Assembly (NCBI GenBank): GCA_965219955.1 | Contig: OZ244799.1 | Location: 608,001-672,000, forward strand | Length of the DNA: 64,000 nucleotides | DNA from: a bacterium | GTDB taxonomy: Bacteria > UBA8248 | Reading direction: 5' to 3' | Shown here: piece after piece, positions 1 to 64,000 of the stretch | Position numbering within the stretch: position 1 is the stretch's first letter | Layout of the letters: every line of letters starts with the position of its first letter | Notes under the pieces: generated by a model | The model's input: the letters and a program-made list of their open reading frames with translations, nothing else | What the model was told of the DNA's origin: nothing | Databases searched by the model: none | Program-made: the position numbers and the translations under genes

Positions 1-96
1 CTGGCGCTCATCGGCGAAGTGCAGAGAACGATTCGGGAGCAAAAGGGCATCGAGTTGACCCTGGAGTTGAACGTCGTCGGGGAGGACCCGGTGTGA
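1..96 (+). CDS. murB: 3' end of UDP-N-acetylmuramate dehydrogenase (partial)
   Basis: Frame 1 reads LALIGEVQRTIREQKGIELTLELNVVGEDPV*, which resembles the MurB C-terminus. It lies directly upstream of ftsQ. Confidence 0.75.
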   Translation: MALIGEVQRTIREQKGIELTLELNVVGEDPV

Positions 97-1007
97 GGCG
101 TTTATCTTTCAAATGGAGAGGGAAGGCCAAGAGCCGGGAGGTTTTCCTGAATCTCGCCCAGACGGCCGAATATCCCGGGGTCGTCAGAAAAAGCGTCAGG
201 CGGGACGGCAAAAAAAGCGTCAGGCGAAATGACGAAAAGAGAGCCGGCGCAAACTGGCTATGGCCGGCAATCGGGTTTTTGGTCTTCGTAGAGGTGCTTC
301 TCCTGGGCGGACACGCGGCCCGGTGGGCGAAGAGCAGCAGCCATTTCGAGTTGAGTGAGGTGGTGGTGACGGGACACCGGACGCTTCGGGCCGGAGATAT
401 CAGAAAACTCGTGGGAGTCGAGCCGGGGACGAACCTGTTCGACGCCGATCTGGCTGCCGTACGCGCGCGGGTGGCCTCCCATCCGTGGATCAAACGCGCA
501 AGCGTACGCATGCGTCCGCCCCATTTTCTTCAGGTCGACATTCTCGAGCGCAAACCCGCCGTTTTGCTCGTGGATCGCGAGACAATCGCGGTGGATGAGG
601 AGAACGTCCTGCTCGGCAGGATCAGGAAGCCGATCGCGGGATGCCTGCCCATGGTCGAGGGATTCGAATCGCGGCGTCTGAAGCCTGGCGACGTCGTTCG
701 CGACCCGCGTCTGGCGCGCTCCATGGAGGCGGTCTTTTTATTCCAGGATTCACCGGTGATTCGCGGCGAGTGCATTTCCGTCCGAAACACCGGATCGGGT
801 CAACTCCGGCTTCGCACCTCGGGGGGAAAGGTGGAACTTATGGTCAGTGAAGAGAGGATGGAGCGTCAGGCCGGTCGGCTCCGGGCCGTTGCGGATGACG
901 TTCTCCGCAAGAAGAAATTCGGAGCGGGCGGTCTCCAGTTGGATCTGAGATTTCCCGGCAGGGTTATCGTTCGGCCGCTCGCAAAGGATGGAGGGACTAT
1001 AGGATGA
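93..1007 (+). CDS. ftsQ: Cell division protein FtsQ/DivIB
   Basis: Single TM helix, POTRA-like segment (HPWIKRASVRMRPP) and C-terminal LDLRFPGRVIVRP; upstream of ftsA. Confidence 0.9.
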   Translation: MRRLSFKWRGKAKSREVFLNLAQTAEYPGVVRKSVRRDGKKSVRRNDEKRAGANWLWPAIGFLVFVEVLLLGGHAARWAKSSSHFELSEVVVTGHRTLRAGDIRKLVGVEPGTNLFDADLAAVRARVASHPWIKRASVRMRPPHFLQVDILERKPAVLLVDRETIAVDEENVLLGRIRKPIAGCLPMVEGFESRRLKPGDVVRDPRLARSMEAVFLFQDSPVIRGECISVRNTGSGQLRLRTSGGKVELMVSEERMERQAGRLRAVADDVLRKKKFGAGGLQLDLRFPGRVIVRPLAKDGGTIG

Positions 1008-2245
1008 GCAAACATGGCGATGTGCTGGTGGGTCTGGACATCGGCACCTCGAAAATCTGCGTGGTCGTGGCCGAGGTGAACGAAGACGGCTCCCTTGAAA
1101 TCGTGGGTTTGGGAAAAACCGCCTCGAAAGGGCTCAACCGGGGCTCGGTGGTGAACATCGATCAGACGGTGGAGTCGGTTCAGACGGCGGTGGGAGAGGC
1201 GGAGTTCATCAGCGGCTCGCCCATCCGGTCCGCATTCGTCGGCGTGGCGGGGGGGCACATCCGCAGCTTCAACACCAACGGAATCGTGGCCATCAAGAAC
1301 AAGATTGTGACGCAGGAGGATATCGATCGCGTCGTCGAGCAGGCGCGCGCGGTCACGATGCCGACGGATCATGAAATCATTCATGTGCTGCCGCAGGAAT
1401 ATATCGTCGACGATCAGGAGGGCGTCACCGAACCCGCGGGCATGGCGGGCGTTCGCCTGGAGTGCAAGGTGCACGTCGTGACGGGCGCGATTCCCGCGAT
1501 CCAGAACATCACCCGCAGCGTCGAGAGGGCGGGCTTGAGCGTCGAGCGCCTGGTGCTTCAGCCTTTCGCCTCCTCCCTGGCCGCGCTGAGCGAAGACGAG
1601 CGCGACCTGGGCGTAGCCATCGTGGACATCGGGAGCGGCACGGCGGACGTCGCCGTCATCAGCGGGGGCGCGCTGCACTATTCGGCCGTCATCCCCGTGG
1701 GCGGCAGCCACATCACGAGGGATATGGCGATAGGATTGCGGACGCCGGACTACCAGGCCGAGAGAATCAAGCAGGAACACGGCTGCGCGCTCGCCGCCCG
1801 CGTATCGAACGATGAGGAGATCGAAGTGCCCAGCGTGGGAGGCCGCCCGCCGCGCGTATTGAGTCGGCAGATGCTCGCCGAGATCATCGAGCCCCGCATG
1901 GAGGAAATTTTGACGCTCATCCGCCGCGAGATACAAAAGAGCGGCATGGAGGATCTCCTGCCCGCCGGCGTGGTGCTCACGGGCGGGGCGAGCATCATCG
2001 AGGGCGCCGACGAACTGGCCGAGAACGTGCTTCAGCTTCCGGTGAGGCTGGGCGTTCCCGGCGGCATCAGCGGGCTGGTGGATATGGTCAACGGACCCAT
2101 GTACTCCACCGGCGTGGGCCTCGTGATGTATGCCATGAAAACGGGCGCCCCGCGGCGCCGCGGTCTCACGAACGGGGTGTCGCACGGCCCCATTCGACAA
2201 ACAACGCAAAAAATCCGCCATGTTTTGGCTAGTGTATTCAAATGA
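1004..2245 (+). CDS. ftsA: Cell division protein FtsA
   Basis: GLDIGTSK, VDIGSGT and GVVLTGG actin-fold motifs; synteny. Confidence 0.98.
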   Translation: MSKHGDVLVGLDIGTSKICVVVAEVNEDGSLEIVGLGKTASKGLNRGSVVNIDQTVESVQTAVGEAEFISGSPIRSAFVGVAGGHIRSFNTNGIVAIKNKIVTQEDIDRVVEQARAVTMPTDHEIIHVLPQEYIVDDQEGVTEPAGMAGVRLECKVHVVTGAIPAIQNITRSVERAGLSVERLVLQPFASSLAALSEDERDLGVAIVDIGSGTADVAVISGGALHYSAVIPVGGSHITRDMAIGLRTPDYQAERIKQEHGCALAARVSNDEEIEVPSVGGRPPRVLSRQMLAEIIEPRMEEILTLIRREIQKSGMEDLLPAGVVLTGGASIIEGADELAENVLQLPVRLGVPGGISGLVDMVNGPMYSTGVGLVMYAMKTGAPRRRGLTNGVSHGPIRQTTQKIRHVLASVFK

Positions 2246-2293
2246 TCGCAAGGGGAGGCGTGAGGCGCTTCCCGGGATCAAAGGGGGGGAACA

Positions 2294-3442
2294 ATGAGTG
2301 ATACGACGTTTTTCACACTGGATCAGGAGCCGCCGTGCAGCGCGAGGATCGCAGTCGTCGGCGTAGGAGGGGGCGGCGGCAATGCCGTCAACACCATGAT
2401 TTCCGCGGGTATGGAGGGTGTGGATTTCGTGGCCGCGAACACGGACGCCCAGGTTTTGGAGCGCTCCCTCGCGTCCTTGAAAATTCAGCTCGGACAGGAA
2501 TTGACGAACGGACTGGGGGCCGGCGGAAACCCGGATATCGGCCGGAAAGCCGCCCTGGAGGACACCGAGCGTCTCTCCGAATTCATGCACAGCCTCGAGA
2601 TGGTGTTCGTCACCGCGGGCATGGGCGGCGGCACGGGCACGGGCGCCGCTCCCGTCATCGCGCGGATCGCGAAAGAGGCGGGCGTGCTGACGGTGGGCGT
2701 CGTCACCAAGCCGTTCGAGTTCGAGGGTCCGCGCCGGATGAGCCAGGCCGACGAGGGGATCGACGAGTTGCGCGACGCCGTGAACACGCTCATCACCATC
2801 CCCAACCAGCGCCTGCTGGGAATGGTCGAGCGCTCCACGCCGATGATGGAGGCTTTCCAGAAGGCGAACAACGTCTTGTTGCGGGCGTGCAAGGGAATCG
2901 CCGACCTCATCACCACGCCCGGCCTGATCAATCTCGATTTCGCCGACGTGCGCACCATCATGCGCGACATGGGCGGCAAGGCGCTGATGGGCAGCGGTAC
3001 GGGCCAGGGGGAGAACCGGGCCGTCATCGCCGCGCAAAACGCCATCAACTCCCCGTTGCTCGAGGAGGGGACCATCGAGGGTTCCCGGGGCGTGCTCATC
3101 AACATCACGGGCGGAAAGGACCTTTCCCTGTTCGAAGTGAACGAGGCCTGCAAACTCGTCCATGAAAAAGCGCACCAGGATGCCAACATCATTTTCGGCT
3201 CGGTGATTGACGCGAACATGGACAACCAGATTCGCGTGACCGTTATCGCGACGGGCTTCGGGCGGGAATCGATTCGCGAGGTTCCCCCTCTGGAATCGGA
3301 AGCCACGGGCACCGAGGGCGGAAAAATATCGGTTCCCGCGTATATCCGGCTGAAAAACAACAAGACGCAATCCGGCATGCCGGACAACCTGGAGGATGAC
3401 GATCTGGACGTGCCCACTTTCCTGCGCAAGCAGGTGGACTAA
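2294..3442 (+). CDS. ftsZ: Cell division protein FtsZ
   Basis: [24 protein letters not shown] and C-terminal DVPTFLRK. Confidence 0.99.
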
Positions 3443-3661
3443 TCTCCCCACGTCGTTCGGTCGAGGGGGCCTCTCTCGCGCCTGACGACGCATTCCCCAT
3501 AGACGCGTCTGGGGGAGAGCATTCTCCCCCAGCCCCGCCTCTCCTGAGGGGATGGGCCTGTTTCTTGTAGCGCCACGGACCTCTCTTTATAATGAGAGGC
3601 GGGCGGAGAGGTTTCACACAGAGGTGTTCGATGATTTCCCGTCGTCCGGGATGGGTTGCGG

Positions 3662-4459
3662 ATGAATTCTCTGGAGCGTCAAGAATCCGGCGGCGTTGAA
3701 TTTCTCAGCTCACCCTTGCTGGAAGAACTCGGTTTCCTGCGTCACGGGTTCAGCACCCGGAGAGGCGGGACGAGCGAGGGCCGCTTCCGATCGCTCAATC
3801 TCGGGCGCGCCAGGGGTGAAGTTCCCGAAAACGTCGCGGAAAACAGGAGGCGCTTTTTCGATGCCGTCGATTTTCCGCCGGGACGCCTGGTGGAGGTAAA
3901 ACAGGTGCACGGGTGCGATGTTCTCGTGGCCGAGCGCATCTCCCCTGAAGAAAAAGCGTGCGGCGACGCCCTGATCACGAATGTCCCGGGCCTGGGTGTA
4001 GCGGTTCAGACGGCGGATTGCATTCCCATGCTCATCGCAGACGCGCGGAAAATGGCCGTCGCCGCCGTGCATGCGGGACGCAAGGGGATGGCCGGCGGCG
4101 TCTTGCCCGCGACGATCGAGCGGATGAAAGAGGAATACGGCTGTGACCCCGTGGACATGCGGGCCGCTCTCGGCCCCGCCATTTCCGGGGGTTGCTACGA
4201 GGTGGGTGAGGAGTGCCTGCCGTCTTTTCGCGAACGGCACCATAACTGGAGAGATTTCACCACCCACCTGGGGCGGGACAAGTGGCTGCTGGACCTTCCC
4301 CTGGCGGCGAGGCTTCAGTTGGTCTCGGCGGGGATTCCGGAAAACCGGATTGGCGCGCCGGGGCCTTGCACGTACTCTGAATCATCGGCGTTTTTTTCCT
4401 ACCGCCGGGACGGGCCGCCCACGGGGAGGCTGCTCTCGGCGATATGGATAAGAGCCTGA
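3662..4459 (+). CDS. pgeF: Peptidoglycan editing factor / purine nucleoside phosphorylase YfiH
   Basis: HGFSTRRGG, QVHG, TADC, HAG and FFSYRR motifs. Confidence 0.93.
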   Translation: MNSLERQESGGVEFLSSPLLEELGFLRHGFSTRRGGTSEGRFRSLNLGRARGEVPENVAENRRRFFDAVDFPPGRLVEVKQVHGCDVLVAERISPEEKACGDALITNVPGLGVAVQTADCIPMLIADARKMAVAAVHAGRKGMAGGVLPATIERMKEEYGCDPVDMRAALGPAISGGCYEVGEECLPSFRERHHNWRDFTTHLGRDKWLLDLPLAARLQLVSAGIPENRIGAPGPCTYSESSAFFSYRRDGPPTGRLLSAIWIRA

Positions 4460-4469
4460 GAGGGATACG

Positions 4470-5174
4470 GTGAGCATGATCGGGCAGCGATACGAGACGG
4501 TGAAGGGGCGCGTGGCGGATGCCGCCCGCGCCTGCGGCCGGGAGCCGGATGAAATTCGCCTTCTGGCCGTGAGCAAGACCCAGCCCCCCGAGCGCATCGT
4601 CGAGGCCATCGAGGCGGGCGTCGACATCATCGGGGAGAACCGGGTGCAGGAAGCCCAGGGCAAAAGGGACGAGATAGACCCCGAAATCGCGGGCAGGGCG
4701 AGGTGGCACCTCATCGGCAGCCTGCAAAGGAACAAGGCCCGCGCCGTGCCCGGGCTGTTCGATGTGGTGGAATCCGTCGATTCCCTCGCCCTGGCGCGTG
4801 AGTTGAACAAGCGCGTGAACGCCGCGGGGGGAGACCCCCTGGACGTGTTCATCCAGGTCAATACCGGAGAAGAAGCCCAGAAGGGCGGGGTTGCCCCGGG
4901 GGATGCGGTGACGCTCGTGCGGGAAGCCTCCGGGCTGGAAGCTTTACGGGTCGTCGGCTTGATGTGCATCCCGCCCCTGGGACGGGAGGCGAAGGAGAGC
5001 CGCCCCCATTTCCAGTTGTTGAGGAAGCTGAGGGATGAGGCGCAAGACGCCGGGTACTCGCACGTCCGGGAGCTGTCGATGGGCATGTCGAACGACTTCG
5101 AAGTCGCGGTAGCCGAGGGAGCGACGCTCGTCCGCATCGGCACGGCCATTTTCGGGCCGAGGGGAACGAACTGA
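4470..5174 (+). CDS. yggS: PLP homeostasis protein YggS
   Basis: AVSKT, GENRVQE, WHLIGSLQRNK, LSMGMS and RIGTAIFG motifs. Confidence 0.97.
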   Translation: MSMIGQRYETVKGRVADAARACGREPDEIRLLAVSKTQPPERIVEAIEAGVDIIGENRVQEAQGKRDEIDPEIAGRARWHLIGSLQRNKARAVPGLFDVVESVDSLALARELNKRVNAAGGDPLDVFIQVNTGEEAQKGGVAPGDAVTLVREASGLEALRVVGLMCIPPLGREAKESRPHFQLLRKLRDEAQDAGYSHVRELSMGMSNDFEVAVAEGATLVRIGTAIFGPRGTN

Positions 5175-5267
5175 GGGGAATTTGAATCAGGCCAATCATT
5201 TCAGTAGGATGGGCTGGTTCCGGCGTTCGGAGCGGTTTCGGGCTCACATGCGAAAGGTGCTTGGATC

Positions 5268-6074
5268 ATGGCGGAAATCCTTCTAATCGGTGGCGGGAAC
5301 ATGGGCGAAGCGCTCGCCATGGGCATGGTGAATTCCGCCTATGCGAAAGTAGGCGAGGTCGTCATCGCGGAACCCCTGGCGGAGCGCGCCGAATATCTCA
5401 GGCAATCCTCGGGGTTTCAGGTCGTGTCCGACGGGGCCGAAGCCGCTCCCGAGGCGCAAAAGGTCGTCATCGCCGTGAAGCCCCAGGTGCTGGACGCCGT
5501 TCTGGGTGGGCTGAAACACGCCCTGGCGCACCGCCCGCTCCTGATTTCCGTCGTCGCGGGCGCGCCCACGGGCCGGTTCACGGGGATTCTGGGCGAAGAG
5601 GCGCGCGTCGTCCGCGTCATGCCGAACACGCCCGCCCTCGTGGGGGAAGGCGCCGCGGGGCTTTGCGCGGGCGGAGGAGCGTCGGAGGCGGATTTGTCGC
5701 AAGCGAAACAGCTTCTGGAATCCGTCGGCAAGGCGGTGATTCTGCCCGAATCGCTGATGGACGCCGTAACGGGCTTGTCGGGCAGCGGCCCCGCGTATGT
5801 CTTCCAGTTCATCGAGGCGCTGGCGGACGGCGGGGTGAGGGCGGGCCTGCCGCGTGAGGAGGCGATGCTGCTGGCGGCCCAGACCGTTCTGGGCTCCGCG
5901 CGGATGCTCATCGAGACGGGAGAGCATCCGGGCCGCTTGAAGGACATGGTGGCCTCGCCCGGGGGAACGACCATCGCCGGTTTGCACGCGCTCGAAAACG
6001 GCGGGCTGCGCTCCGCCGTCATGAACGCCGTGAGCGCCGCCGCGCGCAGGAGCGAGGAGTTGGGCCGTGGCTAG
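5268..6074 (+). CDS. proC: Pyrroline-5-carboxylate reductase
   Basis: GGGNMG, AVKPQ, RVMPNTP, SGSGPAY and SPGGTT motifs. Confidence 0.97.
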   Translation: MAEILLIGGGNMGEALAMGMVNSAYAKVGEVVIAEPLAERAEYLRQSSGFQVVSDGAEAAPEAQKVVIAVKPQVLDAVLGGLKHALAHRPLLISVVAGAPTGRFTGILGEEARVVRVMPNTPALVGEGAAGLCAGGGASEADLSQAKQLLESVGKAVILPESLMDAVTGLSGSGPAYVFQFIEALADGGVRAGLPREEAMLLAAQTVLGSARMLIETGEHPGRLKDMVASPGGTTIAGLHALENGGLRSAVMNAVSAAARRSEELGRG

Positions 6075-6101
6075 CCCGTTTCTCCAAACGAGGGTTCGGC
6101 C

Positions 6102-6398
6102 GTGTTTCTGATATCGAATTTCATGAACGGGATCGGCGTGATCCTCAGCTATCTGCTGACCATCTACATCTGGATCATCATCATCCGCGCGCTCTTGTCG
6201 TGGGTGAACCCGGACCCCTACAACCCGATAGTCCAGATACTGTACCGTCTGACGGAGCCGGTGCTGGCGCCCGTGCGCTACCGGATGCCGGACATCGGAG
6301 GCATCGATGCGAGTCCGATTGTGGTATTGTTGATCATATTCTTTTTGCAAAGTTTTCTGGTTCAGAGTATTTTTGACCTGGCAAGCATGCTGCGTTGA
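6102..6398 (+). CDS. yggT: YggT family membrane protein
   Basis: LLSWVNPDPYNP...LTEP...GIDASP motif. Confidence 0.93.
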   Translation: MFLISNFMNGIGVILSYLLTIYIWIIIIRALLSWVNPDPYNPIVQILYRLTEPVLAPVRYRMPDIGGIDASPIVVLLIIFFLQSFLVQSIFDLASMLR

Positions 6399-6419
6399 TT
6401 TTCACCCGGGGAGCCTGCG

Positions 6420-6998
6420 ATGAAGTTCAGCGGCAACGACGTTCGAAGCCATAGTTTTTCGAGCAAGATGCGGGGCTACGATCGTCTCGAGGTCGATGCC
6501 TTCCTGTTCAAGGTGGCCGACTGGCTGGATCAGTCGGTGCGGAAGAACGAACAGCTCAGCCTGCAATGCAAGGACCTGTTCGATCAATACAACAGGTTGA
6601 GAGAAGAGCACGCCAATCTGCAGAAAATCCTCATCTCCGTGAATGAGCTCAGGGATCAGGCCACGGCCAAATCCGACGAATTGGTGGAAAAAGCGGAAAC
6701 CGACGCCGAAGAGACGATCAGGAAGGCCGAAGCCGAGGCGGAGGGGATTCGCGCGAAAGCCGAAAAAGATACCGAAAAGCTGCGCGAGGAGATAGAGGGA
6801 TTAACAACGCAGAGGGATAAGATACTTACCGATTTGTACGAGACGTTTCTCTCCCAGATGCGAACCCTCGAAACCGAGGGCGTCCGCATGGGGGTCGACC
6901 TCGCCCGCCTCCTTGACGAGGAAAGCGAAGAAGTTGCTGATGAGGAAAGCGAAAACGTCATCAAGTTGAACCAGAAAGCGGAGGGTGATGCGTCGTGA
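6420..6998 (+). CDS. divIVA: DivIVA domain protein
   Basis: N-terminal F...RGYDRLEVDAFL motif followed by coiled coil. Confidence 0.88.
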   Translation: MKFSGNDVRSHSFSSKMRGYDRLEVDAFLFKVADWLDQSVRKNEQLSLQCKDLFDQYNRLREEHANLQKILISVNELRDQATAKSDELVEKAETDAEETIRKAEAEAEGIRAKAEKDTEKLREEIEGLTTQRDKILTDLYETFLSQMRTLETEGVRMGVDLARLLDEESEEVADEESENVIKLNQKAEGDAS

Positions 6999-7288
6999 TC
7001 GGCCTCCGCGAGGAGGCGGACGGCGTCAGCTTTGAGGTTCGGGTCCAGCCGCGTTCATCCAAAACGGAAATCAGCGGAATTCAAGACGGCATCCTGCGGG
7101 TGCGGCTGACTTCGCCGCCCGTCGACGGGGCCGCCAACAGGCAGTGCATCGAGTTGCTCTCCCGGAAAATGAAGATACCAAAGCGCGCCATACGAATCGC
7201 CTCGGGCGAAAAAGCGCGCCGCAAGCGCCTGAAAATTTTGGGCCTGGGCGTCGAGGAGATGAAAAACATCCTGAACGGCCTGGCATAG
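6995..7288 (+). CDS. yggU: DUF167 / YggU family protein
   Basis: VRVQPRS...PPVDGAAN...SGEKARRK motif. Confidence 0.9.
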   Translation: MIGLREEADGVSFEVRVQPRSSKTEISGIQDGILRVRLTSPPVDGAANRQCIELLSRKMKIPKRAIRIASGEKARRKRLKILGLGVEEMKNILNGLA

Positions 7289-7313
7289 GGAACCATGCCC
7301 TTCGCGCGTAACC

Positions 7314-8390
7314 ATGAACGAGAGAATCCGGATGGGCGGCAAAAAAGAGATTGAGGGAAATTTTCACCACATCGCGTTTCGAGACGGCGCGCTCGTGCTT
7401 CTCGATCAGCGGAAACTTCCCCGCGAAGAGGTGTATCTCGAATGCCGCACGGAAGACGAGGCGGCCGAGGCCGTCAAGACCATGGTGGTGCGCGGCGCGC
7501 CCGCCATCGGGATAGCGGCGGGCTACGGCATGGCCCTGGCCGCCGCCCGCCATGCGGAATCGGGCTCCGGTGCGCAGCGCGAGGCGCTCGAACGGGCGGC
7601 CCGGGTGCTGGGCGCCACGCGCCCCACGGCGGTGAATCTTTTCTGGGCGATCGAAAAAATGATGGCGCACGTCGACAAAAGCGCCTCCGGGCCCGAAGCG
7701 CTGGCCGAAGAACTCCTCCACCTGGCCGAGGCGATGCGCAAAGAGGACGCCGCGGTTTGCCGCCGGATAGGCGACCTGGGCGCAGAGCTACTGCCGAAGG
7801 GGAGCAGCGTTCTCACGCACTGTAACGCGGGCGCGCTGGCGACCGCAGGCTACGGCACGGCGGGCGGCGTGATTCGCAGCGGCTTCCGGGACGGGCGGGT
7901 GCGGGAGGTTTTCGTGGACGAGACGAGGCCCTTCCTGCAGGGAGCGCGCCTCACCGCTTGGGAGTTGAGCCGCGACGGCATTCCCGTCGTGCTCATCACC
8001 GACAACATGGCCGCGCACTGCATGCGCCTGGGGAGGATCGGCGCGATCGTCGTGGGCGCCGACCGCGTGGCCGCCAACGGGGACGTCGCCAATAAAATCG
8101 GCACTTACGGCCTCGCGGTGCTCGCGAGAGAGCACGGGGTGCCCTTTTATGTGGCGGCGCCGACGAGCACCATCGACATGGAGGCGAAAAGCGGCGCGGA
8201 CATTCCCATCGAGGAGCGCCCCGGGGAGGAGGTCCGCTCCTTCGGCGGCGTGCCCGTCGCGCCGGAGGAGGTTCGCGTGTTCAACCCCGCGTTCGACGTG
8301 ACGCCCGCGCGCTTCGTGGACGCCCTGGTGACGGAGCGGGGATTGGTTCGCCTCGCCGAAGGGGAGTCTCTCGGCTCGATCCCGGGTTGA
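7314..8390 (+). CDS. mtnA: S-methyl-5-thioribose-1-phosphate isomerase
   Basis: LLDQRKLP, VRGAPAIG, RPTAVNL, THCNAGALAT, ETRPFLQG and NPAFDVTP motifs. Confidence 0.96.
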   Translation: MNERIRMGGKKEIEGNFHHIAFRDGALVLLDQRKLPREEVYLECRTEDEAAEAVKTMVVRGAPAIGIAAGYGMALAAARHAESGSGAQREALERAARVLGATRPTAVNLFWAIEKMMAHVDKSASGPEALAEELLHLAEAMRKEDAAVCRRIGDLGAELLPKGSSVLTHCNAGALATAGYGTAGGVIRSGFRDGRVREVFVDETRPFLQGARLTAWELSRDGIPVVLITDNMAAHCMRLGRIGAIVVGADRVAANGDVANKIGTYGLAVLAREHGVPFYVAAPTSTIDMEAKSGADIPIEERPGEEVRSFGGVPVAPEEVRVFNPAFDVTPARFVDALVTERGLVRLAEGESLGSIPG

Positions 8391-8454
8391 ACGGCTTCTC
8401 CTCGTACGGAGGGGTGATGATTGCCGTTTCAAAGCGGGATGTAGTCTTCTCGTG

Positions 8455-8484
8455 TTGACTTACGCCCCGAGAGCGGGCTATAAA
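8455..8484 (+). promoter_or_regulatory. Sigma70-type promoter for tRNA-Asp
   Basis: TTGACT-N18-TATAAA, about 40 nt upstream of the tRNA. Confidence 0.6.
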
Positions 8485-8522
8485 CCGACATTCTTCGGGC
8501 GGTTTTGAAGAGTTTTTTCATG

Positions 8523-8600
8523 GGGGCTGTAGCGAAGTTTGGTTATCGCGCTGGCCTGTCAAGCCAGAGATCGCGGGTTCGAGTCCCGTCAGCCCCGCCA
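8523..8600 (+). tRNA. tRNA-Asp (GTC)
   Basis: Acceptor stem GGGGCTG/CAGCCCC, anticodon arm CTGGC-CTGTCAA-GCCAG, GGTTCGA T-loop, encoded CCA. Confidence 0.97.
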
Positions 8601-8916
8601 CTTTTTACCGCCGCCCAGAATCTCTGTTTTTCTTGAGTTTGCGGGAGAAGATGCCGCTCCGCCTTGTCCCGGCGTCAGAGATTGGGTGAGCTTTGGTTTC
8701 CGGCGGAAGTTTGTCGTATAATGAATTTTAATGCTTAGAATTTATTTTTATTGATATAAGAAATTTCGCTTTCCTACATCGTAAGCGAATCTTTCTCAGT
8801 CTATGGGCGTAGGGCTTGATCAGGCCGAAGATGGACCGGCGTGGCGGGCTTTGCGTCTTTTCACGATTCCTTGGGCCGTCTCAAGGAAGTCTTCATCCAC
8901 TTCGAGGAGAAACGGA

Positions 8917-9906
8917 ATGAAAAGGTTTATCGGTTTCGCACTGGCCGCCGCGTTCGTTGCAGGTACGTTCGTGGTGGTCGCACCGGCCGAATCGGAGACG
9001 CTGCGAATCGGCGCGCACCGCTCCATGTGGGGTTCTTTCGAGATCATCGCCGACCGCATGGGCTACTGGAAGAAGGAAGGGCTGAAATACACAGTCGGCC
9101 ACTTCAAGCAGGGCAAACTGATGCGCAACGCCATCATCCAGAACAACCTGGACACCGGCACCACGGGCTTCTCGCCCTTCACCACGGCGATCGCCAAAGG
9201 CGCCAAGGTAACGGCCATCGGCGTCACGGCGAACATTTGCGCCGCCATCAACATCATCGTGCCCGCGAAATCCAAGGCGAAGAGCCTGAAAGATCTCAAA
9301 GGCTCGGTTTTCGCCAACAAGAAGGGCACGAGCACGGACTTCGCGTTCCAGTCCTACGTCGTTCCCGCGTATGGCCTGAAAAGTTCGGATTTCCCGCTTC
9401 TTAGCGTCCGCGCCACAGAGCGCATCGCAGCGCTTCTCTCCGGCGCCGCCAAGGCGGCCATGGTGGGTGAGCCGCAGGGTGAAATCGCCCGCGAGGCCGG
9501 CTACATCCGCTATCTCGAGAATCTCTGCAAGTACGACAACACGAGCATGATGCACGTGGGCAACCCGCAGACCCTCAAAAAACACCCCGGTCTCATCCAC
9601 AAATACTTCAAGGGCTGGCTGAAGGCGCACCAGTTGCTGAAGAACGACGTCAAAAAGTACGCCACGGTCTACACCAAGGCCCTGAACGAGGTGGGCGACA
9701 AGGCCAAGGTGAGCATCACGCTCAAAGCCATCAAAAAGCTCAAGACCGAGGTTTTCATCACCGATCGGGTGAAGAACTACCTGAACGACATGGGCGACAA
9801 GCAGATCAAGCTCGGCTGGATCAAGAGCCGCCCCGACTTCACCAAGAGTCCGTTCATCGATGATTCCATCCTCCGCAAGGCCGCGAAGGACATCGGCTTC
9901 AACTAG
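8917..9906 (+). CDS. ABC transporter substrate-binding protein, NitT/TauT (SsuA/THI5-like), copy 1
   Basis: Signal peptide and SLKDLKG...KKGTSTD motif; permease and ATPase nearby. Confidence 0.88.
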   Translation: MKRFIGFALAAAFVAGTFVVVAPAESETLRIGAHRSMWGSFEIIADRMGYWKKEGLKYTVGHFKQGKLMRNAIIQNNLDTGTTGFSPFTTAIAKGAKVTAIGVTANICAAINIIVPAKSKAKSLKDLKGSVFANKKGTSTDFAFQSYVVPAYGLKSSDFPLLSVRATERIAALLSGAAKAAMVGEPQGEIAREAGYIRYLENLCKYDNTSMMHVGNPQTLKKHPGLIHKYFKGWLKAHQLLKNDVKKYATVYTKALNEVGDKAKVSITLKAIKKLKTEVFITDRVKNYLNDMGDKQIKLGWIKSRPDFTKSPFIDDSILRKAAKDIGFN

Positions 9907-9929
9907 ACGATCACGCAATACGCAAAACG

Positions 9930-9964
9930 AAAACCCCCGGGAGTTTGCTCCCGGGGGTTTTTTT
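9930..9964 (+). terminator. Rho-independent terminator
   Basis: AAACCCCCGGGAG-TTTG-CTCCCGGGGGTTT followed by a T run. Confidence 0.85.
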
Positions 9965-10189
9965 GTGAAATTTTCCCGCATGATGTATAATAGAAGCATC
10001 GCGATATGAAAATAAGTCTGGTTTTGGGCGGAATCTCTCATTTCTCATTCTGATCTGAGAGGAGGGCATCGTACCACTGGCGAATGGGTTTCCGGCGTCG
10101 AGTATATTTCTGCGCCGCAAATCTTGCATTTTGTTGTAACGCTCTGGACTATCCATGTAAGTCTTCATTCACTCGAAGGAGGAACAGGC

Positions 10190-11179
10190 ATGAAAAGACT
10201 TGTTGGTTTCGCACTGGCCGCCGCGTTCGTAGCGGGTACGTTCGTGGTGGTTGCGCCCGCCGAATCGGCGTCGCTGCGCATCGGCGCGCACCGGGCCCTG
10301 ATGGGGTCTTTCGAGGTCGTCGCCGACCGCATGGGCTACTGGAAGAAAGAGGGCTTGAAGTACACGATGAGCCACTTCAAGCAGGGAAAACTGATGCGCA
10401 ACGCCATCATCCAGAATAACCTGGATACCGGCACCACGGGCTTCTCGCCCTTTACGACGGCAATTTCCAAGGGAGCGAAGGTAACGGCCATCGGGGTGAC
10501 GGCGAACATCTGCGGCATGGTCGCCATTATCGTGCCCGCGAAATCGAAGGCCAAGAGCCTGAAAGACCTCAAGGGCTCGGTGTTCGCCAACAAGAAGGGC
10601 ACGAGCACGGACTTCGCGTTCCAGTTCTACGTCGTTCCCGCGCATGGCCTGAAACGCTCGGACTTCCCGCTCCTGAGCGTCCGCACCACAGAGCGCATCG
10701 CCGCGCTGGTATCCGGCGCCGCCCAGGCGGCCATGGTCGGCGAACCGCAGGGTGAAATCGCCCGTGAGCAGGGCCTGATTCGCTATCTTGAGGATCTGTG
10801 CAAATACGACAACACCAGAATGATGCACGTGGGTAACCCGCAGACCATCAAAAAGCACCCCGATCTCTACTACAGGTACTTCAGGGGCTGGCTGAAGACG
10901 CACCAGTTGCTCAAGAATGACCCCGAAACCTACGCCAAGGTTTACACCAAGGCGCTTCAGGAAGTGGGCGACAAAGCCAAGTACAGCACCACGCTCAAGG
11001 TCGTTAAAAAGCTCAAGACGGAGGTTTTCCTGAGCGACGAGGTGAAGAAATACCTGAACGACATGGGTGACAAGCAGATCCAGCTCGGCTGGATCAAGAG
11101 CCACCCCGACTTCACCAAGAGTCCGCACCTGGATGACTCCATCCTCCGCAGGGCCGCGAAGGACATCGGCTTCAACTAG
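10190..11179 (+). CDS. ABC transporter substrate-binding protein, NitT/TauT, copy 2
   Basis: Close paralog of 8917..9906 with RBS GGAGG. Confidence 0.88.
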   Translation: MKRLVGFALAAAFVAGTFVVVAPAESASLRIGAHRALMGSFEVVADRMGYWKKEGLKYTMSHFKQGKLMRNAIIQNNLDTGTTGFSPFTTAISKGAKVTAIGVTANICGMVAIIVPAKSKAKSLKDLKGSVFANKKGTSTDFAFQFYVVPAHGLKRSDFPLLSVRTTERIAALVSGAAQAAMVGEPQGEIAREQGLIRYLEDLCKYDNTRMMHVGNPQTIKKHPDLYYRYFRGWLKTHQLLKNDPETYAKVYTKALQEVGDKAKYSTTLKVVKKLKTEVFLSDEVKKYLNDMGDKQIQLGWIKSHPDFTKSPHLDDSILRRAAKDIGFN

Positions 11180-11210
11180 GCGGAAGGCGGACGGACAAGA
11201 AGTAACAGAA

Positions 11211-11244
11211 GACCCCCGGGGGCGAAAGCTCCCGGGGGTTTCTT
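11211..11244 (+). terminator. Rho-independent terminator
   Basis: ACCCCCGGGGGC-GAAA-GCTCCCGGGGGT then TTCTT; related to the 9930 terminator. Confidence 0.75.
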
Positions 11245-11261
11245 GTGGCGAGGCTGGACGC

Positions 11262-11660
11262 GGGGTTGTCGAAAAACCCCTCGTCGGGGGGCATTGTCTT
11301 TAGCGGGAAGGCCGCTTTCGCGCGAACCCCCCGACCTCCCTGGCCAAAAGCACCCCCCCCTATACCCCCCTTGTCGGGGCTGTTGAAAAGGTCCTGTCCG
11401 ACCCTCGAGATTGTTCGCCGTAGGGACAGGCCTCCGTGCCTGTCCTGACGAAGGACAACCACGAAGAGCAGGACAGGCACGGAGGCCTGTCCCTACAAAA
11501 CCATCACGTCTGCGCCGCATGAACCTCCTTGCCGCCGATCCCGCATCAGGCTTTTTCAACAACCCCCTCAAGGGGAGAGTGATTTTTTCTCTCGTCGGTC
11601 GGTTACATACGACAAATCCAGAGTTCCAGGGTTTTTCAACAAGCCCTTGTCAGGGGAGCT
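11262..11660. repeat. Composite REP/MITE mosaic
   Basis: GGG(C/T)TGT(T/C)GAAAA and TTTTTCAACA ends around a GTAGGGACAGGCCTCCGTGCCTGTCC REP doublet. Modules are shared with 24.8-25.3 kb, 58.7 kb and 61.5 kb. Confidence 0.85.
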
Positions 11661-11720
11661 TTTCTTGCGCCCTCGGATGGAGGGGCCGGCAGCGAAGCGT
11701 ATCGCTCATCCCCATGACGC

Positions 11721-11757
11721 AAAAAAACCGGGCGCGACTCTCGCCGCGCCCGGCTTG
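11721..11757 (-). terminator. Rho-independent terminator of the ABC permease
   Basis: CCGGGCGCG stem with a T run on the minus strand. Confidence 0.7.
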
Positions 11758-11779
11758 TAAGTGTTTGTTGTTGTTCTGA

Positions 11780-12706
11780 TTATACCTTCTTGTCCTGCGC
11801 GCCCATCGCCTCCATCATTCCCCAGCGGATGACGGTGCGGCTCTCGATGGGCTGGAAGAGCACCTTCTCCAGCACGAAGCCGAACAGGCCGAGGACGGAG
11901 AGCGCGACCATCATGAACGCGATGTCGAGGTATTCCTGCGCGTCGAAGATGCCGGCGGAAAGCCCCCAGCGGATGCCCGCGAAGGCCTCCGCGCCCACGC
12001 CCGCGCGCCAGGCGCGCGCCAGGCCGATGCGCATGCCGCTCAGAATCATCGGCAGCGAGCCGGGCAGGACGACGGTGCGGAAAATCGTCATCTTGTCCGC
12101 GTTCATCGACTGGGCCGCGCGTATCCATACCGGGTTCACGGTTTTCACGCCGGTCCAGACCGCCATGGCGATGGGCAGGAACGAGGCGAAGGCCGTGATG
12201 ACGATGACCGTCTGGTCCCCGATGCCCGACCAGATGACGACGATGGGCGTCCAGGCGATGGCCGGAATCGGCAGCAGCACCGAAAGAAGCGGAACGAAGA
12301 ACGATTCCCAGAAGGCGAAGCGGCCCATCAATATGCCCACGATGGTGCCCACGATCGCCGCGATGAAGAACGAGAACGGAAGGCGCCACGCGGTGTTGAG
12401 CGTATGGAGCAGAATCGGGCTCTCACCGAGTTTCCAAATCTGATCGAATAGCCCCAGATTGGGGTTCTCGGCCAATGCCCGGAACATGGGACCCGTCACG
12501 AGTTCCCAGGCCCGGTAGACGATGGCGTCGACGGTCGGGAAGAGCCTGCCCTGGTTGCCCTGGGCCTGCATGGCGGCGACCTGCCAGATGGCGAGGATGA
12601 CGATGAACGGGTAGACCGGCCTGAGCTTCACCAACAGGGATGATCTCACCTTTTTTTTCTTCTCGTCCAGCGACGGCGGAGCGGATGCTGCCTCGGATGT
12701 CTGCAT
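11780..12706 (-). CDS. ABC transporter permease, NitT/TauT family
   Basis: Multiple TM helices, PIPAIAWTP and an EAA-like loop (AAQSMNA). Confidence 0.9.
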   Translation of the reverse strand: MQTSEAASAPPSLDEKKKKVRSSLLVKLRPVYPFIVILAIWQVAAMQAQGNQGRLFPTVDAIVYRAWELVTGPMFRALAENPNLGLFDQIWKLGESPILLHTLNTAWRLPFSFFIAAIVGTIVGILMGRFAFWESFFVPLLSVLLPIPAIAWTPIVVIWSGIGDQTVIVITAFASFLPIAMAVWTGVKTVNPVWIRAAQSMNADKMTIFRTVVLPGSLPMILSGMRIGLARAWRAGVGAEAFAGIRWGLSAGIFDAQEYLDIAFMMVALSVLGLFGFVLEKVLFQPIESRTVIRWGMMEAMGAQDKKV

Positions 12707-12719
12707 GGATTATTCCTCT

Positions 12720-13466
12720 CTAAAAATCGCGAATCAAATCGTTCACGTGTCGTTGCAGTTTGATGAACTCGGGCGCGAGGTCGTCTCTGGGCCTGGGCAG
12801 ATCCACTCTCACGATCTCGCGGATTCTCCCCGGATTCGGGACGAACACGACGATCCGGTTCCCGAGGTAGACGGCCTCGCTCAGGTTGTGCGTGACGTAG
12901 AGAATCGTCTTTTTCGTCTTCTGCCACACGTCGACGGTAAGTTCCTGCAACTCCTCGCGCGTCTGGGCGTCGAGCGCGCCGAAGGGTTCGTCCATCAGGA
13001 GGATTTGCGGGTCGAACGCCATGGCTCTCGCCACCGCCACCCGCTGGCGCATGCCGCCCGAGAGGTTGTGCGGGAAGAAATCCGCGAACTCCTCGAGACG
13101 GACGAGGCGCAGGAAATCGAGGGATATTCTTCTGCGCTCCTCCTCGGGCACGTTTCTGATTTCGAGGCCGTATTCCACGTTCTGCCTCGCCGTGCGCCAC
13201 GGGAACAGCGCGTATTCCTGGAAAACGACGCCCTTGTCGTAGTCCTGGGTGAGCGTTTTCCCGTCCATGGTGATCGTGCCCGCGGTGATCTCGACGAAGC
13301 CGGCGAGCATGTTGAGCAGCGTCGTCTTCCCGCAGCCCGAAAGCCCCACGAGACAGATGAACTCGCCGTCCTCGATATTGAGGTTCACGCCTTCCAGAGC
13401 GTGGACCCGCCTTTCGGGCGTGTCATAGATTTTTCTCAGATTTTGTATCGATATTTTCGTAACCAT
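12720..13466 (-). CDS. ABC transporter ATP-binding protein, NitT/TauT family
   Basis: Walker A GLSGCGKT, LSGGMRQR and LLMDEPFGALD. Confidence 0.95.
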   Translation of the reverse strand: MVTKISIQNLRKIYDTPERRVHALEGVNLNIEDGEFICLVGLSGCGKTTLLNMLAGFVEITAGTITMDGKTLTQDYDKGVVFQEYALFPWRTARQNVEYGLEIRNVPEEERRRISLDFLRLVRLEEFADFFPHNLSGGMRQRVAVARAMAFDPQILLMDEPFGALDAQTREELQELTVDVWQKTKKTILYVTHNLSEAVYLGNRIVVFVPNPGRIREIVRVDLPRPRDDLAPEFIKLQRHVNDLIRDF

Positions 13467-13751
13467 GAATAATAGTATTCCCAAGTTAATGAAAGACTTG
13501 GCCTTTCGAGTGAATTGAAATCGAACCGAAGCACACTGATTCTAGCAAATACGCGGTGAGAGAGAAACCGCAATTATACTTTCGTGATGTTTTGTAATAA
13601 TCTCATGTGCGCGGATGAAGGATTAGCGCTGCAAAATACCGGGAAAGCATTGAAATTGTTGAAGCTTCGGGTGAATGATCGGCTTTGGGGAAATTGGTTT
13701 GCTCCGCGCGCCGGGAAATCCCGGACGGGAATTCAGGAAAGGACTTGATTG

Positions 13752-14975
13752 ATGGATGGTCGACTTCCGCTGGAGGGTCTTCGGATCCTGGCGGTGGAGC
13801 AGTTCGGGGCGGGGCCGCTGGCCTCGCAACTGTTGGGGGATATGGGGGCGGAGGTCATCAAGATCGAGGATCACGCCGTGGGCGGGGATTCCGCGCGGCC
13901 CGTCCCGCCGTATGCGCTTCCGAATAACGACAGCTACTATTTCCAGTCCTTCAACCGGAACAAGAAGAGCGTCGCGCTCAGGATACGTACGCCCGAGGGC
14001 AAGGCGATATTGCGCAGGCTCGCGCGCAAGGCGGATGCGCTCTATGCGAACTGCCGGGGCGATGCGCCCGAGAAGCTCGAATTAACGTATAAGCACCTGG
14101 GCCCCTACAACGAGAAAATCGTGTGCTGTTTTCTCTCGGGCTACGGGATGACCGGCCCCAGAGCACCCGAGCCGGCTTACGACTACCTCATGCAGGCCTA
14201 CGCGGGCATCATGGACCTGACGGGAGAGCCGGACGGCCCCCCGACCAAGGCGGGCGTGAGCTTCGTCGATTTCTCGGGCGGGTTCATATCGCTCGTGGGC
14301 CTGTTGGCCGCGCTGTGGGAGGCGAACCGCACCGGAAAGGGCAGGGACGTCGACGTGGCGCTCATGGACGGCGCCCTGGTGCAGCTTGCGTACATGGCCA
14401 CCTGGGCGCTCAACTGCGGCTACGTGCCGCAAAAATTCTCCCGGAGCGCGCACCCCTCGATGGTGCCCGCGCAGAATTTCGAGACCAAAGACGGCTGGGT
14501 GAGCGTGCTTTGCCTCAAGCAGAGTTTCTTCCCCATCCTCGTCGAGCGCATGGGCCTGCCGGCACTGGCCGAGGACCCGCGCTTCAAGCTGGCGCAGGAC
14601 CGCTTCGAGAACCGCGAAGTTTTATTGGATATCTTAGAGAAGGCGTTTCAGGAGAAAACGAACGCCGAGTGGACCGACCTTCTCCAGGGCCATGTGCCCT
14701 TCGCGCCTGTGAACACCGTGGCGCAGGCGATGGAGGATCCCCAGATCCTGGCGCGCGACATGATTGTCGAGATGGAGCACCCCGAGGCGGGGAGCATGAA
14801 GGTGCTCGGGCCGCCCATCAGGCTGCCGGGCGCGGATATGAAATATACGCGGGCGCCGTATCTGGGCGAGCACACGAGAGAGGTTCTGGGCGATCTCCTC
14901 GGGATGGAGGAAGATGAACTCGAGGACTTGAGAGAGAAGAACATCGTGTCCTGGGCCGCTCCGCCTGAAGGGTAG
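13752..14975 (+). CDS. CaiB/BaiF family (class III) CoA transferase
   Basis: LGDMGAEVIKIE, FNRNKKS and APYLGEHT motifs. Confidence 0.93.
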   Translation: MDGRLPLEGLRILAVEQFGAGPLASQLLGDMGAEVIKIEDHAVGGDSARPVPPYALPNNDSYYFQSFNRNKKSVALRIRTPEGKAILRRLARKADALYANCRGDAPEKLELTYKHLGPYNEKIVCCFLSGYGMTGPRAPEPAYDYLMQAYAGIMDLTGEPDGPPTKAGVSFVDFSGGFISLVGLLAALWEANRTGKGRDVDVALMDGALVQLAYMATWALNCGYVPQKFSRSAHPSMVPAQNFETKDGWVSVLCLKQSFFPILVERMGLPALAEDPRFKLAQDRFENREVLLDILEKAFQEKTNAEWTDLLQGHVPFAPVNTVAQAMEDPQILARDMIVEMEHPEAGSMKVLGPPIRLPGADMKYTRAPYLGEHTREVLGDLLGMEEDELEDLREKNIVSWAAPPEG

Positions 14976-15031
14976 GGCGCGGGAAAGAGCGATAATTTGC
15001 CGGTTTTCATTCACATTCTGGAGGTGCTCTC

Positions 15032-15460
15032 ATGGCGGATTTGCCGATACCGCAAGTCGTAAATTCCCTGGACGTAGACGAGGACAAGGCCTATGAGCCG
15101 CCCTATGACATCCGCTGGGGCGTGAACCGCGAGACGACGGGGACGGATACGATCACGATGGGCAGAACCATCATCCCCCCGAGAGGCCGTAACGCGCTGC
15201 ATTTTCATGAAAACTGCGACACCACGATCTACGTGGTGAAAGGCCCCATCAATATCTACTGGAAAGAGGGCGGGGAGATCGCAAGAAAGGAAATACCCGT
15301 CGGCCATTTCGTCTATTTCCCCTGCGGTTGCATCCACGGGCAGGAGAATCCGAGCACGGACGAACCGGCGGAGTTGATATTCACCTACGGCGGAATGCCC
15401 AACAAGGAAGCGGCGGGCACGACGTTCGTGGACGATCCCAGAGACCCGTTGAGGGACTAG
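15032..15460 (+). CDS. Cupin domain protein
   Basis: HFH...G motif and FPCGCIH cupin motif 2. Confidence 0.85.
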
Positions 15461-15528
15461 ATATTCGCATTTCCGGGGCGGTCTCCATTCGCTTGTCATC
15501 GCCCGGGAATGAGGAGGTGAGTTCGCGC

Positions 15529-16413
15529 ATGTTTTCCCCACGATTCCTCGTTTGCCTGCTCCTCACCTGTTTCCTGGGCGTCACGGCCATTTCCGCGCAA
15601 GCGCAGAAGATCCGCAAGAAAACGTCGGGGTTTGACGGCGCCGCGTTGGTGCACGTTCCCCCGGGGTGGTTCGTGATGGGCAGCAAGTCCGGCGACAAGG
15701 ACGAGCGCCCGCCCCGGAAAGTTTTCGTCTCCGGCTTCTGGATTGGTCAGACGGAAGTGACGGCGGAGCGCTTCGCGCGCTTCGTCGCCCAAACGGGCTA
15801 CAAGACGACGGCCGAGAAGCGGAACTGGTCCTGGACCTGGGATGCTTCTCTCAGGAAGGGAAAGGGCGGCTGGCGAAAGACGAAGGGGGCGAACTGGCGC
15901 CGGCCCGAAGGCCCGAAATCCACCTGGAAGACCACGCCGACGCAGCCCGTCTCCCACGTGAGCTGGCCCGATGCGGAGGCTTATTGCGGGTGGGCGGGCA
16001 GGCGCCTGCCCACCGAGGCGGAATGGGAACGCGCGGCGCGCGGCGGGGACGGAAGGCGCTACCCCTGGGGGAAGGGACGCGACGCGATGAGAGCCAACCT
16101 GAAAGGGGGCAAGGACGGGTTCCCCGGCGTCGCTCCCGCGGGCCGCTTCCCTAAGGGCGCGAGCCCCTTCGGGGCGCTCGACATGTCGGGCAACGTCTGG
16201 GAATGGGTGGCCGACCGCTATGGTTCGAGGGCCTATAAGAAAATGGCCGAGCGCGACCCGCACGGGCCTGCGAAGGGAAAAACGAGAGTCGTCCGCGGCG
16301 CCTCCTGGGGCAGCCCCGTCGCCTGGGCCACGGCGCACAACCGCTACCACCGCCCGCCCCGTTATACGAACAACAAGATCGGCTTTCGCTGCGCCACGGG
16401 CGAGGGTGGCTAA
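15529..16413 (+). CDS. Secreted formylglycine-generating enzyme (SUMF1) domain protein
   Basis: Signal peptide, [23 protein letters not shown] and IGFRC motifs. Confidence 0.92.
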
Positions 16414-16540
16414 TACGGCCGGAGTCGTACGGCTCACTGGTTTGTGAGGGGAAGTTCAGCTTTCCACCAACAAAGTGTTCGCGACTTTATAATAGAGAAT
16501 GACGAGGGAAATCAGGCCGAGCGCCGGTTTGGTTCTCCGT

Positions 16541-16822
16541 TCACTTCGACGTTCTCTCAATCAGGGCTTCCAACGCTCTCATGCTTTCGCGGTGGCGGGT
16601 TTCCAGAGCTCCCATGCTCTCGCGGTGGCGGGTGTCCAGAGCGGCCATGGTTTCCTCGTGCTGCTTGTCTCTGGCTGCAGAAGCGCGGTTCATCTGTCTC
16701 AGACCATATAAAATGAGAAAACATTGAACGCTGCCCACGACAAGCGAGATCAAGGCGTGTATGGCCGAAATCCAGAGGCCGATACGTGATAGTTCGAGTG
16801 TCGCCATTTGAAATTCCGTCAT
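16541..16822 (-). CDS. Small membrane/coiled-coil protein with 11-aa repeats, copy A (93 aa)
   Basis: GGAGG RBS, one TM helix, ALDTRHRESMG/ALETRHRESMR repeats; frame conserved across copies. Confidence 0.75.
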   Translation of the reverse strand: MTEFQMATLELSRIGLWISAIHALISLVVGSVQCFLILYGLRQMNRASAARDKQHEETMAALDTRHRESMGALETRHRESMRALEALIERTSK

Positions 16823-17036
16823 CTTTTCCCCTCCTCGGGTATCTAGTAGGAGTGGAGTCGCCTCTCGAATATGACGCACGGGCGAAGGAAAAGCAACATT
16901 TGCCCTCGCCCGAGCCGTTGGTTCGGATTTCTCCGGTGGAGCGGATTGCGCCGGGATGGTGCAGCGGCGCCGCGAGAGGGCGTGCATCAAGGAAATGACG
17001 AGGGAAATCAGGCGGAGCGCCGGTTTGGTTTTTCGC

Positions 17037-17309
17037 TCACTTCGACGTTCTTTCAATCAGGGCTTCCAGGGCTCTCATGCTTTCGCGGTGGCGGGTATCC
17101 AGAGCTCCCATGCTCTCACGGTGGCGGGTGTCCAAAGCAGCCATGGTTTCCTCGTGCTGCCGCTTGTTTTGTTCTTCCCTTCTCTCGGTGCCGCGCTGCA
17201 TGAGTTTCAGCCCGAACCAGATGAGCGCGCATTGTCCGACACCCACCATGAATGAGATAAAGGCGTGAATCGCCGAAATCCAAAGCGTCAAAATATCAAA
17301 CTGCGTCAT
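17037..17309 (-). CDS. Small membrane/coiled-coil protein, copy B (90 aa)
   Basis: Paralog of copy A. Confidence 0.75.
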   Translation of the reverse strand: MTQFDILTLWISAIHAFISFMVGVGQCALIWFGLKLMQRGTERREEQNKRQHEETMAALDTRHRESMGALDTRHRESMRALEALIERTSK

Positions 17310-17523
17310 CTTTTCCCCTCCTCGGGTATCTAATAGGAGTGGAGTCGCCTCTCGAATATGGCGCACGGGCGAAGGAAAAGCAACATCTGGCGTCGCCCGA
17401 GCCGTTGGTTCGGATTTCTCCGGTGGAGCGGATTGCGCCGGGATGGTGCAGCGGCGCCGCGAGAGGACGTGCATCAAGGAAATGACGAGGGAAATCAGGC
17501 GGAGCGCCGGTTTGGTTCTCCGT

Positions 17524-17763
17524 TCACTTCGACGTTCTTTCAATCAGGGCTTCCAGGGCTCTCATGGCTTCACGGTGGCGGGTATCCAGAGCGGCCATGG
17601 TTTCCTCGTGCAGCCGTTTGCTTTGCTCTTCCCTTCTCTCGGTGCCGCGCTGCATGAGTTTCAGCCCGTACCAGATGAGCGCGCATTGTCCGACACCCAC
17701 CATGAATGAGATAAAGGCGTGAATCGCCGAAATCCAAAGCGTCAAAATTTCAAACTGCGTCAT
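17524..17763 (-). CDS. Small membrane/coiled-coil protein, copy C (79 aa, one fewer 11-aa repeat)
   Basis: Paralog with an in-frame 33-nt difference from copy B. Confidence 0.75.
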   Translation of the reverse strand: MTQFEILTLWISAIHAFISFMVGVGQCALIWYGLKLMQRGTERREEQSKRLHEETMAALDTRHREAMRALEALIERTSK

Positions 17764-17954
17764 CTTTTCCCCTCCTCGGGTATCTAGTAGGAGTGGAGTC
17801 GCCTCTCGAATATGGCGCACGGGCGAAGGAAAAGCAACCATGCGCCTGCCTGCGTCATCCCGTCTTTTTGGCATAGACAATGGTCTTCATTTCGTTGGAA
17901 TCACCGCCGGACCTCTTTCCTGAAGGCATCGCGCGCCATTGACCAGGCCCGCAG

Positions 17955-18926
17955 TCAATTCGTCGGCGCGGGCGGCACGACGAGCACGCCGTGCGCGCCG
18001 TTTCCCACGCGGATTTTCCTGATGTTGCGGTGACGTCTGGCGTCCATCACGAACACTTCCCTGGAATCCCTGTTCGTCACGTATGCGAGCGCGCCGTCGG
18101 GCGTGAAGGCGATGAGGTCGGGCCGCACCCCCTGCCTGACGCTGGCGACGCGCTTCTGCGCGGGGAGCGAGAAGACCGACACCCTGTTCTTGTGAGGCAG
18201 GGTGACGTAGAGGAACTTCCCGTCCGGCGTGATGAGGGCGTCGTGCGGCTCGCCGGAGAGTTTGATGGTGCGGATGATTTCCAGGGTATCGAGGTCGACC
18301 ACGCTGTAGGAGTTCCGCTCCCCGTTCATGACGTAGAGCCTCTTGCCGTCGCGCGTCACATCGATGCCCTCGATGTAGTGGCCCGCCTCGATCTGCCTGA
18401 TGGGCTTTCTCGTCTCGAGATCAACGACGGAGACGTCTTCGCTGAGCTCGTTCGCGACGAAGGCGAAGCGGCCGTCGGGGCTCAGCTTGATGTTCACCGG
18501 GTTGTTCCCCCCGTGCTTGATCAAGCCGATGATTTTCCGGGCCGCGACGTCCAGGATCGTCACGTTGTCCGAATAGGTGTTCACGAAATAGGCGCGCGCG
18601 CCGTCGGGGGAGAACGCCAGGTTGTAGGGGTCGCGGCCCGCGCGCACGCGGCGGATGAATTTGAGCTTGTGCGTGTCGAAAACGCGCACGAAGGCGCTGC
18701 CGTCGTTGATGACGTAGGCGTGGCGCCCGTCTGGCGCGAGGGAGAGGCGGTTCGCCTTCCTGCCCGCGGGGATCGTCTGGATGACCTCATGCGTATCGCG
18801 CGAGATGACGCTCAGCGTGCCGTCGCGCGTGTTCGTAACGAGAATCCGCTCGCCCGCCGCAAGCGCAGGCGCGGGAGACGAGAGCAGAAGAGCGAGAACG
18901 ACGAGGGAGAGCATGAGGTCGCGCAT
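17955..18926 (-). CDS. Secreted YVTN/YncE-type beta-propeller protein
   Basis: Signal peptide and seven SPDG..(Y/F)V.N repeats. Confidence 0.9.
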   Translation of the reverse strand: MRDLMLSLVVLALLLSSPAPALAAGERILVTNTRDGTLSVISRDTHEVIQTIPAGRKANRLSLAPDGRHAYVINDGSAFVRVFDTHKLKFIRRVRAGRDPYNLAFSPDGARAYFVNTYSDNVTILDVAARKIIGLIKHGGNNPVNIKLSPDGRFAFVANELSEDVSVVDLETRKPIRQIEAGHYIEGIDVTRDGKRLYVMNGERNSYSVVDLDTLEIIRTIKLSGEPHDALITPDGKFLYVTLPHKNRVSVFSLPAQKRVASVRQGVRPDLIAFTPDGALAYVTNRDSREVFVMDARRHRNIRKIRVGNGAHGVLVVPPAPTN

Positions 18927-18937
18927 GATGGAGGCAC

Positions 18938-19366
18938 CTACCGGCCTTGTTGCTTCAAAAACGCCTCTTTCGCCTTGGGGTCGAAGCGGCAATTGCACAT
19001 CTTGCGGATCAGGGCCACCAAATCACGAATCTCCCGTTTTGTAAACACGTTGCCCCAGGGCGGCATGATGGGGGAGAGGTCGCTCGCCCCGCCTCCGTGG
19101 GTGATGGTGCGCACCATGTCTTCATCCGAGAACTGGGCCATGTCCTTGCCGTCGGTGAGATTGCGGGGGTTCACGGGCAGCTTCCTGGTGTTGTTCACGC
19201 CCTTGCCGTCTCCCTTGGGGCCGTGGCACTGGATGCAGTACCAGCGGAAATTCTCCGCAGCGCTCACGCGGCTTGCGGGTTCTTCCGCGCCTGCAGGAAG
19301 CGGGGCGCCCGCCGTCGCCACGACGAGGGCGAGAATCAGCCTTCTCCCGGGGAGGTGAAACTTCAT
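18938..19366 (-). CDS. Monoheme cytochrome c
   Basis: Signal peptide, CIQCHG and MPPW distal Met. Confidence 0.9.
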   Translation of the reverse strand: MKFHLPGRRLILALVVATAGAPLPAGAEEPASRVSAAENFRWYCIQCHGPKGDGKGVNNTRKLPVNPRNLTDGKDMAQFSDEDMVRTITHGGGASDLSPIMPPWGNVFTKREIRDLVALIRKMCNCRFDPKAKEAFLKQQGR

Positions 19367-20088
19367 TTGAAGCTCGCGATGTAGGCGGCGAGGGCGATGA
19401 AGTCTTTTTCGCTCAGCTTCGTGAACGGCTTATCCCCGTACACCGGCATTCTGCCGTTGGGGTTGTAGCGTTCCGGTTTTTTGAGGAAGGCCACGATGAA
19501 ATCGGGGTTCAACCTGCGCCCCGCATCTTTGAAATGGGGCGCACTGTGCCCGCCCACCTCGATTCGCGTCCGGTACACCGTCTTTCGAATCGAGACCATG
19601 TGGCAGGAATAGCAGGGCTGTTTTTTCTGAAACAGTATCCGCGCCCGCCTGAGCACTTTCCGGGGGACTTTCTTCCAGCGCGGAATGACGCCGGCTGGCA
19701 TTTCGGGGTCCTTCAGGCTTTCCAGATATGCCGCCACCTTCGCCGCCTCCTCCTCGGGAAGGGCGGGGTGCGGGTATTTCCCACGCTTCATGGTGCCGTA
19801 GACAACGCCGCGAAAAGGTTCGGGTTTCGCGAGCCATTTCGCCAGAAAGCCGGGCAGAAACTTGCTTCCCGCATACCAGAGCGTGGGGCCTTTGATTCCG
19901 TGGCGCGCGGGCGGGGGTATCCTGGTTTCAGGGCCTTTCAGGGTGTGGCAGCTTCCGCAGTTGTTTCGCTCGAAAAGGGATTTGCCCTCGTCAACCTCCG
20001 CCCCGTAGGATTGGGCGCACGTGAGCAGGAGAGATAAAACGCCCGCAAACGCGAGGGGAAATGTCTTTTTCATGCGCTTCATCCGCAT
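19363..20088 (-). CDS. Diheme cytochrome c
   Basis: Signal peptide, CGSCH and CYSCH motifs. Confidence 0.88.
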   Translation of the reverse strand: MRMKRMKKTFPLAFAGVLSLLLTCAQSYGAEVDEGKSLFERNNCGSCHTLKGPETRIPPPARHGIKGPTLWYAGSKFLPGFLAKWLAKPEPFRGVVYGTMKRGKYPHPALPEEEAAKVAAYLESLKDPEMPAGVIPRWKKVPRKVLRRARILFQKKQPCYSCHMVSIRKTVYRTRIEVGGHSAPHFKDAGRRLNPDFIVAFLKKPERYNPNGRMPVYGDKPFTKLSEKDFIALAAYIASFK

Positions 20089-20148
20089 GGTCCTCGATCG
20101 GTTCGAATCGCCTCGGGTGGCAGCGATGTGGAGTTTGCCGAAAAAGCC

Positions 20149-21204
20149 TCACTTCGGCAACTCGGGGGTTTTGACTTCCGGCAGATCGCCCGTGAGCGCG
20201 CCCATGAAGGCGATCAGGTCTTCTTTTTCTGCTTTCGTGAGCTTGAGGGGCTTCATGTCCGGGTCGAGGTTCGGGTTCTGCTCTCCCCCCTTGTCATAGA
20301 AATCGACCACTTCCGCAAGCGTGTTGAAGCGGCCGTCGTGCATGTAGGGCGCCGTGCGGGTGATGTGGCGAAGCGTGGGCGTCTTGAATTTCCCCCGGTC
20401 CTTTGACTTTTTGGTGATTTCCTCCCGTCCGAGCGCCAGAGGCTTCTTGTCCATCCCTATCCCTAAGTTGTGGAACTTGTCGTCCGTGAAGGGCGCGCTG
20501 AACTCATCCACAAGATGGCATTTCACGCAATTTCCCTTGTTTTTGAAGACCTCGAACCCCCGGATCGCCCGCGGCGACAGCGCGGACGCATCCCCTCCGT
20601 ATTTCCAGCGGTCGAAGGGAGAATTCCCCGAGAGCAGGGTGCGCTCGAAGGTGGCGATGGCCTGAACGACTCGTTCCAGGCTGACGCCGGGGCTCCCGAA
20701 CGCCTCTTTGAATCGCTCCCGGTATCCCGGGATAGCGCCGAGTGTGCGGATGATTCTCTCTTCGCTCGAGGCCATCTCGCCCGGGTGGAGAATCGGGCCC
20801 CTGGCCTGCTCCTCGAGGCTCGCGGCGCGCCCGTCCCAGAACTGGGACTCGTTGTAGGCGGCGTTGATGACGGTGGGCACGTTCCTGAGCGTGAGCCGGC
20901 CGCCAAAGCCGATTCCGTACTGGCGCGCGTTCGAGAATCCGCGCCGGGGCATGTGGCACGTCGCGCAGGAGACCTTCCCGTCGCCGGAGAAGCGTTTTTC
21001 GAAATAAAGCAGCCTTCCGAGTTCGATCTTGGGCCGCGTCATGGGGTTGTCATCGGGCACGGGGACGTCGTCGAGGCCGAGCGGCGGCTCGGGGGGGAGT
21101 TCTTCCAGCGCAGGCGCGTTTTGCGCATGCGAGATCGGCGCGGGCGTCCATCCGATCGCCGGAATCAGGATGCAGAGCGCTGCGAGTCGCACGAGATGGA
21201 ACAC
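20149..21204 (-). CDS. Diheme cytochrome c peroxidase superfamily protein, MauG-like
   Basis: CATCH, RNVPT, QFWDGRA, CVKCH and FKTPTLR...APYMHDG...VVDFY motifs. Confidence 0.93.
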   Translation of the reverse strand: MFHLVRLAALCILIPAIGWTPAPISHAQNAPALEELPPEPPLGLDDVPVPDDNPMTRPKIELGRLLYFEKRFSGDGKVSCATCHMPRRGFSNARQYGIGFGGRLTLRNVPTVINAAYNESQFWDGRAASLEEQARGPILHPGEMASSEERIIRTLGAIPGYRERFKEAFGSPGVSLERVVQAIATFERTLLSGNSPFDRWKYGGDASALSPRAIRGFEVFKNKGNCVKCHLVDEFSAPFTDDKFHNLGIGMDKKPLALGREEITKKSKDRGKFKTPTLRHITRTAPYMHDGRFNTLAEVVDFYDKGGEQNPNLDPDMKPLKLTKAEKEDLIAFMGALTGDLPEVKTPELPK

Positions 21205-21259
21205 GGTCTACCTCTTCGAACCGGGCGGCCCGGCAGGGCGGATCAAAGATTCTCCGGCG

Positions 21260-21652
21260 TCACGTTCTTCTCAGCAACTCGATGCTGACGCCATCGGGCG
21301 CCTCGATGAAGGCGATGCGCGTCTTGGGGTTGAATTGTACCGGTTCGACGGTGAATTTCACGCCCTTTTTCTTGAGGTCGGCGCAGTAGGCGTCGAAATC
21401 CCCTGAAACCTCGAAGGCGAAGTGATCCGTCCCCCATTCGAGGCCGCCCTTATCGCCCGCGCTCTCGCCCGTTCTCTCCCCGCGGACGATGACCGTGGCG
21501 CCGTTGAATTTTACGGGAATCTGCGGCGCGCCCTTGAACACGCCGCCCTCTCCGCGCTCGCCGCCCAGGTTCTCGACGAACCAGTTCACGCTCGCCTCGG
21601 GGTCTTTGCTGATGACGTGCACGTGGTCGAACGCGATGCTTGCTGAACTCAT
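21260..21652 (-). CDS. VOC (glyoxalase-like) family protein
   Basis: DHVH, DHFAF and APDGVSIEL motifs. Confidence 0.9.
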   Translation of the reverse strand: MSSASIAFDHVHVISKDPEASVNWFVENLGGERGEGGVFKGAPQIPVKFNGATVIVRGERTGESAGDKGGLEWGTDHFAFEVSGDFDAYCADLKKKGVKFTVEPVQFNPKTRIAFIEAPDGVSIELLRRT

Positions 21653-21699
21653 TGTCTGGCTCCTGTCTTTTGTAACCGTTTCACGTCTCGTTTTATCGT

Positions 21700-22350
21700 T
21701 TAACTATCCCAGGTGACGTCCCCGAACTCATCCGGCGCAGGTCTTCCCGCGGCGCGGAATCCGGCGACTTCCGCCTTGCTCTGCGCGACGGTGCTGTTCG
21801 CCCCGTGGCCGGGGTAGAGCACCGTGTCGTCCGGCAGGGCGAACACCTTGTTCTCGATGGAATCGAGCGACTGAAGCAGTTGTTCGTGGTTCCAGGTCTT
21901 GCCCGGGCCGCCGGGGAAAATCGTGTCCCCGCAGACGCAGTGGCCCGGGAAGTAGAACATCAGCATGCCCTTGCAGTGTCCGGGCGTGTGGATGGCCTTG
22001 AGGGTGATCTCGCCGAAAGTGATCTCCTCGCCGTCCGCGATGGTGAAATCCGGGCTGATGCCGAACTCCTTCGCGTCCTCGGCGTGCTGGCCCAGGGGCG
22101 CGCCCGTGCGGGAGCGCACCTCATCGAGCGCGTCGATGTGGTCGCCGTGGCAATGGGTCTGTAGAATGTATTTGGGCGTGGCGCCTTCGCACGCGGCGAG
22201 GATCGGCTCGGCGGAATGAGAGGTGTCGATGATGACGCACTCCTTCGTCGCCTTGCACGTCAGCACGTACACGTTGTTGCTGTAGGGGCCGATGTTGAGT
22301 TTTTGAAAATCGAGTGCGGGAAGGTCCACTCTCTGGTCGAATTCACCCAT
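21700..22350 (-). CDS. MBL-fold metallo-hydrolase (glyoxalase II-like)
   Basis: THCHGDH, TPGH, GDT and PGHG motifs. Confidence 0.92.
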   Translation of the reverse strand: MGEFDQRVDLPALDFQKLNIGPYSNNVYVLTCKATKECVIIDTSHSAEPILAACEGATPKYILQTHCHGDHIDALDEVRSRTGAPLGQHAEDAKEFGISPDFTIADGEEITFGEITLKAIHTPGHCKGMLMFYFPGHCVCGDTIFPGGPGKTWNHEQLLQSLDSIENKVFALPDDTVLYPGHGANSTVAQSKAEVAGFRAAGRPAPDEFGDVTWDS

Positions 22351-22458
22351 GGTGTTTTCTCTCCTTTGTCTGATGAATGCCGGCGTTCATGAAGACGAAG
22401 TGACAGGAAACTTTACTGCCTTAACCGGGCAGACCACAACCTTGAGTTGAGAATTTTC

Positions 22459-23133
22459 ATGGACGAACCCTTCGTATACGCGAACCTGGCGGTGACGCTC
22501 GACGGGAAAATCGCAAGTTTCGACCGCGAGGATTTCTCGCTTGGTTCGAAAGCGGACCGCCTCGAGATGGATCGCCTGAGAGCCCGTGCGGACGCCGTGA
22601 TATGGGGCGGCGAAACACTGAGGACGGCGCGCCACCCCGCGCGGGTGCGCGAGGAATCCCTCGTTCGCGAGCGCATGGAACGCGGCCTCCCGCCGCATCC
22701 GGCGAACGCGCTGATCACGAAAAGCGGCGTTTTCCCCAATCAACTGCCGTGGTTCGAAGCTGATGCGATCGAGCGCTTGATATTCACCGGGCCGGAGGGG
22801 GCGCGCCGCCTTGAGGACACCCAAACCGGGGACGCGCGAGTCGTCGTTCTGGATGAGGCGGAACCACTCGCGCCACAGGTGCTGGCCCATCTGGGGGAGT
22901 GCGGGATGAAGAACGTGCTGCTCGAAGGCGGGGGTTCGCTGGTATGGGAGTTTGCCCGTCATATCGACGAGTTCCACGTGACGCTCACCCCCTGGCTGGC
23001 CGGCGGCGCATCGGCTCCGACGCTCATGGACGGGCCGGGGTTCCCCTCGGGCGGGTTCCTGGGGCTGACGCTTGAGGAAGTCCGGCAAGAGGGGGATGAG
23101 ATTTTCCTGCGCTACACGGCGAAGTGCGAGTGA
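22459..23133 (+). CDS. RibD C-terminal (pyrimidine reductase) domain protein
   Basis: TLDGKIA, LRARADAV and LLEGGG motifs. Confidence 0.88.
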   Translation: MDEPFVYANLAVTLDGKIASFDREDFSLGSKADRLEMDRLRARADAVIWGGETLRTARHPARVREESLVRERMERGLPPHPANALITKSGVFPNQLPWFEADAIERLIFTGPEGARRLEDTQTGDARVVVLDEAEPLAPQVLAHLGECGMKNVLLEGGGSLVWEFARHIDEFHVTLTPWLAGGASAPTLMDGPGFPSGGFLGLTLEEVRQEGDEIFLRYTAKCE

Positions 23134-23147
23134 GGCATCGCGCACCT

Positions 23148-23685
23148 GGGGCTGTTGAAAAAGTTCCCTTCCCAGGAGGTGGAGGGGACGTTCCTCTCGA
23201 CTGGAAAAGCAACCCCCCCTACCCCCCCTTGTCAGGGGGGTATGAAAGAGCAAAACCCTCCACCACAGCGGCGGGGGGGACGGGGCTTTTTTTTACCCCC
23301 CTGACAAGGGGGGGGGTAGGGGGGGGTGCCTTTACCCCTGATAAGGGGGGTAGGGGGGGTGCTCCTTTGAAAAAGTTCTCCTCGGTCGAAAATGACCACC
23401 GCCGTCATTCCGGCGAAAGCCGGAATCCATTTTGACTTTTCACCGGGCGGTGCGGCCACGACCTTCTTGTTAAGCAGCGTCCAGATGCGGAATTCAGAGA
23501 ACTCGCTTTTCGTTTTTGTTTTCGATTCCGATCCTCCCCGTCCCGGAGGAAAAACGTCCGAACGAGAAAGCGAAAAGGCAAAGGCGAAAATGGATTCCGG
23601 CTTTCGCCGGAATGACGGCCAAAACCCGAAACCGGGCGGAGGCGCAGGCGTCACTCCCTCCTCGATGGACTTTTCCACCAACCCA
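23148..23685. repeat. Composite palindromic repeat/MITE mosaic
   Basis: GGGCTGTTGAAAAAG end, CCCCCCTTGTCAGGGGGG units and an inverted pair GTCATTCCGGCGAAAGCCGGAATCCA / TGGATTCCGGCTTTCGCCGGAATGAC. Confidence 0.85.
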
Positions 23686-23801
23686 CCACCGCGCCGATTG
23701 AACCGCCACCGCCCCGTGTGATACTCATGGAGGTCTGAAAATCATTCTTTCGTGATATTCCAACGGTTGCATTCTGATGATGTCGCCGGGAGGGGGAGGC
23801 C

Positions 23802-24791
23802 GTGGCCACCAGGGCGAAGCGAAGATCGGCAAAACCGAAGAGGTTGACGAAAAAGGACCTGAACGCGATGTACCGCAACATGCTGCGCATCCGCCGCTTC
23901 GAGGAGAAGACGGACGAGTTCTTCATGGCGGGACGGGTGAAGGGCGCGGTCCACGTGAGCATCGGGCAGGAGGCGTGCTCGGTCGGCGTCTGCACCGCGC
24001 TGAACGACGAGGACGCCATCCTCACCACCCACCGGGGCCACGGGCACTCCATCGCCAAGGGCACCCGGATGCCCGAGATGATGGCCGAGCTTTTGGGCAA
24101 GTCCACCGGGCTATGCAAGGCGCGGGGCGGCTCCATGCACATCGCCGATATTTCCAAGGGCCACTACGGCGCGCACTCCATCGTGGGGGCGAACATGCCG
24201 ATGGCGACGGGGATGGGCCTCGCCTACCAGCTCGAAGGCGCGGGCCGCGTGGCGGTGGTCTTCTTCGGGGACGGCGCCTCGAACCAGGGCAGCTTCCACG
24301 AGTCGATGAACCTGTGCGCCATCTGGAAGCTGCCGGTCATCTTCTTCTGCGAGAACAACCACTACGCGGTGAGCTACCACGTGGAGCGCTCCACCGCCGT
24401 CAAGGACATCAGCGTGCGCGCGCAGGGCTACGACTCGCCGGGCGTGACGGTGGACGGCATGGACGTGGTGGCCGTCTACGAGGCGACGGCGGAGGCCGTG
24501 CGCCGCGCGCGCGAGGGCGGCGGCCCCAGCCTCATCGAGGCGAAGACCTACCGCTTCTTCGGCCACTCGCGCGGCGACCCCCAGTTCGGCCCCTACCGCA
24601 CGAAAGAAGAGGTGGACGAGTGGAGAAAGCGCGATCCGCTCACGATCGCGGCCGACATGCTGAAACTCACCGAAGCGCAGAAAAAGGCGCACCTGAAAGC
24701 CGTGGACAAGGAGTTGAACGGGGCCATCGACTTTGCGGAGGGCAGCCCCGAGGCCACGCTCGAATCGGCACTCGAGGACGTATACGCCTAG
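23802..24791 (+). CDS. TPP-dependent dehydrogenase E1 alpha subunit (AcoA/PdhA-like)
   Basis: GQEA, GGSMH, FGDGA...ENN and TYRFFGHS motifs. Confidence 0.93.
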   Translation: MATRAKRRSAKPKRLTKKDLNAMYRNMLRIRRFEEKTDEFFMAGRVKGAVHVSIGQEACSVGVCTALNDEDAILTTHRGHGHSIAKGTRMPEMMAELLGKSTGLCKARGGSMHIADISKGHYGAHSIVGANMPMATGMGLAYQLEGAGRVAVVFFGDGASNQGSFHESMNLCAIWKLPVIFFCENNHYAVSYHVERSTAVKDISVRAQGYDSPGVTVDGMDVVAVYEATAEAVRRAREGGGPSLIEAKTYRFFGHSRGDPQFGPYRTKEEVDEWRKRDPLTIAADMLKLTEAQKKAHLKAVDKELNGAIDFAEGSPEATLESALEDVYA

Positions 24792-24821
24792 AAGAGGGGA
24801 TGGTGGAATCACTGACCCCTG

Positions 24822-25333
24822 GGGGGGTGTTGAAAAAGCCTGTTTCGGGATCAGCGGCATGGAGGTTCATGCGGCGCAGACGCGATGGTTTTGTAGGGAC
24901 AGGCCTCCGTGCCTGTCCTGACGAAGGACAACCACGAAGAGCAGGACAGGCACGGAGGCCTGTCCCTACGGTGAACAATTCGATGATCGGGATGTCCTCT
25001 TCTCAAAGGGATGTTGAAAAAGCCCCGTGGAGCGATTTTGGTTGAACGCACGTTTTTGAAGTTCACTCCCCCCTTGAGGGGGAGTCGATGAAGCCGAGCG
25101 GTTTTTGCGAAGGCTGAATCGGTGGGGGGTAAAATGCGTTTTATTGCCAGTTCAAATTATACCCCCCACCGAATCGCTTTCGGGCTTACGCCCTCAGCTC
25201 TTCGACTCCCCCTCAAGGGGGGAGTGGTTGGTTGGCGCTCTGCAAGGGAGGAGTATAGTTTCATTCTTTTATGGTTAGCTCCATACGTGGAATCACGAAA
25301 TCATGGCTTTTTCAGCAACCCCCTCAAGGGGGA
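24822..25333. repeat. Composite REP/MITE mosaic between E1 alpha and beta
   Basis: Inverted copy of 11419-11566 plus a CCCCCTTGAGGGGG...CCCCCTCAAGGGGG element also found at 61310-61625. Confidence 0.85.
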
Positions 25334-25364
25334 ATGAGGAAAACCCAAGCAGGAGAGAAATGAG

Positions 25365-26345
25365 ATGCGAGAGATCACTTTTGTGGATGCGTTGACCGAA
25401 GCCCATCACGAGGAGATGGAGCGCGATGAGCGCGTGATCGTCATGGGCGAGGACGTGGAGCTTGCCTACGTCTTCGGCGTGACGAAGGGCCTCGCGGATA
25501 AATTCGGGCGCGACCGCGTGCGCGACACGCCCATCAGCGAACTCGGCATCGTGGGCGCGGGCGTGGGCGCCGCCATGGCGGGCTATAGGCCCATCGTCGA
25601 GATCATGTTCATGGACTTCATCATGCTGGCGATGGACCCGCTCATCAACCAGGCGGCCAAGCTGCGCTACATGCTGGGCGGGCAGTTGAGCGTGCCGCTC
25701 GTCGTGCGCACCCCCGGCGGCGGCGGCGTTCAGTACGGCCCCACGCACAGCCAGTGCCTCGAAGCCTGGTTCATGCAGATCCCGGGCATCAAGGTGGCCG
25801 CGCCGAGCGACCCCGCCGACGCCAAGGGCCTGATGTGCGCGGCGATTCGCGACGACAACCCCGTGCTCATGGTGGAGCACAAGATGCTCTACAAGATGAA
25901 GGGGCCCGTGCCCGAGGGCGAGCACGTCACCCCCTTCGGCCAGGCGGCCGTGAAGCGTGAAGGCTCGGATATCACTCTCATCGGCGTGGGCTATCAGGTG
26001 CACAATTGCCTGGCGGCGGCGGATGAACTCGCCGGGGAGGGCATCAGCGCCGAAGTGGTCGACCCCAGGACCCTGGCCCCGCTCGACACCGCGACGCTCG
26101 CCGAATCCGTCCGCAAGACGAACCGCTGCATCATCGTCGAGGAAGGGCATCTCAGAAGCGGCGTGGGTTCCGAAATATCCGCCGCCGTTCAGGAAGAGGC
26201 CTTCGACTACCTCGACGCCCCCATCGGCCGCGTGGCCGCCCTCGACGCGCCCATCCCCTTCGAGCCCCGCCTCGAGGATTTCGTGCTCCCCAACACCGCC
26301 AACGTCGTCGACGCCGCGAAAAAGGCGCTGGGGGTGAGTGTGTAG
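25365..26345 (+). CDS. TPP-dependent dehydrogenase E1 beta subunit
   Basis: GEDV, DTPISE, EIMFMDF, HSQ and DYLDAP motifs. Confidence 0.95.
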   Translation: MREITFVDALTEAHHEEMERDERVIVMGEDVELAYVFGVTKGLADKFGRDRVRDTPISELGIVGAGVGAAMAGYRPIVEIMFMDFIMLAMDPLINQAAKLRYMLGGQLSVPLVVRTPGGGGVQYGPTHSQCLEAWFMQIPGIKVAAPSDPADAKGLMCAAIRDDNPVLMVEHKMLYKMKGPVPEGEHVTPFGQAAVKREGSDITLIGVGYQVHNCLAAADELAGEGISAEVVDPRTLAPLDTATLAESVRKTNRCIIVEEGHLRSGVGSEISAAVQEEAFDYLDAPIGRVAALDAPIPFEPRLEDFVLPNTANVVDAAKKALGVSV

Positions 26346-26480
26346 GGTGATTCCGATTGATGAAGGAGAAATTGACGCGAGTGCGGAGCGAGTGTTTGCC
26401 GACCGATTCGAGAGGGTCTGGGGAACGTCGAATGTTCAGCTCACGAAGTCATGCCGCTTGAAGGTTGGTGAAAATAATAA

Positions 26481-26981
26481 ATGTTGACGAACGACGAGAT
26501 TCAAGGACTGATAACATCTCCAAAGAAGATTACGGATAAATCTCCCGCAAAATTCTACAGAGAGGTTGATGGCTCCCGACGTGGTTCTTTGACTTTGGAG
26601 AGCGTTAGCTCAGAAATAGAGCGGTTCTCCGTTTTTATCCGGCAAAACATCCGATTCATCGAGAACTATTCCATCGGCTTGCGTTATCAAATCAAAAACA
26701 AGGACTTGGGGTCCGTAACACTTATTCGCTACAATGGGCCGCATGGCGAGAGCAGCCGCGACGAAGACGGTCATTTTGGCAAACCGCATATCCACCGTAT
26801 AACGGCTGAAGAATTACAATCCGGCAGTCTTCAGCCACAGGAGAGTCATAGAGAAATTACGGATAGGTACAGCACGTTTGAAAATGCTCTTGTCGTTTTC
26901 TTCAAGGATGCGGGTATAACGAATTGGAAGGATTACTTTCCCGAGTTGAGCCAAGGGACTCTTTTCGATGGACATCGATAA
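26481..26981 (+). CDS. Hypothetical protein with RYNGPHG...PHIH motif (DUF6978-like)
   Basis: AT-rich ORF overlapping the next gene; His motif; ends in QGTLFDGHR. Confidence 0.65.
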   Translation: MLTNDEIQGLITSPKKITDKSPAKFYREVDGSRRGSLTLESVSSEIERFSVFIRQNIRFIENYSIGLRYQIKNKDLGSVTLIRYNGPHGESSRDEDGHFGKPHIHRITAEELQSGSLQPQESHREITDRYSTFENALVVFFKDAGITNWKDYFPELSQGTLFDGHR

Positions 26982-27735
26982 GGCAATCAGCCTACTCAAT
27001 GATAATGCCAAAACCGGTTTTGGTGTATATCAACGAAGGCAAGATAAATATCAACTCATCGTCCCCATACTCCATGAGGACGGCGATATGGTGGACGTGT
27101 ATTTGCAAGACAGCCCCAAAAGCGAAAACCATGTGCGCATCTGTGATTTCGGCATGGCGGTCATGCGACTTTCCTACACGTATGAAATCAACAGCCCGTC
27201 TCGACAGAAGATTTTCGACAGCATTTTGATCAACAACGGGGTTCAAAGCGAGGAAGGAAATCTTTATCTGGATACCACTCCCGAAATGCTTTACGAAAAC
27301 ATGCTGCAATTTGCGGGCTGTGTTCAGAAAGTATGCAACATGCGCTATTGGAGCAGGGAGATCGTCCGAAGCGCGTTTTACGACGATTTGAGAGATTACG
27401 CCACGACGGAATTGGCGCGGTTTCATCCGATGCCCGATGCGTGCCCGCTTCCGAATTACGAAATCATAAGTGTGGATTGGTCTCTCACGTACAAAGAACG
27501 TAGCCTTTATCTTTTTGGTATAGGGAGCAACGACAAGGCGAAAAATGTCGCCATTTCACTGCTGGAGTTTCAAAAAGCGAACTTGCCGTTTATCAGCCTG
27601 ATTGTCCATGAAGACATGGAGGAACTTGGAAGAAGGGAAAGGTTGTATCTAACTAAAAACGCGGATACACAATACCCGACACTAGGGGATTTTCAAGATA
27701 GAGCACTCTCGGATATTGAACGACTCGTGGCTTGA
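26968..27735 (+). CDS. DUF1828-like domain protein
   Basis: P...DGDMVDVYL...ICDFG motif typical of DUF1828; overlaps the upstream ORF by 14 nt. Confidence 0.7.
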   Translation: MDIDKAISLLNDNAKTGFGVYQRRQDKYQLIVPILHEDGDMVDVYLQDSPKSENHVRICDFGMAVMRLSYTYEINSPSRQKIFDSILINNGVQSEEGNLYLDTTPEMLYENMLQFAGCVQKVCNMRYWSREIVRSAFYDDLRDYATTELARFHPMPDACPLPNYEIISVDWSLTYKERSLYLFGIGSNDKAKNVAISLLEFQKANLPFISLIVHEDMEELGRRERLYLTKNADTQYPTLGDFQDRALSDIERLVA

Positions 27736-27869
27736 AGCGAGAGGTTAGAGCGGATTCAAGAATCACAGCCGGTCGGGTCTGCAGACTGTGTTAGCTGATG
27801 CCCCTTGAGTGATAACTGATGGGGTCATTGAATTCATTGCAAGGTGAGTGAAGTTTGGAGCCTGACAAC

Positions 27870-28643
27870 ATGGGAAAAAAGCAATGTTTTGTGATTCAGC
27901 CTTTTGATAAGGGTAAATTTGAAGAAAGATATGAAGATATTTTTTTTCCGGCCATAAAGGCGGCGCAAGCCGAACCGTATAGAGTTGATGAAGATGTCGC
28001 GGCCGAAAATCTCATTATTGCTATTGAAGAGGGTATCAGGAAAGCTGATGTGTGTTTTGCCGAAATAACCTCGCATAACAGAAATGTTTGGTATGAATTA
28101 GGCTATGCGATTGCTATTTTAAAGCCAGTAACAATGGTTTGCGAAGAGAGTTGTGAACTCCCATTTGATGTGAGAAGTCGCCGTGTCATCATGTATAAAG
28201 ATAAGGATGTTTCAAGTAGGCACTTTGAGCAGTTGAGAAGTGATATTACTCGTTCGATACAAGCTGCCTTGGAAAGAGCCATCAAAATCGAAAAGATTAC
28301 GGATCCTGTTTCTCCTTCCCTCAATCTTGATGAAATGCGGCAACATACTTTAACGGCTCTAGTGATAATAGCTTCCAATGCCGAGCGTGATGAAGGGGTG
28401 AGTTTATATTCTCTAAAACAAGATATGAATAATGCGGGGTTCAACGATTTGGCTACCAATCTCGCACTTAGAGAATTAGTTCAGAAACAATTCGTAACAA
28501 AACAGAATGAGGGATACGATAATCCTTTTGCTTCTTGTACAGAGAAAGCGATGGAATGGCTCTCCGCAAATCAGGACAATTTGAGCTTGAAAGAAGATAC
28601 TTCCCGTCGCGAAGAACTATCAGACGATGACATACCATTTTGA
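27870..28643 (+). CDS. Nucleoside 2-deoxyribosyltransferase/TIR-like domain plus putative wHTH, with DDDIPF tail
   Basis: CFVIQPF...RVD...ADVCFAEIT..NRNVWYELGYA...LPFDV motif set. Confidence 0.8.
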   Translation: MGKKQCFVIQPFDKGKFEERYEDIFFPAIKAAQAEPYRVDEDVAAENLIIAIEEGIRKADVCFAEITSHNRNVWYELGYAIAILKPVTMVCEESCELPFDVRSRRVIMYKDKDVSSRHFEQLRSDITRSIQAALERAIKIEKITDPVSPSLNLDEMRQHTLTALVIIASNAERDEGVSLYSLKQDMNNAGFNDLATNLALRELVQKQFVTKQNEGYDNPFASCTEKAMEWLSANQDNLSLKEDTSRREELSDDDIPF

Positions 28644-28715
28644 ATAGTAAGGGCAATCATAATGCTCGGTGAGTAGGCTCTAGTGCTCCGCTGATCGAGC
28701 GGGGAGAGGGGAAGC

Positions 28716-28820
28716 CTAGAGATTGACCTCGGCGTCGGGCGCGCCCGCCTTGAGCGCATTCATCCAGGTGAGGCACAACTCTCGCGAGCGGTAGTCGCCG
28801 TAAGCCTTGGTTTCTTTCCT
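28716..28820 (-). pseudogene. C-terminal remnant of a type IIG (Eco57I-like) restriction-modification enzyme
   Basis: Reads RKETKAYGDYRSRELCLTWMNALKAGAPDAEVNL*; no start, truncated at the REP cluster. Confidence 0.5.
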
Positions 28821-28832
28821 CGTCCCGAAAAG

Positions 28833-28970
28833 CAGGGCGGTTCACGAACCGCCCCTACAGAATGCCGGATGAAAGGGTTCCGGCATGACGGCAAAAACGG
28901 GCGGACACGGGGGTCCGCCCCTACGAGATCGCCCGATCTTTACAGCGGGCGGCTCTCGAGCCGCCCCTAC
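28833..28970. repeat. Cluster of three GTAG-family REP hairpins
   Basis: GGGCGG-N-CCGCCCCTAC occurs three times. Confidence 0.8.
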
Positions 28971-29126
28971 GGGAAGACCACCAACCGAACGAACGCGAAA
29001 AGACACCGGATTCCGCAGCTCCTCCTTCCTCAGTCGGGTCTGACACCGGAGTGACGAATAAAACGGCCCCAAACGCCCTTGCATCAGACCCGTTCGTGGA
29101 CGATATTCGGTCCATAGGAGGCGGCC

Positions 29127-29402
29127 ATGTCCCTTTCGAACCGGATAAAACCCATCAGCTACTTAAAGACGCACGCCGAGGAAATCGTCCGTACGCTCGG
29201 GGAGCGGGGGGAGCCGCTGGTGATCACCCAGAACGGGGAAGCCAAGGTGGTCATGCAGGACATCGACAGCTACGAGCGGATGCAGGAGACGCTCGCCCTG
29301 CTCAAGATTCTCGCCCTGGGCGACCGCCAGATTGAAGCCGGGCGGGCGCAACCCGCCGCCGAGGTGACGGCGCGGCTCCGGGAGCGGCTATCGGCCCGCT
29401 GA
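29127..29402 (+). CDS. Phd/YefM family antitoxin
   Basis: IKPISYLK...PLVITQNGEAKVV motif. Confidence 0.92.
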   Translation: MSLSNRIKPISYLKTHAEEIVRTLGERGEPLVITQNGEAKVVMQDIDSYERMQETLALLKILALGDRQIEAGRAQPAAEVTARLRERLSAR

Positions 29403-29497
29403 TGCTCTTCGCGGTCCATCTGAGCGAGGACGCGGTGCGCCCGGCGAACCCTCCCTCATCGCTCGGGTTCGACTCTTTGACTTATCCTCCGCCCTGA
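29402..29497 (+). pseudogene. Truncated RelE/ParE toxin (about 13 N-terminal codons)
   Basis: TGATG coupling to the antitoxin; MLFAVHLSEDAVR resembles a ParE N-terminus, then similarity stops. Confidence 0.6.
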
Positions 29498-29548
29498 GCG
29501 AAACTGGCTGTACCAGCTACTCCACGAGGACAGACCGGAGATAGCCGA

Positions 29549-29923
29549 ATGACCGAATACGAAACAGCAAACCTCGCCGTGCAACAAGACGCGCTCGCAC
29601 TGCAACAGGCCACATTTGCCCTTCAACAAGCATCGCTCGCTGTGCAACGAGCCGCCGTATGGGTCGCCGCGCTCGTCGGGGCCGCGCAGTGCAGCCTCAT
29701 CGGGGTTGGCCTCTACATCATGCGGCAGGCCTCGAAGCAGCGCGACGCCATGCACCAGGAAACCATGGAGGCGCTGAAGGTTCAACGAGAGGCGCAAAGC
29801 GAACAGCACCGGGAAACCATGAAGGCGCTGGAAGGCCAGAACAAGGCTCTGGAAAACCAGCGCGAGGCGATGATGGAACTCATCCGGCGGACGTCCGCGC
29901 CTTCCGCGCAAGGGGACGGTTGA
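29549..29923 (+). CDS. Small membrane/coiled-coil protein, dispersed homolog of the 16.5-17.8 kb family
   Basis: MTEYE...W...VG.AQC.LI..GL..M...HQETMEAL...HRETMKALE...LIRRTS pattern. Confidence 0.75.
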   Translation: MTEYETANLAVQQDALALQQATFALQQASLAVQRAAVWVAALVGAAQCSLIGVGLYIMRQASKQRDAMHQETMEALKVQREAQSEQHRETMKALEGQNKALENQREAMMELIRRTSAPSAQGDG

Positions 29924-30124
29924 GCGGTTCGGGGTCCAGGCTGAATTCCGCCCGCGTCTTCATTTCATGGGCCGCGCCGACTTTCTGAAACCCCGGCGGC
30001 GGCAGTCAGCCGCAGCCGGGCTTTCGCGCCTGCCCGCCGCGCCGGGTGTCTTTGCCGACCAGGCGGAGCCGGGTCTGCCGGCGCCCGGCCCGGTTCCCCG
30101 CCGCCGTCTCCACTGAGGCCGCCC

Positions 30125-31480
30125 GTGCTGGATATCCTCGCCGACCGCACCTACCGCCATCTATTCGCAGCGCAGGTCACGGCCCTCGCGGGCACGGGGC
30201 TCGCCACGATTGCGCTGGGCCTTCTCGCCTACGACCTCGCGGACGAGGATGCGGCGATGGTGCTGGGCGCCGTCTTCACCATCAAGATGGCGGCCTACGT
30301 CGGGGTCGCGCCCATCGCCGGCGCCTTCGCCGACAGGGTCCCGCGCCGGGCGCTGCTCGTCGCGCTCGACATCGTGCGCGCCGCCGCGGCCCTGGCGTTG
30401 CCCTTCGTGACGCAGATATGGCAGCTCTACCTCCTGATCTTCGTCCTGCAATCGGCTTCGGCGGCCTTCACCCCGACCTTCCAGGCGACGATTCCGGACG
30501 TGCTGCCCGAAGAATCCCGCTACACCCGCGCGCTGTCGCTCTCACGCCTCGCTTACGACCTCGAGAACATCTTCAGCCCGACCCTCGCGGCGCTGCTGCT
30601 GGCGATGATGTCCTACGACGCCCTGTTCCTCGGCACGGCGGCCGGCTTTCTCGCCTCGGCTCTGCTGGTGGTCTCGGTATTTCTGCCGAGCCCCGCGCCC
30701 AAGGTTCCGCGAAGCATCTACGAGCGCACGACCCGCGGTGTCCGCATCTATCTCGCCACGCCCCGGCTCCGCGGACTCCTGGCGCTCAATCTCGCCGCGG
30801 CGGCCGCGGGCGCGATGGTGCTGGTCAACACCGTCGTGCTCGTTCGGGGCGGGCTGGGGCTGGACGAGAGCGCCGTGGCATGGGCGATGGCCGCATTCGG
30901 TGGGGGTTCGATGCTGTCCGCGCTCGTCCTCCCGCGCCTGCTGGACCGGGCGCCGGAGCGGAAGGTGATGCTGACGGGCGCGGCGCTGATGATCGCGGGC
31001 CTGTGCGCGCTGGCCGCGCTCATCCCGGGCGCCGGTCTCTCCTGGCCCCTCCTGCTCGGCGCATGGGTCACGGTGGGGATCGGCTATTCCGGCATACTCA
31101 CGCCGTCGGGACGGCTTCTGCGGCGCTCCTCGAACCCCGAGGACCGGCCCGCGCTCTTCGCGGCGCAGTTCGCGCTCAGCCACGCCTGCTGGCTGATGAC
31201 CTATCCGCTCTCGGGCTGGCTGATGACCGCATTTGGCGCAATCGCCGCGCTCGCCGGGTTGAGCGCGCTGGCTCTCATCGGCGCGGCGCTCGCGCTGCGC
31301 CTGTGGCCGGACGCCGATCCGGTCGCGATAGCGCACCGTCACGACGACCTCCCTCCCGATCATCCGCACCTGCGCGGCGGGCGCGAACACGTTCATCCTT
31401 ACATGATCGATGACTTGCACAGGCGCTGGCCGCCGGCGGACCCGCGTTCATCCGATGAGCGCATCACGAACGGCTCCTGA
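30125..31480 (+). CDS. MFS transporter, NreB-like nickel efflux
   Basis: MFS with many TM helices and His-rich C-terminus HRHDDLPPDHPHL..HVH. Confidence 0.85.
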   Translation: MLDILADRTYRHLFAAQVTALAGTGLATIALGLLAYDLADEDAAMVLGAVFTIKMAAYVGVAPIAGAFADRVPRRALLVALDIVRAAAALALPFVTQIWQLYLLIFVLQSASAAFTPTFQATIPDVLPEESRYTRALSLSRLAYDLENIFSPTLAALLLAMMSYDALFLGTAAGFLASALLVVSVFLPSPAPKVPRSIYERTTRGVRIYLATPRLRGLLALNLAAAAAGAMVLVNTVVLVRGGLGLDESAVAWAMAAFGGGSMLSALVLPRLLDRAPERKVMLTGAALMIAGLCALAALIPGAGLSWPLLLGAWVTVGIGYSGILTPSGRLLRRSSNPEDRPALFAAQFALSHACWLMTYPLSGWLMTAFGAIAALAGLSALALIGAALALRLWPDADPVAIAHRHDDLPPDHPHLRGGREHVHPYMIDDLHRRWPPADPRSSDERITNGS

Positions 31481-31773
31481 ACCGGAAAGCAGCCTCCGGG
31501 CGGACACCTTCGATTTTCCTTTCCTCAGGGAAGTTTGACCCCGTAACGAAAAAGGCATTTCCCCTTCGCAGCGCAACACCGCATCACGCGGACCTCACAT
31601 CCGCCGGACGCTCCCCGGCGGCGCTTTACTTACGCGCCTGCGAATTTCCTTTGAAGCCGGTTTTTTGGCTGATACAATCGGCTGCATCGTCCCGTATGTC
31701 CCGGCATGTTATCGAAATAACCTGCGCCCATGTTCGTCGGCGCCGGAGACCTCTAGCTTTTGGGAGTCGAAAC

Positions 31774-32595
31774 TTGAGAAATGACGCGGCGAAAAAGTTT
31801 ACGCCGGCCCTTTGCGTGTTCTTCCTGTTCGCCTGGCTTCCGTTCGCCGAAGCCGGCGAAGGAAGCGATTGGGATATCCGTATCGGCATGGGCGCAAGAT
31901 ACGATGCGAAGTATGAAGGTTCCGACGAGATGAAGACGCGGGTTCTTCCTCTGATAGACATCACCTGGAAAGACCTGGTTTTTCTCAATCCGCGCGAGGG
32001 TTTGGGCGTGCACGTTTTCGCCGAGCACAACCTCACGGTCAGCGTCGGGGTGGGATACGTGTTCGGCAGGGATGAATCGGACAGCAGCGGCCTCAGGGGT
32101 ATGGGCGATATCGATGACGCCGCTGCCGCCAACCTCAAAATAAAATACGCCATCGGACCGGTTACGCCCTTCATCGGCGCTTCCAGACATTTGGGAGATA
32201 TCGACGGGACTTTGGTGGAGGTAGGAGTCGGGGGCATCGTGCCGCTGGCTCTGATGACCGGAGGGATGAATTCGCCAGGCATGGGCGCCGGCGGGCTGAA
32301 AGGACCGGCGCTGCAACTCGGCGTATCCGCAACCTGGGCTGACGGCGACTACATGGAAGGCTACTTCGGCGTGAATCCGGTACAGTCCGCCGCCTCGGGC
32401 TACGCCCGATACGATGCGGAATCCGGATTCAAATCGGTGGACTTCAAGTTCGGCGTCATCTATCCATTTGCGGAAAACTGGGCGGTGAACGCCCGGGGCG
32501 GGTACTCACGATTGCTGGGCGATGCCGCCGACAGTCCAATCGTCAGGGACGATGGCCGCTTTTCCGGCGGTTTGTTTCTGTCTTACCGTTTCTGA
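31774..32595 (+). CDS. MipA/OmpV family outer-membrane protein
   Basis: YEGSD, YM..YFGV and GDAADSPIV motifs, terminal YRF. Start is uncertain (TTG after GGAG). Confidence 0.85.
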   Translation: MRNDAAKKFTPALCVFFLFAWLPFAEAGEGSDWDIRIGMGARYDAKYEGSDEMKTRVLPLIDITWKDLVFLNPREGLGVHVFAEHNLTVSVGVGYVFGRDESDSSGLRGMGDIDDAAAANLKIKYAIGPVTPFIGASRHLGDIDGTLVEVGVGGIVPLALMTGGMNSPGMGAGGLKGPALQLGVSATWADGDYMEGYFGVNPVQSAASGYARYDAESGFKSVDFKFGVIYPFAENWAVNARGGYSRLLGDAADSPIVRDDGRFSGGLFLSYRF

Positions 32596-33181
32596 TTCAT
32601 CGGGTCAATTTTTGAATCGAAGAGCAGCTATTCCACCCTGATGGGTCGGAAGCGTGTGCGTATCTGCTTCATACTTCAGCGCGCGTGGAAACCGGGGGCC
32701 GGCATCCGGAGGCGGCGACGATGATGGGTATCTGAAGGATAATGAGAAAAGACCCGGCCCGACGCATCGAGATGTTCGGCAAAGGACCCGAAAAAACAAA
32801 GCCGCATTTCCCCGCAGTTGCGGTTGCCGGGTTTTCGTGCGCGTGAGGGAAAATCGCGCGCGGGAAAGAAATCGTTCCCGGCAGCTGGAGGAGGGGAGAA
32901 AATGGAGAAGGTGATTCGGCTTGAGGGGCGCGGTCGGCGACCCGCGGATCGGAAAACGCAGTCTTCCCCTCCCCGGGAAAGCCTGACTCTCCCCGGTCGG
33001 AATGGAGTGAGAAAAAATCGATAAAAAGGCTGAAACAATTCGATAAAATAAGATAAATTCACGGGGTTTTTCTGTAAATTTCCGAAAATTAAATGCGGCG
33101 ATATGCCATAATTGCGCCTGAAAAACGATGGGAAGAGGGGGGCGTACGCTCCCGAACCGATGGCGCAAAAGGAGGCGCGAG

Positions 33182-33625
33182 ATGGGTCTTGTGAGCATCA
33201 ACCATACGAGTTTCACGGTGTCCGACGCCCGGGCGATCGCCGAGTGGTACTGTGAAACCCTTGATTTTACTATCGTTTCGGTCGACACCCGGCCACAGGA
33301 CTACAGCGAGAAGGTGACGGGCATCGCAGGCGCCGACCTTCGCATCGTCTATATTCTGGGTGGAGGCTACCACATCGAGCTGGTCGAATACACCGGCGCG
33401 CCGGGGGTGAAGATAGACACGGCCACGAACAACGTGGGCAGCGCGCACATCGCCTATAACGTCAATGATCTCAAAGGGATGTACGAGGCGTTAGCGCCGA
33501 AGGGGGTGCGGTTCGTCTCGCCGCCCGTGCCCGTCACGCAGGGCCCCAACAAGGGCGGCTTCGTCGTCTATCTCGAAGATCCGGACGGCAACACGCTCGA
33601 ACTCATCGAGAGGCCGGGCGCGTAA
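33182..33625 (+). CDS. VOC family protein
   Basis: NHTSFTVSD, HIA and EDPDGNTLEL motifs. Confidence 0.9.
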   Translation: MGLVSINHTSFTVSDARAIAEWYCETLDFTIVSVDTRPQDYSEKVTGIAGADLRIVYILGGGYHIELVEYTGAPGVKIDTATNNVGSAHIAYNVNDLKGMYEALAPKGVRFVSPPVPVTQGPNKGGFVVYLEDPDGNTLELIERPGA

Positions 33626-33636
33626 TCCCTTAAAAA

Positions 33637-34344
33637 TCATATCGTTACGCTATCGCCGGGCTTTAAGACGATGATTTCCGTATCGAGGCCGCGCTTCTCG
33701 ACTTCCTCGATGAACGCCTCGGGCGTGCCCGTCAGGTGGGGCAGGCTCGAGTGGTGGATGGGCACGACGCGCTTCGCTTCGAGCAACTCGCACGCCAGCG
33801 CCGCCTGCCGCGCGCCCATGGTGGCCCTGTCCCCGATGGGCAGGCAGCACAGATCAGGCGCGTAGAGGTCGGCGATGATGCGCATATCGCCGAAAACGGC
33901 CGTATCCCCCGCATGATACAGGCGTTTGCCGTCCTCGAAAGTGAGAACGAGACCGCAGGGCTCGCCGGTGTATTTCAGTTCCGGTCCGTAGGCGCCCCCG
34001 TGAAAGGCGTGGGTGAGGGTGAGCTGGACGCCGCCGAAATCGACCGTGCCGTCCTTTCCCATGGGGGTGGCGTGGGCGCCCAGGTCGTATTCGGCATTGA
34101 TGGTGCGGATGAGGTCCATGTGGCCCGCCACCGGGCATGGATTCGCCTCGAAAACGGGGATGACGTCGGCCGTATGGTCGAAATGGCCGTGCGTGAGGCA
34201 GATGAGGTCCGCCTTTTGCGGTGTTTTGAGTTCCGGCGGGCAGACGGGGTTCTTCTCGAGCCAGGGGTCGATGTAGATGGTCTTGCCCCCGTCGGTTTTG
34301 ACCAGAAACGTGGATTGTCCATGAAATATCAGCGTGGCGCCCAT
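33637..34344 (-). CDS. UPF0173 metal-dependent hydrolase (MBL fold)
   Basis: IDPWL, THGHFDH, YHAGDT and LPIGD motifs. Confidence 0.92.
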   Translation of the reverse strand: MGATLIFHGQSTFLVKTDGGKTIYIDPWLEKNPVCPPELKTPQKADLICLTHGHFDHTADVIPVFEANPCPVAGHMDLIRTINAEYDLGAHATPMGKDGTVDFGGVQLTLTHAFHGGAYGPELKYTGEPCGLVLTFEDGKRLYHAGDTAVFGDMRIIADLYAPDLCCLPIGDRATMGARQAALACELLEAKRVVPIHHSSLPHLTGTPEAFIEEVEKRGLDTEIIVLKPGDSVTI

Positions 34345-34386
34345 GTTTCGCATCACCTCCCATGTGTTTGATTTAGCGAGGGAAAC

Positions 34387-35277
34387 CTATAAATGCTCCC
34401 GGAACCAGGCCGTCGTCTCCTTCAAGGCCATATCGAAGAGATCCGGGTTGTTCACCTGGTAGACGTCGTTGTGGCGTCCCCTGGGAAGCATGACGAGCTT
34501 TTTCGGTTCTCCGCAAGCCGCGTAGCAGGCGTGCGCTTCAGACGGGGGAACCATGACGTCCTCTTCTCCGTAGATGAACAGGACGGGCCGGGGCGAGATT
34601 TTCCCGGCCACCCATTCGGGGCGGTATCGAAAACACGCCTCCACGCTTTCGAGGTCGAGTTCGAGCACTTCCTCGGAACCGTGCTCCTCCAGCGTCATCG
34701 GGGGTTTGGGGTTGTCCGGGTCGTCGCTGTAAATATCGTGGCGGATGATGGTTTCCCGCTCATTGGCCGTGACGCGCTTTTGGGCGGCTTCCTGGACACG
34801 GGACTTGAAGGCGAGCCATTCATAAGGCCTTCTCAATGTTTTCAGCCAGCGTTCGCCGTCGTGAACCCCCACCGCGGAGACGGTCGCCTTCACCCTCTCG
34901 TCGAACGCCGCGGCCCAGATGGCGTGTGCGCCGCCGAAACTCGTGCCATACAGGCCGATTCGCTCGGGGTCCACGCCCTCAACCGTTTGGAGATAGGTGA
35001 TTCCGTCGTAGGTGTCCTGGGCCTGCTCCAGGGGGCGGTGACGCCCGCGAACGCCCTCGCTCACGCCATAGCCGCGATAATCGGGCGCCAGGGTGAAAAA
35101 ACCCGCTTTGCTCAAGTGGATGGGCATGTCGATCGTGGCCAGGTTCTTTCGGCCGCTGTATCCCGTGACGCAGACGATCGCCGGCCGGGGCGGGTCGCCG
35201 GGCCGCCAGTCATCGGGACGATACAGGTGAGCGGCGATTTTGAGACCATCACTGAAATAGGTGATATTTTCGAGCAT
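34387..35277 (-). CDS. Alpha/beta hydrolase
   Basis: DYRGYGVSEG, GTSFGG nucleophile elbow, catalytic Asp/His. Confidence 0.9.
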   Translation of the reverse strand: MLENITYFSDGLKIAAHLYRPDDWRPGDPPRPAIVCVTGYSGRKNLATIDMPIHLSKAGFFTLAPDYRGYGVSEGVRGRHRPLEQAQDTYDGITYLQTVEGVDPERIGLYGTSFGGAHAIWAAAFDERVKATVSAVGVHDGERWLKTLRRPYEWLAFKSRVQEAAQKRVTANERETIIRHDIYSDDPDNPKPPMTLEEHGSEEVLELDLESVEACFRYRPEWVAGKISPRPVLFIYGEEDVMVPPSEAHACYAACGEPKKLVMLPRGRHNDVYQVNNPDLFDMALKETTAWFREHL

Positions 35278-35488
35278 TCCCCTTTCCTTTTTGAAGTATT
35301 CAATTATAGTTTATCGGAGCATACCGGGTTTTTGACACAAGGGGCCACCGCTGATAGGAGTAAAGAGGCATACAATGCACGCTCCTTCCTGAAATTTTCG
35401 AGAAACCGGGAGCCTCGTATAATGGTTTCCGAGGGTTTCATCACGGGAATCATCGCACCGCCGCTGAAGAGAGGATGCTGACAACATA

Positions 35489-36817
35489 ATGTCCCGGCAA
35501 AAAGTTTTCATCATTTTCGCCGTTTTGGTTCTTGTAATTGGCGCAGGCATCACCAAGTGGCTGATTGAAAATCGACCCAAACCCCAGGTTGTGAATCCTC
35601 CCGCACCCCGCCGACTCGTTCGAACCATGCTCTTGAAGAAGCAAGACAAGACGTTCTGGGTGAAGGGGTTCGGAACCGTGCGGCCCAAAACCGAACTTTC
35701 CATCGTGCCCGAAGTGTCCGGGAAGGTGATTGAGCGCTCGCCCGGATTCAGGACCGGCGGCTTCATCAAAAAAGGGGATTTGCTGTTTCAAATCGACTCG
35801 GCGGATTACAAACTCGCCATCGATCGGCGCAAGGCGGAAATCGCGCAACTCAGAGCCGATATCGCACGATTGAGGCAGGAGGAGAAGAATCACCGGGCCG
35901 ATCTGGACATCGCCGAGCTCCATATGGAATTGGTTTCTCAGGAAATGGAGCGCAACGAAAGATTGAGAAAACAAGGCGTGATCTCGTCTGGCCAATACGA
36001 TCAGTCGCAACAAAATTTTCTCAGGCAGGAAAGAACAGTCCAGTCAATCAAGAACGTTTTAGCGCTACTTCCCGTACAGTTAAGGCAGAAAAGTGCGGCT
36101 CTCAATGCGAGCCGCTCGGAACTCAAGAGGGCGGTATTGCAGTTATCGCGCACGAAGCTCGTGTCTCCATTCGATGCGCGGGTGCGGGAGACGAGTTTGG
36201 ACGTTGGAGATTTCGCCAGTGCGGGGAAATCCGTGGGAAAGATTTATGACGTGTCGGTGCTTGAGGTTCCGGTTTCCCTCCCCGTCGAGGATGCGCGCTG
36301 GGTGTTTCGCCGCAACCAGGGGACGGCGTTTCCGCGCAGCCAGGAGGAGGTGAAACCCTTTTTGCCCACGGCCCGTGTATCGTGGGGTCAATTTGGAGAG
36401 AAGGTTGAATGGCGAGGGCGGGTGTCGCTGGTCGATTCTGGCCTGGATGAGTCCACCCGCGCGCTCACGCTGGTGGTCGAAATTCCCGAGCCCATGAAGA
36501 ATTGGGTGCCCGGGGAGCATCCTCCCCTTTTCGTGGGAATGTTCGTGGAAGTGAAAATAAAAGGCATCACGATGCCTGACGTGTTTGTTATTCCGCGCGC
36601 CGCATTGCGAGAACGGGATCTTGTGTATTTGTTGGACGAGGAGGGGAAACTCAGAATCCAGAAGGTGGGAGTCATTCGGAAAGATCAGGATGGCGTCATA
36701 ATCAAAAATGGAGTGAACGAAAACGCCCGCATCATTCTTTCCGCGATCCCCGACCCCGTTTCCGGCATGAGACTCGATGAACAAGACGGGATTGCCGGAG
36801 GGGCTTCCGCGCAATGA
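35489..36817 (+). CDS. RND efflux periplasmic adaptor subunit
   Basis: N-terminal TM helix, EVSGKV lipoyl-like motif, long hairpin, SPFDA. Confidence 0.92.
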   Translation: MSRQKVFIIFAVLVLVIGAGITKWLIENRPKPQVVNPPAPRRLVRTMLLKKQDKTFWVKGFGTVRPKTELSIVPEVSGKVIERSPGFRTGGFIKKGDLLFQIDSADYKLAIDRRKAEIAQLRADIARLRQEEKNHRADLDIAELHMELVSQEMERNERLRKQGVISSGQYDQSQQNFLRQERTVQSIKNVLALLPVQLRQKSAALNASRSELKRAVLQLSRTKLVSPFDARVRETSLDVGDFASAGKSVGKIYDVSVLEVPVSLPVEDARWVFRRNQGTAFPRSQEEVKPFLPTARVSWGQFGEKVEWRGRVSLVDSGLDESTRALTLVVEIPEPMKNWVPGEHPPLFVGMFVEVKIKGITMPDVFVIPRAALRERDLVYLLDEEGKLRIQKVGVIRKDQDGVIIKNGVNENARIILSAIPDPVSGMRLDEQDGIAGGASAQ

Positions 36818-39800
36818 AGCAAATTCTGGATTGGTCTGCACGTCATACTGTTTTCGCCAACCTTCTCATGGGGATAATGCTGATCATCGGTGTTGTCGCC
36901 GTTTTTCAAATCCGCAGCGAGTTGCTCCCTCAATTCGCCCTCGATCGGGTGAGCGTCAACGTGGCGTGGGAGGGCGCGAGTCCTGCGGAGGTGGAAGAGG
37001 GTATTTGCATCAAGATCGAAGAGGCCCTGACCGGCGTCGAGGGGGTAAAAAAAATCACTTCGGTTGCTTATGAGGGTCGCTGTGAAATTGCCGTGGAACT
37101 ATATAGCTGGATCAAGAACTCCCGAGATTTGATGGAAGATATCCGGAGCGAAATCGATCGTATCAAGACATTGCCCGAGGACATAGAAAGGCCTGTCGTT
37201 TCGGAGGTGAAGCGCATAAATCAAGTAGTCCGTCTTTCCTTGTTCGGCAATGTGTCAGAAGAAGTCCTGAAACGAAAATCCACGGAGATCAAAGATGATT
37301 TGCTGGATTTGCCCAACATTTCAAAGGTGGTTCTGAGCGGCTTGAGAGATTGGGAAATTTCAATCGAAGTCTCTGAGGAGATGTTGCGCCGCTATGGTCT
37401 GACGTTTGATCGGGTGGCGAATATCATTCGCAAGAATGTGCTGGAACTCTCAGGCGGGGATATCCGTTCTGTGGAGCGGAGAATCAGAATCAGGACGTTG
37501 GGAAAGCGTTACACGGGCCCGGAGTTCGAGCGGCTTGAAATACTGACCCAAAAAGACGGGGCCATTCTAAGACTTGGCGATATTGCACGTGTGGTCGACG
37601 CTTTTGAGGATAGCGATACATCGGGCCGATTCAACGGGAAGCCGGCTGCGCTCATCATGGTGTATCGAACCGATGAGGAAGATGCGCTTTCGATTTCGAA
37701 AACGGTAGTTGAATATGTCAAGAGAAAGCGAAAAGAACTGCCCGAAGGATTGGAACTGGCCCATTGGGCGGATACCTCGCGTTTGATACAGGACCGGCTC
37801 GATCTTTTGTTGAGAAACGGTCGCGTCGGACTCGTTTTGGTTTTCCTCTCCATGTGGCTGTTTTTGAACATTCGCCTTTCGTTTTGGGTGGCTATGGGAA
37901 TTCCCGTCTCCCTGTTGACGGCTTTGGGTTTTTTGAACTTTTCCGGCAGCACGCTCAACATGCTCTCGATGTTCGCCTTCATCATGGTTTTAGGGATACT
38001 GGTGGATGACGCCATCGTAGTGGCTGAAAACATCTATTCGCATATGGAAAGAGGAAAGAATCGCGTTCAGGCGGCAATTGACGGCTGTTATGAAGTCGCC
38101 CTGCCGGTTATCGCCACTGTTATGACATCCATTGTGGCTTTCGCTCCCTTGCTGATGGTGGCAGGAACGGTAGGAAAATTCATGGCGGTGCTTCCGGCGG
38201 CCATCATCGCCGCGTTAATCGCTTCTCTCATCGAATCGTTATTCATTCTGCCGGCTCATCTGGGACATTGGGTGCGGCCTCCCAGGGCGGGTGGACTCTC
38301 ATCTCGTATGAGAAACACCATCGATAGAGGCATAAACTGGCTCATCCATCGATTTTATGCGCCAATTCTGGAATTTTGCCTCAACGCCAGGTATCTGGTC
38401 ATCGCCCTGGCTTTGGTGGTTTTTATGGTGACGGTAGGTTTGGCGGTTGGCGGGCATGTGAGGTTTTTGTTTTTCCCAAAAATCGATTCCGATTGGGTGC
38501 ATGTGAAAATTCTGTTTCCGCTGGGAACCCCGATTCGGCAAACGAAAAACGCGGCGCAAAAGATTGAGCAGGCAGCCGTTGCTCTTGACGAGGTTGTTCG
38601 CTCGAAAACGGGTGAACCGGTCGTCAAGCATGTATTTACAATACTGGGTGAGAATATCGACCCGGGCGGCGGGCGCATCGTGGGAGGGAGCCATATGGCG
38701 CAGGTGATCCTCGAGATGCTGCCCTCGGAAGCCAGGGGAATCAGTTCTGAGGAAATCATCAACCGCTGGCGTGAGAATACAGGAGAAATTCCCGATGTAA
38801 CGAGCCTTACTTTCAGTACAGGAGGAGCCGGTCCGCCCGGTGGCAAACCTATAGATGTGCAGTTTTATGGTGATGACATCGGGACTTTGAGAAGAGTAGC
38901 TCAGGAGTTCAAGAGAGAGTTAACCAAATATCCCGGCCTTTATGATGTTCAAGATGATTTCCGGCCCGGGAAGCTTGAGTTCCGAACATCATTGAAGCCG
39001 CAGGCCCGCGTTCTGGGAGTGAATCTGGATGACCTGGGGCGTCAGTTGCGCGCGCGCTTTTTCGGGCTGCAAGTCCTGCGTCTGCAGCGTGGCCGTGATG
39101 ACGTGAAGGTCAAGCTTCGCTATCCATCCGAGGAAAGGCGTTCTCTGGAAGATATCAGGAAAATGAGGGTCAGGACGTCCTCAGGAGCGGAAATTCCTTT
39201 CTATGAGGTGGCGGAAGTCGAGATGATTCAAGGTCTTGATGCAATAAGACGAGTAGCCAGAGCTAGGGCGATTAACGTAACGGCCGAAATCGACCAGGAC
39301 CACGCCAATCCCACCGAGGTTCTGAACGACTTGAATGCGAATTTCTTCCCCAAGCTCCTGAACCGCTATAACGGGGTAGGTATCAGATTCGAGGGTCAGG
39401 CCAAAGAGACGAGTGAATCATTCGCCAGCCTGTTTCGCGCTTTTGCGCTTGCAATGGCCGTTATTTTTGCGATTTTAGCCACTTTGTTCAGAAGCTATTT
39501 CCAGCCCTTTATTGTCATGAGCGCCATTCCGTTTGGGGTCGTTGGCGCAATATGGGGGCATATTGTCATGGGTTTCGATATCTCCATCTTGAGCATGATG
39601 GGGATTTTGGCTCTTACCGGTGTTGTGGTGAACGACTCTTTGGTGCTTTTGGATTTCGCGAACCGAAGTATCAGAGACGGGATGCCTATAGAAGACGCAC
39701 TGCAGCAGGCCGGTGTCGCAAGGTGGAGAGCTATTGTTCTGACGACATTGACGACCGCCGCAGGCTTGGGGCCGATGTTGTTCGAGAAAAGTTTTCAGGC

Positions 39801-39999
39801 GCAATTCTTGATTCCCATGGCAATTAGTTTATGTTTTGGACTGCTTTTCGCCACGGTGATCACACTCGTTCTCGTTCCAGTCATTTCTTTGATAGGCAAC
39901 GACGTCGGGCGTTTTTGGTGGCGCATCTGGACGGGCAGATGGTTGACGAGAGAAGAAGTAGATGTGCATTCTCCTCACAAAGAAGAGATAAGCGTTTAA
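36814..39999 (+). CDS. RND efflux permease (AcrB family)
   Basis: 1061 aa; GILVDDAIVV motif and two TM bundles. Confidence 0.95.
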   Translation: MKQILDWSARHTVFANLLMGIMLIIGVVAVFQIRSELLPQFALDRVSVNVAWEGASPAEVEEGICIKIEEALTGVEGVKKITSVAYEGRCEIAVELYSWIKNSRDLMEDIRSEIDRIKTLPEDIERPVVSEVKRINQVVRLSLFGNVSEEVLKRKSTEIKDDLLDLPNISKVVLSGLRDWEISIEVSEEMLRRYGLTFDRVANIIRKNVLELSGGDIRSVERRIRIRTLGKRYTGPEFERLEILTQKDGAILRLGDIARVVDAFEDSDTSGRFNGKPAALIMVYRTDEEDALSISKTVVEYVKRKRKELPEGLELAHWADTSRLIQDRLDLLLRNGRVGLVLVFLSMWLFLNIRLSFWVAMGIPVSLLTALGFLNFSGSTLNMLSMFAFIMVLGILVDDAIVVAENIYSHMERGKNRVQAAIDGCYEVALPVIATVMTSIVAFAPLLMVAGTVGKFMAVLPAAIIAALIASLIESLFILPAHLGHWVRPPRAGGLSSRMRNTIDRGINWLIHRFYAPILEFCLNARYLVIALALVVFMVTVGLAVGGHVRFLFFPKIDSDWVHVKILFPLGTPIRQTKNAAQKIEQAAVALDEVVRSKTGEPVVKHVFTILGENIDPGGGRIVGGSHMAQVILEMLPSEARGISSEEIINRWRENTGEIPDVTSLTFSTGGAGPPGGKPIDVQFYGDDIGTLRRVAQEFKRELTKYPGLYDVQDDFRPGKLEFRTSLKPQARVLGVNLDDLGRQLRARFFGLQVLRLQRGRDDVKVKLRYPSEERRSLEDIRKMRVRTSSGAEIPFYEVAEVEMIQGLDAIRRVARARAINVTAEIDQDHANPTEVLNDLNANFFPKLLNRYNGVGIRFEGQAKETSESFASLFRAFALAMAVIFAILATLFRSYFQPFIVMSAIPFGVVGAIWGHIVMGFDISILSMMGILALTGVVVNDSLVLLDFANRSIRDGMPIEDALQQAGVARWRAIVLTTLTTAAGLGPMLFEKSFQAQFLIPMAISLCFGLLFATVITLVLVPVISLIGNDVGRFWWRIWTGRWLTREEVDVHSPHKEEISV

Positions 40000-40124
40000 T
40001 TTGGTACTTGGTAGGATGGCCGACGAAACAGTTTGCGGGAAAGTTTGTAATTTTTTCCAAGCAAGATTGCATTCATTCCCAATTTATAATTCCGTGAACA
40101 GATGAAGAAAGAGGATACAGTTTT

Positions 40125-41225
40125 ATGTCTTCACAATTCGATGTGCGCTACGGCGAAGAAATAGGAGACAAGATGGAAGCGGTTGTGATGACCGCGCCCG
40201 AAAAGCTTGAAATTCAATCCGTTCCTGTTCCGGAGCCGGATATCGGAGAAGTGCTTGTCAAAGTGGAGTGTACTACGATTTGTGGTACTGACATCGAAAT
40301 TATCAAAGGCGGACACCTCCCCAATTGGCCACCCAAACTTCCAGCTATCCTGGGGCATGAGTGGGCCGGCAGGATCGTGGCAATGGGTCCTATGACAGAG
40401 GGATTCGGTCTTGAGATGGGTGATGCCGTGGCGGGTACGAGCCATGCTGGATGCGGAGCCTGTCGCATGTGTCTGATCGGACGCTATAACCTTTGCTATA
40501 ATTATGGGAATACAGTCACAGGCCACAGGCAGTATGGGCATATTACGCAGGGTTCGTATGCCGAGTACGTGACAAACAACATACGCGCGTTGCACAGGAT
40601 GCCGGAAAACATGTCTTTTGAATATGGTTCTGCCGTGGATCCCGCTGCTTGTGGTCTCTGGACGGCGAAACGCGCGGGTATCAACCCCGGCGATACTGTT
40701 GTAATTTTAGGTTCTGGACCAATAGGTGCTTTTGCTTATGAATCAGCAAAGGCGATGGGCGCAGGGCGCGTGATTGTCGTGGGTGGTGGCCGGAGACTGA
40801 AAATATTAGAGGAACAAGGCGCTGAAGTTGTAAGCTATCGAGATGGGGGCGTGCCGCAGCGGATAGATGAAATGACGAGCGGGAGAAAAGCCAACGTGGT
40901 GCTGGAGACGGCTGGAACCACGGATAGCTTCAAGTGGAGTGTGGATTGTGGTGGTAAAGGCGCGCGAGTCGCTATTACCGGAATACCGGAAAACATCCCT
41001 GACATGGCATGGAAACGCGTTGTGCTCGAAGAGATGGATATTTTTGGCGTTCGAGCGAATCCCAATTGCGGAGATGAGGTATTATCACTCATTCATGCCG
41101 GTAGAATGAAAGTGGACCCGTATATCACCCATCGTTTTCCTCTCAGGGAATACCAAGAAGCACACGATACGTTTGTAGCTCGAAAGGACGGTGCCTTGCT
41201 CGTGAACCTGACTCCTGGAGAATAA
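40125..41225 (+). CDS. Zinc-dependent alcohol dehydrogenase (MDR family)
   Basis: ICGTD, GHE, CGACRMC..C and GSGPIG motifs. Confidence 0.93.
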   Translation: MSSQFDVRYGEEIGDKMEAVVMTAPEKLEIQSVPVPEPDIGEVLVKVECTTICGTDIEIIKGGHLPNWPPKLPAILGHEWAGRIVAMGPMTEGFGLEMGDAVAGTSHAGCGACRMCLIGRYNLCYNYGNTVTGHRQYGHITQGSYAEYVTNNIRALHRMPENMSFEYGSAVDPAACGLWTAKRAGINPGDTVVILGSGPIGAFAYESAKAMGAGRVIVVGGGRRLKILEEQGAEVVSYRDGGVPQRIDEMTSGRKANVVLETAGTTDSFKWSVDCGGKGARVAITGIPENIPDMAWKRVVLEEMDIFGVRANPNCGDEVLSLIHAGRMKVDPYITHRFPLREYQEAHDTFVARKDGALLVNLTPGE

Positions 41226-41632
41226 TGGAAATGTCTCAAGACGAGATGAAGTATGGCGCGAGGATGATAGCGGAGGCGGCACTCGAGGCTGTTCCGAATC
41301 CTTCACAGGAGCGAGATTACGTTGTCGATTTCACGATTCCCGAATTCACTTGCCTTTGTCCGATCAGCAATTTTCCCGACTTCGCAACGATTCGCATCAA
41401 ATACATTCCTGGAGACAAGATCGTAGAGTTGAAATCCCTGAAGCTCTACATCAATAATTACCGGGACCGGGAAATATTTCATGAACAAGTGGTCAGCACC
41501 ATCCTTGATGACATGGTTGAAGTTTGTGAACCGAAGTGGATTTGGATTGAAGGCGATTTTAATGTGAGGGGAAATATCAAAACGAAAATTAGGGCTACTC
41601 ATGGTGTAAGACCACAAGATGTTCCAGAATAG
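41225..41632 (+). CDS. queF: NADPH-dependent preQ0 reductase (type I)
   Basis: PEFTCLCP...PDFA, VELKSLKLY and FHE motifs. Confidence 0.95.
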   Translation: MEMSQDEMKYGARMIAEAALEAVPNPSQERDYVVDFTIPEFTCLCPISNFPDFATIRIKYIPGDKIVELKSLKLYINNYRDREIFHEQVVSTILDDMVEVCEPKWIWIEGDFNVRGNIKTKIRATHGVRPQDVPE

Positions 41633-41737
41633 GCAAATTGCCGATCGAATTTGTACGTTGCGTGGTTAAAGCTATAACAGATTGTCGAATGACAAATAAA
41701 ATTCAGTGGTTTAAGCCATATTTTCTCTGAGGTGGAA

Positions 41738-43987
41738 ATGACAGACTATAAAGTGGCAGGTATGGGCCTCACCCGGATCGATGCCCCGGACAAAGTAGCT
41801 GGAAGTGCCAAATATGCGGCTGATGTCCCATCGAGCCGCGCACTTATCGGGTTGGTCTTGGGCAGCCCGCATCCGTATGCAAAGGTATTAAGCGTGGATG
41901 TTTCTACGGCGCGTAGGATACCTGGCGTCCGTGCTGTCTTGACTCGCGATGAAGCTCCCCGCATTCGATTCGGTGCCAACATCAAGGATCAGAGTTGGTT
42001 TGCGCAGGATGGTTTCGTTCGCTATGGCGGAGAACCGGTGGCTGCCGTGGCCGCAGAAAACATCGATGCCGCCCAGACAGCCATCGAATCGATTCGTGTG
42101 GAATATGAAGTTTTAGAACCGATAGTAAGCGGCTTGGATAGCCGGGCCGGCAAAGGTCTCGCTGTTCATGAAGATTGGAGAGCGTTGGGACTTGGCCCGG
42201 ATGCGAACAAAAACATCATTGCCCGCTTTGAAAAAGAAATAGGAGATGTCGACGCTGGATACGAAGAAGCGGATCGCATTTTTGAGCATACTTTTTCCAC
42301 GCCGTTCGTACATGCCGGCTATATCGAACCTCACGCATGCACTGCCGAGGCAGGTGCCGACGGAAAAGTCACAATCTGGACGACCACGCAGGATGCGTGG
42401 GCCATTCGTGCGGATGTGGCCGAGGCACTTGGGTTTCCGGCAACACAGGTTCGAGTGATTCCGACTGAAATCGGAGGAGGTTTTGGCGCCAAGCTGAAGA
42501 GCACTTACGAGCACATCGCCGCTCTTTTGGCTTTAAGGACAGACCAGGCTGTTCGTATGGAGATGACTCGCGAGGAAGATCATATCGGAGTGAATCCGAG
42601 ACACCCTCATTTCATCACGATACGCACGGCGGTGAAGAATGACGGTACGTTTGTCGCTCGCGAACTTGATGTCACGATGGATCATGGAGCCTATGGCCGT
42701 GGCGCGCCGTTCCAGTGCAGTAGCAAGATGCTGATGGGTTCATGCTCATATCGGATTCCCAACGTCAGAATTCGCGCATGTACGGTATATACCAATGGCC
42801 CTGTTTGCGGTCCCGTGCGTGCTCCTAGCGGCCCCCAATATCACTTTGCCACCGAAGTGCAGATGGACATCATCGCGCGCGAAATGGGGGTCGACCCACT
42901 CGAAATTAGGCGAATTAACTCCCTCCGGCCCGGAGATGTGACGCTGGCCGGGAAAGAGGAGGCACCGTCCATGCGTAGCGTTCTCGACTCAACGGCCGTG
43001 GAGGGGGATTGGGGGGAGAAGATTGAGGCGAACGGAGAACTCGAGGGCGAGGGGTGGAAACTCGGCCGCGGCATAGCTTGTGGGTATTGGCCGGGACCGG
43101 GGGAGGCGTCTAGTTGTACGGTTCGCCTGAATCAGGACGGTACCGTTCAAGTGATAGCGGGAACGGTGAACCTCACGGGTATGAGTACTTCCATATGCCA
43201 ACTCGCTGCAGAAGAATTGGGCGTAAGTTTGGATGAAGTGCGTTACACGAACGGAGATACGGATTCAGTACCTGAATCATCGGCGGCATCAGGTAGTAAG
43301 GCGACGCGTGCGGTGGGGATGGCTAGCTTGAGTGCTGCGCGCGATTTGCGAGACAAGATTTTGAATGTGGCGAGTATAAAGCTCGAAGCCGCTCCGGACG
43401 ATCTGGTATTGGAAGATGGTCAAGTCAGGGTAGCTTCAGCGCCCGACCGGGCTCTTACACTTGCGCAGGTGGCCAAAGCGGCGCCTGAAATTCAGGGATT
43501 TTTAATAGGACAAGGGGAAAGCGCGAAGCCGCCGCCATGTCCAATACATACCGGACAGATAGCGGATGTGGCTGTCAATCCCGAACTCGGCGAGATCAGG
43601 GTTTTGCGCCTCACATGTGTCCAGGATGTGGGATTCGCCATCAATCCATTATCCGTTGTGGGTCAGATTGAGGGCGCCATGCTCCAGGGTCTCGGATTGG
43701 CTCTCATGGAAGAACAACCCCGGCGGCCGGATGGAAATTTGCATGGCGATACCTTCCATGAATATTTAATACCTACCAGCATGGATATGCCCGAACTGAA
43801 AGCCGTTTTGTATGACAACCCGGCCGAGGGCACACCCTATGGGATGAGGGGTGTGGGTGAACCGCCCATTGTGGCGACTGCAGCGGCGATCGTGAATGCC
43901 ATACAAGACGCAGTGGGAGTACCTGTTTTTTCACTGCCAGTCGGGCCACACCACATTCGTGAGGCTTTGGCGACGAGCAGCGTCTAA
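41738..43987 (+). CDS. Xanthine dehydrogenase family molybdopterin-binding subunit
   Basis: IGGGFGAK, RAPSGPQ, GQIEGA and GVGEPP motifs. Confidence 0.93.
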   Translation: MTDYKVAGMGLTRIDAPDKVAGSAKYAADVPSSRALIGLVLGSPHPYAKVLSVDVSTARRIPGVRAVLTRDEAPRIRFGANIKDQSWFAQDGFVRYGGEPVAAVAAENIDAAQTAIESIRVEYEVLEPIVSGLDSRAGKGLAVHEDWRALGLGPDANKNIIARFEKEIGDVDAGYEEADRIFEHTFSTPFVHAGYIEPHACTAEAGADGKVTIWTTTQDAWAIRADVAEALGFPATQVRVIPTEIGGGFGAKLKSTYEHIAALLALRTDQAVRMEMTREEDHIGVNPRHPHFITIRTAVKNDGTFVARELDVTMDHGAYGRGAPFQCSSKMLMGSCSYRIPNVRIRACTVYTNGPVCGPVRAPSGPQYHFATEVQMDIIAREMGVDPLEIRRINSLRPGDVTLAGKEEAPSMRSVLDSTAVEGDWGEKIEANGELEGEGWKLGRGIACGYWPGPGEASSCTVRLNQDGTVQVIAGTVNLTGMSTSICQLAAEELGVSLDEVRYTNGDTDSVPESSAASGSKATRAVGMASLSAARDLRDKILNVASIKLEAAPDDLVLEDGQVRVASAPDRALTLAQVAKAAPEIQGFLIGQGESAKPPPCPIHTGQIADVAVNPELGEIRVLRLTCVQDVGFAINPLSVVGQIEGAMLQGLGLALMEEQPRRPDGNLHGDTFHEYLIPTSMDMPELKAVLYDNPAEGTPYGMRGVGEPPIVATAAAIVNAIQDAVGVPVFSLPVGPHHIREALATSSV

Positions 43988-44019
43988 ATCACGTATCCGA
44001 TATTTTTAAGGAGAATCCA

Positions 44020-44685
44020 ATGTCTGTGGACGACAAAACCAGTTTGCCGGATAGTCTTGGCGTGACCGATGAGATGATGGCATGTCCTTTGCCAAGGTTG
44101 CCTTTCGTCGATCCTGACGATATTCCTGACGAGCTTAAGGAGGAACTCACCCCGCTCTATGACTGGTCGAAGCGGATGTGGGGCACCGTCCCGCGTTTTT
44201 TGCAGCTTTTGGGAAATTCACCTCCCACGGTGGAAGGATGGATGTTGCTCGACCAGAAGCTCCGCACGAATCGATTGAAGACGGAGTCCGATTATATCCG
44301 TCTCATGGAGCTGGTTATCGTCAAAACGGCTATATTGACCGAGTGCAACAACTGAATCGGGCACAATGTGGAGCTCGGTCGGGCTCTGGGTCTTAGCCAG
44401 GATCAGATCAATCTACTTGAAGGCGATGATTGGAAAGACAGCGATTTGTTCGACGATAAGGAAAAAGCCGTTATCCGTTGGGCGGATGAAGTGTCGAAGT
44501 TCAGGGCGAAGAAAAACGACTTCGCATTCAGTGAAATGAAGAAGTATTTCTCCGATCGGCAGATCGTGGAACTCACTTTTATCTGTGGCATGTGGCATCT
44601 TTCCGGGAGGCTGGCCGAAGCGCTTCACTTGGTGGTGGAACCGCCGGGAGGACGCATCGAATTTCAAGCGGAAGACATGGCCTAG
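44020..44685 (+). CDS. AhpD/carboxymuconolactone decarboxylase-like selenoprotein (TGA at 44353 read as Sec; CNNU-IGH)
   Basis: The two ORF halves are in one frame, joined only by TGA at the CxxC..H site; SECIS-like hairpin downstream. Confidence 0.82.
44371..44386 (+). promoter_or_regulatory. Putative bacterial SECIS element
   Basis: GAGCUC-GGUC-GGGCUC hairpin whose G-starting loop begins 21 nt after the UGA. Confidence 0.6.
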
Positions 44686-44921
44686 ACACAGGCCTGTTAC
44701 CTGAAACATTAATCGGGCGCGGACGAGCTTTCTGGCGTTTTGTGCAGGCTCGGTGTTCGCGCGCGCATACAAATAATATCCCAGATATGGTCATCTGAAA
44801 CGCATCTTTCCGGCCTCCTTGAAAAGTTAGCTTCGCGGGTACTCCCGGTAAAAATGTGAGAATTTGCTTTGAATAGCATATTTTATTGTTTGAAAAATAA
44901 GGACTTAGATATAAAAAAAAG

Positions 44922-44949
44922 TTGCTTTTTTTAACAATTTCTGTATACT
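44922..44949 (+). promoter_or_regulatory. Sigma70-type promoter
   Basis: TTGCTT-N16-TATACT with an upstream A-tract. Confidence 0.55.
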
Positions 44950-45023
44950 TTCCCGCTTTGTGGTGTCGCCTGTGGCAAAGCCCGGGCAAATTCGTATCAG
45001 GCCGCCCGTAGGATGAGGATGAA

Positions 45024-45191
45024 ATGATCGAGTTAAGAGATAGTGATGTCGTTTTGGATCACGAGTTTTTTGCAGAATCCGGAGATGTGCTGCCAAGCGA
45101 TGTGGACTATGATGTGTCTGACAAAGGTGTAGCTGATGATTTCTATATTTTGAGTGACGGCGAAGGGGGGAATGCTCCTGCTGAACAATAG
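45024..45191 (+). CDS. Small acidic protein (55 aa), absent from the ORF track
   Basis: GAGGA RBS; flanked by its own promoter and terminator. Confidence 0.55.
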   Translation: MIELRDSDVVLDHEFFAESGDVLPSDVDYDVSDKGVADDFYILSDGEGGNAPAEQ

Positions 45192-45213
45192 TGTTCCTTC
45201 CAAGAAAGAAATC

Positions 45214-45249
45214 AACGCCCGGTTGAAGTATCGGCCGGGCGTTTCTTTT
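45214..45249 (+). terminator. Rho-independent terminator
   Basis: AACGCCCGGTTGA-AGTA-TCGGCCGGGCGTT followed by TCTTTT. Confidence 0.75.
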
Positions 45250-45306
45250 GTCCTGAAATTTTTGCAGGATATGTGTTTTGCTTCATGAATCGGGAAAGAA
45301 AATGTG

Positions 45307-46152
45307 ATGGCTACGGACGAACAGACGATTCACCATGAAGACGTGCGGGGGCGTATCCTCTCAGCGGATTCGATGACATATTTTGACGAAAGGGCAGGGA
45401 AGAGGGACGTTCTCATTGCAGGTTCTTACGCTGCGCGAATGACGATTGCCTGGGCAATGCGGCTGGGTGCGAGAGCAATTGTTGCCCATGCGGCGGGGGT
45501 AGGGATGGATGATGCCGGGATCAGCGGTCTCCGCTTGGCTCAGGATTATCATGTGCCTGCATTGGCCTGTGAGACCATGTCCGCGAGGCTCGCTGTTGGA
45601 GAATCCGTGTATGAAGGCGAAGTCGGTCATGCGAATCAAGCGGCTAAAAACCTTGGTGTTGAAATCGGTCAGTCCATAGCTGATGCTTCGGATTGTTTGC
45701 TCGATGCCGAAATGGGCCGGAAAGTAATTGTCGAGGAAAGTCTTGACGATAGGATTTATGAGCTGGAGCTTTTGCCTCATGGTAATATACGCGCTTCATG
45801 GGGTATTCCCGTCCTGCGTTCCATCAAAGAACCAAGACCGGATGACGTCTTTATCCAGGCTTCACATTGCGGACTTACCCTCATCCCGCATGTTGTGAAG
45901 CTCAATCTAAAGGGTGTTGTTGCGAATGATGCGGGGCGGGGAAAAGATGATTCCGGTATCGCATCTTTTCCTTATCTGGCGCGAGAAGGTATCGCGGCGG
46001 CTGCGGTCGGCGCCATGAGCGCGCGCATTGGTGATGTGATGAGCACATGGGAAGACGGCGTGATTTCATGCATGAATGAAGTGGCGGAAAAGCGCGGAGT
46101 ACGAGAAGGCATGAGAACGCGAGAGGCGGCTCAAGCCATGCTCAATCCTTAG
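45307..46152 (+). CDS. Conserved hypothetical protein with internally duplicated domain
   Basis: Two copies of A(H/N)(A/D)AG.G.DD.GI...SAR...N..A...GV..G. Confidence 0.75.
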   Translation: MATDEQTIHHEDVRGRILSADSMTYFDERAGKRDVLIAGSYAARMTIAWAMRLGARAIVAHAAGVGMDDAGISGLRLAQDYHVPALACETMSARLAVGESVYEGEVGHANQAAKNLGVEIGQSIADASDCLLDAEMGRKVIVEESLDDRIYELELLPHGNIRASWGIPVLRSIKEPRPDDVFIQASHCGLTLIPHVVKLNLKGVVANDAGRGKDDSGIASFPYLAREGIAAAAVGAMSARIGDVMSTWEDGVISCMNEVAEKRGVREGMRTREAAQAMLNP

Positions 46153-46174
46153 GGTTTAACTCAAGCAACTGCTC

Positions 46175-46250
46175 TGGTGGAGGTGAGGGGATTCGAACCC
46201 CTGACCTCGTGGGTGCGATCCACGCGCTCTCCCATCTGAGCTACACCCCC
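46175..46250 (-). tRNA. tRNA-Ala (CGC)
   Basis: GGGGGTG/CACCTCC acceptor with G3:U70, anticodon arm CGTGG-ATCGCAC-CCACG, CCA end. Confidence 0.96.
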
Positions 46251-46264
46251 ACAAAAGGAATATG

Positions 46265-46293
46265 AAGGTAGGCGAAGGAGCCCTGGGTGTCAA
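46265..46293 (-). promoter_or_regulatory. Sigma70-type promoter for tRNA-Ala
   Basis: TTGACA-N17-TACCTT on the minus strand. Confidence 0.65.
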
Positions 46294-46301
46294 GTGAAAA
46301 A

Positions 46302-46586
46302 GGGAGAGCCGATGAAGAACTCCCCCTAGGAGACTTCACCGGCTCTCGACCTGCCGCAGAGTCCGCCCGTTTCCCCCGCAGCAGGGAATTCCGCTCGATT
46401 TGAAGTGGGAGCCGAAGACTCAACCCCCGAGGTGTATTATCCCCGGCTCCCGATCCTGCTGCAGAGTCCGCCCGTTTCCCCCGCAGCAAGAGAATTCACT
46501 TTGGTGAGAGTCGGGGAAAAACCCTCCGAGGATTCTCCCCCGACTCTCGTCCCGTCGCAGAGTCCGCCCGTTGCCCCCCCGACGGG
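46302..46586 (-). ncRNA. Three tandem ~100-nt two-hairpin structured units (unknown motif)
   Basis: Conserved loop G(A/C)AACGGGCGGA and compensatory stem changes among the three copies. Confidence 0.55.
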
Positions 46587-46600
46587 TAACAACTGATTTT

Positions 46601-49600
46601 TTAAGAACATCCACTCGTCGCACCGCAAGTCATGCATTTCAGGCAGGTACCGTTTCTTACCAGGGTGAATAAACCGCAATCGCCACATGCCTCACCCTCA
46701 TATCCTTTGGCGCGGGCTTCTTCGATACGCGAATCGAGGGCGGAGCCTGCTTCTGCGATAGGCGTCAACGAAGCGAAGGTGGATTCTTTCTCATAATTCA
46801 GACTTATCCGGTCACTACGCGGTGCGCTTGCATCTGGTCCCGGGAATATGGTTTGAATCTCCTCTTCTTCCTCGGTGTCGAATTCGGGGATCTCTTCCTG
46901 AGGGCGCCCAATGGTATCGCTCCTCAGGTCCTCCGACACCACTTGCGCAAGGTCGTGGCGTCCGAGATATGAGACTGCCAACTCACGGAAGATGTAATCG
47001 ATGATGGATGTGCTCATCTTGATGTGCGGGTTGCCTGAAACCATGCCCCCGGGCTCGAAGCGCGTGAAAACAAATGCATCCACAAATTCATCCAGAGGGA
47101 CGCCATGTTGTAACCCCAGGGAAATGGCGATGGCGAAACAGTTCATAAGGCTTCTGAAGGCAGCGCCTTCTTTGTGCATATCTATGAAAATTTCACCAAT
47201 CGAACCATCCTCGTATTCCCCGGTTCTAAGATACACTTTGTGCCCGCCGATGACGGCTTTTTGGGTGTATCCACCGCGGCGGGTAGGCAACTTGCGTCTT
47301 CTGGATTGGTAAATAATCCGGCGCACAATCTGCTGGGCTACGTGCACGGGTGCGCTTTGGGTAGCTGGTTCTTCTTCACTGATGTCAGCGAAGATTTCCG
47401 CTTCGCTTAGCGCGGAAAGTGGCTGGCTTAGTTTCGAACCATCACGGTAAATCGCAATGGCTTTGGTCATCCGCTGCCACGATTCGCGGTAGATATCCAA
47501 GATGTCTTGAATTGTGGATTCTGATGGCATGTTGATGGTTTTGCTGATAGCGCCTGATATAAAAGGCTGCGCCGCCGCCATCATCCGAACATGGGCCATT
47601 GGGCTGATGAAGCGCTTGCCTTCGCGTCCGCATTTACTGGCGCAATCAAAAACAGCTAGATGTTCTTCTTTTAGGTGGGGCGCGCCTTCCAGCGTCATTT
47701 TACCGCAAACGAAATCATTCGCTTCGCTGATTTGCTCCGGGGTGAAACCAATGGCTTCGAGCAGATTCAGGTTCCAGTCGGCAATTTGCGCTTCATTGAA
47801 CTCTAATTGTTCACGGCAGAAGTCTTCTCCAAGGGAGTATTTGTTGAAGGCGAACTGGATTTCAAATGCCCCCTCAAGCGCGGCTTCCACCTTTTCGAGG
47901 GCCTTGCTGGTGAACCCTTTTGCGTGTAGAGATTCTGGATTGATGTGAGGCGCATTCGTGAGGGTGCCCCGCCCCCGGCAGTAGGCGACGATTTCGCGGA
48001 TTTCTTCGTCATCATAACCCAGATGCCGCAAGGCAAGAGGAACGGACTGGTTGATGATCTTGAAGTAACCGCCCCCCGCCAGTTTTTTGAATTTCACCAA
48101 AGCAAAATCAGGCTCGATTCCGGTTGTGTCGCAATCCATTACCAAGCCAATAGTGCCCGTCGGTGCGATGACAGTAGCTTGCGCATTCCGGTAGCCGTTT
48201 CGATAGCCGATGGCCAAAGCGTCATCCCACGCCTCTCGCGCCGCCTGGAGAAGATAATGGGGACAGGTTTCCGCATCGATTCCTTTTGGCGCTTTAGAGA
48301 GCATTTCGTATTCGGCTTCAGGCACTGAATAAGCTGCGCGGCGGTGGTTTCGCAGAACGCGCAACATGTGCTCTTGATTGCCTTGATACCTGACGAAAGC
48401 GCCCAGCTCTCCGGCCATCTCGGCGCTTGTGGCGTACGAGCAGCCTGTCATGATGGAGGTGAGGGCCCCGCACCACGCTTCCGCTTCCGGTGAATCGTAA
48501 GGGATGCCGAGAACCATCAACAAGGTGCCCAGATTGGCGTATCCAAGCCCCAAGGTACGATACTCGAATGAGCGTTTGGCTATTTCGGGACTGGGGAATT
48601 GCGCCATCAGCACTGAAATTTCGAGGACGACTGTCAATAGACGGATAACGTGGCGATAGTCTTCTATCTGGAAATGGTTCTTTTCAGTATCCAAGAATTT
48701 CATGAGATTCATCGACGCCAGATTGCATGCGGTGTCATCCAGGAACATGTATTCCGAGCAGGGATTAGAGCCGTTGATGCGCCCATCGGTGGCGCACGTG
48801 TGCCAGTCGTTGATGGTCGAATCGAATTGAAGGCCGGGATCTGCGCAACACCACGCCGCGTATCCAATCTGCTCCCAAAGCTCTTTCGAGTTGAGGGAAC
48901 CGGCGATTTCACCATCGGTGCGCCGAATCAGGTTCCAATCCGTATTTTTCTCGCTGGCTTTCATGAATTCGTCTGAAACACGTATGGAATTATTCGAGTT
49001 TTGCCCGGACACCGAGGTGTAGGCCTCGCCTTCCCAATTCGTGTCGAATTCCTCGAACTCGATTTCGGTGATTCCTTGCCGCGCGAGTTGAAGGGTTCGA
49101 TGAATATAATTGTCCGGAACACCGGCTAGCCTTGCGGCGCGTATCGCTTTGGCGAGTGATGGGTTCTTATCCGGCTGATGGAGGTTGCCGTTCAACCCCG
49201 GGTTTTCCCCCTCCTGGCAAGCCACGAGAATAGCGTTCATATGCCGGTTGCACATCTTGCTGCCCGAAACCAGGGCAGCCACTTTCTGTTCCTCGTTCAC
49301 CTTCCAGTTGATGAATTCCTCGATGTCGGGATGATCGATGTCTAGCGTGACCATCTTCGCTGCCCGGCGTGTCGTGCCGCCCGACTTGATGGCGCCCGCG
49401 GCGCGGTCCCCAATCTTGAGGAAACTCATGAGGCCGGAGCTTTTTCCGCCTCCCGAGAGGGATTCCCCCTCCGCTCTCAAGCTCGAGAAATTCGTGCCGG
49501 TGCCCGAGCCGTATTTGAAGATGCGCGCCTCGCGCGTCCATAAATCCATGATCCCGCCCTCGTTGACGAGATCGTCTTTCACCGATTGGATGAAGCACGC

Positions 49601-50209
49601 ATGCGGCTGGGGACGTTCATAGGCGTTGGTGGAGCGGAGTATTTCCCCGGTTTCGGGGTCGCAGTAGAAATGGCCCTGGGCGGGGCGCGTAATGCCGTAA
49701 GCCCAGTGGAGGCCCGTATTGAACCACTGAGGCGAGTTGGGAGCCGCCATCTGGCTCGCAAGTATGTATAAAAGTTCCTCGTAAAACGCCTTGGCGTCCT
49801 CTTCGGTGTGAAAATAACCGTGTTTCCAGCCCCAATACGTCCAGCATCCCGCCAGGCGGTGGAAAACGTCCCGTGCGTCTTGCTCGCTTCCGTATTGCTC
49901 ATCCTCGGGCAGGGATTCGAGTTTTTCCGTGTCAGGTTCCGAGCGCTGCAGCCACTCGGGCACGCCGTCTTCGGGAACCTTTTTCAAATGGGCGGGGACG
50001 CCGGCTTTCCGGAAGTATTTTTGCGCCAGGATGTCGACGGCCACCTGAGACCAGCTCTCGGGCGCCAGGATGTCCTTCGCTTCGAAGACGAGCGAGCCGT
50101 CCGGGTTCGTGATGCGCGAGGTGCGCGGCGCGAAACCGACCTCGCCGTACGCATCGTCTCCAGCCCGGGTAAAACGCCTCGTCAACTCCACTTTCAGCCT
50201 CCTCCGCAA
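46601..50209 (-). CDS. nrdJ: Adenosylcobalamin-dependent (class II) ribonucleotide reductase
   Basis: [31 protein letters not shown] motifs and a C-terminal TSCPD/Zn-finger region. Confidence 0.96.
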
Positions 50210-50260
50210 GGGCGCCCCGCTGTGCCGGGGACATATTTAGTATGGCGCAATCAAACCGTA

Positions 50261-50423
50261 ACACTAAATGTAGTATGCTTTGCCCTCGTCTGTCAATACC
50301 CTAAAAACAGATATACACAAAATATATGAACTTACCCACACCTTATCCCCAAATGTTGTGCTTTCCTGTGGATAACCGGCGCAAGCAGGGAACGGAGGGC
50401 TGAAACCCGCCCGGTTATCCACC
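50261..50423 (-). promoter_or_regulatory. nrdJ promoter with NrdR box(es) and DnaA boxes
   Basis: TTGACA-N18-TACATT; ACACTAAATGTAGTAT overlaps the -10; perfect TGTGGATAA at 50367 plus four one-mismatch boxes. Confidence 0.7.
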
Positions 50424-50991
50424 GCCGCCTCGTTTCCAGAAGCGGCGGCGCGCCCTTCATGGACGCTCCGGAGCGCCTGAATCCGGAGAGCGCGGCCGCT
50501 GTCCGGCGCGCCGGTATCGCGTAAGAACGCCCGCAAAAACGTCTCGGATGCGCCCGGAAAAGCATCGTTAATTTATCGGAAAACCCCGTGAATTTATCTT
50601 ATTTTATCGAATTTTCCGGAATTGTTCAGGAAAGATTGGCCTCGATTTCGCCGCCCGGCGCCCGCCTCGATGACTCCGCTCTCCCGCATGGTCTGGTCCC
50701 TCGATAAGAGATTCTTCAAACGGGCCGTCCTCCAGGCGGCGACCCGCGGTTTCAAGATCGAAGACCGCGCGTCGAGCAGGGGGAGGATACACCCTCCCGG
50801 AACGCGCTCCTGCGGGGAAATGCGTGCTTCAGCCCCGACTGACGGGAGGGAGGGTTCACGCTTTTCCGCAGAAAGTGGGCTTGGGACAGGTCAACTCGAC
50901 CAGGCGGTGAGTCTTGACGGAACGTATATGCAATTGCTATACAAATCAGAGCGGAGATGAACTCATGCTCAAGAGCCGGGGAGAATGACGA

Positions 50992-51249
50992 ATGGGCCAG
51001 ATGAATCTGAGAGTGAAAGACGAGCGGCTTGCACTGATCGACAGGGCCGCGGAGATCCGGGGCGTAACGCGCACCGAGTTCGTGCTCAGGGCGAGCGAGA
51101 CGGCGGCGATAGATGCGTTGAACGAGCGTCCCGTCATCACGCTCGACGATGAAGCGTACGATGCGTTTCTCGCAGCCCTCGATGCGCCTGCCGAACCCGA
51201 CGAGCGCTTGAGAGAGCGCTTCGCGCGCAGGCCGCTGTGGGAGAGATAA
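50992..51249 (+). CDS. DUF1778 (TacA/AtaR-type) RHH antitoxin
   Basis: NLRV...LIDRAA..G.TRTEFVL...FLAALDAP motif. Confidence 0.92.
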   Translation: MGQMNLRVKDERLALIDRAAEIRGVTRTEFVLRASETAAIDALNERPVITLDDEAYDAFLAALDAPAEPDERLRERFARRPLWER

Positions 51250-51740
51250 ACGGACCGGAGCCGCTCGGCGCGCATCACGACGTATCAGGGTTTGACTCCG
51301 GCGCGGAGAGTCTCGACGCCTGGCTGAAAAGCAAGAGCCGCTTGAACGAAGCGAAAGGCGGCGCGCGGACGTATGTCGTCTGCGAGGGCGAGCGTGTGAT
51401 TGCCTTTTACAGCCTCGCGGCCGGAGCGGTGGAAAGGCGCAGGGTTTCCTCGCGCGTCGGAAGAAGCATGCCCGAACCGATTCCGGTGATTCTCTTGGGA
51501 CAACTCGCGGTGGACCTCGGCTATCAGGGCAGGGGCCTGGGAGGCGATCTGATCGTAGACGCGAGCTGGAGAGCCCTGGCGGCGGCCGACCTCATCGGCG
51601 CGCGCGCCCTCATCGTCCAGGCGCTCGATGAGAGAGCCGGGAATTTCTACGAGCGCTTCGGCTTCCGACGATTCTCGGATCAGGAACCGCTGATGTTGCT
51701 CCTCAGGATATCGGACTTGAGAGCCGCGTTTGAAGGTTAG
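51237..51740 (+). CDS. GNAT acetyltransferase toxin (TacT/AtaT-type)
   Basis: FDSG...LD.WL, LGQLAVD..YQGRGLG and FYERFGF motifs. Confidence 0.92.
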   Translation: MGEINGPEPLGAHHDVSGFDSGAESLDAWLKSKSRLNEAKGGARTYVVCEGERVIAFYSLAAGAVERRRVSSRVGRSMPEPIPVILLGQLAVDLGYQGRGLGGDLIVDASWRALAAADLIGARALIVQALDERAGNFYERFGFRRFSDQEPLMLLLRISDLRAAFEG

Positions 51741-51897
51741 GGGAGGCGTGGGGCAATCCAGGTGCTCAATCGGAGCGGCTCGTTCTCCTCGGAAACGCGG
51801 TCTTCGAAATCATTCCCCCTCAAGAGGGTAGAACTAACAGCCAGTCCGTCTTCGGGAAAAGTCCCCGCGGCGGCATCTGAGCGCGGCAGCGCTCCGC

Positions 51898-52263
51898 TCA
51901 GTCCTGCTCGAGGAGGACGGCCAGCTTTTCGAGCGTCTCGCCCACCACGCGCGGCGGAGCCTTGGACGCCGGACGCGCCTTTCGCGCACGCCAGTCGAGG
52001 CTCTTCACCTGGTCGGCGAGAACCACGCCCGTAACGGGGCCATCGGCGGGGAGCGCCACCTCGAAGGGATAGCCCTTGACTCTCGAGGTGATGGGGCAGA
52101 GCAGCGCCAGACTGCTTTTCTCGTTATAGCTTCGCGGGCTGACGACCAGCGCGGGGCGGCGGCCGGCCCCCTCGTGCCCGGCCTGGGGGGTGAAGGAAAG
52201 CCAGACGACCTCGCCTCTGCCCGGAACGTAGTCCGCGCCGGAAACCTCCCGCCTCGCTACCAC
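51898..52263 (-). CDS. mazF: MazF/PemK endoribonuclease toxin
   Basis: PQAGHE.AGRRPALVVSP, CPITS..KGYPFEV and DQVKSLDWRAR motifs. Confidence 0.93.
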   Translation of the reverse strand: MVARREVSGADYVPGRGEVVWLSFTPQAGHEGAGRRPALVVSPRSYNEKSSLALLCPITSRVKGYPFEVALPADGPVTGVVLADQVKSLDWRARKARPASKAPPRVVGETLEKLAVLLEQD

Positions 52264-52496
52264 GCCTCTGCGCCCTGCGCCGGACCAGCGTCTTGCTCGG
52301 CGTGCAGGTTGTCCGCGTTTATTTCGGCGAGCATGTCTGCCAGTCGGTAGCCTCTCTTTCTCATCACCACCCGGTCGCCGCGCGCGTTCATCTCGATGGC
52401 CGAACCCTCGCGCACGCCCCATTGCTCGGCGATGGGCTTCGGGATGCGGACGGCCAGGCTGTCCCCCCATTTGGAGATATGCGATTTCGCGCCCAT
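52257..52496 (-). CDS. mazE: MazE/AbrB antitoxin
   Basis: KWGDSLAVRIP motif and C-terminal G.E.W. Confidence 0.92.
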   Translation of the reverse strand: MGAKSHISKWGDSLAVRIPKPIAEQWGVREGSAIEMNARGDRVVMRKRGYRLADMLAEINADNLHAEQDAGPAQGAEAW

Positions 52497-52673
52497 GCAG
52501 TTATCCTCCTCTTGAGAGATTATATCTATAATATATATCTGTATATTGCCCTTGTCGAGGAGGAACGGGATTTTGAAAGAAACAGGCCATGATGAGGCCT
52601 TGACAGGCGAATGTACGAACGCATACATCTGCGCCGGGATGGACCCATGCCACCGAAACTGGAGAGATTGTAA

Positions 52674-52865
52674 ATGAGCCGAATGAATTTACGAGGGAAA
52701 GACAAACTCTTAGTGCTGATCGACCGCCCCGTCATCGAGCTTGATGATGAGGCCTACGATGCGTTTATAGCAGCCCTCGATGCGCCCGCTGAACCGAACG
52801 GGCGCCTGAAAGAACGTCTCAATCGGAAGCCGTTGTGGGAGAGATAATCGGGTCTGAGCCGCTCG
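52674..52865 (+). pseudogene. Internally deleted DUF1778 copy (57 aa) plus 5' stub of a GNAT toxin
   Basis: Homologous to 50992-51268 but lacks 28 codons; the GNAT part breaks off after about 10 codons. Confidence 0.75.
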
Positions 52866-52920
52866 TGATGATTTGTCAGGGGGTCTTGGTGGGAGTGTAT
52901 CGAACAGTAGGACTTTTACA

Positions 52921-53592
52921 ATGAATATTAATTTGCAAGATGAGAATTCAAGGGATCAGCTAGGCCGTGATCTTAGAAGACTAGCTGAAGCTGAGAAACA
53001 ACGCGGACATTCCGGGTTTTATGCCGTTCCAAAAGATGATCCGCAATTGGGTGAAAAACGTGGGCATTGGCGGGAAATTCAGGAATCCGGTTGTGTGCAG
53101 GATTTTGCTAAGTCACTATCTGCTGAATTTGGAATTGAGATATCAGAGATTGAATCCAACCCTAATGATCCTCCGGATTGTTTTGCCAAGCGGGCGGGTG
53201 AAAAGATAGGTATCGAAGTTACTGAATTGGTGAAATCAGAAATTTTAAGTCGTTTTGCTCAAGCTCGGATGGGGAGAATGCAATATCCACCTGGTGAACA
53301 ACTCTCGGATGAAGAGTGGACCCAGGAAGAGTTCACAAAAAAGGTCGGGGAGTTAATCGCTCAAAAAGATGCAAAAGCCCAAAAGAAAGACGTAATTTTT
53401 AATGTAGTACTAATATACACCGATGAAGGTGGTTTGACCCCGGAGTGCTTAGAGGATTGGTTGTCTAATGAGAAATTTTCGGCGACCAACATCAAAGAAG
53501 TGTTTCTGCTTCGTTCTTATTGGCCGGGCTACAAGGAGCACGCACCACTATTTAAGCTGAATATCGAACGTAGTGAGGATTCTGCGGAGTAG
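52921..53592 (+). CDS. Hypothetical protein, possible PD-(D/E)xK nuclease fold
   Basis: DPPDC...IGIEVTEL motif; AT-rich. Confidence 0.6.
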
Positions 53593-54319
53593 TTTTTAAT
53601 GGTCTGATACCGAATGTTTGCGGCATCTCGTCCCACGTTCTGCCGTCAAGCACACGCCCCGTCTTCTTCTTGAACACGCCGCCCCATTGCTTGAAGAAAA
53701 AGGGCGTGCCGCTGTTCACACAGTTGTCGCGAATCTCCCTCACCCAGTCCGCCTCCATCGGCCTCGCGCCCGGCCCGGACTCCCCGCCGACGATCACCCA
53801 GTCGATGTCTGTAAAGTCTAAGTCCGGCAAGGGACCCAATAACGGTTCAAGAGAGAGAAACTTCGTCTGAGCATTGCATTCACTAAGCAAGACGAGGCGA
53901 TCCACCCAATCCTCGGATTCGATGCTGACGCCAAGCCATATGTTGGTCGTCCAGTTCAGTTTCTTGAGCGAATCGACGCGTTCTGGGCGCTTGGTTAGAA
54001 CCTGGAAAGTATGTTTGCTTGCCTTGTTCATCACATCGAAAACGGCCTCAATGAAGTCGTCTGGCACTTCTTCGTGGAAGAGGTCTGACATTGAATTGAC
54101 GAAAACGATTCTTGGTTCTTTCCATCGAAAGGGTTCATTGAGCGAATAGTCGTGCGTAACGACAGAAAACCCCTCCCGATACTTTTTCATGCCCATGGCT
54201 TGGAGCCGATTCGCCATTCTCTCGGCGTAACAGTGTTTACAGCCAGGGCTGATCTTCGTGCATCCCGTGACCGGGTTCCAAGTTGTTTCCGTCCATTCGA
54301 TATTGGAATTTTGGGCCAT
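53552..54319 (-). CDS. DUF5131 / phage Gp37-Gp68 family protein
   Basis: [39 protein letters not shown] and FFFKQWGG motifs. Confidence 0.93.
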
Positions 54320-54321
54320 GA

Positions 54322-55182
54322 CTATATTTTCTTCAGCAGACGAGTTGCAATTTCTTTTGCTCTCAAAATGGCTTTCGCGCTTGGGCTGCCGACGCAAAAG
54401 ATAAACTCGTACAAAGGTACACCATTCGAATTTTTGAGAGTTTTAGATAGTTCGAGAAATCTTTCACCAAATAAACAATTTAGCTTTTCTTTGTACGCAG
54501 AAACCAATCCACCAGCCCCGGAATCTCTTTCCGGCTCTCCAAATAGATTCGGTTGTTTCGGTTCCTGATAAAGAGTTTCCCAGCTATTATCACCGAACAC
54601 CTTCGTAATGGGACGTCTCCATTCGGTGAATACTTCATCAGGCATTTTTAACTTCGGTAATTTTCGCAAAAGTGTGGCAGTCGGAAATAAAATCCAAGTA
54701 TCCAACATTTTAAGTTCAGCTATTTTTTCAATGGTTGCCCACTCTACTTGTGCGCCATACGGATCTAAAAAGAGAACGCCGCGCCAATTTGATCTAACTG
54801 GATGCGCACGTTGTAAAATCTGATTCGCGTCGGAGTTTATTACTTGAATCTCTCTATTTGGATGCGCTACACGCAAAGAGTCCAACTCTCGACATCGGTC
54901 AGCGTCTTTTTCGATAAAGAGCAATTTGTCGAATGGCCTATTGTCAATATCAATCGCTCGCTTTGTCGAGCCGCTTATAAAATCATAAGGAAGTGTAATT
55001 TTCCCCGTCCCAGCGAAAGCATCGATATACATAATTTTGAGCGTTGTCTGATTCCTGAAAACATTCGTATAGGCGTCGAGATATTTTTCCAGTATCTCAA
55101 GCTTTATTTCCGTCCATCTCCCCCCAAAATCATGAGGTTGTGGCACAGTGTTTTTATGGTTCCCTCCACTAATTTCTAACAT
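54322..55182 (-). CDS. tcmP: Three-Cys-motif partner protein TcmP (methyltransferase-like)
   Basis: [20 protein letters not shown] and FLDPYG motifs; upstream of DUF5131. Confidence 0.85.
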
Positions 55183-55435
55183 GTTGTAAATCCTATAAGA
55201 TATGTGTAAAGAATAGCAATGCAAAAGTATGACCTATGATTCAATCCCCCTGCTTAGTCATGCAAAAAGTACTCGAAAATTACAGATTTTCAACATGCGA
55301 TTGTCAGTAAAACATAAATAATACGAAAGTAGATGTCGAACGTCAACGTATTTGGTTGGTTGCATATAAACTTCCTGGAAATCCCATTACCAAAAACGCG
55401 AGTCCACACTCTTGTAAGAAAAAATCTACTTCGCT

Positions 55436-55572
55436 CAACCCTCCCCCATTCGGCATGAGCGCGGAACCTCGGTCTAATGAGCGCGGTTTATCGCTTTTTG
55501 AGCGCCTAATCTGAAGGAGGAAACATGGCGGCGTATGACGTGGCGGTTGTTGGCGGTGGCTCTTCGACTTAG
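55436..55572 (+). pseudogene. Duplicated lpdA promoter, RBS and first 12 codons
   Basis: Direct repeat of 56596-56722; reads MAAYDVAVVGGGSST*. Confidence 0.85.
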
Positions 55573-55671
55573 ACAGGATCAAAGCGAGGTGGAGGAATTG
55601 CCATATCGAGGAGCGCCGTCGCCTCCTCACATCAGACAAAGCCGTATGGCAAGCGCTCGTCAATGAACGCA

Positions 55672-56109
55672 TCAAATGCTGAGAATGAATTCGTCCTTGT
55701 ACATGGTAAAGTGAACTTCCGAAAGAAAATCCATGCCAAGCAATACGTCAAAATTTTCAGGCTGGAACGGAAGCAGGGAAACTTCGATTTCCTTGCCTCG
55801 CAGATTGAGCCATGGGCCGGCTCCTCCCCCCGGTGTCTCCAGTTGATCTCCAATCGGGATATCGACCCTGACCCTGTATTTTTCAGTTTGGATTGGGTCC
55901 CCGCTGACGGGGATGATATCGGTAAAACCGATGCTGGACAGTTTCCCTTCGTCGACCACCTTCTGAGATATCATGGTGCCTTGCGCTCCCGTATCCAGTA
56001 TTGCCGGATAACTTTTGGGCTCTGTCCGCACCGACGGCGGGCTCCCGATCGAGATGGCGACGAACAGGCGGATTTCCCTGTTCTCCACTCGCCCTCGAAA
56101 CGTAGGCAT
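55672..56109 (-). CDS. Retropepsin-like aspartyl protease
   Basis: AILDTGA and LLGMDFL motifs. Confidence 0.85.
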   Translation of the reverse strand: MPTFRGRVENREIRLFVAISIGSPPSVRTEPKSYPAILDTGAQGTMISQKVVDEGKLSSIGFTDIIPVSGDPIQTEKYRVRVDIPIGDQLETPGGGAGPWLNLRGKEIEVSLLPFQPENFDVLLGMDFLSEVHFTMYKDEFILSI

Positions 56110-56126
56110 TCAGGGTTTTGTCGACT

Positions 56127-56369
56127 TCAGGATTTGGGTAGGCACATGGTGAAAACGCCAAGGGATATCGGCGGTTCACCAATATTTTCGATTGAAAAAT
56201 TGCCGAGACCGAATTTCTCACAACCTATCGCATATGCGTCACCGCTATCGTTATAAATTTCAACAATTTCCCCGTCATGGAGCAATGCCGCCCGTCCGAA
56301 GTGTTCGGCCTCCATTTCTTCCTTTATGGCGATGTAGGCAGCCCGGTTCTTGTGAAGCTGTGAGTTCAT
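56127..56369 (-). CDS. Small protein upstream of the aspartyl protease (DUF5678-like)
   Basis: N..AY...K.E...H.GR.ALLHDGEIV pattern; GGAGG RBS. Confidence 0.65.
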   Translation of the reverse strand: MNSQLHKNRAAYIAIKEEMEAEHFGRAALLHDGEIVEIYNDSGDAYAIGCEKFGLGNFSIENIGEPPISLGVFTMCLPKS

Positions 56370-56686
56370 CTTCCTGCCCTCCCGCAAGCAGGCGAATATC
56401 AACTGCCAAGGGATTGAAAATCATGGCACATATTGAGCCGGATGTTAAGTCTGTAAATATGGATGACTGCCCCGGTCGCCAGGGACAAGCGCCGATGCCC
56501 GCCGGAATTATCCGCATCGCCAAAATGTAAAGCCTCCACCAATACACGACCACTCCCACCAGCCTCCGCGCGAAGCAAACCCCGCGTAAACGTCCCAACC
56601 CCTCCCCCCATTTGGCATGAGCGCGGAACCTTGGTCTAATGGGCGCGGTTTTTGGTTCTTGGAACGCCTTACCCGAAGGAGGAAGC

Positions 56687-58093
56687 ATGGCGGCGTATGA
56701 CGTGGCGGTTATCGGCGGGGGGCCTGCGGGCTACGTGGCGGGTGTGCGCGTGGCCCAGAGCGGGGGAAGCTGCGTGGTCATCGAGCGCGACGAACTGGGC
56801 GGCACCTGCCTGAATTGGGGCTGCATCCCCAGCAAGAGCCTCATCGCCGCTGCGGAAGTCTACCGCAACATCAAGAACGCGGACGCCTACGGCATCGAGG
56901 TCACGGGCGAGGTGCGCGCGGACCTGGCCGCCATGGTCGAGCGCAAGGACAAGATAGTCGCAGGCCTGGTAAAGGGAATCGGCGGGCTGTTCAAGGCCCA
57001 CGGGGTGGACCACATGGCGGGCGACGCCGAGATTCTCGAGATGGGCAAGATTTCCGTGCTCGGAAAAGACGGCGAGTACGAGGTGGTCGAGGCGGGCAAA
57101 ATCATCATCGCCACGGGTTCGCGGCCCGCGCAGATTCCCGCCTTTCCCATCGACGGCGAAAAAATCATCTCATCCGAGCAGGCCGTGCACCTGAAGAATC
57201 TGCCCGAGCGGGTGCTCATCGTGGGCGCGGGCGTCATCGGCTGTGAGTTCGCGTGTCTCTATAGAGAGCTGGGGGCGGAGGTCACGATGGTGGAACTGCT
57301 GGGCCGCGTCCTGCCGCTGGGGGATGAGGACGTCTCGAAACTCATGGCGCGCGAGTTGAGAAAGCAGAAGATCAAGGTGCGCCTGAATGAGAAGATAACG
57401 GGCGTCTCGCACAAGCGAGGGGAGTTGGTCGCCGGCTTCGAGGGTTCGGATGATGAGGAGCGCGCGGATCTGGTGCTCGTCTCCGTGGGCCGGACGATGA
57501 ACACCGACGGCCTGGGTCTCGAGCGAATCGGCGTCGAGCTCGGTCCGCGCGGCGAGATCAAGGTGAACGATTTGATGGAGACGAACGCCCCCGGCGTCTA
57601 TGCGGCGGGCGACGTGGTGGGCGAGCCCATGCTCGCGCACGTGGCATCGGCCGAGGGGGTCGCCGCTGCGGAAAACGCCATGGGCGCAGAGATACGGATG
57701 GATTACCGCGCGATTCCGGCGGGCATCTTCACCCATCCCGAGATCGGCGTCGTCGGCATGGCCGAGCACGAGGCGGAGGAGGCGGGGCACGCGGTGCGCG
57801 TGGGCAAATTCTCCGTTCGCGCCTTGGGCAAGGCGCAGGCCGAGCGCGCGCTGGAGGGGGAGGTGAAGGTGATCGCCGACGCGGGGGATGACGCCATTCT
57901 GGGCGTTCACATCGTGGGCGCCCACGCCGCGGACATCGTGCACGAGGCCGCCGTCGCCATGCAGCACCGCGTCACCGCCTCGGACCTGGCCGGCACCATG
58001 CACGCCCACCCCACGATCTCGGAAGCCGTCATGGAGGCGGCCTTCGACGTCCACGGCGAGGCCATCCACGCGCCACCCAAGAAACGTTCGTAG
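56687..58093 (+). CDS. lpdA: Dihydrolipoyl dehydrogenase
   Basis: GGGPAG, GGTCLNWGCIPSK and HAHPTISE motifs. Confidence 0.97.
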   Translation: MAAYDVAVIGGGPAGYVAGVRVAQSGGSCVVIERDELGGTCLNWGCIPSKSLIAAAEVYRNIKNADAYGIEVTGEVRADLAAMVERKDKIVAGLVKGIGGLFKAHGVDHMAGDAEILEMGKISVLGKDGEYEVVEAGKIIIATGSRPAQIPAFPIDGEKIISSEQAVHLKNLPERVLIVGAGVIGCEFACLYRELGAEVTMVELLGRVLPLGDEDVSKLMARELRKQKIKVRLNEKITGVSHKRGELVAGFEGSDDEERADLVLVSVGRTMNTDGLGLERIGVELGPRGEIKVNDLMETNAPGVYAAGDVVGEPMLAHVASAEGVAAAENAMGAEIRMDYRAIPAGIFTHPEIGVVGMAEHEAEEAGHAVRVGKFSVRALGKAQAERALEGEVKVIADAGDDAILGVHIVGAHAADIVHEAAVAMQHRVTASDLAGTMHAHPTISEAVMEAAFDVHGEAIHAPPKKRS

Positions 58094-58862
58094 GGGGTTG
58101 TTGGAAAAGTTCTTGCTATTCAGTTGGGATTCCACCGTAGGGGCCGCATACATGCGGCCCTCCCCGTCCGGCCTGCGGGTCGCATGTATGCGACCCCTAC
58201 ACCCAGAACACGGAATGATGAAACACTGCTGTGGATTCACCCGCATCCGCAAATGGATTCCGGACAATCCCTCCCTCCTCGGTCGGCATTGATTGCCGGA
58301 ATGACGAACGAAAAACAGCAAGGAGCGGCAACGGAGACCGGCCCGGCGCGGCTGCCGAATTCGCTCTCGAACAGCATTGCCATCCGACGAGATAAAAGGG
58401 CGAGTTAAGAGAGAAACACTCCGCCTTGAGGGTTGTTGATAAAGCCTTTCTCGCTCGGAATGACGAACTAAACCGCACCGCCTCTTTCTTCACCCTGAGT
58501 AGCCGCCGTAGGCGGCGTATCGAAGGGCGAAATTCGTGTCCGCTGCAGAAATGCGCCCCCCATCCTTCGATACGGCGCTTGCGCGCCTACTCAGGATGAG
58601 GTTTTGTGGCCGCCTGCGCGGTAGGGTAGGAAGGAGGACCGCCGTAGGGGCGGCCCTCCGTGGCCGCCCGTATTGAATATGTCAATTGCCGTGGTTGCGC
58701 TTCGTAGGACAGGCACGGAGGCCTGTCCCTACAAACCTTCTGTCGGAAGGATTCCCATACCGGCTTTTTCAACAGCCCTGACAAGGGGGGGTAGGGGGGG
58801 TTGGTTTTCAAGGCGAGAGGGCATCCTTCGATACGCGGCTTCGCCGCTACTCAGGATGAGGC
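58094..58862. repeat. Large REP/MITE mosaic
   Basis: GTAG REP doublets, CATCCTTCGATAC...CTACTCAGGATGA units and TTTTTCAACAGCCC end. Confidence 0.85.
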
Positions 58863-58928
58863 GGAGAGGAATTCTTCCAACATCCCACCAAAGAGGCCGT
58901 CGAAACGGCCTTGCGGGCCTCGGGCCGG

Positions 58929-59915
58929 CTAATACGGCACGTCGATGAGCATCCCCTCACCCGAGCGCATGTCCTCTTCCAGAAGCTCGCGCATCGCCTT
59001 GGTCACCGGGCCGGGCTTTCCGTCCCCGATGACCTGATCGTCCCACTGCACGACGGGGGCGACGTATATCGAGCTTCCGATGAGCATCATCTCGGCGGAC
59101 GCCTTGGCCTCGGCGACGGGGATGTCGTCCACCACCACGTCGGCGATGACGCCTTGATCCACGAGGCGGCTCGCGAGTTCCAGGAGCCGCTTCACGGTGC
59201 AGCCGGAGAGGATGTTCTCGAATTTCGGGTGCCGCAGCACGCGATCGTTCGTCACGAAGGCGCAGTTCATGTTCGAGCCCTCGCCCACGTTCCCCGCCTC
59301 GTCCACGAAGATGCCGTTGTCGAGGCCTTGTTCCTTCGCCTCCATCTGCATGAGGGTGTTGGGCAGGTAGTTCGTGCTTTTTGTGACCGCGTAGAGCGGC
59401 GGCTTGATGGGGTAGGTTGTCGTCATCACGCGCATCCCCTCGGCGTAGTAGCGCTCGGGGTAGTCGAGGCCGCCGAAGATCATCACGAAAAAGGCGGGCT
59501 TGGCGTCGCCTGCGGGGATGAGCCCCAGGTTGCCGGTTCCGGAAGAAGCCCAGTAGCGAATCGATCCCTCGCGGCGGCCCGAGAGCGCGCTCGTGCGGAT
59601 GACGATCTCGCGCATCTCCTCGCGGCTCGGCAGTTCGAGCTTCGACGCCTCCGCCGAGCGGATGAAGCGGTCCAGGTGGTTTTCGAGATCATATATCTTC
59701 CCCTCGATGATGGCCGCGGTGTCGAAGATGCCGTGGCCCCGGTGGACCATGTGGTCGTCGAAGGGAATGACCATGAGGGCGGGGTCCGTCACCACGCCGC
59801 CCAGGTGGCTCGAATAAAACGCCGAATAATCGACCTCCTGCGCCGCGCGCAGGTTCTTGAGGCTATCGAGTATGTCCTCTCTCGTGAGGACGCCTATGCT
59901 TTCCGTCATGGTCAT
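58929..59915 (-). CDS. Class IV PLP aminotransferase (D-amino-acid transaminase/ADC lyase-like)
   Basis: DHMVHRGHGIFDT, KSTNYL, EGSNMN and ILSGCT motifs. Confidence 0.92.
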   Translation of the reverse strand: MTMTESIGVLTREDILDSLKNLRAAQEVDYSAFYSSHLGGVVTDPALMVIPFDDHMVHRGHGIFDTAAIIEGKIYDLENHLDRFIRSAEASKLELPSREEMREIVIRTSALSGRREGSIRYWASSGTGNLGLIPAGDAKPAFFVMIFGGLDYPERYYAEGMRVMTTTYPIKPPLYAVTKSTNYLPNTLMQMEAKEQGLDNGIFVDEAGNVGEGSNMNCAFVTNDRVLRHPKFENILSGCTVKRLLELASRLVDQGVIADVVVDDIPVAEAKASAEMMLIGSSIYVAPVVQWDDQVIGDGKPGPVTKAMRELLEEDMRSGEGMLIDVPY

Positions 59916-60086
59916 CTCCTTATGCCTTACAGCATCACCCCGAAATTTCAGGGGATCATCCCGGTGGGTGGATCCGTATTTTTCGATTTCATCCGCATGA
60001 TGCCGCTTAGGTGATTTTCGGGCAAGGCCCTGCTACATTATCGCCCGGATGATTTGATTTTACGGAATGAACCGGAGGCATGCTTG

Positions 60087-61229
60087 ATGCAGGATGGTGC
60101 TTTCTTGAATGACGAGCAGAAAATGGTGCGCCAGATGACGCGCGATTTCTGCGAACGCGAGATCGCCCCCCGGGCGGCGGAGATAGATGAGGGCCGCTTC
60201 CCGGCGGAGGTCGTCAAGAGCATGGGCGAGCTTGGCCTCATGGGTCTCACCGTGCCGGATTCCTACGGCGGAGGGGGTGCGGACCCGGTCTCGATGGCGC
60301 TGGCGACCGAAGAAGTCGCCGCCGCGTGTCCTTCGACGAGCGCGATTTTCGCCGCGCACAACTCCCTGGTCTGCGAACCCGTGCATCGCTTCGGCAGCGA
60401 GGGGCAAAAAGAAAAATACTTGAAGGGCCTGGCGAGCGGCTCGTGCATCGGCGCCTTCGCGCTGACGGAGCCGGGCGCGGGCTCGGACGCCGCCTCGCTC
60501 ACCACGAGCGCGGTGCGCGAGGGGGACGCCTACCGCATCAACGGCGTCAAGCGCTTCATCACCAGCGGCAAGCAGTCGGGCCTGTGCCTTCTCTTCGCCG
60601 TGACGAATCGCGCCATGCGCCACAAGGGGCTGAGCGCCTTCCTGGTGCCGCGCGACGCCGAGGGCTTCGAGGTCGTGCGCAGCGAGGACAAGATGGGGAT
60701 GCACGGCTGTTCGATATCGGAGCTTCGCTTCGACGCCGTGGAACTGCCCGAGGCGAACCGCATGGGGGAGGAGGGGCAAGGCTTCGAACTCGCGATGCGG
60801 ATCCTGGATTCGGGGCGCATCATCGTCGCGGCCCAGGGGCTCGGCTTCGCGCGGGCGTGCCTCGACGCCTCGGTGGCCTATGCGCGCGAGCGCGAGACGT
60901 TCGGCGTCCCGATAAAGGATCACCAGCCCGTGGCGTGGAAGCTCGCCGACATGGCCGTTCGCGTCCACGGCGCGCGGCTGTTGACTCTCAAGGCGGCGCG
61001 GCTCAAGGCGGCGGGCGCGCCCTATTCGGCCGAATCCGCAATCGCCAAGGTCTTCGCCACCGACGCCGCCCAGCGAAACGCCGAAGAGGGCGTCCAGCTA
61101 CACGGGGGCAACGGCTACATGCGCGAGTATCCCGTGGAGCGCTTCTACCGGGCTTCGAAGGTGACGCAGATCTACGAGGGGACGAACGAGATCCTCCGCC
61201 AGGTCATCGCCAAGCACCTGCTCAACTGA
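60087..61229 (+). CDS. Acyl-CoA dehydrogenase
   Basis: FALTEPGAGSD, KRFIT, QLHGGNGY and IYEGTNEI motifs. Confidence 0.95.
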   Translation: MQDGAFLNDEQKMVRQMTRDFCEREIAPRAAEIDEGRFPAEVVKSMGELGLMGLTVPDSYGGGGADPVSMALATEEVAAACPSTSAIFAAHNSLVCEPVHRFGSEGQKEKYLKGLASGSCIGAFALTEPGAGSDAASLTTSAVREGDAYRINGVKRFITSGKQSGLCLLFAVTNRAMRHKGLSAFLVPRDAEGFEVVRSEDKMGMHGCSISELRFDAVELPEANRMGEEGQGFELAMRILDSGRIIVAAQGLGFARACLDASVAYARERETFGVPIKDHQPVAWKLADMAVRVHGARLLTLKAARLKAAGAPYSAESAIAKVFATDAAQRNAEEGVQLHGGNGYMREYPVERFYRASKVTQIYEGTNEILRQVIAKHLLN

Positions 61230-61309
61230 TACGAGAGCCGCCCTTGCTTGGGGTTATTCATAAAGCCTTATGAACGAAGGCTTGACGCGCCCGATGAATG
61301 AGCAAGAAT

Positions 61310-61625
61310 TACTCCTCCCTTGAGGGGGCTGTTGAAAAAGCCGAGCGTTTTGTGCGAAGGCTGACTCGGTGGGGGTAAAATGCGTTTTATCGCCATTCCG
61401 GATTATACCCCCCACCGAATCGCTTTCGGGCTTGCGCCCTCAGCTCTTCGACTCCCCCTCAAGGGGGGAGTGATTTTTCTCTCTCGTCGGTCGGTTACAT
61501 ACGACAAATCCAGAGTTCCAGGGTTTTTCAACAGCCCCCTCCAGGGGGGAGTGATTGGTTGGCGCTCTGCAAGGGAGGAGTAAGGTTTCATCCCTCTATG
61601 GTCGGCTCCATATGTGGAATCACGA
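61310..61625. repeat. Composite MITE mosaic
   Basis: Shares blocks with 25065-25298 and 11563-11641. Confidence 0.85.
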
Positions 61626-61802
61626 GATCGGGGCTCTATGAACAGCTCCTGCGTATGCTGAGCGCAATCCATGGAAATAGTCGCTTTGTCGCTCACGTAT
61701 TAACAACAAAGTTATTTGCCGCTCACTTTTGGGCGAAAGTGATTGACAAAATCCTTTGCCGTGCATTTATTGACAACAAACGCATCTCCGCCCCCGATTG
61801 AG

Positions 61803-62492
61803 ATGAATGAGCCGATGTCGTTCTCACCCGTTCGCTCGAATGATTCCCGGAAAAAGCGGGCGCCTCGCGCGCGCTTGCGCCGCCATGCCGCCCTGGCCAT
61901 CGCCCTCGCTTTCCTCGTGAGCGGCTGCGTGACGCCCACGCCCAGGCGGCAGGGGAACATCTGCGAGGTGTTCGAGCAGCAGCCCGACTGGTACGACTAC
62001 GCCCGCGCCTCAGAGAAGCGCTGGGGCACGCCGGTGCACGTGCAGATGGCTTTCGTGTGGAAGGAGTCGAGCTTCCAGAGCCACGCGAGGCCGCCCATGC
62101 GGTGGTTCCTGTTCATCCCGCTCGGCCGCCCCTCCACGGCGCTCGGCTATGCGCAGCCCCTGAGCCCGACCTGGGGAGACTACAAGGCGGAGCGCGGCAG
62201 CATATTGAGCAGCCGCACGCGGATGAAGGATGCGCTCGATTTCATCGGCTGGTACAACGCCAAGACCCGGCGCGAACTGGGCATCTCCCTGCACGACGCG
62301 CACAGGCTCTACCTCGCCTATCACGAGGGAAGGGGCGGGTACCGGCGCGGAACGTGGAAGAAAAAGCCGAAACTGCGCCGCGCCGCGCGGCGCGTGGCCG
62401 AGACCGCCCGGCGCTACAAGGCCCAGCTCGCGCGATGCGATGCGAGGTTCCGGTGCGATTCCTGGTATCAGATCTGGCCCTTTTGCCGCTGA
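61803..62492 (+). CDS. Lipoprotein with transglycosylase SLT-like domain
   Basis: Lipobox LVSGC; ESSF, GYAQ and YLAYHEG motifs. Start is uncertain. Confidence 0.85.
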   Translation: MNEPMSFSPVRSNDSRKKRAPRARLRRHAALAIALAFLVSGCVTPTPRRQGNICEVFEQQPDWYDYARASEKRWGTPVHVQMAFVWKESSFQSHARPPMRWFLFIPLGRPSTALGYAQPLSPTWGDYKAERGSILSSRTRMKDALDFIGWYNAKTRRELGISLHDAHRLYLAYHEGRGGYRRGTWKKKPKLRRAARRVAETARRYKAQLARCDARFRCDSWYQIWPFCR

Positions 62493-62505
62493 TGAGGTGT
62501 TCTGA

Positions 62506-63186
62506 ATGTTTTCTTACCGTTTTCGTAGATTCCCCATGGTTGTCTTCGGTTTTTTGATCGCGCTTTTCGTCCTCGCGCCCGGCGTCGCCCAAGCGCAGGA
62601 GAAGGTGCTCGGCCGCTTCTCGGCGGGCGACCTCACGGGCTGGGAGCCCAAGAGCTTCGAGGGCGAGACCCGCTACCGCCTGACCAGGGACGGCGATGGC
62701 CAAACCGTGCTCGAAGCGGTGAGCAAGGCCGCTGCGTCCGGCCTCGTGTACGAGCGGAAGATCGACCTCACGAAAACGCCGGTGCTCATCTGGCGCTGGC
62801 GGGTCGAGCGCCCCGTCAACCCGCCGGATGAACTCTCGAAGGGAGGAGACGACTTCGCCGTCCGCGTCTATTTCCTGGCGCCCGGCGCCGGCTGGCTCTC
62901 TTTTCCCGATTCGGTGGTCTACGTCTGGGCCAGCAAACAGCCCGTAGGCTCCGCCTGGCCGAACCCCTACACCAAAAAGGCCCACATGGTCGCCGTCGAC
63001 TCGGGCGCGCGCCACGCCGGGCAGTGGCGCACCCATCGCCGGAACATGCGCGAGGATTTCAAGCGCTATTTCGGCCGCGACATCACCGGGATCACCCACA
63101 TCGCCATCATGACCGACACCGACAACAGCAAGCTCTCGGCCCGCGGCTGGTACGGCGACATCCGCGTCGCTCCCGCAAAGCCGTAA
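62506..63186 (+). CDS. DUF3047 domain protein
   Basis: W.WRV, GDDFAVRVY, YVW and IMTDTDN motifs. Confidence 0.88.
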   Translation: MFSYRFRRFPMVVFGFLIALFVLAPGVAQAQEKVLGRFSAGDLTGWEPKSFEGETRYRLTRDGDGQTVLEAVSKAAASGLVYERKIDLTKTPVLIWRWRVERPVNPPDELSKGGDDFAVRVYFLAPGAGWLSFPDSVVYVWASKQPVGSAWPNPYTKKAHMVAVDSGARHAGQWRTHRRNMREDFKRYFGRDITGITHIAIMTDTDNSKLSARGWYGDIRVAPAKP

Positions 63187-63231
63187 GGCGCTTCTCGCCG
63201 GGAAAACTTCCCCGTTTCCGGCGGCGCATGA

Positions 63232-63430
63232 GGGGCTGTTGAAAAAGTCCCCCAAGAGGGTTGTTCCTCCTCCCTCAATCGGGAGTGTTCACCGTCATTC
63301 CGGCGAAAGCCGGAATCCATTTTACGCCTTTTGCCTTTCGTCGGGGTTCCTGCGCATCGTCGGGGGACGAAACGCCGCCGTTCTTCCACCCGCACCCGCA
63401 AATGGATTCCGGCTTTCACCGGAATGACGA
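63232..63430. repeat. MITE-like end plus inverted GTCATTCCGG...GGAATGAC palindrome pair
   Basis: Same modules as 23148-23685. Confidence 0.8.
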
Positions 63431-63568
63431 CAGTGATCCATTTCGGGCGAGGAGCGTTTTTCTCCGAACCCGTCGCGACGCGCCCGGGGCCGTACGACTT
63501 CTGCGGTGATTGTTGTTTTTGGGACGTTCGGCGCCGGCGTGTGTCTTCGGTCGGCGCGGAGCCGCTCG

Positions 63569-64000
63569 CTACTCGCCGGGTTGTTCCTTGTGCTTTTCGA
63601 TGGCCGCCATCGCCTGTTCGCGGTCTTCGGAGTCTTCCACGCGGCCCGCCGTATCCATGGCGGCGTCGATTTGCCCGGCCTCCGCCTGCGCCACGGCGAT
63701 ATCCCGGTAAGCCCAGGAGCGATACAGCGCCTTGCCGATGCCGCTTGCGGAGTTGAGAGCGGCGGGGAAATCTCCCGCCTTCGCCTGGCCCGTGGCGATT
63801 TCCTGCAAGGCCCAGGAGCGCCAGGCGGGGTCGCCGATTTCGCGGGCGTCCTGAACGGCGGCGGTGAAATCCCCCACTCCGGCCATGTCCATGACGCTTA
63901 CCCACGCTTTTTCGGAAAGGCTTTTTTCGTCGCGGATCTCCTCGATCGCCTCCATGGCGGCGTTCATCGCATGGGAGGCGATTGCAGCGGCGGGACCGCT
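63569..64000 (-). CDS. TPR-like helical repeat protein (partial; runs off the window)
   Basis: Repeats of RSWA..EIA..QA.AG.F.AA; frame open to the window edge. Confidence 0.75.
   Translation of the reverse strand, partial: SGPAAAIASHAMNAAMEAIEEIRDEKSLSEKAWVSVMDMAGVGDFTAAVQDAREIGDPAWRSWALQEIATGQAKAGDFPAALNSASGIGKALYRSWAYRDIAVAQAEAGQIDAAMDTAGRVEDSEDREQAMAAIEKHKEQPGE

Follow-up and report, generated by a model that had tools for sequence, protein, structure and literature searches.

A mobile PDC-M24-type gene pair whose small protein bears a conserved clamp-binding-like C-terminal tail

Results

Two overlapping low-GC genes follow an E1 beta gene

The analysed window is a stretch of 64,000 nucleotides from a bacterium of the UBA8248 lineage (assembly GCA_965219955.1, contig OZ244799.1, positions 608,001 to 672,000). 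It contains two overlapping genes behind an E1 beta gene, with the following features.

25365-26345, upstream of ORF1: E1 beta gene, transketolase-type, assigned from its translation and from the orthologous neighbour in a sister genome (locus L001)
26481..26981, + strand: ORF1 (gene A), ATG start, 166 aa, DUF6978-like, very probably the small subunit of a PDC-M24-type pair
26727..26798, + strand: His cluster of A, R83-Y-N-G-P-H88-G-E ... D96-G-H98 ... H103-I-H105-R106
26952..26966, + strand: Q158-G-T-L-F162 of A, a pentapeptide resembling a beta-clamp-binding motif, four residues before the C-terminus
26953..26981, + strand: translational-coupling junction, comprising AAGGGA, the ORF2 ATG at 26968 and the ORF1 stop at 26979-26981
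26968..27735, + strand: ORF2 (gene B), ATG start, 255 aa, DUF1828 N-terminal domain

The original prediction, made from the sequence alone, described two overlapping AT-rich ORFs directly after E1 beta, and this description held. The genes overlap by 14 nt, and the GC content over 26400-27800 is 0.46-0.48, compared with 0.65-0.67 for the E1 beta gene immediately upstream, whose orthologue in L001 matches Transket_pyr and Transketolase_C. The motifs quoted for ORF1 are also present, internally as RYNGPHGESSRDEDGHFGKPHIHR and at the C-terminal end as ELSQGTLFDGHR. With 337 relatives for ORF1 and 981 for ORF2 (E <= 0.001), both are real genes. The window copy of the pair is chromosomal and sits after a metabolic gene.

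The ATG of ORF2 falls within the last codons of ORF1, and the Shine-Dalgarno-like AAGGGA lies inside the Q-G codons of the ORF1 tail. The related loci are arranged likewise, with the ORF2 start inside or adjoining the last codons of ORF1. Scanning for promoters and terminators gave counts at shuffle level (4 vs 3.2; 5 vs 3.2), and the low-GC islet showed neither att-like direct repeats nor tRNA-like sequences at its borders, the repeats around it being palindromic elements or short and attributable to chance.

The pair corresponds to a catalogued defence candidate

PDC-M24 is a PADLOC phage-defence candidate (Payne, Hughes, Fineran & Jackson 2024, 'guilt-by-embedding', bioRxiv 10.1101/2024.01.29.577857). 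The portion of that source covered here calls its 145 PDCs candidates, and its main text has 0 occurrences of PDC-M24 or of a clamp motif. Our literature search found no reported activity, mechanism or experiment for PDC-M24, and DUF1828 and DUF6978 occurred just as annotations in unrelated papers.

Protein B matches the PADLOC model PDC-M24B at E 2.7e-16 (a second PDC-M24B model at 1.9e-7) and Pfam DUF1828 at E 1.1e-15 (58.1 bits, cut-off 22), and DUF1828 was also detected in 42/42 aligned members. Pfam DUF1829 gave no match at E <= 0.1 among these 42 members. In an Atlas feature search with residues 135-255 of B, the nearest named clusters carry DUF1829 in 10-14% of their members (13% at a score of 0.94), and one weaker match carries it in 89%. 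For protein A, the PDC-M24A model matches at E 0.031 and Pfam DUF6978 at E 1.4e-5, where the 25.9 bits lie under the 29.6 cut-off. Many close homologues of A have a precomputed PF22398 match, and an Atlas search with A returned only its own family, the nearest named clusters carrying PF22398 in 25% of members. Apart from PDC-M24A, ORF1 matches no PADLOC model at E <= 1, neither one of Rosmer, a phage-defence family, nor any other toxin model, and NCBIfam has no match for A or B.

We conclude that the window pair is very probably of PDC-M24 type, that is, DUF6978 plus DUF1828/DUF1829-like. It shares with PDC-M24 a small DUF6978-type protein followed on the same strand by an adjacent DUF1828 protein of ~255 aa, and the frequent embedding in restriction-modification operons. 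The difference lies in protein A, whose profile matches at only E 0.031, and the window clade is therefore likely a divergent PDC-M24 branch.

The pair is obligate, mobile and found in defence-rich and prophage settings

In all 80 related genome loci (80/80), the ORF2 homologue lies directly downstream of the ORF1 homologue in the same order; the A-B pairing is obligate. This pairing, together with the match to the catalogued defence candidate, bears out the earlier claim in so far as it saw a gene pair and a candidate defence module; the toxin-antitoxin behaviour is putative. The GC content of the pair is below that of its flanks in 72/72 loci with full flanks, by more than 0.05 in 60 of them. 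Homologues that are 50-68% identical occur in Chloroflexota, Latescibacterota, Binatia, Limisphaerales, Spirochaetia, Nitrospinales and others, and the pair was found in just 5/60 of the relatives searched and in 4/22 within the same genus. A profile search recovered 886 cluster representatives of the protein A family at E <= 0.001. The pair is thus a two-gene module whose genes are coupled in translation and which has spread by horizontal transfer.

Restriction-modification or known defence genes are among the nearest neighbours of the pair in 26/72 loci, and five of those 26 (L008, L050, L051, L054 and L071) have the order hsdM-pair-hsdS. No restriction-modification or defence gene was recognised among the scanned neighbours in the other 46/72, this window included. 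The pair is also found in temperate phages. In Pseudomonas phage 5371 it follows cI on the same strand, cro being divergent, and retains the A-B order with a 4-nt overlap; the phage proteins are 36% identical to A and 29% to B. Both proteins match PHROG families (A, phrog_27326, E 3e-18; B, phrog_5059, E 7.6e-20), and plasmid records gave no match to A. In lambda, the rexAB exclusion genes lie behind the repressor gene and are expressed in the lysogen. The pair behind cI in phage 5371 resembles them in position, and the window pair differs in its chromosomal place behind a metabolic gene.

Such mobility, the patchy distribution and the occurrence in temperate phages and PHROG families might also be expected of a non-defence accessory factor of mobile elements or prophages, one that uses the clamp for the element's replication, maintenance or targeting. 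Clamp use by transposon proteins is documented in the portion of PMC9690074 covered here, and Tn7 TnsE and some IS transposases use the clamp in such a way. The pair, however, mostly stands alone, away from recombinase or replication genes, with transposases among its neighbours in just 2/72 loci (L040 and L055), and both the hsdM/hsdS embedding and the place behind cI are what cargo for defence or exclusion typically shows. We therefore regard an accessory role as very unlikely and a defence or exclusion role as somewhat more likely than not.

The neighbouring DDDIPF gene is not part of the module

The gene that follows the pair likely starts at ATG 27870 (257 aa, as in record P0393) and not at TTG 27855, and its protein ends in DDDIPF. 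The original prediction joined this gene, taken to be an NDT gene, with A and B in a three-gene islet of replisome surveillance or mimicry that carries two different replisome-interaction motifs. All three genes do lie in one low-GC stretch, and each terminal motif is conserved within its own family, the DDDIPF-type ending being kept in a large family of 1596 members (E <= 0.001) where 113/120 end in PF. L001 has a relative of the third gene right beside the pair, and L053 and L024 each have one nearby. These are, however, the only 3/80 loci in which the two co-occur, a frequency that largely refutes the islet. In L001, nucleotide homology with the window stops at 27763, just past ORF2 and before the third gene, and resumes at 33023, and the third-gene relatives in L001 (33% identical) and L053 (40%) have no DDDIPF ending. 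The part of the claim that survives is that two endings resembling replisome-interaction motifs are conserved, each in its own family; the part that placed them in one islet does not, and a shared three-gene system is extremely improbable. The DDDIPF ending belongs to a gene of its own and is a feature apart from the pair. Among the papers that a literature search listed for anti-phage, TIR or deoxyribosyltransferase subjects, none contained DDDIPF.

Protein A has a near-invariant His cluster and protein B a chaperone-like domain

The AlphaFold2 model of A (pLDDT 86.7, pTM 0.84) predicts a beta-sheet domain with a short flexible C-terminal tail. The residues R83, Y84, N85, G86, H88, G89, E90, D96, H98 and H103 are invariant across 41 close homologues, and conservation extends to 126 diverse sequences with a median of 37% identity to the query (R83 125, N85 125, H88 121, H103 125, H105 124). 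This cluster is a candidate metal-binding or catalytic site, and model confidence is low in the loop at 86-102 that holds part of it (block mean pLDDT 54). Readings of the cluster as a HIT-like HxHxH motif, a 2H phosphoesterase or an HNH/His-Me finger were considered, none of them backed by the fold searches. Foldseek against the PDB returned 0 matches for A at E <= 0.001, none of the 48,161 chains compared by VIA-align reached Z >= 8, the highest being DUF3836 (4r03_A) at Z 7.0, and a PDB sequence search with the A profile found nothing at E <= 1. The fold searches for A thus yield no informative relative, which does not imply that the fold is novel.

The model of B is of low quality overall (pLDDT 62.6), reaching roughly 76-87 over residues 41-120. 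For residues 1-130, VIA-align placed 3cxj_A first (Z 10.4, rmsd 2.8, 116 aligned), with Spa15 (Z 9.7), SycN-YscB (Z 9.4) and AmyR (Z 7.0) also among the matches; the top 20 rows, from Z 10.4 to 6.4, all have the type III secretion chaperone / YbjN-like fold, which we accordingly predict for the N-terminal DUF1828 domain (about residues 1-130). B shares this fold with class I type III secretion chaperones and the YbjN family. It differs from them in having only 6-15% sequence identity and no secretion-system context, and the shared fold does not establish a common function.

The C-terminal half of B (about residues 150-255) resembles DUF1829 and may fold like a restriction endonuclease. The VIA-align matches of residues 150-220 are to nucleases (PspGI Z 5.9, NucS Z 5.1, BglII Z 4.8, OkrAI Z 4.7), and at Z 4.7-5.9 on a poor model they do not rise above noise. 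Close homologues all share D170 and K190, and a C-terminal domain of 100 residues is conserved. No canonical PD-(D/E)xK signature was evident in B on reading its alignments, and a PDB sequence search with the B profile returned chance-level rows only (best E 0.047). As modelled, neither A nor B has a convincing structural relative of known chemistry.

A clamp-binding-like tail is conserved across the protein A family

The earlier note likened the C-terminal end of A to a QxxLF beta-clamp-binding motif. Among close homologues, Q158 is kept in 113/121, L161 in 102/121 and F162 in 102/121, and the two middle residues are variable. We defined a loose form (Qxx[LM]F or QLxLx[LF]) and a strict form (QLxL[FL] or QLxLx[LF]), each within the last 25 residues, and scored them in distant representatives of A (median 37% identity). 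The loose form was present in 74/124, compared with 14.1 in shuffled tails and 11/288 neighbouring ORFs. The strict form was present in 37/124, compared with 2.6 in shuffled tails, 3/288 neighbouring ORFs and 0/120 ORF2 homologues. The enrichment over shuffled tails is ~5-fold for the loose and ~14-fold for the strict form. The motif is kept in close homologues and in many distant ones, so the likeness that was drawn from a single sequence extends to the family, and the earlier note, which a lack of QxxLF conservation would have refuted, stands on this point.

In 68/74 of the motif-bearing distant representatives the motif ends at most 8 residues from the C-terminus, and the residues after it are acid-rich (D+E 36% vs 14% overall). 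Some tails of distant homologues come closer to the canonical motif, examples being QLSLF, QLNLF and QLKLDF, and the A copy of Pseudomonas phage 5371 has an unalignable tail ending DEIDEPQLDLDLK. In the A model, residues 160-166 have pLDDT < 50 within an otherwise confident structure; the clamp-like tail therefore lies on a poorly ordered end. The bacterial clamp-binding consensus, in the portion of PMC9690074 covered here, is QL(S/D)LF at C-termini. A resembles the beta-clamp clients of that source in having a short Qxx[LM]F or QLxLx[LF] near the C-terminus, on a flexible segment and in divergent homologues, and differs from them in that the QGTLF of the window fits just the loose Qxx[LM]F form and lacks the Leu that the strict consensus has in second place. 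PIP-box tails (Qxx[ILMV]xx[FYWH][FYWLI]) were absent from the distant set, where 4 regex matches fell in the structural YFP segment.

The conservation could partly stem from other causes, because the motif adjoins the conserved YFP segment (Y152-F153-P154) and its codons coincide in part with the ribosome-binding region of gene B. The pair might accordingly be a defence or exclusion module whose tail is no clamp ligand, serving as a hydrophobic anchor (to B or to A itself), as a degradation tag, or arising as a by-product of the gene overlap. The motif begins about four residues after YFP, the last conserved structural segment; a Shine-Dalgarno-like 4-mer lies within the Q-x-x codons, which include those of the two variable positions, in 51/64 motif-bearing tails; B has a peptide-binding, chaperone-like fold; and 50/124 distant representatives have no recognisable clamp motif. 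A ribosome-site constraint, however, fails to explain why Q, L and F are conserved while their synonymous codons vary freely. In the 64 of 81 tails that bear the motif, Q is encoded by CAA in 37 and CAG in 27, Phe by TTC in 44 and TTT in 13, and position 4 by nine codons, six of them for Leu, which argues for selection on the protein. The canonical forms QL[SNDPEKT]LF and QLxLx[LF] also recur in unalignable tails, including the phage copy with its different gene junction, and with the enrichment over shuffled tails this makes a tail with no clamp role somewhat unlikely.

A predicted complex with DnaN passes in a weak score band

We modelled A with the genome's own DnaN, a check that the original prediction suggested for the peptide. 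The predicted complex scored 0.51 (runs 0.52, 0.51 and 0.48), compared with 0.05 for the best of 3 controls, with at least 85% contact agreement between runs and a partner pLDDT of at least 76; no interface was reported. The score mark is reached by 116/157 solved complexes and by 2/215 mismatched pairs. Passes at 0.60 or under comprise just 18/157 solved complexes and both passing mismatches, so a pass in this low band is wrong more often than right unless there was prior reason to expect the contact, and the fold lends weak support. The pass may also mirror likeness to solved complexes, because clamp-peptide complexes have been solved. The modelling agreed with the proposed clamp contact in clearing its controls; the weak score band and the missing interface also count in favour of a tail with no clamp role. 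In the host genome, a DinB-like protein bears QPLLF close to its C-terminal end, and QLELSL is found in an ImuB/DinB-like paralogue. We lean slightly towards the tail of A binding DnaN.

Two toxins of two-gene modules act on the DnaN pocket in the portions of the sources covered here, namely SocB of the Caulobacter SocAB pair (PMC9690074) and RipA, a Rosmer-type toxin-antitoxin toxin of Streptococcus pneumoniae (PMC12795458). Like them, A is a small protein of a two-gene module and would target the hydrophobic pocket of DnaN; unlike them, it has a conserved His cluster, and its partner B is far larger than typical antitoxins. A might on this model be a toxin that poisons replication by occupying the clamp pocket with its tail, the chaperone-like N-domain of B restraining A or its tail until infection, or loss of the element, frees it. 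The same tail evidence would apply; class I type III secretion chaperones, which the N-domain of B resembles, grip extended peptides; the genes overlap and are translationally coupled; and ORF1 is truncated with ORF2 still detectable in 6/80 loci, all from long-read metagenome assemblies in which frameshift errors are possible. Occupancy alone, however, leaves unexplained both the nearly invariant His/Arg/Asn cluster of A and the conserved C-terminal domain of B, and the PADLOC toxin models, Rosmer included, do not match A. We consider such a toxin-antitoxin pair quite unlikely.

Discussion

The explanation we prefer, tentatively and at somewhat less than an even chance, is that the pair is a clamp-docked defence module of PDC-M24 type. 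The flexible C-terminal Qxx[LM]F tail of A would dock in the peptide-binding pocket of DnaN and so bring an A-B complex to replicating DNA that carries the clamp. At that site the module could detect or attack the replicon of an incoming phage or plasmid, or abort infection by stalling replication. Either the conserved His cluster of A or the C-terminal domain of B would be the effector, and the chaperone-like N-domain of B may act as sensor or regulator. The broader proposition, that PDC-M24 as such is a sliding-clamp-docked immune module in which A rides DnaN through a canonical clamp-binding tail, is possible and at present doubtful.

As genome annotation, the locus is an ordinary instance, a further copy of a catalogued candidate. 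What the conserved clamp-binding-like tail adds is a concrete first hypothesis for the widespread PDC-M24, which occurs in many phyla, in phages and in restriction-modification operons. If the hypothesis is true, PDC-M24 would patrol actively replicating, clamp-loaded DNA, or monitor phage competition for the clamp pocket, and fire its effector there. Among the papers that our literature search listed on anti-phage or defence systems, none contained the term 'clamp-binding motif', and as far as these searches show, PDC-M24 would be the first defence family recognised to carry such a motif across its members. Taken with the unrelated TIR/NDT-like neighbour family, whose ending would mimic the SSB tip, it would point to replisome hub motifs as an address label that bacterial immunity uses repeatedly. 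Confirmation would tie a defence candidate to the replisome hub, as SocB and RipA tie toxins to it, and searching for short linear hub motifs could then help to predict the sites of action of uncharacterised defence proteins.

A conserved, overlapping gene pair behind E1 beta

The original prediction of two overlapping low-GC ORFs after the E1 beta gene agrees in its coordinates, overlap, GC content, sequence and quoted motifs with what we found.

Gene pair in the window (from the ORF list and sequence)
26481-26981, + strand, ORF1, gene A, DUF6978-like, 166 aa
26968-27735, + strand, ORF2, gene B, DUF1828, 255 aa

The two genes overlap by 14 nt, with the ATG of gene B lying within the final codons of gene A, and have a GC content of 0.46-0.48 vs 0.65-0.67 in the upstream E1 beta gene. 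Protein A contains RYNGPHGESSRDEDGHFGKPHIHR and ends in ELSQGTLFDGHR. With 337 relatives of A and 981 of B at E ≤ 0.001, both are real and conserved genes. Protein B matched Pfam DUF1828 (E 1.1e-15) and the PADLOC profile PDC-M24B (E 2.7e-16), while protein A had a weak match to Pfam DUF6978 (E 1.4e-5, slightly below the cut-off) and one to PDC-M24A (E 0.031); both also matched PHROG families without known function. These matches place the pair in a catalogued candidate defence family, PDC-M24. PADLOC lists it among 145 'phage defence candidates' predicted via guilt-by-embedding (bioRxiv 10.1101/2024.01.29.577857); in the main text of that preprint, PDC-M24, DUF1828 and 'clamp' each have 0 occurrences. 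The name PDC-M24 was not found in the literature searched.

Distribution and genomic context of the pair

A pattern scan with one genome per species detected 116 relatives of gene A, and in all 80 loci of the best 80 of 116 a homologue of gene B followed directly, mostly overlapping. The hosts include Chloroflexota (Dehalococcoidia, Caldilineaceae), Latescibacterota, Binatia, Limisphaerales, Spirochaetia, Nitrospinales, Gammaproteobacteria and others, and protein identity remains at 50-68% across these groups. The pair had a lower GC content than its flanks in 72/72 loci with full flanks, the difference exceeding 0.05 in 60 of them. The window's own genome has a single copy, and a match was detected in 5 of its 60 relatives (same genus, 4/22; other genera of the family, 0/14). 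Taken together, the strict pairing, host spread, low GC and patchy presence are typical of a mobile accessory cassette. Three Pseudomonas phages also carry the pair (36% identical for A and 29% for B), and the copy in Pseudomonas phage 5371 has cI upstream of it on the same strand.

Neighboring ORFs at the 72 full loci were called crudely as the longest non-overlapping ORFs. Downstream, two ORFs per locus were scanned (144 proteins); upstream, the scan covered 75 of 144, that is, the nearest ORF per locus plus three second-nearest, with the other 69 second-upstream ORFs left out. Restriction-modification or known defence genes were among the scanned neighbors at 26 of the 72 loci. Five of these (L008, L050, L051, L054 and L071) have the order hsdM-pair-hsdS, and the remainder have N6/N4 methylases, MmeI/Eco57I-type or Type ISP enzymes, AAA_15/AAA_21 ATPases or ThsB-like TIR proteins. 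The neighbors at the other 46 loci are metabolic or unknown, as they are in the window.

Gene A is shortened to 27-134 aa by stops or frameshifts in six loci where gene B is still detected (L007, L016, L062, L065, L071 and L079), a sign either that gene A is decaying or that these long-read metagenome genomes contain assembly errors.

History of the window copy and the adjacent variable slot

The window was compared with a closely related genome (locus L001), whose flanking housekeeping genes are 85-92% identical to the window at the DNA level. The stretch comprising E1 beta and the pair (window 25352-27763) has 87% DNA identity between the two, therefore the pair was already behind E1 beta in their common ancestor. 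In five Dehalococcoidia loci (L006, L013, L022, L048 and L055), a molybdopterin-dependent dehydrogenase large-subunit gene is directly upstream of the pair, separated from it in L048 by a small HTH gene, and a pantoate ligase gene is downstream in L006, L022 and L048. These loci are a second case of the pair being fixed in a housekeeping context.

DNA homology with L001 ends at 27763 and restarts at 33023. The ~5 kb downstream of the pair is a variable slot, probably a small hotspot for defence or toxin-antitoxin genes. In the window it contains a gene ending in DDDIPF, repeat elements, a Phd/YefM antitoxin gene and a small membrane-like ORF.

Features of the variable slot and nearby repeats
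27764-33022, no strand, variable slot (L001 7284-10403), DNA homology with the sister genome lost
27870-28643, + strand, TIR/nucleoside-deoxyribosyltransferase-like gene (third gene), 257 aa, ends SDDDIPF
29127-29402, + strand, Phd/YefM-family antitoxin gene (Pfam E 2.8e-18)
29549-29923, + strand, next + strand ORF, 124 aa, weak holin-like matches only
24800-25350 and 28830-28975, no strand, palindromic/repeat clusters, between E1 alpha and E1 beta and after the third gene, respectively

No recognisable toxin was found directly downstream of the Phd/YefM gene. The repeat clusters, which include 28-nt perfect inverted arms at 24893-24969, CCCCCTCAAGGGGG repeats and GGGCGG...CCGCCCCTAC units, resemble REP or MITE elements; the 24800-25350 block is absent at the corresponding place in L001, although 70 nt of it have a match at another position there.

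The third gene had matches to Pfam (E 7.1e-6, below the cut-off) and a PADLOC TIR effector (E 5.4e-7), and it has its own large family, with 1596 relatives at E ≤ 0.001. A terminal PF is present in 113 of the 120 relatives listed, and 90 have an acidic run followed by [ILVM]PF, most commonly DDDIPF or DDDLPF. We take this ending to resemble the C-terminal tip of SSB, which makes this TIR-like defence protein a candidate SSB-tail mimic. Among the papers listed, none linked DDDIPF to anti-phage, TIR or deoxyribosyltransferase functions. The third gene had been proposed to form a three-gene islet with the pair, which the co-occurrence data do not support: a relative was close to the pair in only 3/80 loci, and those at L001 and L053 are without the DDDIPF ending. 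It is a separate gene in the variable slot, of interest by itself.

A putative clamp-binding motif is conserved in the tail of protein A

The QGTLF tail of protein A had been likened to QxxLF motifs that bind DnaN, the beta sliding clamp. Across 121 sequences (the query and its 120 closest homologues), Q158 is conserved in 113 and L161 and F162 in 102 each, with the two middle residues variable. At the DNA level, Q..[LFIMV][FLYW] is present in 64 of the 81 tails from the window and the 80 loci; the 17 others include six truncated ORFs and near-variants such as QMSLSL, QPRLI and QARMRLF. The middle codons often serve as the ribosome-binding site of gene B (SD-like 4-mer in 51/64). The synonymous codons of the motif Q, L and F vary, so selection acts on the peptide.

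The decisive test is the comparison of distant tails. Searching 1.84 billion cluster representatives with a profile yielded 886 matches at E ≤ 0.001. The tails compared are those of the 124 proteins, among the 150 listed, that reach 150 aa or more; these have a median of 37% identity to the query. A loose motif in the last 25 residues (Q..[LMIVF][FLWYM] or Q[LMIV].[LMIF].[LF]) was detected in 74/124 distant tails, vs 14.1 in shuffled tails and 11/288 unrelated neighboring ORFs. It was also present in 35/120 gene B homologues, presumably due to one common internal QYPxL-type segment among close kin. Strict forms were found in 37/124 distant tails, vs 2.6 shuffled, 3/288 neighboring ORFs and 0/120 gene B homologues. 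In 68/74 the end of the motif is no more than 8 residues from the C-terminus, and the residues after it are acid-rich. The phage protein A tail is unalignable with that of the window, yet ends in DEIDEPQLDLDLK. Instances such as QLSLF, QLNLF, QLPLF, QLELF, QLKLDF, QLTIDL and QLSLL may be compared with the bacterial consensus QL(S/D)LF at C-termini given in PMC9690074. This family-wide conservation considerably strengthens the suggested clamp motif, an idea not found for this pair in the literature searched.

In the window's own genome, a DinB-like polymerase (L084 1423-2661) has QPLLF ~40 residues from its C-terminus and an ImuB/DinB-like paralogue (L085 1468-2706) has QLELSL, which we infer to be the genome's own clamp-binding motifs. 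The AlphaFold2 model of protein A has a pLDDT of 86.7, with residues 160-166 below 50. Folded with the genome's DnaN (L081), protein A scored 0.51 (best of 3 controls, 0.05), graded as weak support, and this score may reflect likeness only, because clamp-peptide complexes are already solved. The runs share at least 85% of contacts and the partner pLDDT is at least 76, with no interface reported. In calibration, the mark was reached by 116/157 solved complexes and 2/215 mismatches; at scores ≤ 0.60 it was reached by just 18/157 solved complexes, plus both passing mismatches. Clamp binding is putative, and the tail may instead bind protein B or have another role.

Possible functions of proteins A and B

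Protein A is modeled as a beta-meander sheet with helices, and structure searches found no informative structural relative. Its near-invariant polar residues (K15 in 124, R54 119, R83 125, N85 125, H88 121, H103 125 and H105 124 of 126 sequences) form a cluster suggestive of a metal or active site. The model of protein B is poor (pLDDT 62.6). Its N-terminal DUF1828 domain consistently matched type III secretion chaperones and the YbjN family (Z 10.4-6.4 in the top 20 rows), and residues 150-220 weakly matched restriction-endonuclease-fold proteins at Z 4.7-5.9, inside the noise. No canonical (D/E)xK triplet was seen in the sequence of B, whose C-terminal half is nearest to DUF1829-bearing clusters in an Atlas feature search.

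In the reading we favour, protein A would tether an A-B complex onto clamp-loaded DNA, where its His cluster or the C-domain of B would act against an invading replicon, with the N-domain of B as a possible sensor or regulator. A close rival is that A would be a clamp poison like SocB or RipA, precedents described in PMC9690074 and PMC12795458, and B its keeper. The copy in the window is itself ordinary, but the tail conserved across the family offers a specific, readily testable clue to mechanism.

Follow-up and report, generated by a model that had tools for sequence, protein, structure and literature searches.

The C-terminal tip of SSB (SSB-Ct), DDDIPF in E. coli, is the hub by which replication, repair and recombination proteins reach single-stranded DNA, and its readers in the host include the clamp-loader chi subunit, primase, PriA, RecQ and exonuclease I. 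Phage proteins rely on the same peptide: one report describes RecT/Red-beta proteins as depending, host-specifically, on the last 7-9 residues of host SSB (Filsinger et al., 10.1101/2020.04.14.041095). On the side of bacterial defence, Swarozyc is reported as a single-protein system in which a TIR-like NADase (DUF4062) is activated by the phage portal (10.64898/2026.05.01.722283). The abortive-infection effector of retron Eco1/Ec86 is an NDT-like N-glycosidase that also carries a helix-turn-helix type domain, and the nucleotide N-glycosidases DNPH1/Rcl and MilB, of the NDT superfamily, are small metabolic proteins. Searches of the main texts of the literature returned no description of the family analysed here and no SSB-tip tag on a non-SSB enzyme.

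Within the window, by which we mean the whole stretch of 64,000 nucleotides that was analysed, the + strand open reading frame 27855..28643 contains an ATG at position 27870, from which a protein of 257 residues, P0001, is translated (MGKKQCFVIQPF...REELSDDDIPF*). This start agrees with the aligned N-termini of homologs. The analysis confirmed that P0001 begins with an NDT/TIR-superfamily domain, which a long helix connects to an acidic winged helix of PadR/MarR-like type; a disordered linker of variable sequence then leads to the DDDIPF end. The parts are arranged as follows.

27870..28643, + strand: CDS of P0001, 257 aa, stop codon included (from the ORF list, the sequence and the translation)
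27870..28205, + strand: NDT/TIR-superfamily Rossmann-like domain, residues 1-112 (from Pfam, fold and profile matches, and invariant columns)
28206..28307, + strand: long connecting helix, residues 113-146, modelled as a helix over 116-143 (from AF2 secondary structure)
28308..28577, + strand: PadR/MarR-type winged helix, acidic, residues 147-236 (from VIA fold and profile matches)
28578..28622, + strand: variable, low-confidence linker, residues 237-251 (from pLDDT and column entropy)
28623..28640, + strand: DDDIPF tip, residues 252-257 (the same six residues close the best-scoring SSB of this genome)

The initial annotation had named an NDT/TIR-like domain with a catalytic Glu, a probable winged helix and an acidic SSB-like tail, and each of these elements is recovered. 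The first is represented by NRNVWYELGYA, in which Glu76 is invariant in 78 aligned homologs; the winged helix is seen in the AF2 model, in MarR-type fold matches and in a PadR-family profile match; and REELSDDDIPF stands at the C-terminus of P0001, with the same DDDIPF as the best-scoring SSB of its own genome. The AF2 model has a mean pLDDT of 87.7, falling to 58 and then 50 over its final two blocks.

Conservation of the catalytic domain is extensive. The invariant columns of the 78-member alignment are C6, F7, Q10, P11, Y37, R38, D40, D42, C62, N70, N72, W74, E76, G78, P98, F99, D100 and Y109, and R38, H103 and R104, all basic, are conserved. Glu76, whose codon GAA occupies 28095-28097, is presumed to be the nucleophile. 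P0001 matches the Pfam model Nuc_deoxyrib_tr (PF05014, clan Nribosyltransf) with an E-value of 6.9e-6 and 26.6 bits, the cut-off being 28.8, and the same model is matched by all 78 aligned members at E<=0.01 (best 2.5e-8). The Pfam list for P0001 is limited to NDT, DUF5783 and TIR-type matches, and the scan at E<=1 gave no SSB (PF00436) match.

In VIA comparisons, the NDT, MilB/DNPH1 and TIR folds obtain similar scores. The best fold match is MilB (Z 14.3, rmsd 3.0, 134 aligned), with NDT 7o62 at Z 14.1 (rmsd 2.5, 119 aligned) and TIR domains at Z 12-13.7 over residues 1-138, and Foldseek retrieves the NDT/DNPH1/MilB-type Rossmann-like fold with E about 1e-4. Profile comparison with solved structures moreover pairs the catalytic domain with DNPH1/Rcl and MilB alone (Rcl E 0.0016); the Glu motif is aligned, so that vWfElGya of the family stands opposite VGYELGRA of Rcl/DNPH1. 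However, identity to these proteins is 15-20%, TIR domains are equal to them by fold (Z 13.7), and they have neither the winged helix nor the tail of P0001.

The winged helix (about residues 145-250 in the VIA comparison) is similar to MarR-type repressors, with Z 10.3-10.8 (about 10.8 over residues 147-248), and the PadR-family TA0346 chain is matched by sequence profile (E 0.0017). Its net charge has a mean of -6.6 and a range of -10 to -2 in the 78 members, and this family-wide acidity makes a role in binding DNA improbable. The linker that follows shows a column entropy above 3.2 bits from position -7 upstream, and the combined length of linker and tip varies from 14 to 38 residues in the 78 members. 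In the AF2 model the tip (pLDDT ~50) is not docked on the enzyme, which leaves autoinhibition by the tip without support.

Compared with Swarozyc, P0001 has the same single-protein organisation, in which an N-terminal TIR/NDT-like domain with a catalytic Glu precedes a helical stalk and further accessory elements, and both families are found near defence genes. Unlike Swarozyc, the present family has no DUF4062 match, either for P0001 (Pfam, E<=1) or for any of the 78 members (E<=0.01), all of which match Nuc_deoxyrib_tr, and its C-terminal part consists of the winged helix and the SSB-type tip. The retron Eco1/Ec86 effector, to which P0001 is akin in domain types, is among the best Foldseek chains (7xjg and 8qbl, E 1.1e-4 and 2.4e-4), but the overall superposition is poor (rmsd 17-19 A) and its domain order differs from that of P0001. 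Nor is a reverse transcriptase present beside the window gene, whose neighbours are DUF6978-like, DUF1828 and Phd genes; Rfam yields no ncRNA or other match above threshold in 24700-29600, and no neighbour is conserved at 80 family loci. Sub-threshold matches of microRNA models to a hairpin at 24892-24970 were taken as chance. The fold class is also common to Thoeris ThsB (EcThsB Z 10.8, ThsB Z 10.3), the TIR_2 model is matched by 4/78 members, and the TIR effectors of CAP12/Pycsar give weak matches (CAP12-PCTIR_TIR 0.098). The PADLOC library (2023) holds no model of the family, and its TIR effector model matches P0001 weakly (5.2e-7). In contrast to Thoeris and CAP12, no ThsA, cyclase or other partner gene accompanies the family at the 80 loci, and the matches lie far below family cut-offs.

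As the initial annotation had predicted, the D(D/E)(I/L)PF tip is kept among homologs. A PF end is present in 112/120 close homologs, where DDDIPF accounts for 31 and DDDLPF for 14, in 115 of the 150 top-ranking cluster representatives (50% identity), and at 69 of the 80 genomic loci. In the 78-member alignment, which is drawn mostly from PF-ended proteins, position -1 is F in 77/78, position -2 is P in 76/78 and position -4 is D or E in 73/78; position -3 is divided between I (34), L (29) and V (8). Six of the 80 genomic members (L020, L035, L042, L048, L053 and L072) lack linker and tip and end straight after the winged helix, so the tip is dispensable for some members. In the genome of P0001, ends of the form [DE][DEN][ILVMF]PF or D[DE].PF are found on 6 of 25,192 six-frame stop-to-stop frames of at least 80 aa. 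These six are P0001 and five SSB genes, and the confinement of the motif to them indicates that the tip is no chance likeness. The best-scoring SSB of this genome ends in ...PMTDDDIPF.

Beyond what the initial annotation had predicted, the tip varies in step with that of the SSB encoded in the same genome. Of 56 genomes, 48 have the same residue (I, L or V) at position -3 of the tip and of the resident SSB. Under a global shuffle the agreement averages 21.6, with 0/20,000 shuffles reaching 48, and a shuffle restricted to coarse taxon groups, hand-assigned from record titles, gives a mean of 40.3, with 6/20,000 reaching 48. Summed over the last 8 residues, tip-SSB identity is 262 vs 207.6, and in one Acidobacterium the longer match EITDDDIPF is common to the tail protein and SSB. 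At tail positions -4 to -9, no co-variation with SSB was detected beyond taxon and -3 class (2467/20,000 shuffles at or above the observed value). The agreement was also followed on a tree that leaves out the last 25 residues (quick search, 17/76 inner branches starred). Independent sister pairs were compared where the two hosts have unlike SSB tips: the tips of the pair differ in the same way in 5.8/6 for state I (sign test ~0.031), 2.9/3 for state L and 2.9/4 for state V, and a difference in the opposite way is never seen for these states.

Two other origins of the match were rejected. Gene conversion of the tip from the resident ssb was rejected by codon comparison: 4 of 21 bases differ between P0001 and its own ssb in the DDDIPF region, and 114 of 253 identical residues share codons with ssb, a fraction of 0.45 for a codon-usage expectation of 0.40 +/- 0.03 (124/2000 shuffles as high as observed). 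Codon sharing within this expectation means that the match is held at the peptide level and is not a copy of ssb. Base composition as the source of the I/L/V agreement was set aside by inspection, on an informal argument: low-GC Bacteroidota have Leu, and high-GC Proteobacteria and Acidobacteriota have Ile.

P0001 compares with SSB itself in that its last six residues equal the host SSB tip and follow a disordered variable linker, and in that the family tip takes lineage-specific IPF, LPF and VPF variants. Unlike in SSB, the tip is carried by an enzyme, with codons independent of ssb, and the OB fold is missing, the AF2 model consisting of the Rossmann-like domain and the winged helix. The tip changes whenever the host's own SSB peptide does, which suggests a new way in which a probable anti-phage protein could lure, or attach itself to, the proteins of replication and recombination.

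These results bear directly on whether the tip might be unrelated to SSB, that is, an intramolecular or inter-subunit element of the enzyme whose likeness to SSB is convergent and due to chance. In classical NDT active sites a C-terminal residue (carboxylate) from the neighbouring subunit takes part, and the conserved basic residues R38, H103 and R104 could bind an acidic tail. We nonetheless regard this explanation as highly improbable, given that the I, L and V states follow the resident SSB even in close sister proteins from different phyla, that the tip is set apart from the catalytic domain by the entire winged helix and a linker whose length varies, that the tip is undocked in the model, and that the motif occurs in its own genome only on SSBs and P0001.

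The family is large and widespread, with 1592 homologs at E<=0.001 in a 90%-clustered database, 199 cluster representatives (50% identity) at E<=1e-30, and 471 loci in a scan of 185,579 species genomes; the protein atlas returns only unnamed clusters of P0001's own family. The phylum label requires 32 changes on the tree, and the gene is horizontally mobile across phyla. In IMG/VR the family is rare (8 loci), and the phage copies are low-GC inserts in structural modules, not in replication modules. The N-domain is also found with other C-termini in temperate Streptococcus, Staphylococcus and Dorea phages, as expected for an effector joined to varying sensors.

All-against-all clustering of the ORFs within 5 kb at the 80 loci revealed no conserved partner gene. 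The commonest true neighbour cluster is present at 5/80 loci, and the two large clusters other than the family correspond to antisense frames within the gene itself. Defence-type neighbours are nevertheless in moderate excess: 19/148 neighbours have PADLOC matches (E<=1e-10) vs 5/133 at control places in the same genomes (~3.4-fold, Fisher p 0.009), and 14/37 loci have a PADLOC-matching neighbour vs 5/34 control places, figures based on a home-made ORF call and 34 control places, with several matches on both sides to generic ATPase/methylase models. The PADLOC types include type I, IIG and III restriction-modification, a Septu-like PDC-M01 pair, TmtA, PDC-S05, PDC-S42 and PDC-M05A, and Pfam also detects DarT with NADAR, HicA, PIN and AbiJ among the neighbours. 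Support for defence-type surroundings is thus partial: within a distance of two genes, 23 of the 37 loci lack any neighbour of PADLOC type, and many loci of this kind are surrounded by housekeeping genes or genes matching no family.

Another possible role is that of a factor serving the mobile element rather than the host. Partners of host SSB such as nucleases, helicases and restart proteins would then be titrated or redirected by the tip, which would help a plasmid, integrative element or prophage to establish itself, and the NDT-like domain would adjust nucleotide pools. Some loci do lie inside mobile elements: L059 has a TrwB-type coupling protein on one side and a TrwC relaxase on the other, others adjoin a primase-AAA_25 protein (L023) or a DnaD_N/HTH_36 protein (L067), and integrases or transposases are found near L025, L041, L047 and L048. 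In addition, a weak DnaD_N match falls within the winged helix in 7/78 members, and the window's genome has several extra SSB genes with similar tips. We consider this role improbable all the same: most loci are outside recognisable conjugative or replicative modules, the phage copies occupy structural-module insert positions rather than early or replication genes, at only 8 viral loci, and the invariant catalytic residues favour an enzyme over a mere competitor.

In the window, the gene belongs to an islet that stands out by its composition and also contains two upstream neighbours.

26400..28650, no strand: low-GC islet with three + strand genes, between an E1-beta gene (25365-26345) and a Phd/YefM gene (29127-29402) (from composition)
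26481..27735, + strand: DUF6978-like gene (26481-26981) and DUF1828 gene (26968-27735), outside the unit (from Pfam and PADLOC)

The GC content of the islet is 0.40-0.48 (about 26400-28650) vs about 0.6-0.7 in the flanks. The upstream pair matches DUF1828 (1.1e-15) and, below the cut-off, DUF6978 (1.4e-5) in Pfam, and shows a likeness to the candidate system PDC-M24 A/B in PADLOC (PDC-M24B 2.7e-16, PDC-M24A 0.031); the PDC-M24 models give no match to P0001. We rejected the possibility that the three islet genes form one system, as the DUF6978/DUF1828 pair is beside the family gene in 0/80 loci and congeners carry either module alone, the upstream pair only in G075 and the tail-bearing gene only in G068. 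What the initial annotation had read as the window's own defence-like neighbourhood is thus an unrelated two-gene module. In two further congeners, G062 and G076, there is no islet at this place, and the site is a variable hotspot with different cargo in congeners. All three islet genes are present together, at ~94% nucleotide identity, in run X6 from one other organism, which shows that they are able to travel together. Repeats flanking the islet amount to short imperfect matches, from which an attachment site is not definable, and a scan for promoters and terminators over 26300-29200 gave counts near those of shuffles and nothing usable. In the sole RNA library, the sponge metatranscriptome X1, coverage at ~94% identity falls on 27058-27282, within the neighbouring gene, and is nil over the P0001 gene.

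The best explanation, which we put forward tentatively, is that P0001 is a horizontally mobile enzyme of genetic conflict that works alone. It would most likely be a one-gene defence of the abortive-infection type, directed at phages or other DNA that enters the cell, with the tip as bait. The effector would be the N-terminal NDT/TIR-superfamily domain, predicted to cut the N-glycosidic bond in NAD+ or a (deoxy)nucleotide via Glu76. Being the same in kind as the resident SSB tip, the tip would fit pockets that read the host SSB tip. Invader proteins that need this peptide, for example annealases of the RecT/Red-beta type, would seize the tip of the enzyme in its place. Relayed via the acidic winged helix together with the long helix, the contact would lead to release or assembly of the glycosidase, and this would then drain an essential metabolite.

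Co-variation with host SSB is expected equally if the enzyme is tethered or SIP-titrating, which makes it no specific evidence for the bait step. As a tether, the tip would dock the enzyme constitutively on host SSB-tip readers, and the glycosidase would act near forks or repair sites; in one variant, modified nucleotides or NAD+ would be destroyed locally during replication of foreign DNA, and a defence role is still possible. Host matching would follow here too, since host readers co-evolve with the host tip. The plan of the enzyme, with folded domain, disordered linker and tip, is indeed SSB-like, and its best matches include MilB and DNPH1/Rcl, which are hydroxymethylated-nucleotide enzymes by their entry titles. 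Yet a rare protein would have to compete for the same pockets with SSB tails numbering thousands per cell, the acidic winged helix provides no obvious second anchor on DNA, and tip-less members exist. Tethering is, in our judgement, rather unlikely.

The preferred bait reading has a more specific form, an integrated decoy. P0001 would then be the first bacterial immune protein found in which a short linear motif of the host, the SSB tip, is kept matched to the host, baits invaders and activates an NDT/TIR-like glycosidase. The candidate readers on the side of the invader would be RecT/Red-beta/Erf annealases, phage helicase loaders and exonucleases. In this full form the proposal is possible, if doubtful. 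Were it true, phages could not escape without losing their hold on host SSB, and there would be a computable rule for moving such systems between hosts, namely that the tip should equal the host SSB tip. As the DDDIPF tip is common to E. coli SSB, E. coli provides a simple test system.

If the tip proves to be a tether or a titrating device, it would still be the first SSB-tip tag found on a non-SSB enzyme, judging from the main-text literature. If the family acts in defence, it would extend the known triggers of bacterial immunity by a principle of sensing in which a mimicked motif serves as bait. Taken together, a widespread enzyme family copies the SSB tip and retunes the copy in each host, which points to the SSB hub itself as a target or a handle in genetic conflicts.

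A word-indexed protein search for homologs of the tail-bearing protein returned 1592 sequences at E<=0.001; a PF end is present in 112 of the 120 listed, 31 of them showing DDDIPF and 14 showing DDDLPF. Using 50%-identity representatives, an exhaustive search gave 12,050 matches at E<=0.001, which include proteins related through the N-domain alone; the number falls to 1698 at E<=1e-10 and to 199 at E<=1e-30. Among the best 150 representatives 115 are PF-ended, while several others appear truncated or have different C-termini. The tail that the initial annotation had singled out is thus conserved among homologs. In an alignment of 78 of the 120 listed proteins, hand-picked with near-duplicates and five of the eight non-PF-ended members left out, the C-terminus reads F, P, I/L/V, D/E, D/E from the last residue inward, beyond which the entropy exceeds 3.2 bits; linker and tip together span 14 to 38 residues. 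The family C-terminus follows the SSB plan of a variable disordered linker and a short conserved tip. Only 6 of the 25,192 six-frame frames of at least 80 residues in the window's genome carry such an end motif, namely the window protein and five SSB genes, and the best-scoring SSB (L001) ends in PMTDDDIPF. Eight matches to the SSB model are present in this genome (G000:C1, loci L001-L008). In five SSB copies, full-length or partial, the linker carries Gly-Asn repeats and the tip reads GEDIPF, GDDIPF, GQDIPF or DSEIPF; these copies may belong to integrated mobile elements.

A scan of 185,579 species, each represented by a single genome, revealed 471 loci with a relative, and the best 80, which were retained, represent at least a dozen phyla. 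PF ends are found at 69 of these 80 loci. Six members (L020, L035, L042, L048, L053, L072) lack linker and tip and stop where the winged helix ends; they may be natural short forms, decayed genes or assembly faults. One of them, L020, comes from the sole archaeal bin among the 80.

We searched 60 of the 80-locus genomes for SSB and obtained a match in 58, taking the tip from the best-scoring match with a PF-ended frame or, where the best had no tail, from a lower-ranked copy. With L010, L014 and L063 left out (no PF-ended SSB) and the window's genome added, 56 pairs were compared. The residue at position -3, counting the last residue as -1, is the same in family protein and resident SSB in 48 of the 56 pairs; three of the eight mismatches concern members that lack a proper tip. 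Global shuffling of the pairs gave a mean agreement of 21.6 (0/20,000 reaching 48), and shuffling inside five coarse taxon groups, assigned by hand, a mean of 40.3 (6/20,000). Summed over the eight C-terminal residues, identity is 262, compared to 207.6 in the global shuffle (0/20,000) and 247.6 within taxon groups (47/20,000). With taxon and -3 class fixed, positions -4 to -9 show no significant extra match to SSB (2467/20,000). Family protein and SSB both end in EITDDDIPF in an Alloacidobacterium MAG and in DEDIPF in a Terriglobia MAG, and an Elusimicrobiota MAG pairs KKEDEVPF with KKDDEVPF. Many of the sampled genomes are metagenome bins; mis-binning would weaken the tip match and could not produce it. 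This co-variation with the resident SSB speaks against the tip being merely part of the active site, a role that we consider very unlikely.

Descent was controlled by phylogenetically independent pairs on a quick IQ-TREE tree of 80 family proteins trimmed by 25 residues at the C-terminus, in which 17 of 76 inner branches are strongly supported. Where the two hosts of a pair differ in whether their SSB has Ile at -3, the family tips differ alike in 5.8 of 6 supported-branch pairs, and in the opposite direction in 0 (sign test about 0.031); the corresponding figures are 2.9 of 3 for Leu, and 2.9 of 4 for Val with 1.1 unchanged. Among close relatives, L049 from a WOR-3 host (tip ELPF, SSB ALPF) stands beside L034 and L051 (both IPF/IPF), L013 (VAF/VPF) stands beside L064 (IPF/IPF), and L050 (VPF/VPF) is nested in an Acidobacterial IPF clade. 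The phylum label requires 32 changes on the tip-less tree, so the gene crosses phyla and its tip is retuned afterwards.

Copying of the tip as DNA from the resident ssb is ruled out by synonymous differences and near-background codon sharing. The window tip departs from the resident ssb at 4 of 21 bases, each time synonymously, and over 51 pairs the same codon is used at 114 of 253 identical residues (0.45), versus 0.40 +/- 0.03 in between-genome pairs (124/2000 shuffles as high).

The AlphaFold2 model of the window protein, generated from the 78-sequence alignment (mean pLDDT 87.7, pTM 0.71), has the following parts.

About residues 1-112: Rossmann-like domain
Residues 116-143: long helix
About residues 147-236: winged helix
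C-terminal end: tail, low-confidence in the model

In fold comparisons of residues 1-138, MilB scores Z 14.3, an NDT reaches Z 14.1 and a TIR domain reaches Z 13.7. As these scores are tied, the fold can be assigned to the NDT/TIR superfamily and no finer, and neither fold nor sequence discriminates the substrate. Foldseek matches also include TIR-STING and the retron Ec86/Eco1 effector. The window protein belongs to the superfamily by fold and motif, its score against Pfam Nuc_deoxyrib_tr (E 6.9e-6, 26.6 bits) lying just below the cut-off of 28.8. At E<=0.01 this model is matched by 78/78 aligned family members; TIR_2 is matched by 4/78 and DUF4062 by 0/78. The sole PADLOC match of the window protein is weak, to a TIR effector model (5.2e-7). 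Profile searches of solved structures returned Rcl/DNPH1 at E 0.0016, in an alignment that pairs the catalytic Glu motifs, and, for the winged-helix part, a PadR-family protein (E 0.0017); by fold, residues 147-248 resemble MarR-type winged helices (Z about 10.8). The invariant residues of the family alignment (C6, F7, Q10, P11, Y37, R38, D40, D42, C62, N70, N72, W74, E76, G78, P98, F99, D100 and Y109) argue for a probably active enzyme. With E76 invariant and the fold matches in agreement, the initial annotation's NDT/TIR-like domain with a catalytic Glu and its winged helix both hold. Since the winged helix is acidic in all members examined (mean net charge -6.6, range -10 to -2), it is probably a protein-contact or dimerisation module instead of a DNA binder.

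By composition, the gene is part of an islet of low GC (0.40-0.48 at about 26400-28650, versus about 0.6-0.7 in the surroundings).

26481-26981, + strand: DUF6978-like gene in the islet, resembling PADLOC PDC-M24 A (E only 0.031)
26968-27735, + strand: DUF1828 gene in the islet, resembling PADLOC PDC-M24 B (E 2.7e-16)
27855..28643, + strand: ORF of the tail-bearing protein, ATG at 27870; 257 residues, MGKKQCFVIQPF...SRREELSDDDIPF
29127-29402: Phd/YefM antitoxin gene downstream of the tail-bearing gene (match 2.8e-18)

The start at 27870 is supported by the N-termini of homologs, which align there. The DUF6978-like and DUF1828 genes share 14 bases, and further matches of the pair are the phage families phrog_27326 and phrog_5059. 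No recognisable toxin gene adjoins the Phd/YefM gene; the next ORF, of 124 residues (29549-29923), has weak holin-like matches at most and paralogues elsewhere in the genome (G000:C1:2017024-2017546). Just 3' of the tail-bearing gene, a palindromic GC-rich element (GGGCGG...CCGCCCCTAC) is present twice, at 28835-28858 and 28947-28970; the copies may be REP-like elements at the islet border. The E1-alpha/E1-beta intergenic spacer holds a dispersed repeat of about 220-320 bases (25008-25330), with many copies at 83-96% identity in this genome and congeners; Rfam matches to a hairpin at 24892-24970 are all sub-threshold. In sequencing run X6, the three islet genes of another organism (coded B) share a single contig, whose nucleotide identity to window 26400-28606 is about 94%. 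This low-depth contig has a one-base deletion at 27872, which may be an error, and diverges from the window within the linker; its loose end nonetheless encodes ...SDDDIP. RNA reads gave no sign of expression of the tail-bearing gene: the sponge metatranscriptome X1 reaches only 27058-27282, within the neighbouring gene (about 94% identity).

Comparison of congeners (loci L172-L180) shows that the site downstream of the E1-beta gene (26346-29126) is a variable hotspot in the genus. It has no insert in G062 and G076. G075 carries the DUF6978/DUF1828 pair alone (67% and 75% identity), and the pair is therefore an independent module. G068 has only a homolog of the tail gene (59% identity, tip EELSDDDIPF, possibly an early stop), without the pair and adjoining an ORF that by eye resembles a REP-associated tyrosine transposase, and G071 has a 299-residue ORF in low-GC DNA that by eye resembles an SppA/ClpP-type protease gene.

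In IMG/VR, the family gene occurs in only 8 contigs. Five related Mu-like phages carry it as an insert of low GC (0.44-0.47 versus 0.57-0.58), with a Neck1-type gene (phrog_26) on one side and the head maturation protease (phrog_328) on the other. One further viral contig has baseplate genes on one side of it and tail-fibre genes on the other; the tips in these contigs (L218-L222, L224) are DDNVPF, DDPIPF and DDDIPF. The annotated phage collection holds N-domain relatives only, at 24-34% identity and with other, tip-less C-termini, in temperate Streptococcus, Staphylococcus and Dorea phages. That the protein serves the mobile element instead of the host seems to us unlikely.

Within 5 kb of the family gene no neighbour is conserved: once the family's own cluster and two made up of antisense frames within its gene are set aside, the most widespread ORF cluster is found at 5/80 loci. 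The DUF6978/DUF1828 pair is found at 0/80, so the defence-like neighbourhood described initially comes down to the likeness of this local pair to PDC-M24 A and B. From 44 loci with at least 5 kb on both sides, 37 were used, the two nearest ORFs of at least 110 residues per side giving 148 proteins (home-made ORF calls, same procedure for controls). Pfam identified restriction-modification genes at L009 (ResIII protein and methylase flanking the family gene), L017, L039 and L048, toxin-antitoxin parts (HicA, PIN, DarT with NADAR), AbiJ_NTD5, an AAA_21/AAA_15 ATPase, and mobile-element genes (integrases, transposases, a primase; TrwB and TrwC flanking L059). Many remaining neighbours are metabolic or without family assignment. 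In Ferruginibacter (L056), a tandem 292-residue NDT/TIR-like gene directly 3' of the family gene (L056:8767-9645) matches Nuc_deoxyrib_tr (4.7e-6) and the PADLOC TIR effector (1.7e-11). PADLOC matches at E<=1e-10 were obtained for 19/148 neighbours in 14/37 loci, versus 5/133 proteins in 5/34 loci at control places (37 arbitrary places in the same genomes, 34 of which yielded the scanned proteins; Fisher p 0.009 per protein, 0.034 per locus). Matches judged specific by hand occur at 9/37 loci versus 1/34 controls (p 0.014). The excess of defence-type neighbours is real but moderate, and the enrichment anticipated by the initial annotation stands to that extent.

The family protein would act in conflict with invading DNA, its tip engaging the pockets that read the SSB tip. 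The tip could be a bait, seized by invader proteins so that the enzyme is activated, or a tether docking the enzyme on host readers of the SSB tip. Both account equally for the co-variation, and we prefer the bait. The tether seems the less likely of the two, as a low-abundance enzyme would compete poorly with SSB for host partners. The bait is also favored because prophage N-domains carry other C-terminal parts, like effectors on varied sensors, because phage annealases depend on host SSB C-terminal residues, and because related single-protein TIR-like defences respond to a bound phage protein. Experiments in a preprint show that annealases rely on 7-9 residues at the C-terminal end of host SSB, and that their specificity extends to single residues (10.1101/2020.04.14.041095; on this dependence see also Caldwell et al. 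2019, PMC6393309, and ETfinder, PMC13490951); activation by binding a phage protein is described in the Swarozyc preprint (10.64898/2026.05.01.722283).

The window protein is not an SSB, with which it shares the linker and tip plan, nor a member of DUF4062/Swarozyc, a retron effector or part of the PDC-M24 system. Closest in presumed working are the single-protein TIR-like Abi systems. Full-text searches of the main articles returned no enzyme with an SSB-type tip. Taken together, a stand-alone, mobile gene encodes a protein in which an enzyme-like NDT/TIR domain is combined with an SSB tip matched to the host. New are the presence of a linker and tip of SSB type on an enzyme-like protein and their tuning to the host.
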